DNA of 64,000 nucleotides from Dehalococcoidia bacterium (GTDB lineage: Bacteria; Chloroflexota; Dehalococcoidia; SHYB01): NCBI GenBank assembly GCA_963666265.2, contig CAXXHW010000006.1, forward strand, positions 572,999 through 636,998, read 5' to 3'. Each line of letters opens with the position of its first letter. Position 1 is the stretch's first letter. Shown in pieces: positions 1-64,000 of the stretch. Both the position numbers and the translations under genes were made by a program. The notes under the pieces are model-generated. The model was given only the letters and a program-made list of their open reading frames with translations. It did not search any database and was not told where the DNA came from.

Positions 1-1713
1 GGACATCCCGAATACGGCCTCACAGCCGGGGTGGAGGTCACCACGGGACCTCTGGGCCAGGGTTTTGCCCACGGCGTGGGCATGGCCATAGCCGAGCAGT
101 GGCTGGGCCATCACTTCAACAGGCCGGACCACGTTATCATCGACCACTACACCTACGGCATCGTCTCCGACGGAGACCTGCAAGAAGGCGTCGCCTCGGA
201 GGCGGGGTCTCTGGCCGGCACGCTGCGGCTGGGGAAGCTGATCTACCTGTACGACGACAATGACGTCTCTATCGAAGGTCACACGGATATCGCCTTCGCG
301 GAAAACGTAGCCCAGCGTTTTCAAGGCTATGGCTGGCACGTCATCGGCCCCATCGACGGCATGGACCCCGCCTGTGTGGACGCGGCCATCAGACAGGCCC
401 GGGCGGACTCCAGCCGCCCGACGCTGATTATCTGCCGCACGATCATCGGCTACGGGAGTCCCAACAAGGCGGGCACGGCAGCCGCCCACGGCGAGGCCCT
501 GGGTGAGGATGAGGTGAGACTTACAAAGGAGCACTTGGGCTGGCCCTACAAAGAGCCATTTTTCATCCCGCCGGAAGCCCTGGACCATTTTCGGCAAGCC
601 GTAGAGCGCGGCAAGGGCAGGCAGGCGGAGTGGGAGAAGCAGTTATCAGCTTACCGTAAGGCCTACCCGGAGGACACTGCCAGGTTTGAGGAGGCGCTGG
701 CAGGCGACCTCCCCAAAGATTGGGACCAGCACCTGGGCGACCTCTTCGGCCCGGGCGAGAAGCCCATCGCCACCCGGGAAGCCTCCGGCCGGGTGATGAA
801 TGCCATCTCCGACCGCGTGGGAACCTTTCTCGGCGGCTCAGCCGATTTGGCGCCGTCGACCAAAACCCTCTTGAAGGACCACGGCCACTACGGCTTCGAG
901 GACTACTGCGGCAACAATATGCACTTCGGGGTCAGAGAGCACGCCATGGGGGCCATCGCCAACGGCATGTCCCTGCACCGTGGCATGATACCGTACACTG
1001 CTACCTTCCTTATCTTCTCCGACTATATGCGCCCCCCCATCCGTCTGGGAGCCTTGATGGAGCAGCGGGTAGTCTACATCTTCACCCACGACTCCATAGG
1101 CATGGGTGAAGACGGCCCGACCCATCAGCCGGTGGAGCAGCTCATGGGCCTGCGGTCCGTGCCCGGCCTGGTCGTGCTGCGGCCCGCGGACGCAACGGAG
1201 ACTGTCGAGGCTTGGAAGGCGGCGCTCGAAAGACGCCATGGCCCCACCGCCCTGGTCTTGAGCCGTCAAAACCTGCCGATCATCGATAGACGCGTCCTGG
1301 AGCCGGCCGATGGCGTGCACATGGGCGGGTATATCCTTTGGGAGGCCTCTCCAGAGCCTCAGGTGATCTTGATCGGCACCGGCTCAGAGGTGCACATTGC
1401 CCTGGACGCGGGCAGGCAACTTCAAGACCAGGGGGTCACCGCGCGCGTGGTGTCCATGCCATCATGGGAGCTTTTCGAGGCCCAAAGCAAAGAATATCGG
1501 GACAGCGTCTTGCCGCCAAAGAACCGAGCGCGAGTCTCCATGGAGGCGGGAATTCCGTTGGGGTGGGAGCGCTACGTGGGGCTGGACGGAGTCGCCATGG
1601 GGGTCCCGCGTTTCGGCGCCTCCGCACCCTATGGCGTTCTCTACGAAAAATTCGGACTGACGCCACAAAGGATGGCTGAGGAGGCCAGACGCGTCCTGGC
1701 TGAGCTTGGCTAA
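1..1713 (+). CDS. tkt: Transketolase; the 5' end is cut by the window edge and the C-terminal ~570 aa are present
   Basis: The frame is open from nt 1 (GHPEYGLTAGVEVTTGPLGQGF...). It has the transketolase TPP-binding, pyrimidine-binding and C-terminal domains (GSADLAPS, THDSIGMGEDGPTHQPVE). TAA stop at 1711. Confidence 0.95.
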   Translation, partial: GHPEYGLTAGVEVTTGPLGQGFAHGVGMAIAEQWLGHHFNRPDHVIIDHYTYGIVSDGDLQEGVASEAGSLAGTLRLGKLIYLYDDNDVSIEGHTDIAFAENVAQRFQGYGWHVIGPIDGMDPACVDAAIRQARADSSRPTLIICRTIIGYGSPNKAGTAAAHGEALGEDEVRLTKEHLGWPYKEPFFIPPEALDHFRQAVERGKGRQAEWEKQLSAYRKAYPEDTARFEEALAGDLPKDWDQHLGDLFGPGEKPIATREASGRVMNAISDRVGTFLGGSADLAPSTKTLLKDHGHYGFEDYCGNNMHFGVREHAMGAIANGMSLHRGMIPYTATFLIFSDYMRPPIRLGALMEQRVVYIFTHDSIGMGEDGPTHQPVEQLMGLRSVPGLVVLRPADATETVEAWKAALERRHGPTALVLSRQNLPIIDRRVLEPADGVHMGGYILWEASPEPQVILIGTGSEVHIALDAGRQLQDQGVTARVVSMPSWELFEAQSKEYRDSVLPPKNRARVSMEAGIPLGWERYVGLDGVAMGVPRFGASAPYGVLYEKFGLTPQRMAEEARRVLAELG

Positions 1714-1895
1714 CCCCAGCACCGGCCTTCGCGCAAATCATCGTGAGCAATACATTGTGCTTCGGTGTGATTGGCACTAGAAAATGAGCTCACCTCGTGC
1801 TATCGTAGTGCTTCATTTCGGCTAGAAGTTTGCTTGCGGGGCATTGTTTACCATTCGCCGTTGTACATCGGGGGGTGTTCACCAGGAGGTGAAGC

Positions 1896-2438
1896 GTGAG
1901 CGCGAAGGATCCGGTAGGGGAAAAGCTATTAGCGGAACTTGCCCTGGAGGAACGCTCCGTGGACCAGGCAGGGGAGGCATGGCGCGAGGCTCAAGCCAAT
2001 TGGACTGTGGCGACGCGAAGGTATGCGGCTGTTCGGGATATGGTGCGGGAGCACTTTGACCACAGTCCTTACCGCAAAGGGTTCAGGTGGCCCCCGTCCG
2101 TGGTCCGAGGCGACCTCCGTGGTCCTTACCGGTTCATCCACATGAGCCCTGAAGACGCCGTCATCGCTGCTCTGAGCGAGGGGCAAGGGAGCATGCCCGT
2201 TGATCAGATCGTTGAAGCGTTGCGCTCCGGGGGGCTAGGGTTGCCGGATGCAACGATCCATCGGGCGATCAGTACGGCCCTGAGCCGGACCCAAAACATC
2301 AAAATGGACGCGGATGGGAAATACTCCTATGAAGAATCCGCGACCCAATGGCTCTCTAAGAAAGTAAAATACGGAGCGCAGTCGTCGTTGGAGGCAGATC
2401 CTCTGACCCCTGATATTAGTTATCACAATGGGGGGTAA
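1896..2438 (+). CDS. Hypothetical protein with a possible HARE-HTH-like winged-helix segment
   Basis: GTG start preceded by CAGGAGG. 180 aa ORF with no family I recognise. The segment MSPEDAVIAALSEGQGSMPVDQIVEALRSGG...DADGKYSY resembles HARE-HTH-type domains. The 5' flank has lower GC. Confidence 0.5.
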   Translation: MSAKDPVGEKLLAELALEERSVDQAGEAWREAQANWTVATRRYAAVRDMVREHFDHSPYRKGFRWPPSVVRGDLRGPYRFIHMSPEDAVIAALSEGQGSMPVDQIVEALRSGGLGLPDATIHRAISTALSRTQNIKMDADGKYSYEESATQWLSKKVKYGAQSSLEADPLTPDISYHNGG

Positions 2439-2510
2439 TGCCCTCGGACCCAAGCGTCCCTTAGGCGTAAACCTCCAGGCCGGGCAGACGGACCACCATA
2501 AGGGAGGGCT

Positions 2511-3965
2511 ATGGCAGAGCAGATAGCCACCATAGTCATCCTCGGCGCATCGGGGGATCTGACGAGACGAAAGCTTCTGCCAGCCCTGTACAGCCTGCGG
2601 ATCAAGGGGCGTCTGCCGGAGGGGCTACGGATCCTCGGGGTCTCTCGCTCTCCGTATACCGACCAGGAATTCAGGGGATATGCCCTGAAGGGTGCTCGGG
2701 AGCTTGGGGGGCTGACGATCAGCCAGGAGGAATGGGACCCCTTCGCCCGCCAACTCTTCTACATCAGCGCCTCCGCAGAGTCCTTAGAGCAGATTAACCG
2801 AGTCAAGGAACGGCTGGAGGAGCTAGAGGGGCAAGGCCAGCCAGCCAACCGGCTCTTCTACCTTTCCATCGCACCAAACCTGTACTCATCGGCAATCATC
2901 AACCTCGGGGCCTCCGGGCTTGCCCAGGCCGACACTGGCTGGCGGCGCATCGTCATCGAAAAGCCCTTCGGGAGCGACCTCGCCTCCGCCAACGATTTAA
3001 ACGGGGTCTTACACCCGGTCTTCAGCGAAACCCAGGTCTACCGGATTGACCACTACCTCGGCAAGGAGACGGTGCAGAACTTGCTGGTCTTCCGATTCGC
3101 CAACGCGATCTTCGAGCCGATCTGGAACCGCAACTATGTAGAAAACGTCCAGATCACGGTGGCCGAGAGCGTGCCCGTCGGCGATAGGGCCGGCTACTAC
3201 GACCAGTCCGGCGTCGTGAGGGACATGCTGCAAAATCACCTGCTTCAGCTCTTGACCATGGTTGCCATGGAACCCCCCAGCGCCATGGACGCCGAGTCCT
3301 TGAGGAGCAAGAAAGTAGATGTCCTCAAAGCCATTCGTCGCTGGTCTCCGGAGGAGGCGCCACAATACGGAGTCTGCGGCCAGTACGAGGGATACCTGCA
3401 AGAAAAGGGCGTGGCCCCAGAATCTCGCACGTCGACGTACGTGGCCCTGCGCCTCCAGATAGACAACTGGCGGTGGCAGGGGGTGCCTTTCTACCTCCGC
3501 ACAGGCAAGGCCCTGGCGGACAAGCGGTCCGAGGTTGTCGTGCAGTTCCGCTGCCCGCCGCACACGCTCTTCTCGCCGGAACCCCAGGGGCGCCTGGGTT
3601 CCAACGTCCTGTCCCTCTGTATTCAGCCTGATGAAGGGGCCCATTTGAGGTTCGAGGCCAAGGTCCCCGATCAGGGTATGGAGACTCGTTCCGTGGACAT
3701 GGAATTCCATTACGAGCAGGCCTTCGGAAGCGAGCCTATCCCCGAGGCCTACGAGCGATTGCTCCAGGACGCCCTGGAGGGAGACGCCGCCCTCTTCATC
3801 AGAAACGACCAGATCGAGGAGGCATGGCGTATCGTCGAGCCCCTCTTGGACGAAAAGCTGCTGCCTCCCCAGTCCTACAAGAAGGGGTCCTGGGGACCCG
3901 ACGCCGCCGACACTCTACTAGCCCAGCGCGGCCATCACTGGCTTATGGCATGTGGAGGACACTGA
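2511..3965 (+). CDS. zwf: Glucose-6-phosphate 1-dehydrogenase
   Basis: N-terminal [16 protein letters not shown] dinucleotide motif and the RIDHYLGKE active-site signature. RBS AGGGAGG upstream of the ATG. Confidence 0.95.
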
Positions 3966-4005
3966 GGCGACCGCGTCGAGCAGGACGGCTTTGTATAGGG
4001 CCACC

Positions 4006-4323
4006 TCAGGCGCGTTCACCCACGCACTGGTCGCAGGGGCACAGCTCGTCCCGAAGGGCGGCGTAGGGGTAGATACCCGTGTCGTGGGCGTCGCTCCACA
4101 GAAACTGGAGGGCGTAGCGGCCCACCGTCATCCAGTCCAGCGCCTGGACATCCTCGGCCACATTATCATAACCGACCTCACGCCTTCCAGTGAGCTCGTT
4201 GACGCAGCCGGCACACCGGCACTCGCCTCTAAGGTACCTCGGGGAGAAGGTGCTGACATGCCCGTCATCCCACTCGATACGGATTGAATCGGGCTGCACG
4301 TCGACACTTTTGGGTTGGGCCAC
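4006..4323 (-). CDS. DUF971 (gamma-butyrobetaine hydroxylase N-terminal-like) zinc-binding domain protein
   Basis: Motifs IEWDDGH, CRCAGC, GRYALQFLWSDAHDTGIYPY. I prefer the GTG start at 4323, which is preceded by GGAGGAG. The maximal ORF extends to the ATG at 4410 and would overlap the upstream gene by 20 nt. Confidence 0.7.
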   Translation of the reverse strand: MAQPKSVDVQPDSIRIEWDDGHVSTFSPRYLRGECRCAGCVNELTGRREVGYDNVAEDVQALDWMTVGRYALQFLWSDAHDTGIYPYAALRDELCPCDQCVGERA

Positions 4324-4390
4324 CTCGTCTCCTCCGATTCCTAGCTCCAGATAGAGGCTCTGTTGCTCACGGCGGAATACCCCCTGGGGG

Positions 4391-5161
4391 TCATTTCGCT
4401 CTCCAATCATAGCGCTCTGGGTCGTCGATGGTCTGGTATGGCCCGGCCAAGACCACCTCCATCGATTGGCTCGCGTCGTATGCTCGACCGGCGGCCCTCC
4501 ACTCAGCCTGCTTCTTCGGCAGGTCCGCCATCATCTCCAAAGGGTCCTCATCTAAATAATACAGAAAGACCCAGCGCTGTTCCGGATGGCCCGGCCCGGA
4601 GCTCGGAGCCCGCTCCCTGGTCCAGCTCTCAAACCAGTAGCAGCCGGTAACCCCCTTTACGGTGAGGACGTCCGGCACATGGACCTGGTCATGCCACTGG
4701 GCCAGCTCTTGCCGTTTGCTCAAGTCCAGCAGGTCTTTCATGACCACAAACACACCACGATGAGGCCTGAATGGGACCGCCTCGGGAGATATCGGAAGCC
4801 TGGGCGCGACGTAGGCCTTGAGCAGGTTATAGTGACCGGATGCGTGAATCGTACGAGGCTCGAAGTACCGCCCCAAAGACCTGGTGCGACCGGAAAGCTC
4901 AGCGAACTGCTGGAAGGCCTCTTCCAGGGGCTCGGTCATGAGGTAGTGGATGAGGTATTGGGAGGTGGCGAAGGACGGATGGACCGCCAGCCGCGCATCC
5001 ATATAGCGCTGCGGAGCGGCCCACCGTGCGGCGAGAATCACGCCGTCCAGGGCAAGATTCTCGGGTATGTGATCGCTGCTGTGAAACCAGTTATACTCGG
5101 CGTGCCCCTCGGGGTCGTCGACTTCGGCGACAGCGAAGAAGCCCGACTTGATCTTGTTCAT
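4391..5161 (-). CDS. Hypothetical protein with two tandem ferredoxin-like (EthD/Dabb-like) halves
   Basis: Two internally similar halves (EYNWFHSSDHIPENL... and LAQWHDQVHVPDVL...). I chose the start at MNKIKSG (RBS GGAGAGG). The track ORF extends to 5431, but that extension looks like a shadow of a + strand small ORF. Confidence 0.55.
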   Translation of the reverse strand: MNKIKSGFFAVAEVDDPEGHAEYNWFHSSDHIPENLALDGVILAARWAAPQRYMDARLAVHPSFATSQYLIHYLMTEPLEEAFQQFAELSGRTRSLGRYFEPRTIHASGHYNLLKAYVAPRLPISPEAVPFRPHRGVFVVMKDLLDLSKRQELAQWHDQVHVPDVLTVKGVTGCYWFESWTRERAPSSGPGHPEQRWVFLYYLDEDPLEMMADLPKKQAEWRAAGRAYDASQSMEVVLAGPYQTIDDPERYDWRAK

Positions 5162-5260
5162 CCTCTCCCCATGGCGATCCTCAGCGGTCTCGCCACCCAT
5201 GGTAGCACGCCGGGACCGGGACTTGCGCCTGCCGCGTGGGCAGGCTAGCATGATAGGATC

Positions 5261-5398
5261 ATGGTCAGGGACTACCCCATGACCCCTAGAGACACTGCGC
5301 AGCCGGTATGCGACCTCTGCGGCAGCCCGCTGCAGGAGATCCAGTGTAAGCTGCGCTGCTTCAACTGCGGCTACACCCGAGATTGCTCCGATCCGTAG
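5261..5398 (+). CDS. Candidate small zinc-ribbon protein (45 aa, two CxxC pairs)
   Basis: MVRDYPMTPRDTAQPVCDLCGSPLQEIQCKLRCFNCGYTRDCSDP, ending in TAG. GC3 is high like the flanking genes. It is shorter than the 60 aa ORF-track cutoff. An alternative ATG lies at 5279. Confidence 0.4.
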   Translation: MVRDYPMTPRDTAQPVCDLCGSPLQEIQCKLRCFNCGYTRDCSDP

Positions 5399-5505
5399 CC
5401 CGGTGACGGTACTATCCGTCACGCCGGACACGTCGGCCTAAAGCCGAATCGCCGTTTGCGTGGCCTGTGGGAAGAGACATACCCTCGCTGAGAAAGGGGC
5501 CCGCC

Positions 5506-6000
5506 ATGCGCATCGCTCTGGCCGGTGATCACGCCGGATTCGATCTAAAAAACGAGCTCGGCGGGTTCCTGCGAAAGAACGGCCACGAGGTCACGGACCT
5601 GGGCGCCCACACGTACGACGCCGAGGATGACTACCCTGATTTCGCCGCTGCGCTGGCCGATTCGGTCGCATCCGGCCGGAACGAGCGGGGGGTCCTGGTG
5701 TGCGGGAGCGGAGTCGGAACAAGCGTCGCGGCCAACAAGGTCCCCGGGGTCCGCGCCGGCATGTGCCACGACACCTACTCAGCTCACCAGGGCGTGGAGC
5801 ACGACGATGTGAATGTCCTGTGCCTCGGATCCCGCGTCATCGGCATCGAGCTAGCCCGAGAGCTTGTCACCGCCTTTCTCGCGGCCCGCTTCACGGGCGA
5901 GGAGCGACACGTCCGGCGGCTGGGCAAGGTCAAGGCCATCGAAGCCAGGACAACCGGCGGCCACGCTCCTGAACCCGCCGAGCCACACGGAAGGAGCTAA
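5506..6000 (+). CDS. rpiB: Ribose-5-phosphate isomerase B
   Basis: MRIALAGDHAGFDLKNEL..., CGSGVG and CLGSRVIG motifs typical of RpiB/LacAB. RBS GAGAAAGGGG upstream of the ATG at 5506. Confidence 0.9.
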   Translation: MRIALAGDHAGFDLKNELGGFLRKNGHEVTDLGAHTYDAEDDYPDFAAALADSVASGRNERGVLVCGSGVGTSVAANKVPGVRAGMCHDTYSAHQGVEHDDVNVLCLGSRVIGIELARELVTAFLAARFTGEERHVRRLGKVKAIEARTTGGHAPEPAEPHGRS

Positions 6001-6008
6001 TACCCACC

Positions 6009-6920
6009 ATGGAATTGGGGCTCATCGGCCTGGGCCGCATGGGCGGCAACATGGCCCAACGCTTATTACGGGGTGGCCATCGGATAGTCGCCTACGACAC
6101 GGACCCGAAAGCGGTACAAACGCTCACGGCTGAGGGGGCTGAGGGCGCGGCAAGCCTTCAGGACCTGGTCGGCAAGCTGAAGCAGCCCAGGGCCGTGTGG
6201 ATGATGCTGCCCCAGGGCGAAATCACGGAATCCACGGTCCACTCCCTGGTACCCATGCTGGACAGGGGGGACCTGGTCCTGGACGGGGGCAACGCCAATT
6301 ATCGGGATACGCTGAGAAGAGTCCCAGCCTTCCAGGCGGCCGGGATCGGGTTCATGGATGTCGGCACCAGCGGCGGCATTTGGGGGCTCGAGGATGGCTA
6401 TAGTCTGATGGTGGGGGGCGACCTCGAGCACTTCAAGCGGCTAGAGCCCATCTTTCAGACGCTGGCGCCGGCGGCGGACAGGGGATATGGGCGCGTAGGG
6501 CCAAACGGGGCCGGCCACTTTACCAAAATGGTGCACAACGGCGTTGAATACGCACTGATGCAGGCCTATGCGGAGGGGTTCGAGCTGCTGGCCTCCAAAG
6601 AGGAGTTCGGCCTGGACCTTGCCGATATCGGCCGTATCTGGAGCCATGGCAGCGTCGTCAGCTCATGGCTTCTGGAACGGTGCGTCATGGCCCTTCGGGA
6701 CGATCCGAGGGTCAGGGACGTGAAGGGCTACGTGGAGGACACCGGCGAGGGGCGCTGGACCGTCAAGGAGATGGTGGACATGGGCATCCCAGCGCCCGTT
6801 ATCACCCTCTCGCTGTATGAGCGTTTTCGCTCTCGAACCCCCGACTCACTTTCCTACCGGCTGCTCGCCAAGCTTCGGAAGATCTTCGGCGGCCACGCCG
6901 TCAAGGGTTCCACGGAATAA
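6009..6920 (+). CDS. gnd: 6-phosphogluconate dehydrogenase (decarboxylating), short Gnd-like form
   Basis: GLIGLGRMGGNMAQRL Rossmann motif, MVHNGVEYALMQAYAEG, 303 aa short-type 6PGDH. Confidence 0.9.
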   Translation: MELGLIGLGRMGGNMAQRLLRGGHRIVAYDTDPKAVQTLTAEGAEGAASLQDLVGKLKQPRAVWMMLPQGEITESTVHSLVPMLDRGDLVLDGGNANYRDTLRRVPAFQAAGIGFMDVGTSGGIWGLEDGYSLMVGGDLEHFKRLEPIFQTLAPAADRGYGRVGPNGAGHFTKMVHNGVEYALMQAYAEGFELLASKEEFGLDLADIGRIWSHGSVVSSWLLERCVMALRDDPRVRDVKGYVEDTGEGRWTVKEMVDMGIPAPVITLSLYERFRSRTPDSLSYRLLAKLRKIFGGHAVKGSTE

Positions 6921-6952
6921 AGAAACCCAACGGGCTCGAACAAGGAGGCGTG

Positions 6953-7261
6953 ATGTTCATCCTGCTGGTCACCATGCACGCGAAGCCGGAGAAACGAGAG
7001 GCCTTTATAGCGGCGATCACCGAGGATGCTACCGCCTCCGTACGCGACGAGCCGGGCTGTCTCCGGTTTGACGTGATGCAGGACAACAACGACCCCAACC
7101 AGTTCCACCTGACCGAGGTGTATCGTGACGAGGCGGCCTTCGAGGCCCACACCCGCACGCCGCACCTCCTGCGGTGGCGAGAGGCCAGCGAAGTCGTGCT
7201 CGACAAACCGACGGTCGCTCACCGCTGCACCAATATCCACCCCGCCGACGACGGCTGGTAA
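6953..7261 (+). CDS. Antibiotic-biosynthesis-monooxygenase (ABM) domain protein, putative quinol monooxygenase
   Basis: ~100 aa Dabb fold. GCLRFDVMQDNNDPNQFHLTEVYRDEAAFEAHTRTPH matches the YgiN/ABM pattern. RBS AAGGAGG lies 4 nt before the ATG at 6953. Confidence 0.8.
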   Translation: MFILLVTMHAKPEKREAFIAAITEDATASVRDEPGCLRFDVMQDNNDPNQFHLTEVYRDEAAFEAHTRTPHLLRWREASEVVLDKPTVAHRCTNIHPADDGW

Positions 7262-7342
7262 CGGGAATGGCCACCAAATGGAAGCGCTGCTGGTACAATG
7301 TCAGAGAGCGGTACGGCAGCTAATTCTGACTGATAAGTAACC

Positions 7343-8635
7343 GTGAATTCAGCCCGTTCTCTTAGCCAGGGCGAAATCGACGGCATTTGGGACGGCGCCC
7401 AAACCGTCCTGCTGGGAAACCTCAAAAAAGGCTCCGACCCAAAGTATCGGCGCGACTATGCCTACGTCTGCCCATCCCTCCGGAGCTACCCCTGGCAATG
7501 GTTCTGGGACTCATGCTTCCACGCCATCGTCCTTTCCCATTTCGACACGAATCTGGCCAGGAGCGAGCTCAATACCCTGATGTCCGTCCAGAGGGCGGAC
7601 GGCTTTATCCCCCACGTCATTCACTGGGGAGCCCGGTTTATCGCCGATCCCCCCGCGTACTGGCAGAGCAAGCTGGCCCTGCGGCCAAAATCCACGGAAC
7701 TGATACAACCGCCGGTCCTGGCCCAGGCCGTCCTTCAAGTTGCCGAGAGAAGCCAGGACGCAAGGTTCCTTGCCGAGTCCTTGGATAAGGTCAAGCGCTA
7801 CTACCTTTGGCTCCGCGAGTATCGAGACCCGGACGGCGACTTCCTGATCTCCGTCATCAGCCCCTACGAGACGGGCATGGACCAGCTCCCCGCCTACGAT
7901 GAGGCGCTGGGCCTTCGGAACCCCTCTCGCCTGGGTCTCCACTTCCGCGACAGGACCCTGGACCTACAAAACCTCGTGCTGGGCCGCAATTATGACCTGG
8001 ACGTTATCTTCAAACGAGACCGGTTCACCGTTGAAGATCTCCTGGTCAATTGCGTCTACGCCCAGGGGTTGCGCGCCATCTCCACCATGTGCCGCATGGC
8101 GGGGGACGAGGCTACATGCGACTCCTTCACACGAATGGCTGAGCGCACCGAGAGGTCCATCCTTGCCAAGTGCTATGACGCCGAGTCCGGCATCTTCTGG
8201 AGTCTCGCTTCCAGGGATGAGCGCCCCCTCAAAGTATCGACCATCACGAGCTTGCTTCCGGTAATCCTGGAGTCCATCGAGCCGGAGCTTATCGAGCGGA
8301 TTGTAGAACGGCATATCCTCAACGAGGATGAATTCTGGTTACCATATCCTCTACCATCCGTCGCCCTCTCGGAGCCTTCCTTCCGGGCTGCGGAGAGGAT
8401 GGTGATCTGGCGGGGTGGGACGTGGATCAACACGAATTGGCTGATCGCGAAGGGGTTGCAACGGCACGGCTACGCTGAGGCTGCGAGGGTCATCGTCCAA
8501 AGGTCTGCGGAGCTTGTGCTGAAATCGGGGTTCCGCGAGTTCTACAACCCCTTGACTGGCGAGGGATACGGGGCCAGGAACTTCGGGTGGTCCACGCTGG
8601 TTGTAGATATGCTGTCCACCCTGCAATACTTATGA
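7343..8635 (+). CDS. Six-hairpin glycoside hydrolase, GH63/MGH1-like (glucosyl- or mannosylglycerate hydrolase-like)
   Basis: YPWQWFWDSCFHAIVL, TGMDQLPAYD and FREFYNPLTGEGYGARNFGWS are typical of GH63-like (alpha/alpha)6 hydrolases. GTG start. Confidence 0.75.
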   Translation: MNSARSLSQGEIDGIWDGAQTVLLGNLKKGSDPKYRRDYAYVCPSLRSYPWQWFWDSCFHAIVLSHFDTNLARSELNTLMSVQRADGFIPHVIHWGARFIADPPAYWQSKLALRPKSTELIQPPVLAQAVLQVAERSQDARFLAESLDKVKRYYLWLREYRDPDGDFLISVISPYETGMDQLPAYDEALGLRNPSRLGLHFRDRTLDLQNLVLGRNYDLDVIFKRDRFTVEDLLVNCVYAQGLRAISTMCRMAGDEATCDSFTRMAERTERSILAKCYDAESGIFWSLASRDERPLKVSTITSLLPVILESIEPELIERIVERHILNEDEFWLPYPLPSVALSEPSFRAAERMVIWRGGTWINTNWLIAKGLQRHGYAEAARVIVQRSAELVLKSGFREFYNPLTGEGYGARNFGWSTLVVDMLSTLQYL

Positions 8636-8690
8636 TGGGGTCGGCAGCCCGCTGCAGGACGCCAATTTCAGGGTCGAGGAGAGCGCTACG

Positions 8691-9056
8691 TTGAGATTGC
8701 GCGATTTCGAGGATCTGGTCAGCAACGCCCTGGACGATCTTCCCAAGGCCATTGTCGATGTGCTGGAAAACATCTCCGTGGTGGTCGCCCAGTTCCCGAC
8801 CAGAGAGCAGATCCGCGCCAACGGCCTCTCGACCAAATACGATCTGCTGGGCCTCTATGAGGGTACCCCTTTGACCGAGCGCGGCAGCGGCTACGGCATG
8901 GTCCTCCCCGACAAGATCACGATCTTCAAAGGCCCCCTGGAGGCAGCTTGCAGCTCCGATGAAGAGCTCGCCCAGGAGGTCCGCGAAACGGTGGTGCACG
9001 AGCTCGCCCATCACGTCGGCATCAGCGACGAGGACCTGGACGAGATGGGGCTTTAA
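8691..9056 (+). CDS. Zincin-like metallopeptidase family protein (DUF1025/Zincin_1)
   Basis: C-terminal HELAHHVGISDEDLDEMG (HExxH) in a ~120 aa protein. TTG start with GAGGAG upstream. Confidence 0.8.
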   Translation: MRLRDFEDLVSNALDDLPKAIVDVLENISVVVAQFPTREQIRANGLSTKYDLLGLYEGTPLTERGSGYGMVLPDKITIFKGPLEAACSSDEELAQEVRETVVHELAHHVGISDEDLDEMGL

Positions 9057-9102
9057 TCCCAGCGCTATAATGCTCCCACCATGGGCTGGGAGGTGACCTG
9101 TC

Positions 9103-9603
9103 ATGGCGACACTGGAGCAACTAGAAACGAAGATCGAGGCCCTTCAAAATCGGGTAACCGAGCTGGAGGACGAGCGGGACATCCGAGAGGTCCTCTCCCG
9201 CTATGGCTATAACGCCGACATGGGTCGAGACCAGGCCTACGTGGACCTCTACACGGATGACGGCGTGGTAGACCTGGGGTTAACCGGGGGAATGCAGCTG
9301 TGGGAGGGCAAGGACGAGATCATGCGGTTCATCACCAACCCCGACGGTCACAAGGCAATCGAGGGGAGCTGCATGCACCTGATGGGCAACGCCATGGTGG
9401 CCCACATCGGCGACGGCGAGGCGATAGTGAACAGCTACAACATGCTACTGCTGCGCCGTGGCGACGGGGTCATCATCTCCACCGCCGGCAACAACCAATG
9501 GACGATGAAGAAGGTCGACGGCAGGTGGCTGATCAAAGAGCGGAAGCGCCGGAACATCGGCGGAGATGGGTACGGCCAGCTGCTGTCCGCCACTCCTGAA
9601 TAG
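9103..9603 (+). CDS. SnoaL-like / NTF2-fold protein
   Basis: N-terminal coiled leader followed by IREVLSRYGYNADMGRDQAYVDLYTDDGVVDL, typical of SnoaL_4 domains. RBS GGGAGG. Confidence 0.75.
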   Translation: MATLEQLETKIEALQNRVTELEDERDIREVLSRYGYNADMGRDQAYVDLYTDDGVVDLGLTGGMQLWEGKDEIMRFITNPDGHKAIEGSCMHLMGNAMVAHIGDGEAIVNSYNMLLLRRGDGVIISTAGNNQWTMKKVDGRWLIKERKRRNIGGDGYGQLLSATPE

Positions 9604-9658
9604 GCCACCAGGTACGCATGGGCTAGCGCCTATGCGCTGTTGTCCCCCATACGCCGTG

Positions 9659-9819
9659 GTCATTGCGAGTCCCGATCCTATCGGGACGCGGAAACCTCAT
9701 CATGGAGACATTCACCACAAAGACACGAAAGCACGAAGAGGGAAGGTTCGCAATGACAAACTCCAAGAGGCTAGGGTGAGGGTGAAACCAATCTGGCATG
9801 TCGTTTTTTTGGAATAGCT
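9659..9819 (+). repeat. Composite intergenic hairpin repeat: a cattgcgag-type inverted-repeat module plus the conserved GGCTAGGGTGAGGGTGAA...TTTGGAATAGCT tail
   Basis: 10-bp IR GTCATTGCGA (9659) / TCGCAATGAC (9746). Internal hairpin GTCCCGAT-cct-ATCGGGAC at 9669..9687. The tail at 9769..9819 is shared with 4 other loci in the window. Confidence 0.7.
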
Positions 9820-9939
9820 GTTACGGCAAGGGCGTGTCTGTGCTCGCGTCCTCATCAGTCGTTGACTTCGTAGCGGCGTAAAGCTAGGGTAAGGCAGCGA
9901 TGTACAGCCGTGAACCTCTCTATGGGGGTTAGATTCACA

Positions 9940-11073
9940 ATGGCAAATCGTAGGATCATCTCAAGTGACAGCCATGTTTTCGAGCCACATGACCTGTGGA
10001 CCAGCAGAATAGAATCCAAGTTCAGGGACCGAGCTCCTCGTATCGTGAGTGCGGAGGATGGCGACTGGTAGCACTGCGACGGTTTACGGGTCACAGGGGT
10101 CTTTGGCGGCGCCCAGCCTGGGTTACGATTTGTAGACCCTGAACAATTAAGAACCGATACCAGATTTGAGGAGGTGCGGCGCGGCGGCTATATTCCGGAG
10201 GAACACGTCAAAGATATGGACATCGACGCGGTAGATGTAAACATTCTCTATCCCACCCCAGGGGTCGCACTCTACCGGGTACCGAACGGCGAGCTTTTGA
10301 CGGCCATCTGCAGAACCTACAACGACTGGGTCGCAGAGTTCTGCACAGCCATCCCTACGCGCCTCAAGGGTATTGGTATGCTCAACACAGATGGCGTGCC
10401 AACTGCTGTCAAGGAGCTTGAGCGGTGCGCTAACCTGGGGCTGGTGGGGGTCATGATCCCCATTCGGCCGCTCCAAGACAGACCCTATGACTCGCCCGTC
10501 TACGAGTCCCTTTGGGCAGCGGCCCAAGACCTCCAGATACCTTTGAGTCTTCACACCTCTACCACGCGCACTGGGCAACTTCCACCTGATGTCAAAAGTC
10601 TTTTCCCCAGTTTCCCTCCTGGGAAGGGCTATGGTGCGAGCTCCATGGACAGCTTTGTTCGAGAGTCCTTGGGCGACATGATATTTGGCGGCGTCTTTGA
10701 ACGTTATCCCAACCTTAAGGCGGGGTCTGTGGAGGTAGAGCTAGGCTGGGCTCCCTTCTTTATTCGACGCATGGATTATATGTGCACTCAATCTCCAATG
10801 AGGGCAACAATGAAGCGGTTCAAAGGTGGGGCCCTTCCCAGCGATTTCGTGCATCGCAATGTATTTTTCAGTTTTCAGGAGGATGATCTAGGGATAAGAC
10901 TTCGTGACGTCATAGGGGTAGACAATCTCTTATGGGGCAACGACTATCCCCATGTAGAATCTACCTGGCCTAGAAGCCAGCAGGTCCTGGAGCAGATCCT
11001 GGCGGGCTGCAATGAGGAGGAGAAAGCCAAGATCTCTGGAGGCAATGCCGCCAGGGTTTACCGTCTCAACTAG
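9940..11073 (+). pseudogene. Amidohydrolase-2 (ACMSD-like metal-dependent hydrolase) interrupted by one in-frame TAG at 10069..10071
   Basis: The ATG at 9940 encodes MANRRIISSDSHVFEPHDLW...EDGDW, then TAG. The same frame continues into track ORF 10174..11073 (both coordinates are frame 1). It is a paralog of 22230..23336 (RVISADSHVNP...). Confidence 0.7.
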
Positions 11074-11175
11074 ATTGACCCCAAGACTGGTCGTCGTTCA
11101 CCGGCCAGCGTATAATCCCGTCATGCCCTCAAGGCGTATCCACAAAACCAGTCCAACGAAGCGAAGGAAGACACC

Positions 11176-12321
11176 ATGAAGTTCGGATTGCTCTACGAAT
11201 TAGAGATGCCCAAGCCCTGGGACCCCAAAAAGGAACGCGAGATTTTTCACGAGGCCCTGGAGCAGATCGTCCTGGCGGAGGAGATGGGCTTCGAATACGT
11301 CTGGATGGTGGAGCATCACTTCCTCACTGAGTTTGCCCACTCCTCGGCCCCTGAGGTCTTCCTGGGCGCCCTGACCCAGCGGACCTCAAAGATGCGCTTG
11401 GGTCATGGTGTGGTGCTGCTGCCGGTGAACCACCCTATTCGCGTCGCGGAGTATGTCGCCACCCTGGACATCATGAGCAACGGTCGGGTCGAGTTCGGCA
11501 CGGGGCGCTCCGGCACTCCCTACCAGCTCACCCCCTTCGGCACGGAGCTCAAGGACACGCGGCCCATGTGGGAGGAGGCCCTGGATATCATCCCCCGCAT
11601 GTGGACGGAGGAGGTCTTCTCCCACCAGGGGACGTACTACAACATCGCCCCACGGGAGATCATCCCCAAGCCGGTACAGGACCCCCATCCCCCCATCTGG
11701 GTCGCCGCCTCCCAAGTGGAAACCTTCAAGATGGCGGGTGAGAAGGGGATCGGCGCCCTGTGCTTCACCCTGGGAGAACCCGGCGCTCTGGGGCAACGGG
11801 TACAGACCTACAGGGAGGGCATCGCCAATGCCAAGCCGGTGGGCAAGTTCATCAACAACCATATCGGCGCCTTTACCGTGGCCTACTGCGATGAGAACGA
11901 CAAAAAGGGCAGGGAGATCGCGTCTGAGGCCGGGGCATGGTACATCGGCACCGCCCGGACACGCTACTCCAACGAATGGGCAGGCGTGGAGCCGGGCTCG
12001 GTCCCCGAGGACTACAAGTACCACAATCCCTATAGCGCAGACGGGGGTCAGTTAGCGGGACAGCTGGAGGCGCCGCAGCAGATGGACCCCGGGGCGCTTC
12101 TGGACAACGGCACCTTCTGCGGCGGCAACCCCGACGCCTGCATCCGGACGACGGAGCTCTACGAAGAGCAGGGCGTAGACCAATTCCTCCCCCTGTTCCA
12201 GGCAGGACGGATACCTCATGAAAAGATCATGAGCTCCATCCGCTTGTTCGGAAAGTATGTCATCCCGCACTTCCGCGAGAAGGACCGGAAGGCGAAGGCC
12301 GCGACGGCTGCCAGGGGTTAG
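11176..12321 (+). CDS. LLM-class (luciferase-like) flavin/F420-dependent oxidoreductase
   Basis: MKFGLLYELEMPKPW..., EEMGFEYVWMVEHHF, GRVEFGTGRS. It is a close paralog of 37779..38888. Confidence 0.9.
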   Translation: MKFGLLYELEMPKPWDPKKEREIFHEALEQIVLAEEMGFEYVWMVEHHFLTEFAHSSAPEVFLGALTQRTSKMRLGHGVVLLPVNHPIRVAEYVATLDIMSNGRVEFGTGRSGTPYQLTPFGTELKDTRPMWEEALDIIPRMWTEEVFSHQGTYYNIAPREIIPKPVQDPHPPIWVAASQVETFKMAGEKGIGALCFTLGEPGALGQRVQTYREGIANAKPVGKFINNHIGAFTVAYCDENDKKGREIASEAGAWYIGTARTRYSNEWAGVEPGSVPEDYKYHNPYSADGGQLAGQLEAPQQMDPGALLDNGTFCGGNPDACIRTTELYEEQGVDQFLPLFQAGRIPHEKIMSSIRLFGKYVIPHFREKDRKAKAATAARG

Positions 12322-12865
12322 TCCGTTTGCCTCAGGAGACACACCTCAGATATATGACACGGCAACACGAGGGGCCCGGAGTATCATCGCCGGCGTAAAA
12401 CCGGATCAAATGAACCTGCCGACTCCGTGCGCCGATTGGGATGTCGCGGCGTTAATAGAGCACATGGTCAGGGCGCAGACCGGCTCCGCGAGCACCGTTT
12501 CCGGAAGCCAGGTGGCGGCTGGCGCCACGCCGCTGGAGAGCTTCGATGCCGCGGTCTCCGCGGCCCTCACGGCCCTGAAGTCCCCCGGCGGATTGGACAA
12601 GAAGGTGCAGGGCCGGCAGGGCGAAGTCCCCGCCGCTCAGGTGATGAGTGGCGCGTGCATGGACGTGACGGTCCACACCTGGGACCTGGCGAAGGCCACG
12701 GGGCAGGACACCCGCCTCGACCCCGCGGTGGTCGAGTTCATCATGCCCATCGTGGAGGGCATCGCCCAACGAGGTCCTGGCCCCGCGTTCGCAGCGCCCA
12801 AAGACCCCGCGGCCAACGCCAGCCTTCAAGACAAGATGATCGCGCTCACTGGTAGGCAGCTCTAA
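12257..12865 (+). CDS. DinB/MDMPI_N-like metal-binding protein (TIGR03086-like); start uncertain
   Basis: GVKPDQMNLPTPCADWDVAALIEHMV matches the N-terminal domain of mycothiol-dependent maleylpyruvate isomerase-like proteins. The maximal ORF overlaps the preceding gene by 65 nt. I found no obvious in-frame start with an RBS after 12321 other than the ATG at 12409. Confidence 0.65.
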   Translation: MSSRTSARRTGRRRPRRLPGVSPFASGDTPQIYDTATRGARSIIAGVKPDQMNLPTPCADWDVAALIEHMVRAQTGSASTVSGSQVAAGATPLESFDAAVSAALTALKSPGGLDKKVQGRQGEVPAAQVMSGACMDVTVHTWDLAKATGQDTRLDPAVVEFIMPIVEGIAQRGPGPAFAAPKDPAANASLQDKMIALTGRQL

Positions 12866-12923
12866 GGGCAGCCCCTTGGCCTTCCGGCACGACTCCATGG
12901 CACAACGCTGAAGGGAGTTGAGG

Positions 12924-14162
12924 ATGGACTTCGAATACCGACCAAATTATACCCCGGAGCTTGAAGATTTCAGGAAAGAGGTCAGGACCTGGATGGAAGG
13001 GAATATTCCTCCGGAGATCAAGGCCCCTGTGGACTCCGAGGATATGCCAGACGATCTCTACGAGTTTGGGGTCCAGCTGCGCATCAAGCTTGCTGAAAAA
13101 AAGAACTGGCTTTACCCATCCTATTCCAAGCAATACGGAGGTGGCGGCCTCACCCCGCAGCATGGGGCTATCATCTGGGAGGAGCTGCGAAGACGCAACC
13201 CACCCACGATTTTCAGCAATGATCTTATCCTCCCCTCGATTCTCGTTTGGGGTACTGAAGAGCAGAAGCAGAAATTCCTTCCAGGGATCTTCTCCGGGAA
13301 GATCATATGTTTCCAGAACTTCACGGAGCCCCAGGGGGGCTCGGACCTTGCCAACATCAAGTGCCGAGCGGTGCGGGATGGCGATGATTGGATCATCAAC
13401 GGTGAGAAGACCTTCGTCAGCGGCGGTGGCCCTGGACGAGCCGACCTCCTGTTCGGCCCCATGATGACTGATCCGGAGGCCCCTCGGCACCACAACCTGG
13501 GCTATTTCCTTGTTCCCGCCAAGACCCCAGGGGTGACGCTCATCCCTCTCAACCTGCTGAACGGCCGTAATCAGCACACGGTGATCATGGATAACGTCCG
13601 CGTTCCGCACGACCACCTGATAGGTGATGATCACCAGGGTTGGCAGGTGGCTCAGACAGTGTTGGAGGCGGAGCACGGCGGCCGGGGCCAATCGGCGCCA
13701 TTCAACGAAAGCGCGAATGATTTCTACCACTTTGTTCGCTCAACACAGACTAACGGCAATGTCCTCGGGAAGGACCCCCTCGTCCAGGAACGCGTCGTCG
13801 ATTTCTACATTGAGAGCCACCTCAACGCGCTGCTTGGCATGCGAAACTATTCGATGTATAACAACAAACAGGAGATGTCCTACGAGGGCTCGCAGACTGT
13901 CGTGCTTCGGAAGGAAACGAGCGTACGTAACGCCGATAGGGTCCGGGATGTGATGGGCCCTTACGCTCTTCTCAAGCACGGGGACCCTCGTGCGCCATTC
14001 CAGGGCAAACCGGAGATTCAGCAGCGCAACAGCCTGGTGGCCCTTCATCCAGGTGGCACTCTCGAGGTCCAAAAGGTCATCATCGCCAGGCGTCTCGGGC
14101 TCAGCCGGACCCAAGAACGGGCAGCGCCAACGCCCGCTACGGCCGCAGGCATCACTGCATAA
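12924..14162 (+). CDS. Acyl-CoA dehydrogenase family protein
   Basis: ACAD N-terminal, middle and C-terminal domains (FTEPQGGSDLANI, WIINGEKTFVSGG). RBS GAAGGGAG lies 6 nt before the ATG at 12924. Confidence 0.9.
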   Translation: MDFEYRPNYTPELEDFRKEVRTWMEGNIPPEIKAPVDSEDMPDDLYEFGVQLRIKLAEKKNWLYPSYSKQYGGGGLTPQHGAIIWEELRRRNPPTIFSNDLILPSILVWGTEEQKQKFLPGIFSGKIICFQNFTEPQGGSDLANIKCRAVRDGDDWIINGEKTFVSGGGPGRADLLFGPMMTDPEAPRHHNLGYFLVPAKTPGVTLIPLNLLNGRNQHTVIMDNVRVPHDHLIGDDHQGWQVAQTVLEAEHGGRGQSAPFNESANDFYHFVRSTQTNGNVLGKDPLVQERVVDFYIESHLNALLGMRNYSMYNNKQEMSYEGSQTVVLRKETSVRNADRVRDVMGPYALLKHGDPRAPFQGKPEIQQRNSLVALHPGGTLEVQKVIIARRLGLSRTQERAAPTPATAAGITA

Positions 14163-14177
14163 AGGAGTGGGCCAGAG

Positions 14178-14762
14178 ATGCCCGAGGCGATTCCCCCCCG
14201 GCAAGCCACCGAGCTCTCCACCAAAGAGGATGTCCTCGGGCGGGCAACGACCATGGGAGGACAACACCGCGTTGTTCAAGACCTTTTCGCATACGCTCGT
14301 GACACGAGACGGGAAGGAAGGGCGCTCAGCGAGGATGCCCTGGTCCAGGAACGCCTTCTTGACGCCTTTATCGACTGCGAGATAGGACGGCTCTTCGAAG
14401 AGCGGAACGAGCGGATGAAGCTAGCCGGTCAGGAGCTGACGTACGAGACGGCGCAGTACACTCTTTGGACCAAGAAATCGGCGTTGCGCGTGGCCGGATT
14501 TATTCACGACGTCGTGGGACCCTTTGCCCTCCTGGGCGGCGAAGACCCTTGCGCGCCCCTTGGCGGCGTCTTCGGTGCGTACTGGCAACAGGCGGTCCTG
14601 GAGTTAGGCCGGGACGGGATAACAGCCGAGGAGGCTTCCGCGGCGATGGCCCATGGCCTGGGATTTGTTTGGGCCGAAAATCGCGAAGGGGCGTGGCCGA
14701 GCGCTGCTGAATACACCGGCTTCTCTCAGGCTGGAGCTGTGGCGCAGGCGGGAGCAGGCTAG
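14178..14762 (+). CDS. Stand-alone acyl-CoA dehydrogenase C-terminal-domain-like protein
   Basis: This 194 aa protein aligns by eye with the C-terminal helical domain of the upstream ACAD (LVQERLLDAFIDCEI.. against LVQERVVDFYIESHL..; VVGPFALLGGEDP against VMGPYALLKHGDP). RBS AAAGGAG. Confidence 0.6.
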   Translation: MPEAIPPRQATELSTKEDVLGRATTMGGQHRVVQDLFAYARDTRREGRALSEDALVQERLLDAFIDCEIGRLFEERNERMKLAGQELTYETAQYTLWTKKSALRVAGFIHDVVGPFALLGGEDPCAPLGGVFGAYWQQAVLELGRDGITAEEASAAMAHGLGFVWAENREGAWPSAAEYTGFSQAGAVAQAGAG

Positions 14763-14780
14763 CTCACAAGAGGGAAGACC

Positions 14781-15944
14781 ATGGACCTGAGCCTCAGCGA
14801 AGAACAGACTATGCTCCAGACCTTGGCGGTCAACTTCCTGAAGAGTGAGGTGCCCAAGGAGCGGGTGCTGGAGATCGACGAGAGCCCGAACGGTTTCTCA
14901 GAAGAGCTCTGGCGACAGATGGTCCGCATGGAATGGACGGGGATGGCCATTCCCGAGGAGTTCGGTGGGACAGGGAACTCGTGGACCGATCTCGGGGTCA
15001 TCTACGAGGCCCTCGGCGAGGCCTGTTGCCCCAGCCCGCACCTCTCCACGGTCCTCTGTTCCCAGGTGATTCTGGAGACCGGCGCCGCGGCACAACATAA
15101 GGACCTCCTCTCTTCCATCGCGAAGACAGGACACGTGCTTTCCTTTTGCTACACCGAGCCGGAGTACGGATGGGAACCCGAACACATTCGTCTCTCAGCC
15201 AACCGCAGCAATGGCGACTACGTCCTGAACGGGACGAAGCTGTTCGTCGCCGATGCCAATATCGCCGACCAGTTGCTCGTCGTCGCCAGGACCTCCTCCC
15301 AAGGGTCTCCCGAGAACGGCATCAGCGTTTTCCTGGTCGACCGCAAGGCATCGGGTGTTTCCGTTCGACGCCATGTTGGTTGGATGAGTGAAAACCTCTC
15401 CGAAATCGAGCTGTCGAACGTCTCTGTTCCGGCCTCCGCCGTTATCGGCGAAGTTGGAGGCGCCTGGGGAGCCATAGAGCGCGCCCGCGACCGAGCCACT
15501 GCCGTTCTTTCACTCTATATGGCCGGGGGTGCTCGGCGTGTTATGGACATGGCCATCGAGTACAGCAAATCCCGGATTTTGTACGGGGTCCCGATCGGCA
15601 CCTTCCAGCGAGTGCAGGACCACGTCATCCTTGGGGTCAACCATGCTGACGCTATAAAATGGTCCGCCTACGAGGCCCTCTGGAAGCTGGATGAAGGAAA
15701 GTCCGATGCCCCGGTGAGCGTTTCGATGGCGAAGGCGGCGGCCAGCGTGGGGTTCCCCCAGGCGTGTGAGGAATCTCACCACGTGCACGCAGGGGTCGGG
15801 ACCGATTTCGCCTACGGCCTGGTCCAGTACACCAAGAAGGCCCGGACCCTTCAGCATTACCTGGGCGACGCGATCTATCACAAGAAGCGCATGGCCAGTC
15901 TCTTGCAGCTCGACCAGCCACCCGAGGAGTCTCCAAGCGGGTGA
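14781..15944 (+). CDS. Acyl-CoA dehydrogenase family protein
   Basis: MDLSLSEEQ..., TEPEYGW, YVLNGTKLFV, and a C-terminal HHVHAGVGTDFAYGL. Confidence 0.9.
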   Translation: MDLSLSEEQTMLQTLAVNFLKSEVPKERVLEIDESPNGFSEELWRQMVRMEWTGMAIPEEFGGTGNSWTDLGVIYEALGEACCPSPHLSTVLCSQVILETGAAAQHKDLLSSIAKTGHVLSFCYTEPEYGWEPEHIRLSANRSNGDYVLNGTKLFVADANIADQLLVVARTSSQGSPENGISVFLVDRKASGVSVRRHVGWMSENLSEIELSNVSVPASAVIGEVGGAWGAIERARDRATAVLSLYMAGGARRVMDMAIEYSKSRILYGVPIGTFQRVQDHVILGVNHADAIKWSAYEALWKLDEGKSDAPVSVSMAKAAASVGFPQACEESHHVHAGVGTDFAYGLVQYTKKARTLQHYLGDAIYHKKRMASLLQLDQPPEESPSG

Positions 15945-16011
15945 GGCCAGCGGGAGGGGCTTGGTGCTTACGACGCAAAGACGAGGTGATGAACCGCGTC
16001 CGCGACCCCAG

Positions 16012-16977
16012 CTAACGCGCCGGTGAGATTGTATCGATCTCCACAAGCTCGTTTTCGGTCAATTTCCAATCGGCGCCCTTGGAGTTGGCCTCCACCTGCT
16101 CTGGCTTGGTGGCCCCGGCAATGATGGTGCTCACGCGGGGGTTTGCCACGAGCCAAGCAATGGCCAGCTCGCCGATCGTACGTCCTCGTTCCTGGGCAAA
16201 CCTCTCCAAGTCGATGATCGTCTTCATCCTCCGCTCGCTCAGCATTTGGGAGGTCAGCTCCTTCGGCATACCCGCCAGCCGGGAGTCTGGAGGCAGACGT
16301 TCACCGGACCGATATTTGCCCGTGAGTAAACCCGAGGCGAGAGGCCAGTACGGAATGACGCCGATGTCGTAGGCCCGACAACAGGGCAGAAGGTCACGTT
16401 CCATGCCCCGCCGCAGCAGGTTGTACTCGGGCTGGACTGACACAAAGGAATTGAGGTTGAAGGCGCGAGATGTCCAGATGGCCTCGCACAACTGCCAACT
16501 TTCAAAGTTCGAACAGCCGATGTAGCGGACTTTACCCTGGTGAATCAAGTCATCTAACGCCCGTAAGGTCTCCTCGATAGGGGTGCCAGGGTCCGGTCGG
16601 TGCATCTGATAAAGGTCGATATAGTCAGTCTGAGCACGGCGCAAGCTCTTCTCAACTTCTTCCATCACATGCTTACGGGAGCCGCCCTGGGCGTTGGGAC
16701 CATCGCCGATCTTATTGCCGAACTTGGTAGCGAGAATGACCTTGTCGCGTTTGCCCTTCAAAGCTTTCCCGATGAAGAGCTCGGAGTCCCCGTACTCATT
16801 CGCCGTATCGATGAAATTGATGCCGAGGTCGAGCGCTTTGTCGATGACTCTTATGCTCTCCTCTTGATTCGCCCTTATAGGCATGCCAGAAACACCCAGG
16901 TCCATCCCGAAGTTATTCCCTCCCAGCCCAAGGACGGAAACTTCTAGACCCGACGCTCCGAGACGGCGATACTCCAT
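16012..16977 (-). CDS. Aldo/keto reductase
   Basis: MEYRRLGASGLEVSVLGLGGNNFG, DTANEYGDSE, IDLYQMHRPD, GCSNF. RBS GGAG upstream of the ATG at 16977. The longer track ORF start at 17031 is rejected. Confidence 0.9.
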   Translation of the reverse strand: MEYRRLGASGLEVSVLGLGGNNFGMDLGVSGMPIRANQEESIRVIDKALDLGINFIDTANEYGDSELFIGKALKGKRDKVILATKFGNKIGDGPNAQGGSRKHVMEEVEKSLRRAQTDYIDLYQMHRPDPGTPIEETLRALDDLIHQGKVRYIGCSNFESWQLCEAIWTSRAFNLNSFVSVQPEYNLLRRGMERDLLPCCRAYDIGVIPYWPLASGLLTGKYRSGERLPPDSRLAGMPKELTSQMLSERRMKTIIDLERFAQERGRTIGELAIAWLVANPRVSTIIAGATKPEQVEANSKGADWKLTENELVEIDTISPAR

Positions 16978-17057
16978 TGATTGCTCCGATAATGCAGGTG
17001 GCCCGCTAACGTCGATTATACCGTCGCCCAACTAGCTGTGGGGGCTTTGCCCAAAAA

Positions 17058-17180
17058 TGTCATCCTGACGAGCGGAGCGAGGAAGAATCTGGGGTGGGGA
17101 TGGCGGACAAAAGAGGAACCCCCGCCGCCCTAGACCCTTCGGCTTCGCTCAGAGCCTGCCCTGAGCTTGCCGAAGGGGTG
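17058..17180 (+). repeat. Intergenic short hairpin repeat modules
   Basis: GTCATCCTGACGAGCGGAGCGAGGAAGAATCTGG module, then a nested hairpin CCCTTCGGC...GCTCAG..CTGAGC...GCCGAAGGG at 17134..17176. The GCCCTGAGC..GAAGGG motif recurs in the 48 kb and 50.6 kb repeats. Confidence 0.5.
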
Positions 17181-17233
17181 ACAAGAAACTACGCCTTTCG
17201 AAAGCAACTATCCGGCGGCCTGGCGGCATTTCG

Positions 17234-17263
17234 TTGACTGGTATTCCGAGCCCGCAGTACAAT
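17234..17263 (+). promoter_or_regulatory. Sigma70-like promoter (TTGACT, 18 nt spacer, TACAAT) upstream of the SDR gene
   Basis: -35 TTGACT at 17234..17239 and -10 TACAAT at 17258..17263, about 120 nt upstream of the ATG at 17387. Confidence 0.5.
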
Positions 17264-17386
17264 CCAGCCGCTTTGGCGATAAAGCCTTGGGCCATTGCGT
17301 CGTGAAAGAGCAGTAGGGAGGCGCGGCCCGAGAATTCAAGCAGGGCGATTCGATACAGCCGCCGGGATCACAGCCAAGGGGGGAGC

Positions 17387-18274
17387 ATGAGCCAGCAGAG
17401 GAAAGTAGCCCTGATTACAGGAGCCAGCCGCGGGATCGGCAGGGGCTGCGCGATCCATCTAGCCAAAAGGGGATTGGACGTGGTCCTGTGCGCTCGCACC
17501 GTGAAAAAAGGGCAGGCCTTCGAGCATTCATCCACGGTCAAAAAGTCAGATACAAGGCCGCTGCCCGGAAGTTTGGAGGAGACGGCGGCGGAGTTGGAGG
17601 CCCATGGGGTGAAGGTCCTATCGATCAAGATGGACCTGCTGGAAAAAGCAGACCTGGAGCAGGCCGTGGAGCAAACGCTCCATGAATTTGGCCGCGTCGA
17701 CGTGCTGGTGAACAACGGACGATACATCGGGCCGGGTCATATGGACCTGCTCATGGACACCCCCATAGACATACTGGAGAAGCATGTCATGGCCAACACC
17801 ATCGCCCCCATCTACCTCACCAAGCTCGTTGTGCCGGCGATGATCGAACAGGGTGGCGGGGTCGTCATCAACCTGACCTCGGGTTCAGGCCAGCACGAGA
17901 CAGCGGCCCTGCCTGGCGAAGGAGGGTGGGGCCTTGGCTACTCGATCAGCAAGGCTGGGTTCAACCGCGCAGGGCCCGGGATGGCCAAGGAGCTCCGCCA
18001 GCACAATATCTCGATCATCAACCTGGAGCCGGGCTTCGTGGCGACTGAGCGCATGGCCTTCGATATGGGGGCTTTCGGCTTTGACGTCAACGCAGGGCTC
18101 AGCGTCGATGTCCCAGGGGCGGTCTGTGCCTTTCTGGCTACCTGTCCGCACCCTATGTTCTTCTCCGGCAAGCAGGTGGATGCCCCGGAATTCGCCGTCG
18201 CCCACGGTTTGGTAGACCCGGCGACGTTGCCGCGTTCTCATGCGCCGAGCAATTGGGGTCTTCCCAGAGGTTAG
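17387..18274 (+). CDS. SDR family oxidoreductase
   Basis: ALITGASRGIGRG glycine motif, NNGRY, YSISKAG catalytic YxxxK. RBS GGGGGAG. Confidence 0.9.
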   Translation: MSQQRKVALITGASRGIGRGCAIHLAKRGLDVVLCARTVKKGQAFEHSSTVKKSDTRPLPGSLEETAAELEAHGVKVLSIKMDLLEKADLEQAVEQTLHEFGRVDVLVNNGRYIGPGHMDLLMDTPIDILEKHVMANTIAPIYLTKLVVPAMIEQGGGVVINLTSGSGQHETAALPGEGGWGLGYSISKAGFNRAGPGMAKELRQHNISIINLEPGFVATERMAFDMGAFGFDVNAGLSVDVPGAVCAFLATCPHPMFFSGKQVDAPEFAVAHGLVDPATLPRSHAPSNWGLPRG

Positions 18275-18311
18275 CACGACCACAGCCTCAAAGGTGGTCC
18301 AGGAGGGCTTG

Positions 18312-19322
18312 ATGAACTTCTGCATAGGGATGCCGTTTCACATGTTCATTCGAGACGCGCGGCAAGGGAAACCAGAGACCATCGCCACCGTCGTCCGCGA
18401 GGTGGAGGATATGGGTTACTGGGGTCTTACCGTCTCCCATCACATTTCCGACCCGGGCCTATCGGCGATGGGGCACGCGGGCGGCGAGCTCGTTAACTGG
18501 CGCTACGGGGACCCGATCTCCATGCTGAGCTACCTTGCCGCCGTTTCCAGGACAGCCAAGCTTATTCCGTGGGTCATGGTCCTGCCCTATAGGAAACCAG
18601 TCGATCTGGCCCACAGCCTGGCCTCCATCGACTCCCTTTCGGGCGGACGGCTGGTCTTTGGAGCGGGGGTCGGGGCCAGAGAGAGTGAGTTCCAGCTCCT
18701 TGGAGTCCCACGGGAGGAGCGGGGCAAAATGGCTGACGAATGGCTGGACATCATCATTGAGCTGTGGACCAACCCAAAGGCTACATACTCGGGCCGTTAC
18801 TACAGCTTCGAAAACGTGAACCTCACCGTGCGACCCGTCCAGCAACCCCGGCCGCCGATTTGGATAGGCGGCGGAACTCGGGCAGCCCTCCGCCGAGCCA
18901 TAAGGGTGGGCGATGTCTGGGCGCCGACCGCGTTCAGTTTTCCGCCGGAAGAAGGGGTCCCCCGCCCTGTGGTTACCGGGACCCGTCTTCGAGGCGCTGT
19001 CACGGCGGGCGATGTCAAGGAAGAGCTGGCCTGGGCCAACGAGCAGCGCAAGGCCCTCGGCAAGCCCCCCCTGGAATGTGCGGCGGGCGCGGGTATTCCC
19101 CTGACGTTCTTAGATAAGCCTCAGAAGGGACCTCCCCGCTCCCGCAAGGATGTCACCTATTTCACCTCCCGGGGTACGCCAGATGAGCTTTTGGAGGAGT
19201 TCGCCGCTTTCAAGGAGGCCGGCGTCACTAACTTCTCTGTCAAGTTCACCGGCGACACGCCAGAGGACTACCTCCGAGACGCGGAAACTTTTGCCACCCG
19301 TATCATGCCCGCATTGGGCTAG
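18312..19322 (+). CDS. LLM-class F420/flavin-dependent oxidoreductase
   Basis: GYWGLTVSHH, GGRLVFGAGVG, RPPIWIGG. The start is at MNFCIGMP with RBS CAGGAGGG. The track start at 18240 overlaps the upstream SDR. Confidence 0.85.
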   Translation: MNFCIGMPFHMFIRDARQGKPETIATVVREVEDMGYWGLTVSHHISDPGLSAMGHAGGELVNWRYGDPISMLSYLAAVSRTAKLIPWVMVLPYRKPVDLAHSLASIDSLSGGRLVFGAGVGARESEFQLLGVPREERGKMADEWLDIIIELWTNPKATYSGRYYSFENVNLTVRPVQQPRPPIWIGGGTRAALRRAIRVGDVWAPTAFSFPPEEGVPRPVVTGTRLRGAVTAGDVKEELAWANEQRKALGKPPLECAAGAGIPLTFLDKPQKGPPRSRKDVTYFTSRGTPDELLEEFAAFKEAGVTNFSVKFTGDTPEDYLRDAETFATRIMPALG

Positions 19323-19459
19323 GAGGGCTGTGTTTCGCCCGATGACGCAGGCCCGAGGGACGGCTTATCTCTGAACGCCTCAAGGGTAACTTCTGGAGCG
19401 AGCAAGCATCCAGTCTATGACGATATTCGTCATCGTTTCGTCCCTGTATATAAGAGGGG

Positions 19460-19488
19460 TTGACAATATCTACAAAGGTCACTATCCT
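19460..19488 (+). promoter_or_regulatory. Sigma70-like promoter (TTGACA, 17 nt spacer, TATCCT) upstream of the SBP gene
   Basis: -35 at 19460..19465 and -10 at 19483..19488, about 70 nt upstream of the ATG at 19557. Confidence 0.5.
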
Positions 19489-19556
19489 CCGGCGCATACC
19501 AGGTGAGTACTGGGATAACGCCCTGATAAGGTAGCGTGCCCAAGGGAGGCCGTATC

Positions 19557-21410
19557 ATGAAACGGTTCGTGACTCTGACAACTGTTGGATTGGTCGTAGC
19601 TCTTCTCATCGCCGCGTGCGGAGGGGGTGGCGATCCTACAGCGACTCCGGCTCCCACGGCAACGCCGCAGCCGACAGCAACCCCAGTGCCGGGCCAACCT
19701 ACCTCAACGCCCGCGCCAACGTCCACACCGCAGCCAACGATAACGCCCGTGCCCACGGCGACGGTGCCTCCAACGATTACGCCGACGCCTGAAGGGATCA
19801 TCCAGCGAGGTGGCGTGCTGGTCCAGGGCGATGGCGTCGGCGGCGCCCTGGCTATCAACTCCTTCCAGGACGGCATAAGAAATCCGCTTTGGGGCCCGGC
19901 CAACGGAGTAAGCTCCCGCCTCGTCTACCAGACACTGTTCCATAATGACCCCTACAACAACAACGTCTTTGAGGGCATCCTGGTCGATACATGGGTGTTC
20001 AGCGCAAGCGCCGACAAGCTCACCATCCAGCTCAAGCCGGAAGCTATATGGGCGGATGGCATGCCGGTCATTGCCCAGGACGTAAAGTTCACCATCGATA
20101 CCATAGTCAACCCGCCCGAAGAGTTCACCTCCGGCAGGAACATCAGGACATCCGTAGCCAGCACCGCGGTTATCGATGAAAGGTCGCTAGAGATAACCCT
20201 TAATGGGCCTGACGTTTCCTTCCTTTCGTTTGTGGCGGAGCCATCGGCCCTCATCCGACCGGCGCACCGGACACTTGAGCAATCGGCCAGGGAGCCCATG
20301 GGATCCGGCGCATTCGAGCTCATAGACATCCAGGATGGCGTCAAGTTCACCTTTATCAACAACCCGCGTTACTGGCTGAAGGACAGTGAGGGCGGCCAGC
20401 TGCCCTACCTGAACGGTGTTGAGAACATCATCATCCCTGACCCAAGCCGGGCTTATGCCGCCATTTTGACGGGCCAGCTCGACATGCTGAACACCATCTG
20501 GCGCACGACGATCGTCTCCAAGATAGACGATATCAACAGGCGTATGCCAACGGCCACCCAGCAATTCCTGGTTGGCGGGAGCCACGGGTGGGGGGTCAGG
20601 AATAAGGCTCCGTTCACTGATCTACGGGTAACGAAGGCGCTGAACATCATCACCGACCGTTTGCTCATGGTAGAGCTGGCTTTTGCCGGGTTCGCCGTGA
20701 TCGACGGGGCGGGGGCGATGCCTGCCAGCAGCGGTCTGCCGTGGGCCCTCCCCATGGATGAGATAATGAGCACCCCCGGTTGGCGCTACCTGAACAGGAA
20801 CACCGGCGAGCTGGAGCTCGACGTGTTCAAGGTCCAGGAGGGGGGCGACACGGTCTACGAGAAGGACCCTGCAGACATTGCAACGGCGATGCAGCTCTTG
20901 GATGAAGTGGGGTTGATCCCATTCCCGGACATAACGATAGCCTCAGATAACATCTTCGAGCCTCGCGCCGTGGTTATCGCCGGGATGCTCCAGGAGCTGT
21001 TGGGGAACAAAGTCACCCTGGACATCGTGGACATTTCCAGCAACATACAAAGGATCCGAGCGGGTAACTTCGACGTCGTTGTCTGGCTCGTCCACACCGG
21101 TACAGCAGAGCCGAGCATATCCCTGGGTCAGTTCCTTTCTGACGGAGGGTTCTGGGACCATGGGTTCGACACGTCTGCCCTGGACGCTCTTCACGTTGCA
21201 CAGAAATCGGCAATCGATCCAGCCGAGCGCAAGGAAATCATCTTTGAGTTCCAGCGGCGAATCATGGAAGGGGAAAGCGCCCGGATTCCCGTGGTCAACT
21301 CTCGTGGCCCCGGCGGACTAGCTCGAGAGTGGGTCCGGAACGTCGCTCAGCCGGTCGTTACAGGAAGCAATACCTACTCCCTCGATCGGACCTGGCTGGC
21401 GGAGCGGTAG
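19557..21410 (+). CDS. ABC transporter substrate-binding lipoprotein, family 5 (peptide/nickel/opine type), with a Pro/Thr-rich linker
   Basis: Signal peptide and lipobox LLIAACGG. About 55 aa of PTATPAPTATPQPTATP... low complexity follows, then an SBP_bac_5-like body. RBS AAGGGAGG. It is a paralog of 52336..54198. Confidence 0.9.
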   Translation: MKRFVTLTTVGLVVALLIAACGGGGDPTATPAPTATPQPTATPVPGQPTSTPAPTSTPQPTITPVPTATVPPTITPTPEGIIQRGGVLVQGDGVGGALAINSFQDGIRNPLWGPANGVSSRLVYQTLFHNDPYNNNVFEGILVDTWVFSASADKLTIQLKPEAIWADGMPVIAQDVKFTIDTIVNPPEEFTSGRNIRTSVASTAVIDERSLEITLNGPDVSFLSFVAEPSALIRPAHRTLEQSAREPMGSGAFELIDIQDGVKFTFINNPRYWLKDSEGGQLPYLNGVENIIIPDPSRAYAAILTGQLDMLNTIWRTTIVSKIDDINRRMPTATQQFLVGGSHGWGVRNKAPFTDLRVTKALNIITDRLLMVELAFAGFAVIDGAGAMPASSGLPWALPMDEIMSTPGWRYLNRNTGELELDVFKVQEGGDTVYEKDPADIATAMQLLDEVGLIPFPDITIASDNIFEPRAVVIAGMLQELLGNKVTLDIVDISSNIQRIRAGNFDVVVWLVHTGTAEPSISLGQFLSDGGFWDHGFDTSALDALHVAQKSAIDPAERKEIIFEFQRRIMEGESARIPVVNSRGPGGLAREWVRNVAQPVVTGSNTYSLDRTWLAER

Positions 21411-21477
21411 CACTGGACCAAGATTCCTCACCGGCTCTCATCATGTAAGTCAAGACATGGGGCCGGTTGAGCGCTAC

Positions 21478-21522
21478 GAAACAATAAGGGGGCTGTCACG
21501 GTGACAGCCCCCTTATTGTTTC
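21478..21522. terminator. Bidirectional hairpin terminator between convergent genes
   Basis: Perfect 22-bp stem GAAACAATAAGGGGGCTGTCAC / GTGACAGCCCCCTTATTGTTTC around a single central nucleotide, with an A-tract on the left and a T-tract on the right. Confidence 0.7.
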
Positions 21523-21557
21523 GTAACGTTTGTATGTCGACTATACGTGCGCGTTCT

Positions 21558-22007
21558 TCATGACTGGCTGCCCAAAGGGGCAGACCGCGAAGGCTCGGGT
21601 AGAAGCGTAATCCCCTTGGCATCCAACAGTCGCTTGAACCCCTCCGAGTCCGTCGGCGTTACGCCAGTCCCGTTGGGACCGATGAAGACCTCGAGAATGG
21701 TCGTGCCCTGTTTCCCCGCGATGAGGGGGCCGAAGGGAGTCCCCTTCTCCAGAATGATCGTGGACCCCGGCAGGCACGGGACATCCCCCACAAGGAGGTC
21801 TCCTTCAAGGATGTGGATCACCTCATCCCCCGTGTGGCTATGCCTCTCCAGAACGAGGCCAGGGTCGTACCGCGTGTAAAGGACGACCCGATCAGGAGTC
21901 CGCTGGATTTGTCTTATATGTACAGCGACCCTTTTGCCCCCTTGCATCTGGGGCCTCACTTCTTGCCAAGGAATGTCGTCCAGGTTCTCAATGGTCAAGC
22001 CGGACAT
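21558..22007 (-). CDS. Cupin domain protein
   Basis: LERHSHTGDEVIHILEGDL cupin motif 1. The start is at MSGLTIENL with RBS AAAGGGGGAG. The longer track ORF start at 22190 is rejected. Confidence 0.75.
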   Translation of the reverse strand: MSGLTIENLDDIPWQEVRPQMQGGKRVAVHIRQIQRTPDRVVLYTRYDPGLVLERHSHTGDEVIHILEGDLLVGDVPCLPGSTIILEKGTPFGPLIAGKQGTTILEVFIGPNGTGVTPTDSEGFKRLLDAKGITLLPEPSRSAPLGSQS

Positions 22008-22229
22008 CGTCTCCCCCTTTATCGCAAATCGGGGCGCGAGACCGGGAGCCGCCCCGGCCCCATCATACACCTCGGTGATAAAGAGAAAGCCAGGCACAGG
22101 TCCCACCACCGTATCGACCTTGTTGACGGCGCAATAGACCGGATGTACACTCGCCCCTTGTAAGGGGTTGCCTCCGTCGGGCGGAGGCAACTTGAAAGCG
22201 TGACTCCTGGATCAAAGGGGGCTGTCCCG

Positions 22230-23336
22230 ATGGCAAAAGAGCACCGTGTTATTTCAGCGGACTCCCACGTGAACCCGCTGCCGACCATCTTTCAGGAATA
22301 CACGCCGGCGAAGTTCAGAGATCGCGCTCCTCGCGTCGAGCAGAGGGGCGATCGGCAGGTCATGGTCTTCGATGGGAGGGAGTCCGGCGCCACCGGGCTC
22401 TCTTCGATAGCCGGCACAAAGTACAAGGATTACAAAATTCAGGCCAAGACCTTCGACGTGGGGCGCAAGGGCGGCTTCGACCCCCATGCGCGCGTTGAGG
22501 ACATGGACCTGGACAGCGTGGACGCCGAGGTCCTCTACGGCGGCACCGTGAACCTGCAAACGGACGACCGCGATCTCCGGGTCGCCCTCATGCAGGCCTA
22601 CAACGACTGGTTGGCGGACTTCTGCAAAGCGTACCCGGACCGGCTCGTCGGCATCGCCGAGATCCCTACCTACGACACGGACCTGGCCATCGCCGAGGCC
22701 ACGCGCATCCGCAAGAACGGTCTCCGCGGCGTGCTCATTCCGGCTATCCCTGGGATCGAGGGGTCCTGGTCCACTCCGGCCGACCGTCCATACACCGACT
22801 CCTGGTACGATCCCCTCTGGAGCTGCCTGGCGGACCTGGAGATGCCCGCCCACATGCACCTGGGGGCCAGGCCCCTCACCAACGGCCTGGCGAGCAATCT
22901 CATTGTCTCAGTCACCTGCAACAAGGCGATGATGATGGAGCCCATCGCCAGCCTGATCGCCTCCGGGGCTCTGGAGAGGCACCCCAAGCTCAAAATTGTC
23001 TCGGTGGAGTCAGGCATCGGTTGGATGGCCTTCACAGTCCCGTGGATGGACAAGGTCTGGGAGAAGCACCGGTACTGGACAGAAAGTCCGCTGAAGGAGA
23101 CGCCCAGCTTCTATTTCCATCGCCAGGTACTGGGCACCTTCATCGAGGATGAAGTAGGGGTGAGAGAGCGCCACGTCATCGGAGTCGAGAACATCATGTG
23201 GTCCACTGACTACCCCCACGCCGATAGCACATGGCCCCACTCGCAACAGGCTATAGAGGCGGACTTCCAGGGCGTCCCTGAGGACGAGAAGCGGCAGATC
23301 ATCGGCGGGAATGCCGCCCGACTGTACGGCCTGTAG
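22230..23336 (+). CDS. Amidohydrolase-2 family metal-dependent hydrolase
   Basis: ISADSHVNP metal-binding HxH-type N-terminus and WSTDYPHADSTWP C-terminal motif. It is a paralog of the interrupted gene at 9940..11073. Confidence 0.9.
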   Translation: MAKEHRVISADSHVNPLPTIFQEYTPAKFRDRAPRVEQRGDRQVMVFDGRESGATGLSSIAGTKYKDYKIQAKTFDVGRKGGFDPHARVEDMDLDSVDAEVLYGGTVNLQTDDRDLRVALMQAYNDWLADFCKAYPDRLVGIAEIPTYDTDLAIAEATRIRKNGLRGVLIPAIPGIEGSWSTPADRPYTDSWYDPLWSCLADLEMPAHMHLGARPLTNGLASNLIVSVTCNKAMMMEPIASLIASGALERHPKLKIVSVESGIGWMAFTVPWMDKVWEKHRYWTESPLKETPSFYFHRQVLGTFIEDEVGVRERHVIGVENIMWSTDYPHADSTWPHSQQAIEADFQGVPEDEKRQIIGGNAARLYGL

Positions 23337-23360
23337 CCGGACCTGACAACCGGCCAGGTC

Positions 23361-25058
23361 TTACCGGTACCAGCCGCTCCTGAGCACTTTGCCGGGTAGG
23401 ACGCCTACTTCGTTCCCTTCCCAGATAGTAGGTTGTCCGTTGACGATGACGTACTGCACCCCCGTGGCTTTCTGGATCCAGCGGGTCAGCCCTCCGGGGA
23501 AATCGTTTGCAGGTTCTTTGTCGAGAGCGTCGAGGCTGGCGGGATCGAAGACCATGATGTCCGCCGCGGCGCTCACGCGGAGAGTGCCCCTGTCGGCCAA
23601 ACCAAGGAAACGCGCAGGCACCGAGGTGATCTTCTTGACGCCTTCTTCCAGGCTCATGATGGCCTTGTCCAGCACCCATCGGCGAAGGAAGTAGGTCCCT
23701 TCGCCGGCTTTGCATTCAGCCCCGAGATGGGCGCCGGCGTCGGAGGTCATCGGGACGCAATGGGGGTTGCTATAGACCCTTGCCTTGGCTTCGTCGAACC
23801 AGTCGGACGCTGGCTGAAGCCGGGTCAGCAGCACGGTTTTGAGGTCCTCGGAAAGCGACAAGTCCAGCAATGCATCCGCCAGGTGCTTGCCCCGCTTCGT
23901 CGCGATCTCTCGAACGCTGAGTCCTTCGAATTGGCGGTTCTCTTCCCGCTGGACCTGGTGGATGCCGAGCACGTCCCAATTGATTCGTGGCCGGCGCATG
24001 ACCTTCCCGTTCATCTCCGCCTCGGCGTCCACCTCGTCCCGAAGCTTTTGTCGTAGCTCTGGTGAGGCGAACAATCCTTGGCGCTCCTCAGCGGGTTTGT
24101 CCATGATGCTCATCCAGGTATCCATGCTGTTGAAATGGGTCGTCCCGCCGTACAGGCTGACGTACTTGTAGAAGGGCTGCGGGCTCGACACACCCCAGAT
24201 GTCCGCACCCTTGGCCGTGGAGGCGCCCATGAACTCCCAGGCGTCTCCCCCGCCAAAGCCGTTAAGTTGAATGGGCTTCCGAGCAGCGTCCGTCATCTGC
24301 AGGATTAAGTCTTTGTCCTCCTGCGACATGCCTCCAAAGACCCCACTGGGAATGAGTCCCATAGAAGTGGCGGGTAAGTTGCGTAGCTCGCCGGCCAGCC
24401 TGATCAGCTCCTCTGGAGCAGCCTGGCGGCTGGGGACCGGTCTCACCTCCCAGTCGTAGTGGCTGGGGGCCCTAGACGAGGTAAAGCCAAAGGCGCCGCC
24501 GGCGATGCTATCGCGGAGATCGGCGCACATGGCATCGATTTCATCCGCGGTAGCCTCCCTCTCTAGCGAATCGGCCCCCATGACGTGGTACCGAAGGGAG
24601 GAGTGGCCGACCATGGCCACGACGTTGAGTCCTAACCCGCGGTCCAGGGTGTCCAAGTACTCCTTGAACGAGACCCAGGACCAGGGCAGGCCGGTCCTCA
24701 GGAGCTCCATAGGCATCTCCTCAACCCGGCCGAACATGTGGATCAGGTACTCCCGATTCTCCGGGAGGCACGGCGCCAGGCTGTAGCCGCATAAGCCGGT
24801 CATGACCGTGGTAACCCCGTGCCAGGACGATGGGGTGCCCTTCGGCTCAAACAGCAGCTGCCCGTCCAAATGGGTGTGAGGGTCTACGATCCCCGGCGAG
24901 ACGATCAGTCCCGTTGCGTCAATCACCTGTTCCGCGCCGTCCAGGTGGTCCCCCATCGCCACGATCTTGCCGCCATTAACAAGGAGATCCGCCTGATACC
25001 GCGGCGCCCCTGTACCATCCACGACGGTCCCGCCTCGTATAAGAAGTCCACTCATCAT
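23361..25058 (-). CDS. N-acyl-D-amino-acid deacylase (D-aminoacylase) family amidohydrolase
   Basis: LLIRGGTVVDGTG...GIVDPHTHLDGQ N-terminus and a ~565 aa Amidohydro_3 architecture. RBS GGGAG. Confidence 0.9.
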   Translation of the reverse strand: MMSGLLIRGGTVVDGTGAPRYQADLLVNGGKIVAMGDHLDGAEQVIDATGLIVSPGIVDPHTHLDGQLLFEPKGTPSSWHGVTTVMTGLCGYSLAPCLPENREYLIHMFGRVEEMPMELLRTGLPWSWVSFKEYLDTLDRGLGLNVVAMVGHSSLRYHVMGADSLEREATADEIDAMCADLRDSIAGGAFGFTSSRAPSHYDWEVRPVPSRQAAPEELIRLAGELRNLPATSMGLIPSGVFGGMSQEDKDLILQMTDAARKPIQLNGFGGGDAWEFMGASTAKGADIWGVSSPQPFYKYVSLYGGTTHFNSMDTWMSIMDKPAEERQGLFASPELRQKLRDEVDAEAEMNGKVMRRPRINWDVLGIHQVQREENRQFEGLSVREIATKRGKHLADALLDLSLSEDLKTVLLTRLQPASDWFDEAKARVYSNPHCVPMTSDAGAHLGAECKAGEGTYFLRRWVLDKAIMSLEEGVKKITSVPARFLGLADRGTLRVSAAADIMVFDPASLDALDKEPANDFPGGLTRWIQKATGVQYVIVNGQPTIWEGNEVGVLPGKVLRSGWYR

Positions 25059-25528
25059 TAGCTCCCAAACTCGACAGTTAGCATGCTACACACACGACTC
25101 GCGTTTCCGGGCCGTCTCGGCGGTCCCGCTGCTCATCACAGCCACCATGTCTAGAACTCAGCACCGACGCCAGGGAATGGGGTAATTTTCGCGTAGCCTC
25201 GCGCCGCATGTAACGAGCAATCCGAGCCAGCCGGAACCGTGAGTTACCTCGAATCTCCACCCCTTACGGCATGGAGGTTACCTTTCACTCCAATCCATGT
25301 CAAGTCTCATTTGCGAACGTAGCAAGCCCTGTTGCGAAGCCTACTACTCCTCCAGGATATCCCCAACGAAATACAAGCCAACAAGCCTGGACCCGACTGC
25401 TTTACGACGCCAACCGGGAGCAGGACGGAGCCCGGTCCTGGGACGACGCACTGAAAAAGCCGGCTGCCGAGAAGGCGGGAGGCATGTAGAGGACGCGGCA
25501 CTGCCCTTCTGGGTGCCTTCGGCCCGCG

Positions 25529-26290
25529 CTACACCATATGGGTGCCGAGGTTGGCGTGGAGGGTCTGGCCGGAGAGGGCGTTGCTTTCGGAGATGGCCGC
25601 ATAGATCATAACTTCGGCCACCTCTTCGGCTGCTAAGGATCGGTTGAAGGGAGTCGAGCGAGCCTGCATCCCCTCCGCCGGTTCGGACGGCCCTTGTTCA
25701 GCGCCCATTGCGGTATTGGTAGGGCCGGGCGCCACCGTGATGACACTGATGTTATCGGGTGCCAGCTCCAGCGCAAGGTTTTTGCTGAAGATAACCACCC
25801 CGGCCTTCGAGGCCCCGTAGACCCCCAGGCCGCCCTTCAACGGCTGAAAGGCCCCGCCCGAGGCTGTGTTCACGATCCGTCCACCACCTTGCTTCCGCAT
25901 GTAGGGGACAACCGCCTGGCAGGTGAGAATGGTGCCGCGCAGATTGACGTTGATGAGCCTGTCGAAGTGCTCGTCGGTAATATCGTCAATGCCGGCCATC
26001 TCTACAATGCCTGCGATGTTCGCCAGGACATCAATGCGCCCGAACTCCTTTACGGCCCGCTCCACCATGGCCTCAACGTTGGCGCGCTGGGAGATATCCG
26101 TCTGCACATAGATGGCGTCTTTTCCGGTTTTCTCCTTAACCGCCGTCACCGCCTCCTGGCCCCAGTCATCCCGAACGTCGGCTATCACGATATCCATGCC
26201 ATGCTCGGCCAGACCCAGGGCGGTTGCTCGTCCCATGCCCCAGGGCCGGGCAGCCCCGGTAACGATAGCCACCTTCCTTTGGGAAGTCAT
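25529..26290 (-). CDS. SDR family oxidoreductase
   Basis: VAIVTGAARPWGMG, NIAG, YGASKAG. RBS AAGGAGAGG before the ATG at 26290. Confidence 0.9.
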   Translation of the reverse strand: MTSQRKVAIVTGAARPWGMGRATALGLAEHGMDIVIADVRDDWGQEAVTAVKEKTGKDAIYVQTDISQRANVEAMVERAVKEFGRIDVLANIAGIVEMAGIDDITDEHFDRLINVNLRGTILTCQAVVPYMRKQGGGRIVNTASGGAFQPLKGGLGVYGASKAGVVIFSKNLALELAPDNISVITVAPGPTNTAMGAEQGPSEPAEGMQARSTPFNRSLAAEEVAEVMIYAAISESNALSGQTLHANLGTHMV

Positions 26291-26341
26291 ATGCCTCTCC
26301 TTCTCTCGACTACCAGCCATAGCAGGAGCAGGTGTTACGCC

Positions 26342-27085
26342 TTACAGCACGCCTTCTTGTGGCATCACCACGATCTCATCGACCGCCGCCGTCGATGAGA
26401 TCGTCAGGGTGGCTACCACGGACTCGGCCACATCTTCGGGCCGCAGCATCTTGGCCCTGTCCGGAGTCCACTCCATCGGGTCCCAGAGTGGCGTGTCCAC
26501 CGACCCCGGTGACACGGTAATAACCCTGAGCCCTTGTTTTCGCACCTCCAAGGCCAAGGCCCGAGAGAAGCCGAGAACCCCATGCTTGGCTGCACAATAT
26601 GCCGTCGAGTTCTCGAACCCTTGATGAGCGGCTATCGAAGCGATATTGACGATGTCTCCCCTGCCCCTCTCGAGCATATGCGGTACCACTTGCCTGCAGC
26701 AGAGGAAGACCCCCTTGAGGTTCGAGTCCACCACCTGGTCCCACTGCTCCAAGGCGGTCTCCCCAATCGGAGTAAAGTACACGGACCCGGCGCTGTTCAC
26801 CAGGATGTCTACGCCTCCGAACGCGCTCACCGCGCTCTGGACTGCGCGACGGACTGGCTCCTCCTGCGCTACATCCGCGGGGGCGATCAGAGGCTTCTCA
26901 CCATCGTTGCGCAGGTCGTCGGCGATGGCTCGAAGCTTGTCCTCCGAGCGCGCTACCAAGCAGAGCTTGACCCCCTCCTGTGCAAGCCGTCTCGCGATCG
27001 CCAGGCCGATGCCGCTGGAGGCCCCGGTTACGATACAGGCTTTACCTTTAAGGGACAGCACGGCCCTCTTCCTTTTCTCCGGCAT
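26342..27085 (-). CDS. SDR family oxidoreductase (candidate sepiapterin/pterin reductase by context)
   Basis: CIVTGASSGIGLAIA, NSAG, YCAAKHG. The maximal ORF overlaps the PTPS stop by 38 nt. An alternative GTG at 27061 is preceded by AAGGAAGAGG and would overlap by 14 nt. Confidence 0.9.
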   Translation of the reverse strand: MPEKRKRAVLSLKGKACIVTGASSGIGLAIARRLAQEGVKLCLVARSEDKLRAIADDLRNDGEKPLIAPADVAQEEPVRRAVQSAVSAFGGVDILVNSAGSVYFTPIGETALEQWDQVVDSNLKGVFLCCRQVVPHMLERGRGDIVNIASIAAHQGFENSTAYCAAKHGVLGFSRALALEVRKQGLRVITVSPGSVDTPLWDPMEWTPDRAKMLRPEDVAESVVATLTISSTAAVDEIVVMPQEGVL

Positions 27086-27500
27086 ATTCGAAGCTATTGT
27101 CCCGAGTCTCCACCAGCCTTAGCCTGTGAAGCTTTCGGTCCGGAATCGCATCCCGGAGGAGGCTCCACACCTGGCGAACGATATTTTCACCAGTGGGGAC
27201 CATCTCCAGGTAGTCCTCCACGTCCAGGTTCAGATGTTTGTGGTCATACCGCTCCACCACCTGTTGCTGCACGATGGCATCGAGCAGCCCCAGGTCGAAG
27301 CACATGCCGGTTTTCGGGTCCACCTCGCCCGCGACCGTGACGAACAGCTGATAGTTGTGGCCATGCCCGTTGGCGTTAGCGCACTTGCCGAAGACCGCTT
27401 GATTCTCGGCCTCGGAAAGCATCGAGGAAAAAAGACGATGGGAGGCTGCGAAGCGGTACCGGCGCGAAAGGTAGACTCTGCCGTGAGGGCTTCCCATCAT
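27048..27500 (-). CDS. 6-pyruvoyl-tetrahydropterin synthase (PTPS-I type, QueD superfamily), copy 1
   Basis: ASHRL, SEAENQAVFGKCANANGHGHNY, DHKHLN, PTGEN. The Cys-x5-HGH spacing and overall pattern match animal-type PTPS as I remember it, rather than the QueD C-x3-HGH spacing. Confidence 0.9.
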   Translation of the reverse strand: MMGSPHGRVYLSRRYRFAASHRLFSSMLSEAENQAVFGKCANANGHGHNYQLFVTVAGEVDPKTGMCFDLGLLDAIVQQQVVERYDHKHLNLDVEDYLEMVPTGENIVRQVWSLLRDAIPDRKLHRLRLVETRDNSFEYAGEKEEGRAVP

Positions 27501-27913
27501 GAACCCCCGTCATGCTCCACGTACAAGTCCTCGTCCTCGTGAAGTCGGACCCCTGCCAGCCTGGCGCCATCCGGGAGCCGCGCCTGGACGAGCTCGAATA
27601 AGGTTACCGCCAGGTTCTCAGTCGTTGGGATTCGTTCCTTGAAGTAGGCTGTGTCCTCATTCAGATGCTTGTGCTCGAACTCGTCGAGAACCCCTTCCAC
27701 GACCGCCTTGATATCCACGAGATTGATGACCATCCCGGTAATCGGGTCAACGGGGCCTCGAACGGTCACTTCAAGTAGGTAATTATGGCCGTGGCCGTTA
27801 GTGGAGGCGCACTTGCCGAAGACCCTGAGGTTCTCCGCCTCCGACCACTCCGGGAGGTAGTAGCGATGGGAGGACGAGAACTCGAAACTCTTCGTCAACG
27901 AAGCCTCAGTCAT
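27497..27913 (-). CDS. 6-pyruvoyl-tetrahydropterin synthase (PTPS-I type), copy 2
   Basis: SSHRY, SEAENLRVFGKCASTNGHGHNY, EHKHLN, PTTEN. The start is at MTEASL (27913). An ATGA overlap links it to copy 1. The Arg/Pro-rich N-terminal extension of the track ORF to 28324 is rejected. Confidence 0.9.
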   Translation of the reverse strand: MTEASLTKSFEFSSSHRYYLPEWSEAENLRVFGKCASTNGHGHNYLLEVTVRGPVDPITGMVINLVDIKAVVEGVLDEFEHKHLNEDTAYFKERIPTTENLAVTLFELVQARLPDGARLAGVRLHEDEDLYVEHDGGS

Positions 27914-28118
27914 CAGCCCTTCAACCCTTTCTTGAGCCAACCCGCCAGCTTTCCCGTACCGGGTTGGACCTCTCCCACCCTGGCTGCTTTGACGGACCTG
28001 GGCATCGGCGCCGGCGCTCGACCTGTTTCGTGGCTCACAGTGTAGCACAGGCAACAACCGCTCCTGATCGGCTCGACGACGACGAGGAAGGGCTATCTCG
28101 CGATGAGTAGAACCAACG

Positions 28119-29537
28119 CTACCTCGCGGTTGTCTCGCTCTCTCGACCATCGAGCTTGAACTGAGCGGATGCCTCGTCCAGTGTCTTGGCCAGATCGGCC
28201 AGGGACTGGGAGGAAGCCACGACCTGCTGCACCTGCGCGCTGATCTCCTCCGCTGCGGCGGATGCCTCCTGAGCGCCTGAGCTGCTCTGCTCCGACGCCG
28301 CGGCGACGGACTGGATCGCGTCATTCACCTGGTTGCTGTTGGCCGCCATCTGCTGCGTCGCCGCCGTGTTTTGCTCCACGATGGTGTTCACACCGTCGAC
28401 GGCCTTCACGCCTTCATCGGCGGAGGCGGCCATCTCCTCGGCGCCGGCGGAGATCTGCTCGATCTGCGCGGCAACCTTGCTGACGGCGTCCAGGATCTGG
28501 CCCAGGGCCTTGCCCGCCTCGTCGGTCATCTGCGCCCCCTCCTCCACCTCCTTGGCCTGCTCTTCCGTGGCCTTGATGGACTCAGCCACGCTGGTCTGAA
28601 TGCTGTCGATCAGGCTGGCGATCTCCTTGGTGGCGTCGGTGACCCGCTCGGCCAGCTTCCTGACCTCGTCCGCCACCACGGCAAACCCGCGGCCTTGCTC
28701 CCCGGCCCGCGCAGCCTCGATGGCCGCGTTGAGGGCCAGCAGGTTGGTCTGGGCGGCGATATCGTCGATCACCGCCACGATCTTGCCGATCTCCTGGGAC
28801 TGTCCGCCGAGCTTGTTGATCTGCTCCGACGACAGCTCCACAGCCGCCTTGATACGGCCCATGCCTTCCACGTTCTTGTCCACCATCTGGGCGCCCTGTT
28901 GGGCAGCCTCATTCGCTTCGCGCGAGCCGTCCGCCGCCTCCTGAGCATTCTTGGCGACTTCAGCGGCGGCGCCGGATACCTGGTTCATGATGGAGACGGT
29001 CTGCGCCACGCCGGCCGCCTGCTCCTGGCTGCCCTGCGCGATGTGCTCGATCGCCCTGGTCAGCTCTCCCATGGCGCCTCGAGCCTGGTCCACGCTCTCC
29101 ACCTGCGACGTCGCCCCCTGGGCCACCGCTTGGCTGGTGGAGGCAATGCCGCTGGTGGCCTTCCCGGCCTCGTCGGAGGCGCTGGCCAGCTGGCCGCTGG
29201 CATCCGTCAGGTCGACAGCGGTGCCTCGGACCCGGCCGATGAGGGTCTTGAGGCTATCCAGCATCCGGACCACCTCGTTGCCCAGGACGTCCTTCTCCGA
29301 AGCGGCCTTGGCGGTGACGGATAGGTCGCCATCGGCGATGGTCTCAGTGACCCGGGTTATATCCTGTATGTAGCTCTGCATGTCGCCGTAGGACTTGGCC
29401 ATCTCACCGATCTCATCGGACGACTTCACCTCCACCTTGGCGGTGAGGTCGCCAACGGCGATCTGCTTCATCGCCCCGGCTACCTCGCTGACGCCCTTGG
29501 AGATCATCCGCGACAGGAGGAAGCCCAGCGCCAGCAT
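28119..29537 (-). CDS. Methyl-accepting chemotaxis protein, C-terminal part (half a TM helix, HAMP, MA signalling domain)
   Basis: HAMP region ([27 protein letters not shown]) and the highly conserved MCP hairpin [41 protein letters not shown]. Confidence 0.85.
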
Positions 29538-30555
29538 TAGTGATAATGGCGCCTGCCGTTATGCCGATGCCCATCGTCTGTGACGAGTTAGCCGTTGCCG
29601 CAACCGCGAGGGCCCGCTCTTCTTGCAGGGCGATCTGAGAAACGAAAAACGCGTCGAGATCGGCGCGGATTACATCCATGCTTTCTTTCCCGACACCCCG
29701 GTCGACCAGAGCGATCACATCCTTCATTGTTTCTGGATGGTCGAGGATCTCGATGCGGGCGTCAATCTCGGGTTGAGCAGCCGCCTCTATCCAGCTTGTC
29801 ACCGCGGGCTGTATGGCATTGATTTCCGCCGCGGTGACGCCGGCTTCTTCATGGTGCAGCTCACTCAGCTTCGCGATATCGGCTGTCAATATGGCTTGTC
29901 CGTCTATGAACTGCTCAAGAGAGGCATCGTCGCCGGTGAGCAGGAATCCACGCTGTCCGGCTTCCATATCGACCACATCCAGCGTAATGACCTCAACCAG
30001 GAATTCCCCTTCAAAGTCATGGGCAGCCGCGAATTTGGCGTCGATGCCCGCCAGCAACGCTCGAATAGCGTCGAATTTCTCCTTACCCACGGTCCTGGCC
30101 GATATCTCGTCAAAGTGGTCGTGGGCTTCTTGTCCCACTTCTACTTTTTCCCTCAAGGCGATCGCCGGCTCCGCGTGCAAGGTGAGCCACTGATCCTTAT
30201 CGTGAGAGAGCTCGTTTAGGCTGGCTACCGCTTCCGGAAAATCGGACACGAGCTCTAGCTCCTCCGCCATGACCTCGTCAAAGTGGACCCGGCCGTCGTT
30301 GTAAGGCTCCAGGAATTCCTCTTCACCGGTTACCAGGTATCCCCGCAGGCCGGTCTCCATATCCGCCATCAGGCCCGCCAGCTTTTGGGCATTGGTGAGC
30401 ACCGGTGTGTCGTGGTGCACGAGAATGTCGAACTTGTTGTTCAAGGTGTTCATGTTGGTGAGCAGCATGATCGCAAGAACGATCATCGCCAACGCGGCGA
30501 ATGCGTACCCGGCGAGAAGCTTGAAGCTGATGCTGCGATTGAGAAACACGCCCAT
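29413..30555 (-). CDS. Chemoreceptor N-terminal part (TM1, two CHASE3-like sensor modules, first half of TM2)
   Basis: TM helix [19 protein letters not shown]. Two copies of the CHASE3-type motif are present ([20 protein letters not shown] and [20 protein letters not shown]). The last ~45 codons are out-of-frame Arg/Gly-rich sequence overlapping 28119..29537. Confidence 0.75.
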
Positions 30556-31003
30556 ATCATTTGCTCCTTTTCAAATTCCCCATGAATACAGATGCACTGT
30601 GCGAAACCCGGCAATGCCGGTCCCCATTTCGCTTCAGTTCAACAGCCCCGCTTGTCGTCTGGTTGGCCTCCTATCGTTAGCCGGCAGGGCTGTTGCCTCC
30701 GGCGAATCTCCCAGGGTCCACTGTGCATGGGCTTCCAGGCGCAGAGAGCGCGCTCTTCACCTGGAGATTTGCGGGTACATCCCCTAACACTCGTGTGACC
30801 CGAGATTGATCGTATTTCAGGCAACTACCTCCATCAAGCACCGCTTGGTGCCAAACATCACAGGCCAATCGGCCAGTGCCGAGTGGACCGTTTGGCTCAT
30901 AGGCGGGACGAGTCAGCCATGCCATTCGGCTAACTCGCGCTTTCGTAAACTCATTGAGGTGGGGGCTCGTACCACAGCCGCAGTCCCTCTCGTGTCTCCG
31001 TCG

Positions 31004-31032
31004 TTGACAGTCTTCGAGGCGGTGTATACAAT
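31004..31032 (+). promoter_or_regulatory. Near-consensus sigma70 promoter (TTGACA, 17 nt spacer, TACAAT)
   Basis: -35 at 31004..31009 and -10 at 31027..31032, about 70 nt upstream of the RAM-domain gene. Confidence 0.55.
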
Positions 31033-31100
31033 GAGCCGCGATTTCTCGGCCACCCCAACCGAGGACTTCTGTATGGCCCAATCAGTGAGGAGGGGGGCGA

Positions 31101-31340
31101 ATGCCAACTCGAGCCTTCGTGCTGATCGAGACCGGAGTGGGAAAGACCAGGGATGTGGTTGCCATCGTCCGGGGAGTGAGCGAGGTCGCGTCAGTGGACG
31201 CCGTCACGGGGCCCTACGACATCATCGCCATCCTTGAGGCGCCGGACCTCAGCGCGGTTGGGGATGTCGTTACGGGGCGCATACATACGGTGCCCGGGGT
31301 CGTGAGGACCGTGACCTGCCTGGCAGTGTCGCTTCCTTAA
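31101..31340 (+). CDS. Lrp/AsnC ligand-binding (RAM) domain-only protein
   Basis: 79 aa: AFVLIETGVGKTRDVVAIVRGVSEVASVDAVTGPYDIIAILEAPD, typical of a stand-alone AsnC_trans_reg domain. No HTH is present. RBS GAGGAGGGGGG. Confidence 0.85.
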   Translation: MPTRAFVLIETGVGKTRDVVAIVRGVSEVASVDAVTGPYDIIAILEAPDLSAVGDVVTGRIHTVPGVVRTVTCLAVSLP

Positions 31341-31402
31341 CTCAAATCCGTCGAAGAGGCTGAGGGTGAGCAACAGCCCACAAAGATAATAGGAGGCAAG
31401 GC

Positions 31403-32536
31403 GTGGACCTGGGACTGAGCGAAGAACAGGAGATGATCAAGACCACCTCACGGGACTTTCTTGACAAAGAATGCCCCAAGAGCCTGGTGAGGGCGATAGA
31501 GGAGGACGAGAAAGGTTACTCCCCAGAGCTTTGGAAAAAGATGGCGGCCCTGGGCTGGATGGGTCTGGTCTTCGAAGAGAAATACGGAGGCACTGAGAAC
31601 AGCTTCACGGACCTGTGCGTCCTTATCGAGGAGCAGGGAAGAGCCCTGCTGCCAGGCCCCTTTTTCTCAACCATCGTCCTCTGCGGAATTCCCATTGCCG
31701 AGTTTGGGACCGAAGCGCAGAAGGAAGAGCATCTCCCCAGTATCGCCGATGGCAACCGCATCATGGCCTTCGCCCAGACAGAGCCCACCGCCACGTGGGA
31801 AGCCTCCGGAGTGGAACTTAAAGCTACAGCTCAAGGCGACAGCTACACCCTAAACGGCACCAAGCTGTTCATCACTTCGGCCCATATTGCGGATTACCTT
31901 TTGGTCGTGGCCAGAACGAAGGACGGGGGGAAACCGGAAGATGGCATTACGTTGTTCCTCGTCGACGGCAAGAGCGCCGGAATTAGCTACGAGCCGCTGA
32001 AGACGATAGCGACTGACCACCAGAGCGAGGTGGTGTTCAAGGATGTCAAAATCCCCGCTGCAAATATCCTGGGCAAGGCCAACGAAGGCTGGAAGATCGT
32101 GGAGCGAATCGACGCCCTGGGAGCGGCGGGCAAATGCGCCGAGATGGTGGGCGGAGCTCAGCGTGTGCTGGAGATGAGCGTGGACTACGCCAAGCAACGC
32201 GTGCAGTTCGGGCGGCCCATCGGCAGCTTCCAGGCCATTCAGCACCACTGCGCCAACATGGTGACGGACGTGGACGGCTCCCGCTACATAACTTTCGAGG
32301 CGATCTGGCGAATCAGCGAAGGGTTGGATTCGGCCAAGGAAGTCTCCATGGCCAAGGCATGGACCAGCGATGCCTACCGGCGAGTCTGTGCCCTGGGCCA
32401 CCAGATCCATGGCGGCATCGGCTTCACGAAAGAGCATGACATGCAGCTCTATTATCGCCGGGCCAAAGCCGCGGAGCTGGCCTTCGGCGATGGAGACTAC
32501 CATCGAGAGCTTGTAGCCCAGCAGCTGGGATTCTAA
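31403..32536 (+). CDS. Acyl-CoA dehydrogenase family protein
   Basis: GTG start after AGGAGG. MDLGLSEEQEMIK, QTEPTATW, YTLNGTKLFIT, HQIHGGIGFTKEHDMQLYYRRAK. Confidence 0.9.
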   Translation: MDLGLSEEQEMIKTTSRDFLDKECPKSLVRAIEEDEKGYSPELWKKMAALGWMGLVFEEKYGGTENSFTDLCVLIEEQGRALLPGPFFSTIVLCGIPIAEFGTEAQKEEHLPSIADGNRIMAFAQTEPTATWEASGVELKATAQGDSYTLNGTKLFITSAHIADYLLVVARTKDGGKPEDGITLFLVDGKSAGISYEPLKTIATDHQSEVVFKDVKIPAANILGKANEGWKIVERIDALGAAGKCAEMVGGAQRVLEMSVDYAKQRVQFGRPIGSFQAIQHHCANMVTDVDGSRYITFEAIWRISEGLDSAKEVSMAKAWTSDAYRRVCALGHQIHGGIGFTKEHDMQLYYRRAKAAELAFGDGDYHRELVAQQLGF

Positions 32537-32552
32537 GACAGCCATAGCAAAA

Positions 32553-32590
32553 AAAGGGTTGGCCTCGAATTCGGGGTCAGCCCTTTTTCG
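32553..32590 (+). terminator. Rho-independent terminator-like hairpin with a T-tract
   Basis: 12-bp stem AAAGGGTTGGCC / GGTCAGCCCTTT (two G-U pairs) followed by TTTTT. It lies 17 nt after the ACAD stop. Confidence 0.55.
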
Positions 32591-32606
32591 CTTTCTGGAG
32601 TAGCTC

Positions 32607-32954
32607 ATGCCAGACGACTGCATTTTCTGCAAAATAGGTACAGGAGAGATCAAGGGTGATGTGCTGGACCACGACGACATGGTCCTGGTGCTCAACGACC
32701 TGCACCCCCAGGCCCCGGTGCACCTCTTGGTCCTTCCCTTCCGGCACATCTCTTCGGTGGCCGACCTCGGGGAGGCCGATGGAGAGCTCATCAGCCGCAT
32801 GGTGCTGGTAGCCAACAGGGCCGCAGCCCAACAGGGTCTGGCGGAAAAAGGCTACCGCCTGGCCATCAATTGCGGCATCGAGGGGGGCCAGACCGTGGAA
32901 CACCTGCATATGCACGTGCTGGGGGGTAGGCAGCTCAGCGGGGCTCTTGGGTGA
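32607..32954 (+). CDS. HIT (histidine triad) family protein
   Basis: CIFCKI N-terminus and the HLHMHVLGG histidine triad. Confidence 0.9.
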   Translation: MPDDCIFCKIGTGEIKGDVLDHDDMVLVLNDLHPQAPVHLLVLPFRHISSVADLGEADGELISRMVLVANRAAAQQGLAEKGYRLAINCGIEGGQTVEHLHMHVLGGRQLSGALG

Positions 32955-33025
32955 TCTCTCTTGCTGAGAGATCGGTACGGCTGCTATACTGTTGGGCAGG
33001 CTTGCAGACCCATTGGAGTGGAACC

Positions 33026-33169
33026 ATGTCACACAAGGCCCAGATGAAGGGCGCCAAGAAGCACCGTGGCGCGAAGCGCGGTGGTATATCCCAGGCCAAG
33101 GCAAATCGCAGTAACCGCCCGAAGGTCATCCCGATGGAGGTACTGCTAGGCGAGAAGCCGTTCAAGTAG
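33026..33169 (+). CDS. Candidate small basic protein (47 aa)
   Basis: MSHKAQMKGAKKHRGAKRGGISQAKANRSNRPKVIPMEVLLGEKPFK. GGAGTGG lies upstream. I recognise no family, so coding status is uncertain. Confidence 0.3.
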   Translation: MSHKAQMKGAKKHRGAKRGGISQAKANRSNRPKVIPMEVLLGEKPFK

Positions 33170-33360
33170 GGCCGGTGCTTCCACCGCCCCTGCGTAGCCT
33201 TTCCTACCGATCCCCCCATCCCGTTTCAGCCAAAAAGGGCGGTCCCATGACCGCTCTTTCCGTTGCCGCGTTGACACGCCCCAGGGCCGTTGCTACACTC
33301 CCGCCAAAATCCTCCCACCACCAACAGATCGAACGACGGCGCAAGAGGGGAGAGGAGCCC

Positions 33361-34104
33361 ATGGTGGTCACGCTGAAAAGCTCCGGTACAACGGCGCAAG
33401 AAGCCATCTCGGCGCGACGAATCTTCGACCCGGTCGCCGGCTCGTATGAGCTCTGGGCCCAGACGCTGGGCCTATTCCAGTACCGCAAATGGCGGAGGCA
33501 TCTGGTGTCCCGGTTAGGAACGGCCCAGGAGGGGCTGTTACTGGATGTCTGCACCGGGCCGGCTGGAGTCGCGATGGAGATGGCAGCCGCGGGTGGCCGC
33601 CGGGTCGTAGGGGTCGACCTCAGTCGCAAGATGCTGGGGGCCGGGGTGGCCGTCGTACAGCAGCGCGGGTTAGAGGACAAGGTGCGATTGGCACAAGCGC
33701 GAGCTGAAGCATTGCCCTTTCCAGACGCCTCCTTCGACGCCGTCGTGTTTACCTTCCTGCTCCGGTATGTCCAAGACCCCGAGGACGTGCTACAGGAGCT
33801 GGTCCGGGTGTTAAGGCCAGGTGGCAGGCTGCTCTCGCTGGAATTCTCGGTCCCGGACAACCGAGCGGTGCGAGCGCTGTGGCTCCTGTACACCCGTATC
33901 GTGTTGCCGGTCGCCGCCTTGCCCATATCCTCCGGCTGGCGGCGTGTCGGGCGGTTCCTCGGCCCCAGCATCTCCGCCTTCTATCAGCGCTATCCGCTAA
34001 AAGAGCTCACCGAGACCTGGAAGCGGGTGGGCATGCGTGAGGTGGGCCTCCAGAGAATGTCACTGGGGGGCGCCGTTATCATGTGGGGCACAAAGGGCGC
34101 CTAG
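33361..34104 (+). CDS. Class I SAM-dependent methyltransferase (UbiE/MenG-like)
   Basis: LLDVCTGPAGVAMEMA (motif I), FDAVVFTFLLRYV, LRPGGRLLSLEF. Strong RBS GGGGAGAGGAG before the ATG at 33361. Confidence 0.85.
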   Translation: MVVTLKSSGTTAQEAISARRIFDPVAGSYELWAQTLGLFQYRKWRRHLVSRLGTAQEGLLLDVCTGPAGVAMEMAAAGGRRVVGVDLSRKMLGAGVAVVQQRGLEDKVRLAQARAEALPFPDASFDAVVFTFLLRYVQDPEDVLQELVRVLRPGGRLLSLEFSVPDNRAVRALWLLYTRIVLPVAALPISSGWRRVGRFLGPSISAFYQRYPLKELTETWKRVGMREVGLQRMSLGGAVIMWGTKGA

Positions 34105-34106
34105 GA

Positions 34107-34838
34107 ATGGGCGGCAACCTGCGACCGGCGTTCTACGCTCTGCCCTCAGGCGCTTGGCGGGACTATCTCACGCTTCTGCATCCGCCCTATACCCTGTGGC
34201 ATTTGAGTTACGTCGTCCTGGGCGCAGCAGCCGCTCCCGACCTGGACCTTGGGTTGTTGGGATGGACGTTGGGCGCCTTCTTTCTCGCCGTCGGCATCGG
34301 AGCCCACGCCCTGGACGAGCTCCAGGGCCGCCCCCTAAAAACGCGCATCCCGACCTTGACCTTGCAGTCCCTGGCGGCTCTCTCGGCCGTCGGCGCCCTG
34401 GCTATCGGCATCTACGGCGTCGTCAACGTCTCTGCTTGGCTCCTCCTTTTCATCGGCGCCGGCATGTTTGTCCTGTTTGCCTATAACCTGGAGATCATGG
34501 GAGGCCGGTTCCATTCAGATTTCTGGTTTGCTCTGTCCTGGGGCGCGTTCCCCTTTATCGTTGCCTACTGGGCCAGCGCCACGAGCTTCAGCGCCGGTGC
34601 TGGTCTTCTGGCCGCCGGGTGCTTCGGCCTGAGCCTTGTCCAGCGCAAGCTGAGCACCCAGGTCCGGTCAATCCGCCGGCGGGCCGAGAGCGTCAGCGGC
34701 TCCATCGTCTATACGGATGGCACCGAGGAGCGTATCGGCCCGGAAAGTCTCGTACAAGCGCCGGAAGCCGCGCTCCAGGCCCTCACAGGGGCTGTCATCG
34801 CCCTGGCGTCGGGATGGCTAGCTCTGCGAGTGCTCTAA
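34107..34838 (+). CDS. Integral membrane protein (about 7 predicted TM helices), function unknown
   Basis: Hydrophobic throughout. The start is 2 nt after the methyltransferase stop (TAGGAATG), which suggests co-translation. There is a conserved-looking HALDELQGRP loop. Confidence 0.65.
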   Translation: MGGNLRPAFYALPSGAWRDYLTLLHPPYTLWHLSYVVLGAAAAPDLDLGLLGWTLGAFFLAVGIGAHALDELQGRPLKTRIPTLTLQSLAALSAVGALAIGIYGVVNVSAWLLLFIGAGMFVLFAYNLEIMGGRFHSDFWFALSWGAFPFIVAYWASATSFSAGAGLLAAGCFGLSLVQRKLSTQVRSIRRRAESVSGSIVYTDGTEERIGPESLVQAPEAALQALTGAVIALASGWLALRVL

Positions 34839-34924
34839 AAAAGGGTGAGCTCCTCCTTCAACATTCTGCTAACGCCACCCTGAGCCCGCAGAACGCCCGA
34901 AATCCGGTCAGTGACCCTCGTCAC

Positions 34925-34966
34925 GTAATGACGAATATCGCAACGTATTACGGAATTCGTCATTAC
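34925..34966. promoter_or_regulatory. Perfect 12-bp inverted repeat (GTAATGACGAAT, 18 nt spacer, ATTCGTCATTAC), operator-like
   Basis: It sits in an AT-richer intergenic region about 135 nt upstream of the TTG start at 35099. A plausible promoter (TTGTTC, 18 nt spacer, TATGAT) lies at 35040..35069. Confidence 0.35.
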
Positions 34967-35098
34967 AGCTCCCTACGAAAGGCTGACGAAAAGGCACATG
35001 CATGTCCACTTATCGTCGTTTTTTGGTTTTGTCTTGGGCTTGTTCAAACTCTAATCGAAATGATATGATTGCATTAAGCCGTTTTTGGAGGAGAGAAG

Positions 35099-35416
35099 TT
35101 GAAAGTCTTACGCACTACCATCGTACACCCTCTCAAGGGTCGTCGGGATGAGGTCTCGGACCTCCTTGGCGAACTCGGAGGGTACCTGTCACAGCAGCCT
35201 GGCTTCATCTCAGGCTACGAGGCAAAAGGTGAAGATGACGCCCTGTGGCGAGTATCCCTCTGGGACAGCAAGAAGGACGCCGACCGCGCAGCCAACCAGG
35301 TACACACTATAGCCCTTCGCGCCAGGCTGAACGCCCGGACGATGCCCGATCGCGAGGACCATCTCGTGGAGGTCGTCCAGGAAAGGCAGACCCCCACAGC
35401 AGCAGCCGCAGCCTAA
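35099..35416 (+). CDS. ABM/Dabb-like small protein
   Basis: TTG start after GGAGGAG. GFISGYEAKGEDDALWRVSLWDSKKDADRA resembles antibiotic-biosynthesis-monooxygenase-fold proteins. Confidence 0.6.
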   Translation: MKVLRTTIVHPLKGRRDEVSDLLGELGGYLSQQPGFISGYEAKGEDDALWRVSLWDSKKDADRAANQVHTIALRARLNARTMPDREDHLVEVVQERQTPTAAAAA

Positions 35417-35429
35417 CGCGACAAGAGGT

Positions 35430-35482
35430 GAGAGGCATGAAGAAACGCGCCCTGGAATAGGGCGCGTTTCTTCATGCCTCTC
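35430..35482 (+). terminator. Long perfect hairpin after the ABM-like gene
   Basis: 24-bp stem GAGAGGCATGAAGAAACGCGCCCT / AGGGCGCGTTTCTTCATGCCTCTC with a 5-nt loop. There is no U-tract. Confidence 0.55.
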
Positions 35483-35521
35483 TGGACCCCGCCGTATCCC
35501 CTGCTACCTTCCCGAATACCT

Positions 35522-35549
35522 TTGACCTCCCTTATAGTCACTGTATAAT
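35522..35549 (+). promoter_or_regulatory. Sigma70-like promoter (TTGACC, 16 nt spacer, TATAAT)
   Basis: -35 at 35522..35527 and -10 at 35544..35549, about 140 nt upstream of the SDR ATG at 35692. Confidence 0.5.
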
Positions 35550-35691
35550 AGCCAGGGCTGCGCCCCCTGCCCTATTTATGCCTCGAGAGGCCCTTCCACG
35601 TCGCTGGCTGCATCGAGCAGAGCTACCCGAGAAAAATATCGGCCGGCGAGGCTATACGCTCCGATGTGGTTCGCAAGCAAAGGAGGAACCT

Positions 35692-36600
35692 ATGGGATTA
35701 CTCGATGGTAAGAACGCGGTCATTACAGGATCGGGCCGCGGGCTGGGCCGTGCCTATGCCCTGGCCTTCACCGCGGCAGGCGCCAAGGTCGTCGTCAACG
35801 ATGTTGACAAAGAGGAGGCCGAAAGTGTAGCCGCGGAGATCAAAGCCGCCGGCGGCGCTGCCGTAGCCAACGGCGACAGCGTCTTTCCGTACGACTCCGC
35901 GGGCAAGATTATCCAGGCCTGCGTCGACAGCTTCGGCTCCATCGACATCCTGATCAACAACGCGGGCAACCTTCGGGACCGCACCGCCCTCAACATGACC
36001 GTCGAGGAGTTCGACGATGTCACCAACGTCCATATCAAGGGCACATTCTATTGCGGGCAGCACGCCATGCGTCTCATGCGGGACCAGGGTCACGGCGTCA
36101 TCCTGAATGTGACCTCCGGCGCCCACCACGGCAACTTCGGCCAGACCAACTACGCCGGTTCCAAGGGCGCCATCGCCTCCATGACCTACACCTGGGCGCT
36201 GGAGCTCCCCAGCCGCGGCATCCGCGTCAACTGCCTGGCCCCCGCCGCCCAGACCCGCATGTCCGGCTCCATCCCCGAGCGGCCCGATCGGACCGGTAGC
36301 GGCGGGCCAGCCATCAACTCAGCCGATATGGCGGCGCAGGCCGCTGTTTTCCTGGCCAGTGACGAGGCCGACTGGGTGCACGGCCAGGTCTTCCGCATGG
36401 CCGGGGAAAGCATCGCCATCATGGAGCAGCCCAAGTATGGCCTGAGCATGGTCATGCCGGGAGGCTGGACCGTCGACAAGATCAGAGAGCAGTTCCGTCA
36501 AGTTTTCTTCGGCAGGCTGGAGCCTTACGGCCTGGGCAAGCCCCCCTACGCTTGGTATGAAGGGGTGAAGGCTGTCGAGCCGCCCGAGAAGAAGAGATAA
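35692..36600 (+). CDS. SDR family oxidoreductase with a C-terminal extension
   Basis: AVITGSGRGLGRAYA, NNAG, YAGSKGA. RBS AAAGGAGG before the ATG at 35692. Confidence 0.85.
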   Translation: MGLLDGKNAVITGSGRGLGRAYALAFTAAGAKVVVNDVDKEEAESVAAEIKAAGGAAVANGDSVFPYDSAGKIIQACVDSFGSIDILINNAGNLRDRTALNMTVEEFDDVTNVHIKGTFYCGQHAMRLMRDQGHGVILNVTSGAHHGNFGQTNYAGSKGAIASMTYTWALELPSRGIRVNCLAPAAQTRMSGSIPERPDRTGSGGPAINSADMAAQAAVFLASDEADWVHGQVFRMAGESIAIMEQPKYGLSMVMPGGWTVDKIREQFRQVFFGRLEPYGLGKPPYAWYEGVKAVEPPEKKR

Positions 36601-36664
36601 CGACCCCCACAGGGCCCGGCCCAGAGGCCGGGCCTTTCCCGTTGCGGCGGGAGGGAGCGACACC

Positions 36665-37591
36665 ATGAAAGTGCGCATAGGCACCGGGTTCATCGGTTGG
36701 CCCTTTCCCAAGGTTGAGGCCAGCTACGCCTGGGAGTTCATCGACATGTCCGAGGATCTCGGGCTGGATTCCATCTGGCTGGCAGACCGGATCGTGTCCA
36801 ACGCAATCAGCCTGGAGTCGATGACCTTCATGGCCGCCCTTGCCGCCAGGACCAAGCGGATGAAATTCGGCAACAGCGTCCTGGCCCTGCCGCTGCGCAA
36901 CCCTGTTGTCCTGGCCAAAGAGATCGCCACCGTGGATTTCTTGTCCGGTGGCCGCATGCTGCCGGCCGTCGGGCTGGGCACGGACAACCCCAACGAGTAC
37001 GAGGCCTGCGGTATAGAGATGAAGCAGCGCGGACCCCGCACCGACGAGGCCATCGATCTCATGCGGCGGCTGTGGACGGAGGATAACGTCACCTTCAAGG
37101 GCAGGTTCTACCAGACCACGGAGGCGACGGTCACGCCCAAACCGGTCCAGCAGCCACCGCCTATCTGGATCGGCGGCCGGACGGAGGCCGCTTACCGCAG
37201 GGTGGGGCGCGTGGGCGACGGGTGGCTCACCTCGTTCCTGGACCCGCAGGAGGTCGGCCATGGGATACAGCGCATCCGGGAGTATGCCACGGAGGCGGGC
37301 CGCTCCGTCGACGATGACCACTACGGCATCATCATCAATTATTGCTTTGCGGACAGCACCGAAGAGGCTTACAAGCTGGCGCAGCCCTACCTCTTGCGGC
37401 TACGCACCGACATTCCGCCCGAGTCCTATTGCGGCCTGGGAACGGCCGAGGATATCGCGCGGGTGGTCAGGGACTACGTCACCCACGGAGCATCGAAGTT
37501 CGTGCTCAGGGCCACCTGCCCGCCGGAGATGACCCTAGCCCAGAACGAGCGCCTCGCCCGTGAAGTGGCGCCTTTGTTTCACGGGGGCTAG
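36665..37591 (+). CDS. LLM-class F420/flavin-dependent oxidoreductase
   Basis: LGLDSIWLADR, GGRMLPAVGLG, PPPIWIGGRTEAAYRR. RBS GGGAGGGAG. Confidence 0.85.
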   Translation: MKVRIGTGFIGWPFPKVEASYAWEFIDMSEDLGLDSIWLADRIVSNAISLESMTFMAALAARTKRMKFGNSVLALPLRNPVVLAKEIATVDFLSGGRMLPAVGLGTDNPNEYEACGIEMKQRGPRTDEAIDLMRRLWTEDNVTFKGRFYQTTEATVTPKPVQQPPPIWIGGRTEAAYRRVGRVGDGWLTSFLDPQEVGHGIQRIREYATEAGRSVDDDHYGIIINYCFADSTEEAYKLAQPYLLRLRTDIPPESYCGLGTAEDIARVVRDYVTHGASKFVLRATCPPEMTLAQNERLAREVAPLFHGG

Positions 37592-37603
37592 ACCAAGGAC
37601 GGT

Positions 37604-37703
37604 GGGTCATTGCGAGGAGTACCGACGCTTTCGGTATGACGAAGCAATCACGCGTGGTGATGAGTTTGCCACGTCCCGATTTCATCGGGACTCCCAATGA
37701 CCC
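37604..37703 (+). repeat. cattgcgag-type composite hairpin repeat bounded by a 9-bp IR
   Basis: GGGTCATTG (37604) / CAATGACCC (37695). Internal hairpin GTCCCGAT-ttc-ATCGGGAC at 37673..37691. Same module family as 9659..9755. Confidence 0.6.
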
Positions 37704-37778
37704 AGAGAGCATTCGGGCGTATTGGCAAGAATCTCCGGTCAGGTACTCAGGTCTGCGCGGCACTTGGCCGGGTCCGGC

Positions 37779-38888
37779 TTACGCCTTCACCGAAGCCCTG
37801 TCGCGCCGCTTGAACTCCGGCAGGACGTACTTCCCAAAGAGCCGGATCGATTCCATGATCTTTTCATGGGGGAGCTTCCCGGCCTGCATGATGAGGACGA
37901 CCTGCTCCGGGTCCACCGCCGCATACTTTTCGATGGTGCGGATGCATGCGTCCGGGTCCCCCATGCAAAAGGTGCCGTCATCGATCAAGGGGGTGTGGTC
38001 GGCCTTCTTGAGCTCTTCCAACCGACGGCGTACCCGGGCATGGTACTGGTACGAGTCCGGAACGCTGTCCAGGCCCTCCCATGACTTGCTGAAGATTTCG
38101 GAGATCGTCTCGCGGTACCACAGGGCTTCGGGGCCACCGATGGCGCGGGCCTCGGCATCCCGCTCCGCGCAGAAGGCGAAGGAGAAGACGGCGATCCGAT
38201 TACTGACCTGAGCCCCCACCGGCGATGCCTGTTTGAGACCCTCTCGGTAGACCCTCGCGTAGTCGATCAGCCTATCCGGGCCGGTAACGGTCATGAAGAG
38301 GGCTCCAATGCCCCTCTTGCCGGCCAGCGCCGCCGTCTCCTGCTGGGTGCACGCCACCCACATGGGAGGGTGCGGCTTCTGGATCGGTTTGGGGATGACG
38401 TTCCGCAGTGGAAGATCGTAATAGCGCCCATGGTGCTCGAAAGCATCCTGCGTCCACATCTTCGGGATGATCTCGATCGCCTCTTCCCACATCGGGCGGG
38501 TGTCCTCCAGAGCGACACCGAAGGGCGAGAGCTGGTATGGCGTAGAGGAGCGTCCGGTCCCAAACTCGACACGCCCGCCGCTCAGGACATCGAGGGTGGC
38601 GACTCGCTCGGCGACGCGCAGCGGGTGGTTCATGGGGCTGGAGGTGAGGACAACGCCGTAGCCCAGCCGCATGGTGGAGGTGCGCTCGGCCATGGCCGCC
38701 AGCAACAGGTCCGACGCGGCGGCGTGAGAGACCTCTTCCAGGAAATGATGCTCCGCGACCCAGGTATAGTCGAAGCCCTCTTGCTCCGCCAGCGCCGTCT
38801 GATCGATGGCCTGCCGGTAGATGTCGTATTCGCTCCGCGCATGCCAGGGCCTCGGTACTTGAAGCTGAAAGAACAGTCCGAATTTCAC
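37779..38888 (-). CDS. LLM-class flavin/F420-dependent oxidoreductase
   Basis: GTG start after AGGAG. MKFGLFFQLQVPRPW, QEGFDYTWVAEHHF, GRVEFGTGRS. Paralog of 11176..12321. Confidence 0.9.
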   Translation of the reverse strand: MKFGLFFQLQVPRPWHARSEYDIYRQAIDQTALAEQEGFDYTWVAEHHFLEEVSHAAASDLLLAAMAERTSTMRLGYGVVLTSSPMNHPLRVAERVATLDVLSGGRVEFGTGRSSTPYQLSPFGVALEDTRPMWEEAIEIIPKMWTQDAFEHHGRYYDLPLRNVIPKPIQKPHPPMWVACTQQETAALAGKRGIGALFMTVTGPDRLIDYARVYREGLKQASPVGAQVSNRIAVFSFAFCAERDAEARAIGGPEALWYRETISEIFSKSWEGLDSVPDSYQYHARVRRRLEELKKADHTPLIDDGTFCMGDPDACIRTIEKYAAVDPEQVVLIMQAGKLPHEKIMESIRLFGKYVLPEFKRRDRASVKA

Positions 38889-38971
38889 CGATCACTCCTG
38901 GGGGTACGACTCTCTCAAACGAGTCCGGGCGTGTCGGCGAGTGTAGTGACACGCCGCGGCGGTGTCAAACG

Positions 38972-39709
38972 CTAACGAGACTCGATGGTGGAAGCCCCGG
39001 AGGAGTTCAGGTTCTTGATGGTGGGGTTGCCAAAGTAGGTCAGCCGGGAGGCGCCGCTGAGCCTGACCGGTCCCAGCTCTTTCCGAACATCTACCGTGGC
39101 GGCGCTGGCGCCGCTGAGGGTCAGCTCCGCCCGGTCCACGGGGAAATCCGTAAAGTCGAGGGTACTCGCGCCAGAGAGTCTGACCTTGATCCTCCTAGCC
39201 GATCCATCCAGAGTGATCCTGCTGGCCCCGGACAGGTCGATGTCCGCGTCCCCTGCCCCGATGTCTCCCTCCAACCTGCTGGCCCCGGAGAGACCGATAT
39301 CCAGATTATCGGAAGATTGAAAATCGGTGACGGTGGCACGGGAGGCCCCGCTGAGCCGCAACCCCCGCAGCTCCGGCATCTCGATCTCCACCCGAAGGGT
39401 CGCGGAGCTTACCGACAGTCCGCTTTCCAACCGGATCACGAGTCTGTCACCCGACCGGACAACCTCGATGCGGTCCAGGATATTGTCGTCGGCGGAGACG
39501 ATGACCGAAAAGACCGCTGACCGGGTAATGGTCAGCCCAAAGGCGCTTCCCGCTTCCACCGCCGCGAAGTCGGCAACCCGTTCCTCCCGATCGACGACGT
39601 TACCGGAGCCGGCAATGGTCTCGTTCAACGAGTCGCAGGCCGCCAGTGCCAGGACAGCCAAGGCCGCCAAGCCCGCCAAGCCCGCGATGATCAGGAAGCG
39701 TCTCTTCAT
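38972..39709 (-). CDS. DUF2807 / head GIN-domain lipoprotein with seven LSGAS repeats
   Basis: Lipobox LALAACDS. The motif [LS]SGAS[RTA] recurs about every 20-22 aa, which is beta-helix-like. Confidence 0.75.
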   Translation of the reverse strand: MKRRFLIIAGLAGLAALAVLALAACDSLNETIAGSGNVVDREERVADFAAVEAGSAFGLTITRSAVFSVIVSADDNILDRIEVVRSGDRLVIRLESGLSVSSATLRVEIEMPELRGLRLSGASRATVTDFQSSDNLDIGLSGASRLEGDIGAGDADIDLSGASRITLDGSARRIKVRLSGASTLDFTDFPVDRAELTLSGASAATVDVRKELGPVRLSGASRLTYFGNPTIKNLNSSGASTIESR

Positions 39710-39773
39710 AAAAGCAGGTTATCCTCGTTGCAGCCCTAGTCCATGATAGCTTTTCTTAGAGGCTCTACCAACA

Positions 39774-39843
39774 TCCCCTCTCCCCTGATGGGAGAGGGCT
39801 AGGGTGAGGGTGGAACCAAGCTGGCATGTCGTTTTTGGAATAC
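39774..39843 (+). repeat. Short (B-type) copy of the hairpin repeat with the conserved tail
   Basis: TCCCCTCTCCCCTGATGGGAGAGGGCTAGGGTGAGGGTGGAACCAAGCTGGCATGTCGTTTTTGGAATAC. It ends 3 nt before the permease stop codon, on the opposite strand. Confidence 0.7.
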
Positions 39844-39846
39844 ATT

Positions 39847-40581
39847 TTAGAGCTCTTTCCGACGAAAAATGACCCACGCCGCCAGCGGCAGTAGCACCAG
39901 GCAGCCGCAGAGGATGCCGAAAGCCGGCCACTCATTGGACGTCTCCGCTCGAATGATGCTGGCGGCCCAATCCGGGGCAACAATTGGCAGGTAGCGGTCC
40001 GTGTCAGGGACAGCCCGAAGGGTGTTGAGGACTATGAAGGTCGCGAAGGCGAGGCCGCCCGCCAGTAGCTGCCGGGTGAACATCGCGCTCCAGAACATAG
40101 CGATGAAGGCGATGAACAAGAGGGCGGCGCCGTTGATTACCATCCCGGTGGCAAACCTGCCCAGGCCACCGTCTGCAAACAGGATGAGGATGAGCACGTA
40201 GCCTACGGTGGATGCGACGATCACGCCAATGGCGATAGACGCCAGGAGGCCCAGCGCCTTGGCGGCGACGAATGCCGACCGCGTAACCGGCTTGCTCAGG
40301 GTCATGGCGGCAGTCCCGGTAGCCCGCTCCGTGGCCAGGACACCCATGCTGATGACGATGGCGATGAAGGTACCCAGGAAAGTCATGGTGACGGCGATGC
40401 CTTCCAGGGCCTCGACGGCCTGCACGACGCCATGGGGTTCATCACGGACACGGGTAACGATGGCGAAAATGGTAGGGCCTAATACGGCCGACAGCGAAAG
40501 GACGGCGGCCATGGCGACGAATTTCCAGGTCCGGCGCTGCTCCAGGACCTCCTTGCGGAGCAGCACCCAAAAGCCGGTCAT
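39847..40581 (-). CDS. ABC-2 type transporter permease
   Basis: 6-TM hydrophobic profile. A 4-nt overlap (ATGA) links it to the upstream ATPase gene. Confidence 0.8.
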   Translation of the reverse strand: MTGFWVLLRKEVLEQRRTWKFVAMAAVLSLSAVLGPTIFAIVTRVRDEPHGVVQAVEALEGIAVTMTFLGTFIAIVISMGVLATERATGTAAMTLSKPVTRSAFVAAKALGLLASIAIGVIVASTVGYVLILILFADGGLGRFATGMVINGAALLFIAFIAMFWSAMFTRQLLAGGLAFATFIVLNTLRAVPDTDRYLPIVAPDWAASIIRAETSNEWPAFGILCGCLVLLPLAAWVIFRRKEL

Positions 40582-41531
40582 TGGGCCTCTCCCTCCCCAC
40601 CAACCATCTCCACGAAGATCTCCTCCAGGCTGGCGGAGACAAGCTCGTACCGCAGCAGGGTCAAGCCTTCCTCGACCAGGAGCTTCGGCAACTCCCTTTT
40701 CGCGAGCTCCAGATCACTCGCTTCCACCTGCAACACATCCCGTCCGGACTGCTTGGCGATAGTCATGGAGCGCACCCACGGCAGTCCTTCAAGCCGTCGG
40801 AGAACGGGCGTCAGGTCCTCTTCGACCTCCACCTCGAACTTCGCCTGCCTGCCTTGGGTGCGGATCTCGTCGATGCCCCCTAACGCCACCAGGGCCCCCT
40901 TGTCGATGATCGCGACCCTGTCGCAAAGCCGCTCGACATCTGCCAGGATGTGGGTAGAAAGGAAGACCGTCGTCTCTCCCCGCAGGGCCCGTATTGTCTC
41001 CAGCATGTCGCGGCGGCCCATGGGGTCCAGGGCCGAAGCCGGCTCGTCCAGGAGCAGCACCCGAGGATGGCTCACGAGGGACTGGGCCAACCCCAGCCGC
41101 TGGAGCATCCCGCGTGAATAGCCTTGGACCCTCCTATCGGCGGCGGAGTCCAGGTCGACCTGGACCAGCAGCTCGTCGGCGCGAGAGCTGGCGATACCGC
41201 GATCAAGGCCGTACAGCCCCCCGGTGAACGTCAAGAATTCGCGCCCGGTCATCCAGGTATAGAAGGCAGGAGCTTCCGGCAGGTAGCCGATGAAGGAACG
41301 TAGCTCCAAGGAGTTACCAGACACCTCCCTGCCCTCGACCCAGACTCGGCCGGAAGTCGGCCGCGTCAGGCCCGCCAGAAGCCTGAGGGTCGTGGTCTTG
41401 CCCGCGCCGTTGGGCCCCAAAAAGCCGAAGATGGACCCCTGCTCGATGCTAAGGTCAAGCCCCTGAAGCGCCACAAAGCGACCGAACAGTTTTGTCAGAC
41501 CCTCGGCTCGTATCACTTCCACAGCGGGCAA
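40578..41531 (-). CDS. ABC transporter ATP-binding protein
   Basis: Walker A GPNGAGKTT, signature YSRGMLQRLGLA, Walker B LLLDEP. The start codon is uncertain (TTG at 41531 or GTG at 41522). Confidence 0.9.
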   Translation of the reverse strand: MPAVEVIRAEGLTKLFGRFVALQGLDLSIEQGSIFGFLGPNGAGKTTTLRLLAGLTRPTSGRVWVEGREVSGNSLELRSFIGYLPEAPAFYTWMTGREFLTFTGGLYGLDRGIASSRADELLVQVDLDSAADRRVQGYSRGMLQRLGLAQSLVSHPRVLLLDEPASALDPMGRRDMLETIRALRGETTVFLSTHILADVERLCDRVAIIDKGALVALGGIDEIRTQGRQAKFEVEVEEDLTPVLRRLEGLPWVRSMTIAKQSGRDVLQVEASDLELAKRELPKLLVEEGLTLLRYELVSASLEEIFVEMVGGEGEAQ

Positions 41532-41552
41532 CTTTCCGGGGCCGGGGTCCGG

Positions 41553-42404
41553 CTAGCTGTAATCGTAGAACCCCTTGCCGGTCTTTCGACCCAGGTTGCC
41601 TGCCGTCACCATTTGCTTGAGGAGCGGCGCGGCGCGATATTTAGAGTCGCCGAATTCAGCGTGCAACGTCTCGATCTCGTGCAGGCAGATGTCCAGACCT
41701 ATAAGGTCCGCCAGCTCTAGCGGCCCCATGGGATGGTTGGCGCCCAGCTTCATGACGATATCGATATGATCGCGGGATGCTATCCCCTCGGATAGGAGTA
41801 GTACCGCTTCGTTGATCATGGGCCCGAGGATGCGGTTCGCCACGAAGCCGGGGGAGTCTTTGACCACAACCGGGGTCTTGCCGATGGCCTGGGTCAAGGA
41901 CACGGCCTGCTCCACGGCATCGTCGCCACTCAAGTAACCCTTTACTACCTCAACAAGCCTCATCGCCGGCGCGGGGTTGAAGAAGTGCATCCCCACGAAT
42001 CGCTCCGGATATTTCACCGACGTGGCGAGAAGGGTGACCGGGATGCCGGAGGTGTTGGTGGCTACCAGAGTCTCACGGTCGTAGGCCCCCTCCAGCTCGC
42101 GGAACATCGCCATCTTGACCTCGGGGTCCTCGAACACCGCTTCTATAATCACCGAGGCGTCTTGAAGCTCCTTAAGGCTTCCCGCCGGGTGGATGTTGCC
42201 CAGGATAGTGTCCATCTCAGCCTGGGCCATCTTTTGCTGCTCGACCCGTTTAGAAAGCCGTCCGGCCAGGGCCGTAACTGCCTGCTCGACAAGCTCCGTG
42301 GAGCGGTCCACCAGCAGTACCTTCTTATCCGCCTGGGCCACCACCTGCGCAATACCCGATCCCATGGTCCCCGCACCGATGATGCCGATGGGGCCCTGTT
42401 TCAT
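41553..42404 (-). CDS. hbd: 3-hydroxybutyryl-CoA / 3-hydroxyacyl-CoA dehydrogenase
   Basis: [53 protein letters not shown]. Confidence 0.9.
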
Positions 42405-42563
42405 TAACTACCTCCACTGAGAATCTCGCCGAAATAGTAGCACGCCGAAAAAAATGGAGTCAAACCAAAAGTCTCAAATTCGCATCCGCGCGAGGGCTTT
42501 TCGCATCCAACTGTGTGCGGTATAGTTTAGGTAGCCATCATCCCAAAGCAGAACTAGGAGGCC

Positions 42564-43562
42564 ATGGTTTCCATGGTGCAGGATCGTAAATATTTCGACG
42601 TGTTGATCCTGGGGCAGGGCGCTGCCGCTTTCGGAGCAGCCCTCTATGCAGCCCGTTATAGGGTTTCTACGGCCATGTTCGGCGGACTCTTCGGGGGCGA
42701 AACGGCCGTCGGGGGTGTCATCGAAAACTACCCCGGCGCCCCGCAGATCGATGGCTACGATCTCATGTTGAAAATGAAGGAGCAGGTGGACGCCCTGGAG
42801 GTACCCATCATTCAGCAGAACGTGACGGAGCTACGACACCAGAGCGACTGCTGGGAAGTGCTCGCCGGTGACGAGTGGTATCAGGGGTCTGCCGTCATCC
42901 TGGCCGTAGGGCGTGAGCGGCGGAAGCTCGGCATCCCCAGAGAGGATGAGCTGGTGGGCAAGGGCGTCTCTTATTGCTCCACCTGCGACGCCCCCCTGTA
43001 CCGCGACAAACGCGCCGTCGTCGTCGGAGGTGGGGACTCCGCTGTTAAAGGGGCGCTGCTCCTGGCCAAATACGCTAGCCACGTCTTCATCGTTTACCGA
43101 GGCGAAAAGTTCGTTCGACCGGAGCCCATTGCCGTCGACCAGGTTGAAACAACCCCCAACATCGAGGCCCTTTTCAACGCTCAGGTGATTGAACTGCGCG
43201 GCGAGGGCAGCCTCTCCGAGGTCGGGGTCCAGTACCACGACGGCGGAAATCGCCCTCTGCAGGTAGACGGCATCTTCATTGAGATCGGAGCCGACCCAAA
43301 CAGCCAAATGGCCCAATCCCAGGGCGCGGCCGTGAACGACCAGGACGAGATCGTCGTAGACAAGGGAATGCGGACGACGGTGGAAGGCCTGTTCGCCGCC
43401 GGCGACATCACCGACGCCTCAGGAGAGCTCAAACAGACCATCACCGCCGCGGCGCAAGGGGCGATCGCAGCCACCTCCGCTTACGAGTTCGTCTCCACCC
43501 ACCCGAATCGGTGCGCTATCCACGCCACAGGATACACTCTGGACGAACAGCCGCCGGCATGA
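42564..43562 (+). CDS. trxB: Thioredoxin-disulfide reductase-like FAD-dependent oxidoreductase
   Basis: GQGAAAFGAALYAAR, IENYPG, redox-active CSTCD, VVGGGDSA, FAAGDITD. Confidence 0.85.
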   Translation: MVSMVQDRKYFDVLILGQGAAAFGAALYAARYRVSTAMFGGLFGGETAVGGVIENYPGAPQIDGYDLMLKMKEQVDALEVPIIQQNVTELRHQSDCWEVLAGDEWYQGSAVILAVGRERRKLGIPREDELVGKGVSYCSTCDAPLYRDKRAVVVGGGDSAVKGALLLAKYASHVFIVYRGEKFVRPEPIAVDQVETTPNIEALFNAQVIELRGEGSLSEVGVQYHDGGNRPLQVDGIFIEIGADPNSQMAQSQGAAVNDQDEIVVDKGMRTTVEGLFAAGDITDASGELKQTITAAAQGAIAATSAYEFVSTHPNRCAIHATGYTLDEQPPA

Positions 43563-44428
43563 GAGGCGGCTGTTCGAGACCGGAGCTCCAGCACCGTTAT
43601 CTCCGGGCGTGCAAAGAACCGGACCGGCGGAAAGCTGAGGCCAAGCCCAGGGCTGACGTGCATCACGGTGCGACCCTTTGATATCGCCCCTGACGGCCTT
43701 TCCATCGGCGTCTTGGTGGCGGTCGTTGGTGTCCCGAAGGGCGGCAGGCGTACCTGCCCACCATGAGTATGGCCGCTCAGCGCCAGCGGTATCCCTCGGG
43801 CCGCTGCCTCTTCCAGGATGTCGGGGGAGTGCGATAGCAGCACCGTCGACCCCACCGAGTCCACTCCAGCCAGGGCCTGATCGAGGTCCGCAGCCTCGTT
43901 GAACATATCGTCGATGCCCACGATGGTCACTTGCGCGCCGTTGTGAGGGACTCTGACGCTGCTGTTCACCAGGACCGTGAGCCCGCACTGCTCCAGGGAC
44001 CGCACCATGGCGCCGCTATCGATACGACGGCGTAGTCGGAACTTCCGCTTGAGAGGCCAGGTTGGGCCGTAGATGGCATGCTCATGGTTGCCGGGCACCG
44101 CGAAGACGGCGCGCCGATCCGCGAAGCCCTGAAGCGCCTCGGTACAACGGCCCATCGCCTCGGGCCTCGTCACAAAATCGCCGGTGATCGCCACCAGGTC
44201 CGCCTCCACTTCACGGGCGCGTTCCAGAAACCTCTCGACCATGGAGGGCCGCATCCCCACGTGCAGGTCTGAGATGTGCAGGATCGTCAGGCCATCGAGG
44301 GCCGGGTCCCAGTTCTCCAGGTGGAGCACCCGATGCCGGAGCCTAAGCCAATTCGGCTCGATAAAGTGCGCGTACCCCACCACGAGGAGTACGGCCCCCA
44401 AGACTGAAAGAAGTATCACCAGCAGCAT
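43481..44428 (-). CDS. Metallophosphoesterase (YkuE/calcineurin-like) with an N-terminal TM helix
   Basis: ISDLHVG, ITGDF, GNHE, SGHTHGGQ motifs. The 3' end overlaps trxB convergently by 82 nt. Confidence 0.85.
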   Translation of the reverse strand: MLLVILLSVLGAVLLVVGYAHFIEPNWLRLRHRVLHLENWDPALDGLTILHISDLHVGMRPSMVERFLERAREVEADLVAITGDFVTRPEAMGRCTEALQGFADRRAVFAVPGNHEHAIYGPTWPLKRKFRLRRRIDSGAMVRSLEQCGLTVLVNSSVRVPHNGAQVTIVGIDDMFNEAADLDQALAGVDSVGSTVLLSHSPDILEEAAARGIPLALSGHTHGGQVRLPPFGTPTTATKTPMERPSGAISKGRTVMHVSPGLGLSFPPVRFFARPEITVLELRSRTAASHAGGCSSRVYPVAWIAHRFGWVETNS

Positions 44429-44546
44429 ACGGGGCCCGCCTCCTCTCGTCCCTTCGTTCGTGCGACGTCAGCCCATAAGGCTACCGCAGGCGGGAGTCAC
44501 GGTCAAAAACAAGGGCCGACCCGCCGCGCGGACCCCAACCGGGAGT

Positions 44547-44575
44547 TTGACATCCCCTCCATGTCTGCATAGCAT
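44547..44575 (+). promoter_or_regulatory. Sigma70-like promoter (TTGACA, 17 nt spacer, TAGCAT)
   Basis: -35 at 44547..44552 and -10 at 44570..44575, about 70 nt upstream of the ATG at 44645. Confidence 0.4.
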
Positions 44576-44644
44576 GAAGCCGTGGTGACCGCGCCGCGGC
44601 GCCAACATCTTCGTGGGTAAGACCCCCTAGAATAGCATCGCCTT

Positions 44645-45364
44645 ATGCCATCCGAGCGACCTGCCGTGCGACTGCTTCACACCTCCGATCTTCACGTCGG
44701 AGACGACATCGATCCTGGCGGTCGCCAATCGGGACTCAGGGGCGTCGTCGACCTCGCCTTGGAGCACTCGGTCGACGTGGTCCTCATGGCCGGCGACCTT
44801 TTCGACCATTCCCGCGTCCGCGATGAAGCGGTACAACCCGTCCTTCAGGAGCTCTCAAGGCTCAGCATGCCCACGATTATCATCCCAGGCAACCACGATT
44901 GTGTCGGAGATCATTCGATCTACGAGCGGGTGCGACTTCAAGATGCCGGCAACCACATACACTTCGCAGGCGCTGTCGGTGGAGAACACTTGCTTTTCCC
45001 TGAGCTGCGGCTTGCTGTCTGGGCCAGGGGTATTGAGGAGCATCACCCGGGTCATCGTCCCCTCGAAGGATATGAGCCAAACAGCGAAGATGATTATTGG
45101 CGAGTCGTCCTGACCCATGGACACTATGTGCCAGGCTCTGAAGAGTCCTATCGCTCCTCCCCAATCCACGAGCACGAAATTGCCGGCCTGGAGTGCGACT
45201 ACCTGGCCCTGGGTCACTGGCACAGGTTCATGGACCTGAGCGCCAATGGAGTCGCCGCCTTCTACTCGGGCTCACCGTCGGAGGCGGGCGCCGGTATCGA
45301 TAGCGCCAACCTGGTCACCCTGGACCCGCGCGGAGGCGTGCGGGTCGAGCGCCTTCACCTGTAA
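44645..45364 (+). CDS. Metallophosphoesterase (SbcD/Mre11-like DNA repair exonuclease family fold)
   Basis: LLHTSDLHVGDD, MAGDLFDH, PGNHD, LTHGH, GHWH. Confidence 0.8.
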   Translation: MPSERPAVRLLHTSDLHVGDDIDPGGRQSGLRGVVDLALEHSVDVVLMAGDLFDHSRVRDEAVQPVLQELSRLSMPTIIIPGNHDCVGDHSIYERVRLQDAGNHIHFAGAVGGEHLLFPELRLAVWARGIEEHHPGHRPLEGYEPNSEDDYWRVVLTHGHYVPGSEESYRSSPIHEHEIAGLECDYLALGHWHRFMDLSANGVAAFYSGSPSEAGAGIDSANLVTLDPRGGVRVERLHL

Positions 45365-45378
45365 AGGCCATCCCTGCC

Positions 45379-46059
45379 GTGTCTCAGAGCCCAATTGCCT
45401 CCGCCGTCCTCTTCGATCTGGACAACACCTTGCATGACCGGGATGCGGCCTTCCAGAGCTTTTGCCGAAGCCTGTTCCAGGAGAACGCTGCCATAAGCCG
45501 TACCCATACCGAGGAACAGGCGGTGGCCCTTATGGTGGAGCTCGATGATGCCGGAGAGCGTTCCAGGAGAGACCTTTTCGCTGATATCATCCGCCAATGG
45601 CCCGAGGTCTATCAGGACGTCGAGGAGGCGGTCCGGGCGTACGCCGCCTCGTACGCTCAAAGGGTCTCTTTGGACTCCGCGACGAAGCAGCTACTCCAGT
45701 ACCTGCGCTCCAGGAACACCCCCTGGGGAATCGTGACCAACGGAGGCGCAGATACACAGCGTGTAAAGTTCCAAGTTCTTGGACTGGACGGACTGACCTC
45801 CACCATCGTCATCTCGGGAGAGCTCGGTTTCAGGAAACCGGACCCGGAGATCTTCAAGCGGGCCCTGGCGGAGATCGGCGCGGATGCCTCTGTTACCATC
45901 TTCGTGGGAGACAACCCCAGCGTTGATATCATGGGGGCGGCAGAAGCGGGGATGTGCACCGCCTGGCTGCACCGAGGCCGGTCCTGGCCCTACACCGACC
46001 AGCCTCCCGACAACATCCTGAATCACGTCTCCGAAGTGCGCGGCCTCCTCCGCAGTTAA
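45379..46059 (+). CDS. HAD-IA family hydrolase
   Basis: AVLFDLDNTLHD (DxD motif I), IVTNG (motif II), FVGDNPSVDIMGA (motif IV). GTG start. Confidence 0.85.
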   Translation: MSQSPIASAVLFDLDNTLHDRDAAFQSFCRSLFQENAAISRTHTEEQAVALMVELDDAGERSRRDLFADIIRQWPEVYQDVEEAVRAYAASYAQRVSLDSATKQLLQYLRSRNTPWGIVTNGGADTQRVKFQVLGLDGLTSTIVISGELGFRKPDPEIFKRALAEIGADASVTIFVGDNPSVDIMGAAEAGMCTAWLHRGRSWPYTDQPPDNILNHVSEVRGLLRS

Positions 46060-46092
46060 GCCCCGGCTAAAACCGAGAGAAAAAGGAGTGCG

Positions 46093-47013
46093 ATGAGCGG
46101 AGATCCAAAGCCGATAAGCCTGAAGGAGCTGGATGACCTCTTCGAGCAGGTCAACAACTGGGGCCGTTGGGGCGAAGGCGATGAGCGGGGCGCGTTGAAC
46201 TTGATAACGCCGGAGAAACGGCGCAAAGCGAGCGCTCTCATGCAGGACGGAGACGTGGTCAGCGCCGCCCTTCCCCTGGCGACGCAGCTTGCCCCGGAGA
46301 ACCCCAGCCCCGTGGGTCATTACATGGTCCGGGCCGGCGACCTGCCTGGGGACAGCTGCGCCGATTATTTCGCCATCGCTCCCCACGGTATGGCCAACAC
46401 CCACCTGGATGCCCTTTGCCACTATTTCTACCACGGCAAGATGTACAACGGCGTCCCGGCCTCTAAAGTTACCTCCAGGGGTGCGGAGGCCAACTCTATC
46501 GAGGTCGCCCTGGACCGAATGGTCGGAAGGGGCGTGCTGCTGGATGTGGCCAGGGCACTGGGGCGAGACTGGCTGGAGCCCGGCGAGGCGATCTACATCG
46601 AAGACCTCGAAAAGGCGGAGGCGGCGCAAAACGTGCGTGTTGAAGAGGGTGACATCTTGCTGGTCCGCACGGGCCGCTTCCGCCGTCGGGCGCAGCTGGG
46701 AGGATGGAGTCCCACCTCCGGGCTGGCCGGGATGCATGGCACGTGCATGCCCTGGCTGCACAGCCGTGGGGTGGCGGCGCTGGGATGCGACGGCGTCAGC
46801 GACGTTATCCCTTCAGGCGTTGAAGGCGGCGGGGTGCCCATTCACACCGTGGCGATCCCCGGCATGGGGCTGCACCTGATCGACAACTGCGACCTGGAGC
46901 CCCTGGCCAAAGCATGCGAGGAGAAGGCCCGATGGGAGTTCCTGTTCGTTGTCGCGCCGTTGAAGCTGGTCAAGGGTACCGCCTCACCGGTGAACCCCCT
47001 CGCCATGTTCTAA
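46093..47013 (+). CDS. Cyclase family protein (kynurenine-formamidase-like fold), copy 1
   Basis: NWGRWGEGDERGALNLIT, PHGMANTHLDALCHYFY, LLVRTGR. RBS AAAAGGAG. Confidence 0.85.
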   Translation: MSGDPKPISLKELDDLFEQVNNWGRWGEGDERGALNLITPEKRRKASALMQDGDVVSAALPLATQLAPENPSPVGHYMVRAGDLPGDSCADYFAIAPHGMANTHLDALCHYFYHGKMYNGVPASKVTSRGAEANSIEVALDRMVGRGVLLDVARALGRDWLEPGEAIYIEDLEKAEAAQNVRVEEGDILLVRTGRFRRRAQLGGWSPTSGLAGMHGTCMPWLHSRGVAALGCDGVSDVIPSGVEGGGVPIHTVAIPGMGLHLIDNCDLEPLAKACEEKARWEFLFVVAPLKLVKGTASPVNPLAMF

Positions 47014-47042
47014 GCTAGCCGGAAGAGGACTGAGGAGGAGCC

Positions 47043-47966
47043 ATGAGCCCACAGCCGAAGCCGATGACGTTGGACGAGTTTCACGTGATATTCGAACAGG
47101 TCAAGAACTGGGGCCGCTGGGGCGCCGATGACCAGCACGGCACCCTGAATCTCATCACGCCGGAGAAGCGGCGCCAGGCCGCCAGCCTGGTCCAGGAGGG
47201 TGTTACCGTCAGCGCAGCCCTGCCGCTGGCGACGGAGCCTGGTCCATGGAATCACGCCCCCGTCGTCCACCTGATGGTGCAAGCCGGCGACATGGAGGAG
47301 GCCCATAGCTCCTCAGACTACTTCGCCATCGCCCCTCACGGGCTCTTTCATACGCATCTGGACGCCCTTTGCCACTATTTCTACCGACGCGAGATGTACA
47401 ACGGTCGGCCCGCCTCCATGGCTACTTCCAGGGGCGCTACCGTCAACTCCATCGAGACAGCTCAGGACGGGATCGTAAGCAGGGGTGTATTGCTGGATAT
47501 TCCGCGGCTGAAGGGAATCGAATGGCTGGAGCCTCGGGAGGCCATCTACCCGGCTGACCTGGAGGCGGCAGAGGAGGCGGCCAACGTCCGTGTGGAAGAG
47601 GGGGATATTCTCCTGGTGCGTACCGGGCGGCACCGTCGTCTTGAGCATGTGAAAGATTGGGGTCTTATGGATGGGTTGGCGGGCCTGGACGTGTCTTGCG
47701 GCCCCTGGCTGCACCAGCGTGGGGTCGCTGTTCTCGGCTCAGACGGGGTCAGTGATGTCTTTCCTTCCCCCCTGGAAAGCGGCCGGCTTCCGGTGCACCT
47801 CCTCGCCCTCCCCGCCATGGGCATGCTCCTCATAGACAACTGCCAATTCGAGCCCTTGGGTGACGCCTGCGCTCAGCGAGAACGGTGGGAGTTCCTGCTG
47901 ACCATCGCACCCCTCAAACTCCTCCGGGGGACCGCCTCCCCCGTGAACCCCATCGCGGTCTTCTGA
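47043..47966 (+). CDS. Cyclase family protein, copy 2 (tandem paralog)
   Basis: NWGRWGADDQHGTLNLIT, PHGLFHTHLDALCHYFY, LLVRTGR. It is collinear with copy 1 along its whole length. Confidence 0.85.
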   Translation: MSPQPKPMTLDEFHVIFEQVKNWGRWGADDQHGTLNLITPEKRRQAASLVQEGVTVSAALPLATEPGPWNHAPVVHLMVQAGDMEEAHSSSDYFAIAPHGLFHTHLDALCHYFYRREMYNGRPASMATSRGATVNSIETAQDGIVSRGVLLDIPRLKGIEWLEPREAIYPADLEAAEEAANVRVEEGDILLVRTGRHRRLEHVKDWGLMDGLAGLDVSCGPWLHQRGVAVLGSDGVSDVFPSPLESGRLPVHLLALPAMGMLLIDNCQFEPLGDACAQRERWEFLLTIAPLKLLRGTASPVNPIAVF

Positions 47967-48031
47967 TAGGCCATATTCAAATTCAATCACCTACCGATTT
48001 TGGGGCTTATGGAAACGCTTTGCTAGCCATC

Positions 48032-48174
48032 ATTCCTAAATCCCCTCTCCCTTGATGCCCGCCCTGAGCGTAGTCGAAGGGGGAGAGGTCCCGATAAGGA
48101 ATCGGGACTCGCGACAAAGTCGGAGGCTAGGGTGAGGGTGAAAACCAATCTGGCATGTCGATATTTGGAATAGC
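48032..48174 (+). mobile_element. MITE-like single (A-type) copy of the hairpin repeat, flanked by an 11-nt direct repeat
   Basis: TGCTAGCCATC occurs at 48021..48031 and 48175..48185. The element ends are ATTCCTAAAT and ATTTGGAATAGC, an imperfect TIR. The interior is nearly identical to the units at 50581..50688. Confidence 0.6.
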
Positions 48175-48250
48175 TGCTAGCCATCCCTTGCGCCTCCCGT
48201 TATAATCCAACCAGGTACACGAGTTTAGGAGACGAGGAAAGGAGGCTCCC

Positions 48251-48811
48251 ATGGTAGTTGAGGCGACGAAGCCAGTCCTGACAGTCCTCGACCCCACCGC
48301 GCCACCCCTTCCCATCGACGCCCGCATGGCCGGGCGCCCGGAAAGCCTTAACGGCAAGGTGCTTGGATTGCTGGACAATCACAAACGCAACGCATCCGAC
48401 CTGCTGGACAAGGTCCAGGACCTGCTGTCCGAGCGCTACGAGTTCGCCAAAGTGGTACGACGCTCCAAGATGGACGTCAGCCGTCCGTGCCCAGAAGAGA
48501 TCGTGGACGATCTGGCCGCCCAGTGCGACGTGGTGATAACCGCGATAGGAGATTGAGGTTCCTGTTCGTCGAGCAGTTTGCTCGACGGGATCACCTTCGA
48601 GAAGCGTGGGATTCCAGCCGCCGTTCTCTGCACCGAGCCTTTCATTCCCACGGCCAAGAGCATGGCTCGTATCCAGGGCATAGCCGACTACCCCTTCGTC
48701 GCCCTCCCCCATCCCCTGGGAAGGCTGACCGAGGAGCAGGTCGAGGACCGGGCGAAAAAGGCCTTGCCGGAGGTTATCGAGCTACTCCTGGGAAACGGAC
48801 ACTCCTCTTAA
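48251..48811 (+). CDS. UGSC-motif selenoprotein candidate (186 aa; in-frame UGA at 48554..48556 read as Sec)
   Basis: Track ORFs 48251..48556 and 48578..48811 share one frame and are separated only by TGA. The sequence reads ..VVITAIGD-U-GSCSSSSLLDGITFEKRG... The RBS AGGAAAGGAGG before 48251 is strong, while the TTG at 48578 has none. A hairpin starts 11 nt after the UGA. Confidence 0.75.
48567..48587 (+). promoter_or_regulatory. Bacterial SECIS-like stem-loop
   Basis: 9-bp perfect stem CGTCGAGCA / TGCTCGACG with an apical GUU (or AGUUU) loop. The first stem base is 11 nt downstream of the UGA. Confidence 0.55.
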
Positions 48812-48843
48812 CACAGACACCGTCTTAAGAACGGTAACCAGAT

Positions 48844-48875
48844 GAAAGAGGCTGACCATCAGGTCAGCCTCTTTC
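48844..48875. terminator. Bidirectional hairpin terminator between the UGSC gene and comB
   Basis: 14-bp perfect stem GAAAGAGGCTGACC / GGTCAGCCTCTTTC, loop ATCA, followed by TTTCG. The comB stop codon lies inside the stem. Confidence 0.65.
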
Positions 48876-49589
48876 TTTCGCGCGTATCTCCCCATCAATG
48901 AGGCGAGGCACCACGTCCAGCAAACCGACCTGAGCACAATAGGCCAGGTCCGAGCCCAGCCCTATTCGCGCCAGGGCCTGCCCGGAGGCCGACTCCCGCA
49001 GGGCCTGCTCTATCCGCCCTCGGTAACCACGGTAGGCCATGTGGGCCAGATGCGCCTCCGAAGTTAGGGCAGCCTCCCCGCTTTCCAGCAAACCGTCGAC
49101 GAACATGCCGGCGCAGACCACGTCATCCAGCACCGGTGCGTCTTGGCGGCCCGCCGGAGCAAGCAGCACGTCGTGCCCCTCGCCGGCCAGATAGCGCACG
49201 ATGACCGGGAGGTTCAGAAAGGCGCCGGCCAGCGTCTCCCGAGCGTCGCGGCTGGCCTCCAACGCCCTGGTGCCATTGGTGGTGGTGAGCACGACCGTCC
49301 GGCCGGCTACGGCCTCGCGGTGATATTCCTCCGGAGAGTTGCCCAGATCGAATCCGGCTATTTTTAGCCCGCCACGCTCTCCGCCAAGAAGCGGCGCATC
49401 TCCCTTATGGGCCCGCTTGTACGCTCGGGCAGCAGCGATGCTGGCAACCGGCACTACCGTCCGGCAGCCACTGGCGACGGCCTGTGCGATGGTGGATGTG
49501 GCCCGCACTGCGTCGATGACTACCACGGTCCATGCCGATAAATCCCGGCGTTTCAGGGCACGGGTATGTGGTACTACATGCACTCTCAT
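48864..49589 (-). CDS. comB: 2-phosphosulfolactate phosphatase family protein (ComB-like)
   Basis: VVIDAVRATSTI, GGERGGLKIAGFDLGNSP, TTTNGTRAL. The start is at MRVHVV (49589). The track extension to 49751 runs through a repeat hairpin. Confidence 0.85.
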   Translation of the reverse strand: MRVHVVPHTRALKRRDLSAWTVVVIDAVRATSTIAQAVASGCRTVVPVASIAAARAYKRAHKGDAPLLGGERGGLKIAGFDLGNSPEEYHREAVAGRTVVLTTTNGTRALEASRDARETLAGAFLNLPVIVRYLAGEGHDVLLAPAGRQDAPVLDDVVCAGMFVDGLLESGEAALTSEAHLAHMAYRGYRGRIEQALRESASGQALARIGLGSDLAYCAQVGLLDVVPRLIDGEIRAKERG

Positions 49590-49623
49590 GACCGGAGCTA
49601 TCCTACCATGGGTCCCTAGGAGA

Positions 49624-49726
49624 GTCCGCAGATTACGCAGATAGCACAGATGGGGAAGGCAGGGGAGATGAAGAATATCCTCTTCCTTTCCATCCCCCCA
49701 ATCTGCATAATCTGTGCGATCTGCGG
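49624..49726. repeat. Long imperfect palindrome built from 9-nt periodic (G/A)CAGAT units
   Basis: The left arm is tccGCAGATtacGCAGATagcACAGATgggg. The right arm is ccccccaATCTGCataATCTGTgcgATCTGCgga. Together they enclose a second imperfect hairpin. The structure sits in the divergent region between comB and the hydrolase. Confidence 0.5.
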
Positions 49727-49801
49727 ATGGTCCACGGATGGGCTTTGACACCCGCGGCGCCGCGCCGATATAGTTTCTGCCAGCACCGCGGGAGGCTCAC
49801 C

Positions 49802-50566
49802 TTGCCCACAGCCAGGGTCAACGGCATAGATCTGTACTACGAAATGGAGGGCGAGGGCCCGGCCGTCGTGTTCTGTCACGGAGTGGGCGGCAACCACCTG
49901 AGCTGGTGGCAGCAGGTCCCCGAGTTCTCTCGCCAGTTCCTGTGCATCACCTTCGACCACCGGGGCTTCGCCCTCTCTCCCAATACATCGGACGGGGTCG
50001 GGGCCGAGGCATTTGCCACCGACCTGGCGGAGCTCCTTGATCACTTGAACGTCCAAGAGGCCTTCCTGGTCGGGCAGTCGATGGGTGGACGAACGGTCCT
50101 GAACTTCGCCAAGCGCTTCCCCCAACGGACCAAGGCCTTCGTCATGGCGGGGAGCGTCGCCAATATCCGGACGCCGGAGCTGGACGTGATGCGGCGCGAA
50201 ACCAGCGCCGCGCTGCCAGACCGCTTGGAAGCGGCGCTGGCGAGCCGCGTATGGGAGGAGCGCCCCCATATCGGATACCTCTATAAGCTAGTCCGGCAGC
50301 GCAACCCTGATAGGCCCCGGCACTTCCTCTGGCGCGACAACCAGCCCGGGACCGTTCCAGAGGAGCTGGCTGAGATGATGACGCCTGTCCTGCTTCTCGT
50401 AGGGGAAGGGGACCGGATCTGTCCGCCCCACCAGGTGGAGGCGGTCTACCGGCTCTTTCCCAACGCCACCTTGCGCAAGGTGCCCCAGGCCGGCCACTCG
50501 GTCTATTTCGAGCAGCCGGAGGTCTTCAACCCCACGGTAATCGAGTTCTTCCGGCAGTACCCCTAG
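49802..50566 (+). CDS. Alpha/beta hydrolase
   Basis: VVFCHGVGGNH (oxyanion region), nucleophile elbow GQSMGG, C-terminal GHSVYFEQPE. I prefer the TTG start at 49802 (GGGAGG 6 nt upstream). The maximal ORF starts at 49727. Confidence 0.85.
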   Translation: MPTARVNGIDLYYEMEGEGPAVVFCHGVGGNHLSWWQQVPEFSRQFLCITFDHRGFALSPNTSDGVGAEAFATDLAELLDHLNVQEAFLVGQSMGGRTVLNFAKRFPQRTKAFVMAGSVANIRTPELDVMRRETSAALPDRLEAALASRVWEERPHIGYLYKLVRQRNPDRPRHFLWRDNQPGTVPEELAEMMTPVLLLVGEGDRICPPHQVEAVYRLFPNATLRKVPQAGHSVYFEQPEVFNPTVIEFFRQYP

Positions 50567-50569
50567 AGG

Positions 50570-51070
50570 CTATTCCAAAATCCCCTCTCCCTTGATGCCC
50601 GCCCTGAGCGTAGTCGAAGGGGGAGAGGTCCCGATAAGGAATCGGGACTCGCGACAAAGTCGGAGGCTGGGGTGAGGGTGAACAAACGTCCCTTCTCCCT
50701 TGATGGGAAAGGGCTAGGGTGAGGGTGAACAAACGTCCCCTCTCCCTTGATGGGAAAGGGCTAGGGTGAGGGTGAACAAACGTCCCCTCTCCCTTGATGG
50801 GAGAGGGCTAGGGTGAGGGTGAACAAACGTCCCCTCTCCCTTGATGCCCGCCCTGAGCGTAGTCGAAGGGGGGAGAGGTCCCGATAAGGAATCGGGACTC
50901 GCGACAAGTCGGAGGCTAGGGTGAGGGTGAACAAACGTCCCCTCTCCCTTGATGCCCGCCCTGAGCGTAGTCGAAGGGAGGAGAGGTCCCGATAAGGAAT
51001 CGGGACTCGCGACAAAGTCGGAGGCTAGGGTGAGGGTGAAACCAATCTGGCATGTCATTTTTTGGAATAG
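50570..51070 (+). repeat. 501-nt array of six head-to-tail hairpin-repeat units (A 108 nt, B 47 nt, order A-B-B-B-A-A) bounded by 11-bp terminal inverted repeats
   Basis: Units run 50581-50688 (A), 50689-50735, 50736-50782 and 50783-50829 (B), 50830-50937 (A), and 50938-51070 (A plus tail). TIR CTATTCCAAAA is at 50570..50580 and TTTTGGAATAG at 51060..51070. There are no unique spacers. Confidence 0.85.
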
Positions 51071-51121
51071 CTTCTGGCAGGGTGTCCCCTGAAAAGAGCT
51101 CAAGATGTCAACCTGAGCGAA

Positions 51122-51170
51122 GCTTCGGTAGTGTCTCAGTTTGAAATTCAAACTGAGACACTACCGAAGC
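51122..51170. terminator. Perfect 24-bp-stem palindrome between convergent genes
   Basis: GCTTCGGTAGTGTCTCAGTTTGAA-a-TTCAAACTGAGACACTACCGAAGC. It is followed at 51188..51233 by a diverged variant of the hairpin repeat (CCCTTCCTCCTTGAAGGGGGGAAGGTTAGGATGGGGGTGAA). Confidence 0.5.
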
Positions 51171-51312
51171 CGAGGGTCTGGGGATGATTCCCTTCCTCCT
51201 TGAAGGGGGGAAGGTTAGGATGGGGGTGAAGGCAAGCCCTACCCCAGATTCTTCGTCGCTTGAAGCCTCCTGCTAAAGCAAAGCACGCCGCCCTGAAGGG
51301 TCCGGGCCGCCG

Positions 51313-52251
51313 TTACTCCCGGCCCCGGCCCAAGTAGGCGATTATTGCGTCCTCCGAGGAGTACCGGAAAGAGAATCCTGTCTCTTTTTTCAGGCGCTCG
51401 TTGCTAGCCACCCACGGATAGGTGATAAAGTCGAGGCCGGCTGAAGTGGAGCCGCCCTGGAGGCGACATGCCCACGTCACGTCCATGATTGTTGCCAGTG
51501 TCGAGCGGGGAAGAGCGAGCATGGGCCGCCTGGCCAGACGAGCGACCTCTGAATACCGAAGAACTCCATCCCCCGCCACGTTGAACACTCCGGCCAACCG
51601 CGTTTCCAGCGCCCCCACCATCAAATCGATCACGTCCTCTTCGTGCACATACTGTACCTGGGGGTCAAATCCTCCAACCCGAAGCATGATCGGTTGAAAC
51701 AGCCTGCTGCCAATAGAGCTGTCGGCCTGAGGCCCTAAGACGACGCAGCCCCGGAGCAGCGTGACCCCAAACCCATTTCCCGCCGCGGCATAGCCGGCGA
51801 CCATCCGATCGGTCTCCGCCTTCTCTTTCGAGTACTGAAACCGAAGGTTGGGGCGCAGGGGAGAGTCCTCCGTCAACAGCGCCGGATTGTCCGGATGGGC
51901 GCCGTAAGCGGACGTGCTCCCGAAATACAGAATGTGCTGCACGCCTGCTCTTTCGCAGGCTTCGATAAAATGCACCGTCCCTTGCACGTTGACCTGCCGC
52001 ACCCGCCTATGGCCCCGTGCGGGCCTCACAACGAAGGCCAGATGCACGGCGGCGTCCACGCCCTCGCGGGCGAAGAGATCAGTAAAGGGGGTAGATACAT
52101 CTCGGAGGAAGAAGCGAAGCTTTTTGGAAGAGACCTTGGTGGGCCGGTTGTCGATTCCAATAATTGACTCGACCTCGGGATGAGCATCAAGCCGGTTGAG
52201 GAGTAGGCCTCCGACGTAGCCGGAAACGCCTGTTATAGCGATACGTCGCAT
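51313..52251 (-). CDS. NAD-dependent epimerase/dehydratase family (extended SDR) protein
   Basis: IAITGVSGYVGG Rossmann motif and YSKEKAE catalytic YxxxK. Confidence 0.85.
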   Translation of the reverse strand: MRRIAITGVSGYVGGLLLNRLDAHPEVESIIGIDNRPTKVSSKKLRFFLRDVSTPFTDLFAREGVDAAVHLAFVVRPARGHRRVRQVNVQGTVHFIEACERAGVQHILYFGSTSAYGAHPDNPALLTEDSPLRPNLRFQYSKEKAETDRMVAGYAAAGNGFGVTLLRGCVVLGPQADSSIGSRLFQPIMLRVGGFDPQVQYVHEEDVIDLMVGALETRLAGVFNVAGDGVLRYSEVARLARRPMLALPRSTLATIMDVTWACRLQGGSTSAGLDFITYPWVASNERLKKETGFSFRYSSEDAIIAYLGRGRE

Positions 52252-52335
52252 CTGTCTGTCCTAGCTAACCAAGTGTACCAGGCTGCTCGGTCCTCCGACC
52301 ACCCTTCCGGACGCCAATCGGGTCCCGTAATACCA

Positions 52336-54198
52336 CTATGTGTCCAGCCAGACCCGCTCCAGATCGTAGACGTTGCTTTGCCGGCCCACCGGGACCGGGA
52401 AGTCACGCACCCACTCTCGTATGAGACCCACGGGGGTAAATGAGGTTGCTTCCGGTATCACGTGGGCCGAGTCCAAGAACCTGCGCTGAAATTCCCAGAC
52501 GATGTCCCGTCTCTTCGCAGGATCCACCTCTTGGCGTTGCCGGGCAAATAGGGCGTCAAGCTCAGGGACCTCAAACCCGTGCTTCCAGGGCCCTCCTCCC
52601 GTAGTGAAGACCTTCAGGGTCTCGCTGGGTTCCAGCGTAGCCGGGTAAATCGATGAGACAACCGCCTCGAACCGGCCCTCGCCCATCAATTGAAAGACCG
52701 TGGCGGGGTCTCGTAAGTCGACAGGGAGCCGGACACCCAAGTACTCCGAGAGGGTCCCGCTGAGAATCACGGAGTGTGCTTCATATCGGCCTGACACCGT
52801 CAGGGAGATCTTGGGGAACTCCCCCCTGTCCGGGTCGAGGCCGGCCTCCCGGAGCAGCCGCTTCCCAAGCTCAATGTCCCCAGGGTCCTTCCGGTAGACG
52901 TCTGAGAGGCCGGCCTGGAGCTTGAACATGTCTGTTTCAAGCTCACCCGTCTCTCGGTGGACGTAGCGCCAGCCGGGATGACTCAGGACCTCCGCTGTCG
53001 GCAGACCCCACAGATTTCCGCTGCTGGCGGGAGTCACGCCGGCGCCGTCGATCGCGCCGAACCCAGTGAAGTCGATCTCGACGACCGCCAGCCTGTCGGT
53101 CAAGATACTGAGCGCCTGTATGACTAATGGGTTGTTAAAAGGGGGAATGTTCTTGACCCCCCATCCGACGCTCACGACGAACAGCTTTTGCACAAAGGCG
53201 CCCGGCATCCGCCTTTTGATCTCCCCCTCCTCTCCAAGCACTGTCGAGACCCAGTTGGCATTGAGCACATCAATCTGGCCTAACAGAATCGATGCGAAGG
53301 CCCGGTTCCCGTCGGAGACTATCAAGTTCTCCACCCCGTCCAGGTAGGGCAGCCGACCTCCCTGGTCGTCGCGGACCCAATAGTTAGGATTTCTCTCGAA
53401 CTCGAATTTGATATCCGCTTCGACATCGCTGAAGCGGTACGGGCCGGAGCCGATTGGGTCCCCGGCTGATTGCTCCAGCGTTCTATGGGCCGGTCTTATC
53501 GGCACGTCCGGGTCCGCCAGGAGGACCAGTATCGATACATCCGGGATGCTGAGAACTATCGACACCGTGTCCCTGTCCACGATCTCTACGTGTTCTATGG
53601 TCCTTCCAACACTGCGGGCGGCCCCATTGACGGTAAAGTCCTGGGGAGGATCAGCATAGTGGTCCAGGGAGAACTTCACATCCTCCGCGGTAACCGGGAG
53701 GCCGTCGGCCCAACGGGCGGTTGGCTCTACATGGACGCTGAGGCTTCGGGCGTCGTCGGTGAACTGCCATTCATCCGCGAGAAGGCCGGTAAAGACATTG
53801 TCGTTATACGGATCATGTTTGAACAGCGTCTGAAAGATGAGCCGGCTCGCCACGGGATGGGCGGTGCCAAGGTCCGTGTTCCGGATGCCGGTCTGAAAGG
53901 ATTCCCTGGCGGTAGGACGGTCCCCCTGTTTGAGCACGCCGCCTCGCTTGACCGGGCCGGATGGTTCCTTAGCGATGGGTGTCGGCGTCGGAGCGGGGGA
54001 CGGCGTAGCCATCCCTGGCACGATAGTCTCCTCCACCGGACGGGAGGGCTGGGCGGTAGGCACTGGGTCGCCGCTACTGCACGCCACGACGATGAGGGGA
54101 ATGACCAACATCAAGGAGGCAGGAAAAAACGCAGAGCGCCGAGCCCGCGCTATAAGAGCATATCCCAACGTCACTCCGGAGTGCGGCTTCCGGCTCAT
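52336..54198 (-). CDS. ABC transporter substrate-binding lipoprotein, family 5, with a Pro-rich linker (paralog of 19557..21410)
   Basis: The start is at MSRKPHSG, followed by the signal peptide and lipobox LIVVACSSG, a PSPAPTPTP linker, and a body collinear with the other SBP (KRGGVLKQGD against QRGGVLVQGD; RPAHRTLEQSA in both). The track extension to 54468 overlaps glyA. Confidence 0.85.
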   Translation of the reverse strand: MSRKPHSGVTLGYALIARARRSAFFPASLMLVIPLIVVACSSGDPVPTAQPSRPVEETIVPGMATPSPAPTPTPIAKEPSGPVKRGGVLKQGDRPTARESFQTGIRNTDLGTAHPVASRLIFQTLFKHDPYNDNVFTGLLADEWQFTDDARSLSVHVEPTARWADGLPVTAEDVKFSLDHYADPPQDFTVNGAARSVGRTIEHVEIVDRDTVSIVLSIPDVSILVLLADPDVPIRPAHRTLEQSAGDPIGSGPYRFSDVEADIKFEFERNPNYWVRDDQGGRLPYLDGVENLIVSDGNRAFASILLGQIDVLNANWVSTVLGEEGEIKRRMPGAFVQKLFVVSVGWGVKNIPPFNNPLVIQALSILTDRLAVVEIDFTGFGAIDGAGVTPASSGNLWGLPTAEVLSHPGWRYVHRETGELETDMFKLQAGLSDVYRKDPGDIELGKRLLREAGLDPDRGEFPKISLTVSGRYEAHSVILSGTLSEYLGVRLPVDLRDPATVFQLMGEGRFEAVVSSIYPATLEPSETLKVFTTGGGPWKHGFEVPELDALFARQRQEVDPAKRRDIVWEFQRRFLDSAHVIPEATSFTPVGLIREWVRDFPVPVGRQSNVYDLERVWLDT

Positions 54199-54438
54199 GG
54201 CGGCAGGATACTTGCCGCCTCGGACACGTGTCAATGAAACGCTGCCTCCGACACCCCTCTTAGAATGCTTGCCGATGGTAAGCCAGCCCCACCGCCATGC
54301 ATCAAAATGAGCAATCCTCATTGACAACGACGCAGCGCCTTGGCTACACTGTTGACGGCGGGTACGCCACAGTGACCTTGGGAGCCACCCAGCGTGTCTG
54401 CGTGGCTCTTTTTCGTAGGCGGGGGAGAGACCCAAAGT

Positions 54439-55695
54439 ATGGCTAATATACCGACCAGTTTGGCGCAACTAGACCCGGAGATAGCCGGGGCGATTGCTCA
54501 GGAAGAAGAACGTCAGCGACGGAACATTGTCCTCATCGCCTCGGAAAACTATGCCAGCAAGGCTGTGCTGGAGGCTACGGGGTCCCCCCTCACCAACAAG
54601 TATGCCGAAGGTTATCCTGGCAAGCGGTACTACGGCGGCTGCGAGTTTGTAGACGTCGGGGAGCAACTGGCCATCGATCGCGCCAAGCGTCTGTTTGGTG
54701 CCGATCACGCCAACGTCCAGCCCCACAGCGGCGCCCAGGCCAACATGGGCGTCTACCTGGGGCTTCTGGACTATGGCGATACAGTGCTCGGTATGCGGTT
54801 GGACCAGGGCGGCCACCTGACCCACGGCAGCCCCGTGAATTTCTCCGGTAGGCTCTACAACTTCGTGTCCTACGGCGTCGACCGGGAAACGGAGCAATTG
54901 GACTATGAGGAGGTCCACCGGCTGGCCAAAGAACACCGGCCGAAGCTCATCGTAGCGGGCGCCACGGCATACCCCCGGCAGATCGACTACGCTCGATTCC
55001 GGGCCATCGCCGACGATGCCGGCTCGATGTTTATGGCGGATATCGCCCACCCTGCGGGCATTATCGCGGCGGGGCTGCTTCCCTCTCCGGTGACCCACGC
55101 TCACGTGGTTACCTCCTCCACCCACAAGACCCTGCGAGGCCCGCGCGGCGGCCTGATTCTCTCAACTGGAGACATGGCGGCGGCCGTGGACCGGGGGGTC
55201 TTTCCCAGGGCCCAGGGCGGGCCGTTGATGCACGTCATCGCTGCCAAGGCCGTGGGGTTCGGGGAGGCGCTGAAGCCGGCCTTCGCCGAATACCAGAGCG
55301 CCGTCCTTGAGAATGCGCGGACTCTGGCGGAAGAACTTCAGCGCCAAGGACTGCGTATTGTTTCAGGAGGGACCGACACACACCTGGTCCTGATAGACCT
55401 GAGCACGATCGGAGTCACAGGGCAGCAGGCGGAGGAGGCGCTGGAATCGGTGAGCATCACGGCGAACAAGAACGCGATTCCTTTCGATACAAAACCGCCG
55501 AGGGTCACCAGCGGACTACGGCTGGGAACACCCGCGGTGACCAGCAGGGGATTCAGCCAGGATGAAATGCGCACCGTAGCGGCCCTTATCGCCACATGCG
55601 TCACCCATATCCAGGACAAAGGGGTTCTCGACCGGGTCCGGAACGAGGCGAGAGAGATGGCGGGAAGCCACCCCGTGCCAGGACTCGACGGTTAG
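54439..55695 (+). CDS. glyA: Serine hydroxymethyltransferase
   Basis: [25 protein letters not shown], and the [17 protein letters not shown]-lysine motif. RBS GGGGGAGAG. Confidence 0.95.
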
Positions 55696-55789
55696 AACGC
55701 TCCGTGCCATAACCCCGTTGTCGCCGGAAGGGCACATGCTATAATGTTGGGTGCTTCGCACCACGGTGAGTACAAGGAGAACCGACGTT

Positions 55790-56113
55790 TTGCGCGATTA
55801 TGAGCTTGTTATCCTAATTAGTCCTCAAGTGGCTGACGAGGATGTCTCCGGGATTGTGGACCGGGTGACAGGCTTCGTTACCGAACGAGGCGGGTCGATT
55901 GCCGAAGTAAAACCATGGGGAAGGCGGCGCATGGCCTACCACATCGGAGACTTCGAGGAGGCCACCTATATCCAGACGAACTTCTCCATGGACGCCAGCC
56001 ATACCCGGGAGTTGGAGAGTACACTGACCATATCCGAGGATGTTATACGCCACCTATTGTTAAGGGATGAGCGGGTGGCGAGCGGCACGGAAAGTGCGAA
56101 AGCCGAGGCATAG
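55790..56113 (+). CDS. rpsF: 30S ribosomal protein S6
   Basis: (M)RDYELVILISP..., WGRRRMAYHI. TTG start with AAGGAG upstream. The track ORF begins at 55751. Confidence 0.9.
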   Translation: MRDYELVILISPQVADEDVSGIVDRVTGFVTERGGSIAEVKPWGRRRMAYHIGDFEEATYIQTNFSMDASHTRELESTLTISEDVIRHLLLRDERVASGTESAKAEA

Positions 56114-56134
56114 CCTGGAAGGATGGTTGGCACC

Positions 56135-56545
56135 GTGGCTGGTCTGAATAAGATGATGATCATCGGCAATCTGGGGGCAGATCCGGAGATGCGCTACACG
56201 GCCAGTGGGGACGCGATGACTTCATTCAGGGTCGCAACCAATCGGACGTATACTACCCGGGATGGAGAGCGCCATGACGAGACGGAGTGGTTCTCCGTTA
56301 TTACCTTCCGCCAATTAGCGGAGCGGGTGAGCCAGTACCTGACAAAAGGACAGAAGGTCTACGTCGAAGGTCGGCTTCGCGGACGCTCTTGGGATGGGCA
56401 GGACGGCAAGACTCGATTCAGTAACGAGATTACAGCCAACGAAGTTGTGTTCTTGGACCGGCAGCCCACAGCGGGACTCGGAGACGACGAGGCTCCCGTG
56501 GATGTAGCAGCGGGGGCGGTCGAGCCGGAGGACCTTCCCTTTTAA
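56135..56545 (+). CDS. ssb: Single-stranded DNA-binding protein
   Basis: (M)AGLNKMMIIGNLGADPEMRYT, TEWFSVITFRQLAE, acidic tail EPEDLPF. I prefer the GTG at 56135 because of spacing to GGAAGGA. An alternative ATG lies at 56123. Confidence 0.9.
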   Translation: MAGLNKMMIIGNLGADPEMRYTASGDAMTSFRVATNRTYTTRDGERHDETEWFSVITFRQLAERVSQYLTKGQKVYVEGRLRGRSWDGQDGKTRFSNEITANEVVFLDRQPTAGLGDDEAPVDVAAGAVEPEDLPF

Positions 56546-56581
56546 GCGACGCGGATGAAGAAGGGATAGGGAAAGGAAAGC

Positions 56582-56932
56582 ATGGTACGTTCTGGCGGTT
56601 CGGCAGGCCGAAGTGGAGGTGGCGGTGGTGGCAGCAGCGGAGGACCGAGACGTGGTGGGGGTGGACGCAGAGGCAGGTTCATGCCCCGCAGAAAGGTCTG
56701 CTCCTTCTGCGTAGAGCACGTGAAAACTATTAATTACAAGTCCGTTCCACTGCTCCGGCGCTACATCTCCGAGAGGGGGAGGATCGAGCCCAGGCGAAAG
56801 ACCGGGACCTGTGCCAAACATCAGCGGGTGCTCGCCGAGGCGCTAAAACGGGCCCGCCATCTGGCCCTCCTGCCTTTCACCCCGGAACATGTTAGAGAGG
56901 CCGGCGATCGAACGGCGCTGCCGATCCCTTAG
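56582..56932 (+). CDS. rpsR: 30S ribosomal protein S18 with a Gly/Arg-rich N-terminal extension
   Basis: RRKVCSFC...[50 protein letters not shown]. An alternative internal start lies at 56681 (MPRRKV). Confidence 0.9.
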
Positions 56933-57031
56933 ACACTGTCCTGCAGGGTATCAGCGATCAATACGGAATACTCCCTTGTTTGGTTTACGGTAAAAAAACC
57001 CGATTGGCTGATAGTAGGGGTGAGGTGATCT

Positions 57032-58468
57032 TTGGCACAAAGACGACGTAGCGCTCGCAGGCAGTCCGTAAGAAGCGAAAGTGTTGAGCAGGCGGGGGCG
57101 CCTCCGCCACGAAGGCGCAGGCCTAACCAAGGCGCTCGGAAAATACCAAGGGCAGTCTTCGTGATCGGCAGCGTCTTTCTCATAGCTATCGTCACCCTTG
57201 TCGTAACCAACTATTGGTTCTCAGTCAAACGCCCCGGAGATGAGCCGTTCCTGCAGGTGAACAGCCGAGTGTTTACCTGGAACGATTACGTGGGAATGAT
57301 CAGGTTCCAAAAACTAGGGACGGAGACCCTGGGCGGAAGGTTCGACGCCGGACGCGAGCCTTATGTACTCATTCAGAGCATGGCGGAGAACGAGCTCGTA
57401 CGCCAGGCCGCCCTTCGCGAGGGGTTGAGAGTATCCGACGAGGAAATTCGCCAGGAGATGATCCAACGGCTAGTCGACAAACCTGAGGAGCTTGGCGGCG
57501 CCAACCAAATCGACCGCGAGTTCACGGTCCGCCTGAACAACTACCTCACCGCCGTTCAGTTCAGCAAAGGGGACTACAAGGAGCTCGTAGAGGTGGCCTT
57601 GCTCCGATCGCAGCTTCGAGACAAGCTTGGAGACACGTCGCTCATTCCCAGGGTACAGCCCCACGTCTTCCTCCACCTGATCCAGGGCGACGATCCTCAG
57701 AGTAGCTCTCAAACGGATAACGTCGGTCAAATTGAGCGTCTTCTCGCCGACGATGAGGATTTCGCAACGGTAGCCAGAAGGTTGTCGATAGACGAAAGTG
57801 GTGTCGATGGAGGAGAGATAGGCTGGGTGCCTCGACTGGTCTTTCAAGATTTCGATACAGAGCTTTTCGGCCTTCGTGAAGGGCAGGTCAGCCAGCCCCT
57901 GCGGACTGACGATGGGGTCTACCTGGTCAAGCTGATCGAACGAGTGAATGACCGAGGCCGGCTCGAGGTTATCCTGGTGGAGGACCTTCGGACCGCCAGG
58001 GAGGTTGAGAACCTGTTCGACTCCGGCATCAGCTTCAGTGAGCTATCGACAAGGTTCTCTATCGATCCAGAGCTTCAGGCCAACGCCGGTGACCTGGGAC
58101 TCGTGGCTCCGGGAGACCACGATGGTCTCTTCGACAAATTTATCCGGGGAATCGCTCTAGGTGAGTCATTTGGACCCGTCTCCTCCACGGGCGGCACCTT
58201 TTTCCTCATGGTCAAGGAGCGCACGCCGGCCCGGGAGATCGTCGAAAATTCCTTGGCTGTTCTGAAATCGCGGGCCCTCGATGACTGGCTTCGCCGAGAG
58301 TGGGACCAAAATATCGTAAACTATTGTCCTGGGGGGCAGGACAATTGCTTCGGCAGCGTCAAGGTGACCAGGGCCTTGGGGGAGATCAATGACCTCTCCC
58401 AGACGAAGGTTCAAGCAAACGCCACGGCTACGAGTCAGGCGGCGGACCGGGCCGCGGGCCAAGGGTAG
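57032..58468 (+). CDS. Membrane-anchored PpiC/parvulin-type peptidyl-prolyl isomerase (SurA/PpiD-like)
   Basis: Basic N-terminus, then TM helix VFVIGSVFLIAIVTLVV, a SurA_N-like region, and a rotamase core (DFATVARRLSIDESGVDGGEIGWV...GVYLVKL). TTG start. Confidence 0.8.
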   Translation: MAQRRRSARRQSVRSESVEQAGAPPPRRRRPNQGARKIPRAVFVIGSVFLIAIVTLVVTNYWFSVKRPGDEPFLQVNSRVFTWNDYVGMIRFQKLGTETLGGRFDAGREPYVLIQSMAENELVRQAALREGLRVSDEEIRQEMIQRLVDKPEELGGANQIDREFTVRLNNYLTAVQFSKGDYKELVEVALLRSQLRDKLGDTSLIPRVQPHVFLHLIQGDDPQSSSQTDNVGQIERLLADDEDFATVARRLSIDESGVDGGEIGWVPRLVFQDFDTELFGLREGQVSQPLRTDDGVYLVKLIERVNDRGRLEVILVEDLRTAREVENLFDSGISFSELSTRFSIDPELQANAGDLGLVAPGDHDGLFDKFIRGIALGESFGPVSSTGGTFFLMVKERTPAREIVENSLAVLKSRALDDWLRREWDQNIVNYCPGGQDNCFGSVKVTRALGEINDLSQTKVQANATATSQAADRAAGQG

Positions 58469-58544
58469 TAAAGCCCCAGACCGGTTTCCGTGGATTAGGC
58501 CGGTGCCGTGGCGCGCCGAATAACACTGGGGGATACAGGGCGTT

Positions 58545-59636
58545 TTGGGCGACGAACCGGGTATTTCAGCGGTGAATCGGGCCAAGCCCGAAGGCGTACT
58601 CGACGCCTACCGAGACTTCTTGCCGCTCACGGCGGATACGCCCTCCCTTACTCTGGGTGAGGGTAATACACCCCTCGTCCGGTCCGCACATCTGGAAAAG
58701 GAGATCGGTTGCGGCCGGCTCTACTTCAAGCTGGAGGGCTGCAACCCTACGGGCTCCTTCAAGGACCGCGGTATGGTCGTCGCCGTAGCCAAGGCCATGG
58801 AGGCGGGTAGCACCACCATCATCTGCGCATCCACGGGCAATACCAGCGCCTCCGCTGCCGCCTATGGAGCCCGCGGCGGCCTCAAGACAGTCGTCGTCGT
58901 CCCCAAAGGAAGCGTGGCACTGGGAAAGTTCAGCCAGGCGCTGGCCTACGGGGCCCGCGTCGCCATCGTAGACGGCAACTTCGATCAGGCCCTCCGCATC
59001 GTGCGCACGGTGGCAGAGCGTCACCCCATAACCCTGGTAAATTCAGTCAACCCCCACAGGATCGAGGGGCAAAAGACTGCCTCCTTCGAGATCGTGGACG
59101 ACCTGGGCGACGCCCCGGACCTCCTTTGCATACCCGTCGGCAACGCTGGGAACATCTGCGCGTATTGGAAAGGGTTTGTTGAATACCGCAGCGCGAGCCG
59201 GGCCGGCAAAACACCCCGCATGATGGGATTCCAGGCCGCTGGGTCGGCCCCTATCGTCACGGGAACGCCGGTCGAGATGCCGATGACGGTGGCGACCGCG
59301 ATTCGTATCGGCAATCCTGCAAGCTGGCAGGGGGCCCTTCAAGCGAAGGAGGAGTCCGGAGGCATCATCGAAGCCGTCAGCGACGAGGAGATCCTAGAAG
59401 CTTATCATATCCTGGCCTCTCGCGAAGGGATCTTCGGGGAGCCCGCCTCAGCGGCTTCGGTCGCCGGCCTCAGAAAGATCGCGGCGGAAGGAGCGGACCT
59501 TTCAGACAAGGTGGTCGTGTGCATCGTCACCGGGACCGGGCTCAAAGACCTGGAGGCTGCCACGCAGGACGAGCAGGCGGACGTGATCGAAATTCCACCG
59601 GACCCCGACGTGGCGGAGCGTCTACTAGAACTCTGA
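58545..59636 (+). CDS. thrC: Threonine synthase
   Basis: LGEGNTPLV, NPTGSFKDRGM PLP-lysine motif, ASTGNTSAS. The start is uncertain (TTG at 58545 or GTG at 58572). Confidence 0.9.
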   Translation: MGDEPGISAVNRAKPEGVLDAYRDFLPLTADTPSLTLGEGNTPLVRSAHLEKEIGCGRLYFKLEGCNPTGSFKDRGMVVAVAKAMEAGSTTIICASTGNTSASAAAYGARGGLKTVVVVPKGSVALGKFSQALAYGARVAIVDGNFDQALRIVRTVAERHPITLVNSVNPHRIEGQKTASFEIVDDLGDAPDLLCIPVGNAGNICAYWKGFVEYRSASRAGKTPRMMGFQAAGSAPIVTGTPVEMPMTVATAIRIGNPASWQGALQAKEESGGIIEAVSDEEILEAYHILASREGIFGEPASAASVAGLRKIAAEGADLSDKVVVCIVTGTGLKDLEAATQDEQADVIEIPPDPDVAERLLEL

Positions 59637-59808
59637 TAGGGGTCCTGCCAGGGAAGCTGTCGGCCCACCCAGAACCTAACCCCGCGGCCATGACCCCGGC
59701 AACCGCCCTTGTGAAGGCAGTTCTCTTCTGGTAAAGTTTTTTGCGGTCTCTTCACATTTCCCCTAGCGGATGACCGGCTGATATCGCCGTGTTAGCGAGG
59801 AGCGTTCG

Positions 59809-60372
59809 GTGGTAAAAAAAGAGGTAATCGAGAAGGCGATGGTGGAGATCATTCAAGCCGTCGGAGAGGACTCCGGCCGGGAAGGCCTGCGGGATACTCC
59901 CAGGCGCATCGCCGAGATGTACGCCGAGCTCTTCTCAGGGATTGATGCAGACCCTGTCGAAGAGCTCACGGTAGGGTTTGAAGAGGGCCACCGGGAGATG
60001 GTGATCCTGAAGGATATCCCCTTCTCTTCGATGTGCGAGCATCACTTCTTGCCCTTTTTCGGTGTAGCCCACGTGGGCTATATCCCCAATGGGCGCGTTG
60101 TGGGGATCAGCAAAATAGCCCGGGTGGTGGAGATATTCGCCAAGCGCCCTCAGCTCCAGGAACGGCTGACAACCTCCATCGCGGAGACTATCTCCTCCGC
60201 CCTGCAGCCGCAGGGAGTCGCCACCGTCATCCGAGCCGAGCACTTTTGCATCACGATGCGCGGCATCAAGAAGCCCGGGACCACCATCATGACCTCCGCC
60301 ATGAGAGGCCGTTTTCAAAAGAGCGAAGTGACCCGGTCCGAGTTTCTCTCTCTCATCCAGAGCAAAAGTTGA
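59809..60372 (+). CDS. folE: GTP cyclohydrolase I (FolE type I)
   Basis: DTPRRIAEMY, SMCEHHFLPFFG, RPQLQERLT. GTG start after GAGGAG. Confidence 0.95.
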   Translation: MVKKEVIEKAMVEIIQAVGEDSGREGLRDTPRRIAEMYAELFSGIDADPVEELTVGFEEGHREMVILKDIPFSSMCEHHFLPFFGVAHVGYIPNGRVVGISKIARVVEIFAKRPQLQERLTTSIAETISSALQPQGVATVIRAEHFCITMRGIKKPGTTIMTSAMRGRFQKSEVTRSEFLSLIQSKS

Positions 60373-61346
60373 CCATCGACGTTCAGGAAGAGAGCTTCGA
60401 CTCCATCACCGACGAATGGCGCGACCTGGCGGCCGCCTCGACCGCAGGTTCGGTCTTCGGTACACCGGCCTGGCAACGGGCCTGGTGGGAAAGCTGTAGA
60501 AGCTCCGAAGAACTGCTCTTGCTGTCGTTTCGAACGGGGGGTGAAGCCAAAGGCATCGCCCCCTTGATGCGTGCAGGCGACACCGTCCAGTTCATCGGCC
60601 ACTCGGACCTGTGCGACTACCATGAGTTTCTTTTGGCCGACGGCACTGAGGCGGAGTTTTACCCCTGCCTCGTGGACGAGCTTATAACCACGGACTGGCG
60701 AACCCTGGAGCTGGACGGCCTGACAGAGGACTCTCCTACACTGAAACACTTACCGGACCTTGCGAGACAGCGAGGCTTATACGTCGAGCAGACGCTTGAG
60801 GAGGTGAGCCCCAAGGTCTCGTTGCCCTCCACCTGGGAAGAATATCAGGGCAGCCTGAGAAAAAAGGACCGGCATGAGCTCAGGCGCAAGCTCCGACGGC
60901 TGACCGGCGCCGGAGAAACGTCTTGCTATGCTGTTTCTGACGCCGGGGCCCTGACCCAGGATGTATCATCGCTGCTGGAATTGTTGAGAAACAGCGGTGA
61001 GGCCAAGGCGGCGTTCCTCACGCCTGAGCGTGAGCAGTTCTTCCACACCATGGCGGCCGCTATGTCCCAGGAGGGCTATCTCAAGCTGTTCTTCTTGGAG
61101 CTGGACGGTGCCCGGGTCGCGGCCTCGTTCCTGTTCGATTACAAGGACGCTTATTACCTCTACAATAGCGGGTATGATGTGAACTATGGCTTCTTAAGCG
61201 TTGGACTTCTTCTGAAAGCCCTGTGCCTGCAAGACGCCATAGAGCAGGGCAAGAGGGAGTTCGACCTGCTGCGAGGACCGGAGGGTTACAAGTACGATCT
61301 TGGCGGCAAAGACCAGGGGGTCTATAAACTGGTGATTCGCCGTTGA
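60369..61346 (+). CDS. GNAT-fold acetyltransferase, CelD/BioF2-like (FemAB-like Acetyltransf_6)
   Basis: The TTG start overlaps the folE stop (TTGA). Motifs SVFGTPAWQRAWWE, ...YLYNSGYD..., FDLLRGPEGYKYDLGG. The track ORF N-terminus (60033..) is a folE shadow. Confidence 0.7.
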   Translation: MTIDVQEESFDSITDEWRDLAAASTAGSVFGTPAWQRAWWESCRSSEELLLLSFRTGGEAKGIAPLMRAGDTVQFIGHSDLCDYHEFLLADGTEAEFYPCLVDELITTDWRTLELDGLTEDSPTLKHLPDLARQRGLYVEQTLEEVSPKVSLPSTWEEYQGSLRKKDRHELRRKLRRLTGAGETSCYAVSDAGALTQDVSSLLELLRNSGEAKAAFLTPEREQFFHTMAAAMSQEGYLKLFFLELDGARVAASFLFDYKDAYYLYNSGYDVNYGFLSVGLLLKALCLQDAIEQGKREFDLLRGPEGYKYDLGGKDQGVYKLVIRR

Positions 61347-61421
61347 CAAGGAATCCCCAGCGCAGACGGCGCAACAAATGATAGAGCTCAATTTCATGTC
61401 ATCAAGGACGGAAGGTAGCCA

Positions 61422-62648
61422 TTGAGAATCGCCTTCGTTAGTGTTCATACCTGCCCGCTGGCTGAACTGGGCCAGAATGATACCGGGGGGATGAACGTCT
61501 ATCTCCGTGAGACGGCCCGAGAGCTTGGCCGCCGAGGCATCTGCATGGATGTCTACACGCGCCGCCACGACCCTGACGAGCCGATGATCGTCAGCCTGGG
61601 AGAGAACGCGCGGGTTATCCACCTCGCCGCCGGCCCTCCCGATGAACCGAAGCGGGCCCTTTTCGATCACCTTCCGGAGTTTGCCCAGAACCTGTATGAC
61701 TTTATAGAGACCTTCGGCCTCGAGTATGACCTAGCCCACGGCCACTACTGGCTTTCCGGACCGATGGCCCTGGGCTTGAAAGAGCGGTTGCATATCCCCG
61801 CCGTTTCCAGCTTCCATTCTCTTGGAAAAGTGCAGCAGCTCGTCCAGGCGGGTGAGACCGATTCAGAGCACCGCATCAAGACGGAATGCCGGGTCGTCGC
61901 GGAGGCGGACTGGCTCATCGCCGGTAGCCCAGACGAGCGGGAGCAGCTGGTCCGCCACTACCAGGCATCACCTGAAAAGACCCACGTGGTCCCCTGCGGG
62001 TTCGACCACCAGATGTTCCGGCCCATGAACAAGACCGAGGCGAGAAGGGCTTTGGGCCTGGATGGCTCTAAGATCGTCCTCTTTGTGGGCAGGATGACCC
62101 GGCTCAAAGGAGTGGACATCCTTCTGCGAGCCGTCGCCGCTATGGAGGAACGAGAGGACCTGAAGATCGTGATCATCGGCGGGGGGCAGGGTGACGCCGA
62201 AGTGTCGATTCTTCGCGATCTGGGCCTGGAGCTGGGAATCGAGAAGCATCTGCTCTTCCTCGGCTCTGTCCCTCAGGAAAACCTGCCGATGTACTACAGC
62301 GCGGCGGATGTGTGCGTTGTCCCTTCCTACTACGAGACCTTCGGCCTGGTGGCGGTGGAGGCTATGGCCTGTGGAACGCCGGTGGTGGCTGCCAGGGTGG
62401 GCGGCCTGCGGGCCACCATCGCCGACGGCAAGACCGGCTACCTGGTACCGTGGCACTGCCCAGAGCCCTATGCCGAGCGCCTGGAAACGATCCTGGGAAA
62501 TGACGTCTTGCGGGCCAGCTTCGGGAAGGCGGCTCTCGAGTCAGTTGAAGGACTGACCTGGCCCTTCGTCGTGGACAGTCTGCTGGACGTCTACGGAGAG
62601 GCCCTGGGGGTGCCTCGGTGGGCCCTTCAACTTGTGCCGTGCGCCTGA
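61422..62648 (+). CDS. GT4 glycosyltransferase, MshA-like (D-inositol-3-phosphate glycosyltransferase-like)
   Basis: MRIAFVSVHTCPLAELGQNDTGGMNVYLRETARELGRRG closely resembles the MshA N-terminus (..HTSPLxQPGxGDxGGMNVY..) as I remember it. The C-terminal GT-B EX7E region is FGLVAVEAMACGTPVVA. Confidence 0.8.
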   Translation: MRIAFVSVHTCPLAELGQNDTGGMNVYLRETARELGRRGICMDVYTRRHDPDEPMIVSLGENARVIHLAAGPPDEPKRALFDHLPEFAQNLYDFIETFGLEYDLAHGHYWLSGPMALGLKERLHIPAVSSFHSLGKVQQLVQAGETDSEHRIKTECRVVAEADWLIAGSPDEREQLVRHYQASPEKTHVVPCGFDHQMFRPMNKTEARRALGLDGSKIVLFVGRMTRLKGVDILLRAVAAMEEREDLKIVIIGGGQGDAEVSILRDLGLELGIEKHLLFLGSVPQENLPMYYSAADVCVVPSYYETFGLVAVEAMACGTPVVAARVGGLRATIADGKTGYLVPWHCPEPYAERLETILGNDVLRASFGKAALESVEGLTWPFVVDSLLDVYGEALGVPRWALQLVPCA

Positions 62649-62962
62649 GTCTGTAGCAGGGGTGATGAAAAACACCCCCAAACCCCCTCAAGGGGATTCA
62701 AGGTAACCCCTTCGGGGATGATTTACAGAAGGGGGACACCTCCCGAGTCAGGTCGAGGACTCTCGATAAAATCGGAGCCCTTCGACCCCCGCCAACGGGG
62801 CTCCACCCCACTGGACACCCCTTCTTCAGCATCCTGTTAAGTGAATGACATTTCTACACAAACAGCGGGGCACAGATATCGGCATTACTCCGACGTTCCA
62901 TCTAATTGGGGGCGGACTAGATGGACTCCGCCGCCCGGCGCATTGCCAGCGGGCGCTGCCCG

Positions 62963-63036
62963 CCCCCTCTCCCTTGGATGGGAGAGGGCTAGGGTGAGGG
63001 TGAAACCGATTTGGCATCCCGATTTTTGGAATAACT
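62963..63036 (+). repeat. Short copy of the hairpin repeat with the conserved tail
   Basis: CCCCCTCTCCCTTGGATGGGAGAGGGCTAGGGTGAGGGTGAAACCGATTTGGCATCCCGATTTTTGGAATAACT. The preceding 62650..62960 also looks like degenerate repeat debris. Confidence 0.7.
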
Positions 63037-63061
63037 TCTACAAGGCGTTCCGGAGCAGACC

Positions 63062-63961
63062 CTACAACCGGAGCTCGTACCAGATGTACTCGCCTTTGGG
63101 ACGAAATCCCGTCGCTTTATACAGCTCTACCGCCGGCGCGTTGTCCTGGTAGACGGTGAGCTCGACGGCCTTTGCCCCTTGCGCTGCCAGGAAATCGATG
63201 CTCTCCAGCAGCATCGCCCTGCCGAACCCGCGGCCTCGTATCTCCGGGACGGCGCCGATCATCCAGACGATGCCCACCCGCACGCCATCCTGTACCAGCA
63301 TCTTGGTCCAGCAATAGGCGACGGGCCGGCCATCGGCGACGAGGAACAAGGTATCTTCCGGCCTGCCTCCCCCCATGCGCGTACGGTAGACCGTCTCTTT
63401 GGTCACGTTAGGAGCAAACCCCCAGCTGCCGGTGAATGCGCGATTTTGAAGCTCGGTGAGCACTTCCTCCTGGCCGGCGGCCATGTGCCGTATCTCATAG
63501 CTCTCCACGGCCCTGCCGCGGATGAGGTCGGCGAGCTCCAGACGCATCTGCCACTGGCGGCTCGCCTCCACAAACCCGGTGCCCTCCAGAAGCCGCTGGA
63601 CGGCTACTCCCTGGAGCGTCGTCGAGGCGTGGGCAAGGCCCGCCCCCAGCCCTTTGCTATGCTCGATTGCCCTCTCCATCAGCATCGCGCCGATGCCCCG
63701 CCGCCGGTGCGCCGGCCGCACAGCGCCTTCGATGATGGTCCTCCCGATATCGAGCTCCGGCACGACCAGAGTGAAGCCGGCCACGTCGCCATCGACCTCC
63801 GCCAGAAAGCAGTCGCGCTCGGGGGTCAGGTTCGGCTGCCGGAGATACTCCCCTGCGGTCTCCTCCGTGAACGCGGAGTCCGCCCCATCCGCTTTCCTCG
63901 CCTCCCTCACGATCGATGTATACAGCGATAGGTCGTTCCAGCGAAAAGGGCGGAGCGTCAT
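63062..63961 (-). CDS. Tandem-GNAT N-acetyltransferase (MshD-like two-domain architecture)
   Basis: Two GNAT cores are present (RRRGIGAMLMERAIEH and IRGRGFGRAMLLESIDF) in ~299 aa. The start is at MTLRPF with GGAGG 7 nt upstream. The track ORF runs to the window edge at 64000. Confidence 0.8.
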   Translation of the reverse strand: MTLRPFRWNDLSLYTSIVREARKADGADSAFTEETAGEYLRQPNLTPERDCFLAEVDGDVAGFTLVVPELDIGRTIIEGAVRPAHRRRGIGAMLMERAIEHSKGLGAGLAHASTTLQGVAVQRLLEGTGFVEASRQWQMRLELADLIRGRAVESYEIRHMAAGQEEVLTELQNRAFTGSWGFAPNVTKETVYRTRMGGGRPEDTLFLVADGRPVAYCWTKMLVQDGVRVGIVWMIGAVPEIRGRGFGRAMLLESIDFLAAQGAKAVELTVYQDNAPAVELYKATGFRPKGEYIWYELRL

Positions 63962-64000
63962 GGAGAGGCCTCCGGTGGCATGACAGAAGTGTTGACCCAA

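Follow-up and report, generated by a model that had tools for sequence, protein, structure and literature searches.

In the GOS survey the UGSC-containing protein ranks with the most abundant of the predicted selenoprotein families; it has 255 selenocysteine (Sec) forms against 21 Cys forms, carries a UxxC motif and is commoner in non-marine aquatic samples (PMC2398784). The family appears again in later surveys and reviews (PMC5029168, PMC9312934, PMC13188914), two of which (PMC9312934, PMC13188914) treat it as a computationally predicted selenoprotein of uncharacterised function. It has been known in this capacity since 2005-2008, and Sec recoding of such genes is already described. The consensus published for the bacterial SECIS element (PMC13188914) comprises a loop of 3-9 nt, an upper stem of 4-16 bp, a spacing of 16-37 nt between UGA and loop, an MFE of -7.5 kcal/mol or lower, and a loop in which one of the first two bases is G, as a rule with a G or U after it. 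Among the Chloroflexota, Sec use and Sec genes have been reported in MAGs (PMC13582414).

Here we describe a locus of this kind in a stretch of 64,000 nucleotides (the window) from a Dehalococcoidia-like genome. Very probably, 48251-48811 is a single monocistronic UGSC-family selenoprotein gene in which the UGA at 48554-48556 is recoded as Sec via a hairpin at 48567-48587. Judged by its sequence, the gene is an ordinary member of the known family and passed every family test that could be run. The features of the locus are the following.

48178..48206, + strand: sigma-70-like promoter candidate, TAGCCA-17-TATAAT (10/12 consensus matches; weak evidence)
48235..48245, + strand: Shine-Dalgarno sequence AGGAAAGGAGG, 5 nt before the ATG, read directly from the sequence
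48251..48811, + strand: complete gene of the UGSC (predicted selenoprotein) family, 186 codons including the putative Sec102, stop TAA at 48809-48811
48554..48556, + strand: in-frame TGA, putative Sec102, leading residue of the U-G-S-C motif (48554-48565), aligned with Cys and conserved
48567..48587, + strand: bSECIS-type hairpin within the coding sequence, 9-bp stem, apical loop GUU at 48576-48578
48844..48875, no strand assigned: 14-bp perfect hairpin (loop ATCA) with a T-rich tract; the stem was found in a hairpin scan and the tract read from the sequence

A single frame across the TGA

Translation of 48251-48811 (+) gives one frame of 186 sense codons that ends at the TAA and has the TGA at 48554-48556 as its sole internal stop, with flanking residues that read ...VVITAIGD*GSCSSSSLLDGITFEKRG... 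The two entries of the ORF list, 48251..48556 (101 aa) and 48578..48811 (77 aa), share this frame, and the original prediction of one frame broken solely by a TGA is confirmed. The same prediction placed a strong ribosome binding site at the first ORF only, and this is also what we find. The first ATG is preceded by AGGAAAGGAGG, the counterpart of which in the relative L001 is AAGGAGG, also ahead of its ATG; ahead of the TTG at 48578 that opens the second ORF no comparable purine-rich motif is present. The codon orthologous to this TTG is CTG in three relatives (L002, L003 and L007) and ATG in another (L008).

The promoter candidate is the sole one on the + strand within 47900-49000 and overlaps the end of an intergenic repeat element. 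At the other end, the hairpin at 48844..48875 is likely a bidirectional terminator separating the UGSC gene from a convergent ComB-like gene (48864-49751, -). A simple terminator scan made no call at this hairpin, and L001 has an analogous one 3' of the stop of its UGSC gene. The promoter candidate, the gene's own Shine-Dalgarno sequence, the lack of a ribosome binding site at the second ORF and the 3' hairpin with its T-rich tail, taken together, make the gene look monocistronic. As a side observation, the seven full-length Sec-form genes (window, L001, L003, L004, L005, L007 and L008) all stop with TAA or TAG and never with TGA, a codon that ends 28% of the likely window genes; in so small a sample this may be chance.

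For profile scoring, the U of the read-through product was replaced by C. The product reached 160.4 bits with the NCBIfam model NF041046, "UGSC family (seleno)protein" (curated cut-off 125, residues 35-179), and 200.7 bits with the Pfam model PF24696, "UGSC family" (cut-off 25, residues 12-180, model positions 2-171 of 172), and both matches run across the TGA position. A database search returned 30 homologues, of which 28 are full-length or nearly so and all 28 have Cys at the TGA column, within a nearly invariant G-D-C-G-S-C block. In an alignment of 25 sequences, with the TGA of the window written as Cys, D101, C102, G103, S104 and C105 are invariant. Full-length Cys homologues spanning both halves of the gene, for which the original prediction proposed to look, do exist. 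Its mention of a UGSC selenoprotein family from marine metagenomes, so named by NCBI, was also correct (PMC2398784); NCBI gives the name "UGSC family (seleno)protein" to the Cys-form members.

The two closest homologues, P0003 (79% identity) and P0021 (65%), stop exactly at "...AIGD". Their DNA has a TGA at the same codon and then the rest of the gene in frame; apart from these two relatives, truncated by the gene caller, we found no homologue that ends at the TGA or starts at the second ORF. A profile search of the protein database listed 120 matches, mostly full-length Cys forms, and no additional truncated Sec forms were found among the matches listed. The expected effect on standard gene calling was borne out as well: in the public gene calls the 101-aa product stands alone in three assemblies and is accompanied by the 77-aa product in another (L010), and each of these two products matches PF24696. 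The public metagenome contigs that carry the gene are as long as 3.39 Mb.

When reference genomes and metagenomes were scanned with the single protein, three genome and three metagenome loci came up, all close relatives. These six further relatives have 62-77% identity and three of them are from Dehalococcoidia MAGs; in all six the TGA is kept and the C-terminal half is intact and conserved. All eight closest relatives (L001-L008; 62-79% identity, from Dehalococcoidia MAGs and metagenome contigs) have the TGA at the same codon. Among the seven full-length sequences, the substitutions at codon positions 1/2/3 number 602/378/1081 upstream of the TGA and 287/236/773 downstream, and the third-position excess downstream is marked (chi-square p = 5e-89). 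Mean pairwise amino acid identity is 0.76 downstream versus 0.66 upstream. Both the third-position excess and the higher identity indicate that the segment downstream of the TGA is translated in this frame. Reassignment of TGA throughout the genome is ruled out, since the codon is the ordinary stop of 17 of the 61 likely genes in the window. No other in-frame TGA in the window is accompanied by a Cys-containing redox motif that would make it a selenoprotein candidate.

The hairpin 3' of the UGA

The hairpin, CGUCGAGCA-GUU-UGCUCGACG, has nine Watson-Crick pairs and a loop of 3 nt and folds on its own with -13.5 kcal/mol; a wobble pair (U48566-G48588) could extend the stem. It is separated from the UGA by 10 nt, so that the stem begins at the 11th nt, and the apical loop lies 19 nt from the UGA. 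The perfect 9-bp stem starting 11 nt after the UGA is thus where the original prediction had placed it, and its resemblance to bacterial SECIS geometry holds against the published consensus (PMC13188914): all the values of loop length (3 nt, GUU), stem (9 bp), loop sequence (G then U), spacing (19 nt) and energy (-13.5 kcal/mol) lie within it. For a fold of 42 nt around the hairpin, z is -2.9 and 2 of 200 shuffled sequences fold equally well; for one of 63 nt the value is not significant (z = -1.06). In Rfam no SECIS family matched 48200-48900 at E <= 10, and the spurious hairpin matches fell on the likely terminator alone.

The window contains few such structures: each strand of the 64 kb has 16 distinct perfect hairpins with stems of at least 9 bp, mostly intergenic palindromes, and of 1771 TGA triplets only 6 (0.34%) are followed by one that has a loop G and lies at a spacing within the SECIS limits. 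The long perfect palindromes of the window have stems of 23-24 bp (21475-21525, 35430-35482 and 51122-51170), plus one of 14 bp (26370-26404). At least the first three sit between predicted genes and could be terminators or repeat elements.

A way to assess the hairpin is to follow it through the Sec-form relatives. Of the stem cells in the nine Sec-form sequences, 97.5% are paired, versus 21-43% when the 3' arm is slid, and the loop G followed by U is invariant in 9/9. Two stem cells are broken: L001 has A opposite A, and L008 has U opposite U, with loss of the second pair. Two other pairs vary and remain paired. Specifically, 48573-48581 changes from G-C to G-U in three sequences, and 48572-48582 shows a compensatory change from A-U to U-A in L008, with amino acids altered on both sides (S to C, L to H). 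The Ser codons of the 5' arm, TCG TCG AGC AGT, are frozen in the nine sequences save in L008, where one TCG has changed synonymously to TCT, at the cost of the second stem pair, and AGC has become TGC with compensation in the stem. Along these lines, the minimum of synonymous differences in the whole gene (0.17 versus about 0.5) sits on codons 48566-48586. The hairpin is thus constrained at the level of the RNA. The covariation score was reached by 120 of 500 shuffles of these nine closely related sequences; the weak statistics are explained by the close relationship of the sequences and by the fact that the stem also encodes a conserved peptide. Longer alternative folds are the MFE structures in L001, L005 and L008.

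A compliant hairpin is present in 8 of the 9 Sec forms, or 9 of 9 with one mismatch allowed. Its conservation in all eight orthologues, on which the prediction depended, is confirmed; among the Cys forms it is found in only 1 of 6 (Fisher p = 0.011 for 8/9 and 0.002 for 9/9). The exception is the Cys form L013 (816-860, homologue P0024), in which TGC stands in the Sec position. Like the window gene it encodes the peptide SSSSLLD, and it preserves the hairpin UCGAGCA-GUU-UGCUCGA at a spacing of 19 nt. Since this Cys form retains almost the same structure, the hairpin alone is not diagnostic. SECIS-like hairpins, either fossil or pre-adapted, have been reported in Cys relatives of other selenoproteins (PMC13582414), and by analogy the hairpin of L013 is probably a fossil SECIS left from a Sec-to-Cys conversion.

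Decoding of the UGA

In the reading that we favour, the UGA at 48554-48556 would be decoded as selenocysteine during translation in this Dehalococcoidia-like (Chloroflexota) genome. The hairpin at 48567-48587 would display its G-U-N apical loop 19 nt beyond the UGA and, if the standard bacterial mechanism applies, SelB-GTP-Sec-tRNA(Sec) would bind to this loop, be brought to the ribosome by it, compete there with release factor 2 and deliver Sec at the UGA in the A site. In the product, a selenenylsulfide between Sec102 and Cys105 would most likely be the selenol/thiol redox couple. Insertion of Sec, binding of SelB and a redox role are all what we infer. According to the original prediction no selA, selB, selD or tRNA-Sec lies in the window, and our searches agree: SelA, SelB or SelD domains were absent from its 30 ORFs with at least 295 aa, and no tRNA gene was found in it. 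The flanks of the UGSC loci in L003-L005, covered by a tRNA scan only, also gave no tRNA-Sec.

The simplest alternative is that the TGA is a true stop, either because a nonsense mutation has turned a Cys-form UGSC gene into a pseudogene or because there are two separate small genes here. This is what the gene callers output, as 101-aa and 77-aa products that each match PF24696, and it is in agreement with the normal use of TGA as a stop in this genome and with the lack of Sec machinery in the window. Against a true stop stand the same-codon TGA in eight independent relatives at 62-79% identity and the downstream half, the stronger conservation and third-position excess of which are incompatible with untranslated sequence; the second ORF lacks a ribosome binding site and its TTG is CTG in three orthologues. 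Besides, a split right before the invariant, catalytic-looking Cys position would destroy the motif, and we find a true stop next to inconceivable. The UGA might also be recoded to a residue other than Sec, i.e., to Cys via a UCA-anticodon tRNA(Cys) and a SelB-like factor or to Trp by near-cognate read-through, with the hairpin as a generic stimulator. For a few bacteria, tRNAs that recode UGA to Cys along with SelB paralogues have been proposed, and here too the window shows no Sec machinery. Yet a UGA that yields just Cys has no obvious advantage over TGC or TGT, the hairpin with its invariant loop G then U (9/9) fits a consensus that is specific for Sec, the family is among the most abundant predicted Sec families, with the GOS counts of Sec and Cys forms given above (PMC2398784), and Chloroflexota MAGs carry Sec genes (PMC13582414), all of which makes recoding to another residue highly improbable.

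A different question is whether Sec is inserted with the help of this particular hairpin. The stem could be a by-product of coding for S-S-S-S-L-L-D, which is conceivable because Ser and Cys codons are mutually complementary, and the functional SECIS would then be another or a larger structure. The almost identical hairpin of the Cys form L013, which has the same peptide, the shifted palindrome that another Cys form (L014) makes out of the same codon types, the weak covariation statistics and the longer MFE folds in L001, L005 and L008 all speak for this possibility. But Ser has six codons, and TCG-TCG-AGC-AGT is nevertheless frozen while other synonymous sites differ in ~50% of cases; L008 alters the peptide (S to C, L to H) and yet restores the pair as U-A; four of the six Cys forms are without a comparable hairpin; and the case of L013 has parallels in the fossil or pre-adapted hairpins described for Cys relatives of other selenoproteins (PMC13582414). 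We consider a coding by-product very improbable, and Sec insertion directed by the hairpin at 48567-48587 the best explanation of the locus.

Fold, gene neighbours and relation to known systems

The fold of the family was examined with an AlphaFold2 model of the Cys homologue P0004, which is 45% identical to the window protein (pLDDT 90.2, pTM 0.83). The model consists of five beta-alpha units, and in it the (U/C)GSC motif immediately follows strand 3 and forms the N-terminal end of helix 3. The best 50 Foldseek matches in the PDB are weak and fall on domains of three-layer alpha/beta type, namely flavodoxin-like, CheY-like, SIS and catalase C-terminal domains (TM 0.28-0.47, most of them 0.36-0.47), and no thioredoxin-fold protein was found among them. 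A search of PDB sequences with the family profile returned coiled-coil or Rossmann noise only. The UGSC product is thus predicted to be a protein of ~20 kDa with a five-unit beta-alpha fold, Rossmann/flavodoxin-like. The thioredoxin fold that had been proposed is disfavoured by the topology of the P0004 model, five beta-alpha units rather than the beta-alpha-beta-alpha-beta-beta-alpha of Trx.

There is some weak similarity to other Sec proteins. Residues 81-168 match positions 325-407 of the TIGR01917 model with E = 1.8e-4 (a local, sub-threshold match), and GrdB or PrdB models are matched by 5-6 of 25 family members at E <= 0.01. PrdB is listed as UxxC (PMC2398784). Membership in selenoprotein B of the GrdB/PrdB type is rejected by the scores, 20.5, 17 and 14.9 bits against cut-offs of 602, 65 and 300 (TIGR01917, TIGR01918 and TIGR04483, respectively), and a remote homology, as suggested by these profile matches, is a lead, not established.

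The gene neighbourhoods vary. In the window there are two cyclases and the ComB-like gene, in L004 and L005 an ADP-forming acyl-CoA synthetase lies upstream, and in L003 there are a recombinase and a GDPD; no functional clue emerged from the neighbourhood of these four loci. The two window cyclases are tandem paralogues of the PF04199 family (46093-47013 and 47043-47966), directly upstream of the UGSC gene and not shared with L003-L005.

Some Cys-form genes have a recurrent companion. At L015 (1538-2537), L016 (1037-1540) and L018 (886-1206), a conserved gene of ~330-360 aa with the motif GW(S/T)DGLP(V/L)VP lies immediately 3' of the UGSC gene, and in P0124 (residues 186-372) the partner is fused to the UGSC domain. 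No Pfam or NCBIfam family was found for this partner, which probably corresponds to the fusion domain called 'Unknown_1' in the GOS paper, and tblastn gave no copy of it in the window. At another Cys-form locus, L017 (1-486 and 1045-1534), the UGSC gene lies between a thioredoxin-reductase-like flavoprotein (Pyr_redox_2), the end of which is 15 nt upstream of it, and a DUF6282 gene downstream; this arrangement suggests the flavoprotein as a possible redox partner of the UGSC protein. A Pyr_redox_2 ORF is also present in the window (42564-43562), 4.7 kb from the UGSC gene.

The remaining features of the window concern repeats and paralogues. The intergenic repeat just upstream of the UGSC gene (~150 nt, 48032-48181) has a copy with 98% identity 2.5 kb downstream, and there are two more copies with 68-71% identity, after which 40 nt match at 88%. 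The repeat sites downstream of the gene are 50572-50682 and 50821-51078. Between repeat copies lies an array of 47-nt tandem repeats (50618-50846), and a 36-nt repeat core occurs 3 times versus 0 expected. With direct copies on either side, the repeat brackets a block formed by the UGSC, ComB-like and alpha/beta-hydrolase genes. The window is a catabolic gene set rich in paralogues, among them four luciferase-like monooxygenases, three acyl-CoA dehydrogenases, three amidohydrolases and two family-5 solute-binding proteins (examples of paralogue sites are 11176-12321, 18240-19322, 36665-37591 and 37779-38888, and 12918-14162, 14781-15944 and 31403-32536). An ORF of 346 aa (4391-5431, -) has good coding statistics and no Pfam match at E <= 1e-5.

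The immediate consequence of these results is the correction of an annotation error, given that public assemblies hold the UGSC gene as a 101-aa fragment or as two fragments. With the corrected annotation a Dehalococcoidia-like genome would gain a selenoprotein, and its organism would by implication be a user of selenium. The scientific gain is otherwise small, because UGSC has been recognised since the Sargasso/GOS work as an abundant family of predicted selenoproteins and has curated NCBIfam and Pfam models. The flavodoxin/Rossmann-like AlphaFold model of a Cys homologue, as opposed to the proposed thioredoxin fold, is a modest addition. Together with the weak resemblance to GrdB/PrdB and the partner gene that recurs with the Cys forms, the predicted non-thioredoxin fold provides small leads to the function of UGSC. 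A tentative and rather doubtful reading that would join them is that UGSC proteins are stand-alone relatives of the Sec-bearing module of GrdB/PrdB, flavodoxin/Rossmann-like and, in many lineages, working with an uncharacterised partner of ~350 aa (adjacent or fused), instead of the Trx-fold oxidoreductases assumed in the literature, the Dehalococcoidia Sec clade being partner-less. If true, their chemistry would be a reductive cleavage or transfer on a small molecule, not a generic disulfide exchange.

Among the known systems, the hairpin resembles the bacterial SECIS (the bSECISearch consensus and fdhF of E. coli) in being an intracoding stem-loop directly 3' of the UGA, with a 3-nt G-U loop and a 9-bp upper stem. 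The minimal stem-loop of fdhF requires a spacing of 11 nt, to which the 10-nt spacer of the window is close. Unlike that of fdhF, the window hairpin is without a bulged U and without a clear conserved lower stem, and its sequence is unrelated. At the protein level, UGSC shares with the Trx-fold UxxC/CxxU selenoproteins (Trx-like, Prx-like, SelW-like) a U-x-x-C at a strand-to-helix junction, a small and soluble product and the interchange of Sec and Cys. With GrdB/PrdB (TIGR01917, TIGR01918 and TIGR04483) it has in common the UxxC Sec motif, and the weak similarity falls in their C-terminal, Sec-bearing region; it differs from these components of the glycine/betaine/sarcosine/D-proline reductases in length (~180 versus ~430 aa) and in having no grd or prd partner genes nearby. 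Within its own family, several Cys-form members are followed by or fused to the uncharacterised partner domain of ~330-360 aa, which is absent from the window. Nothing fundamental otherwise separates the window gene from the UGSC family (NF041046/PF24696; Zhang and Gladyshev, PMC2398784): its clade consists of Dehalococcoidia-like genomes in which the gene is stand-alone, and it shares with the family the invariant (U/C)GSC position, the length of ~180 aa, the existence of Cys-form homologues and the origin from environmental samples.
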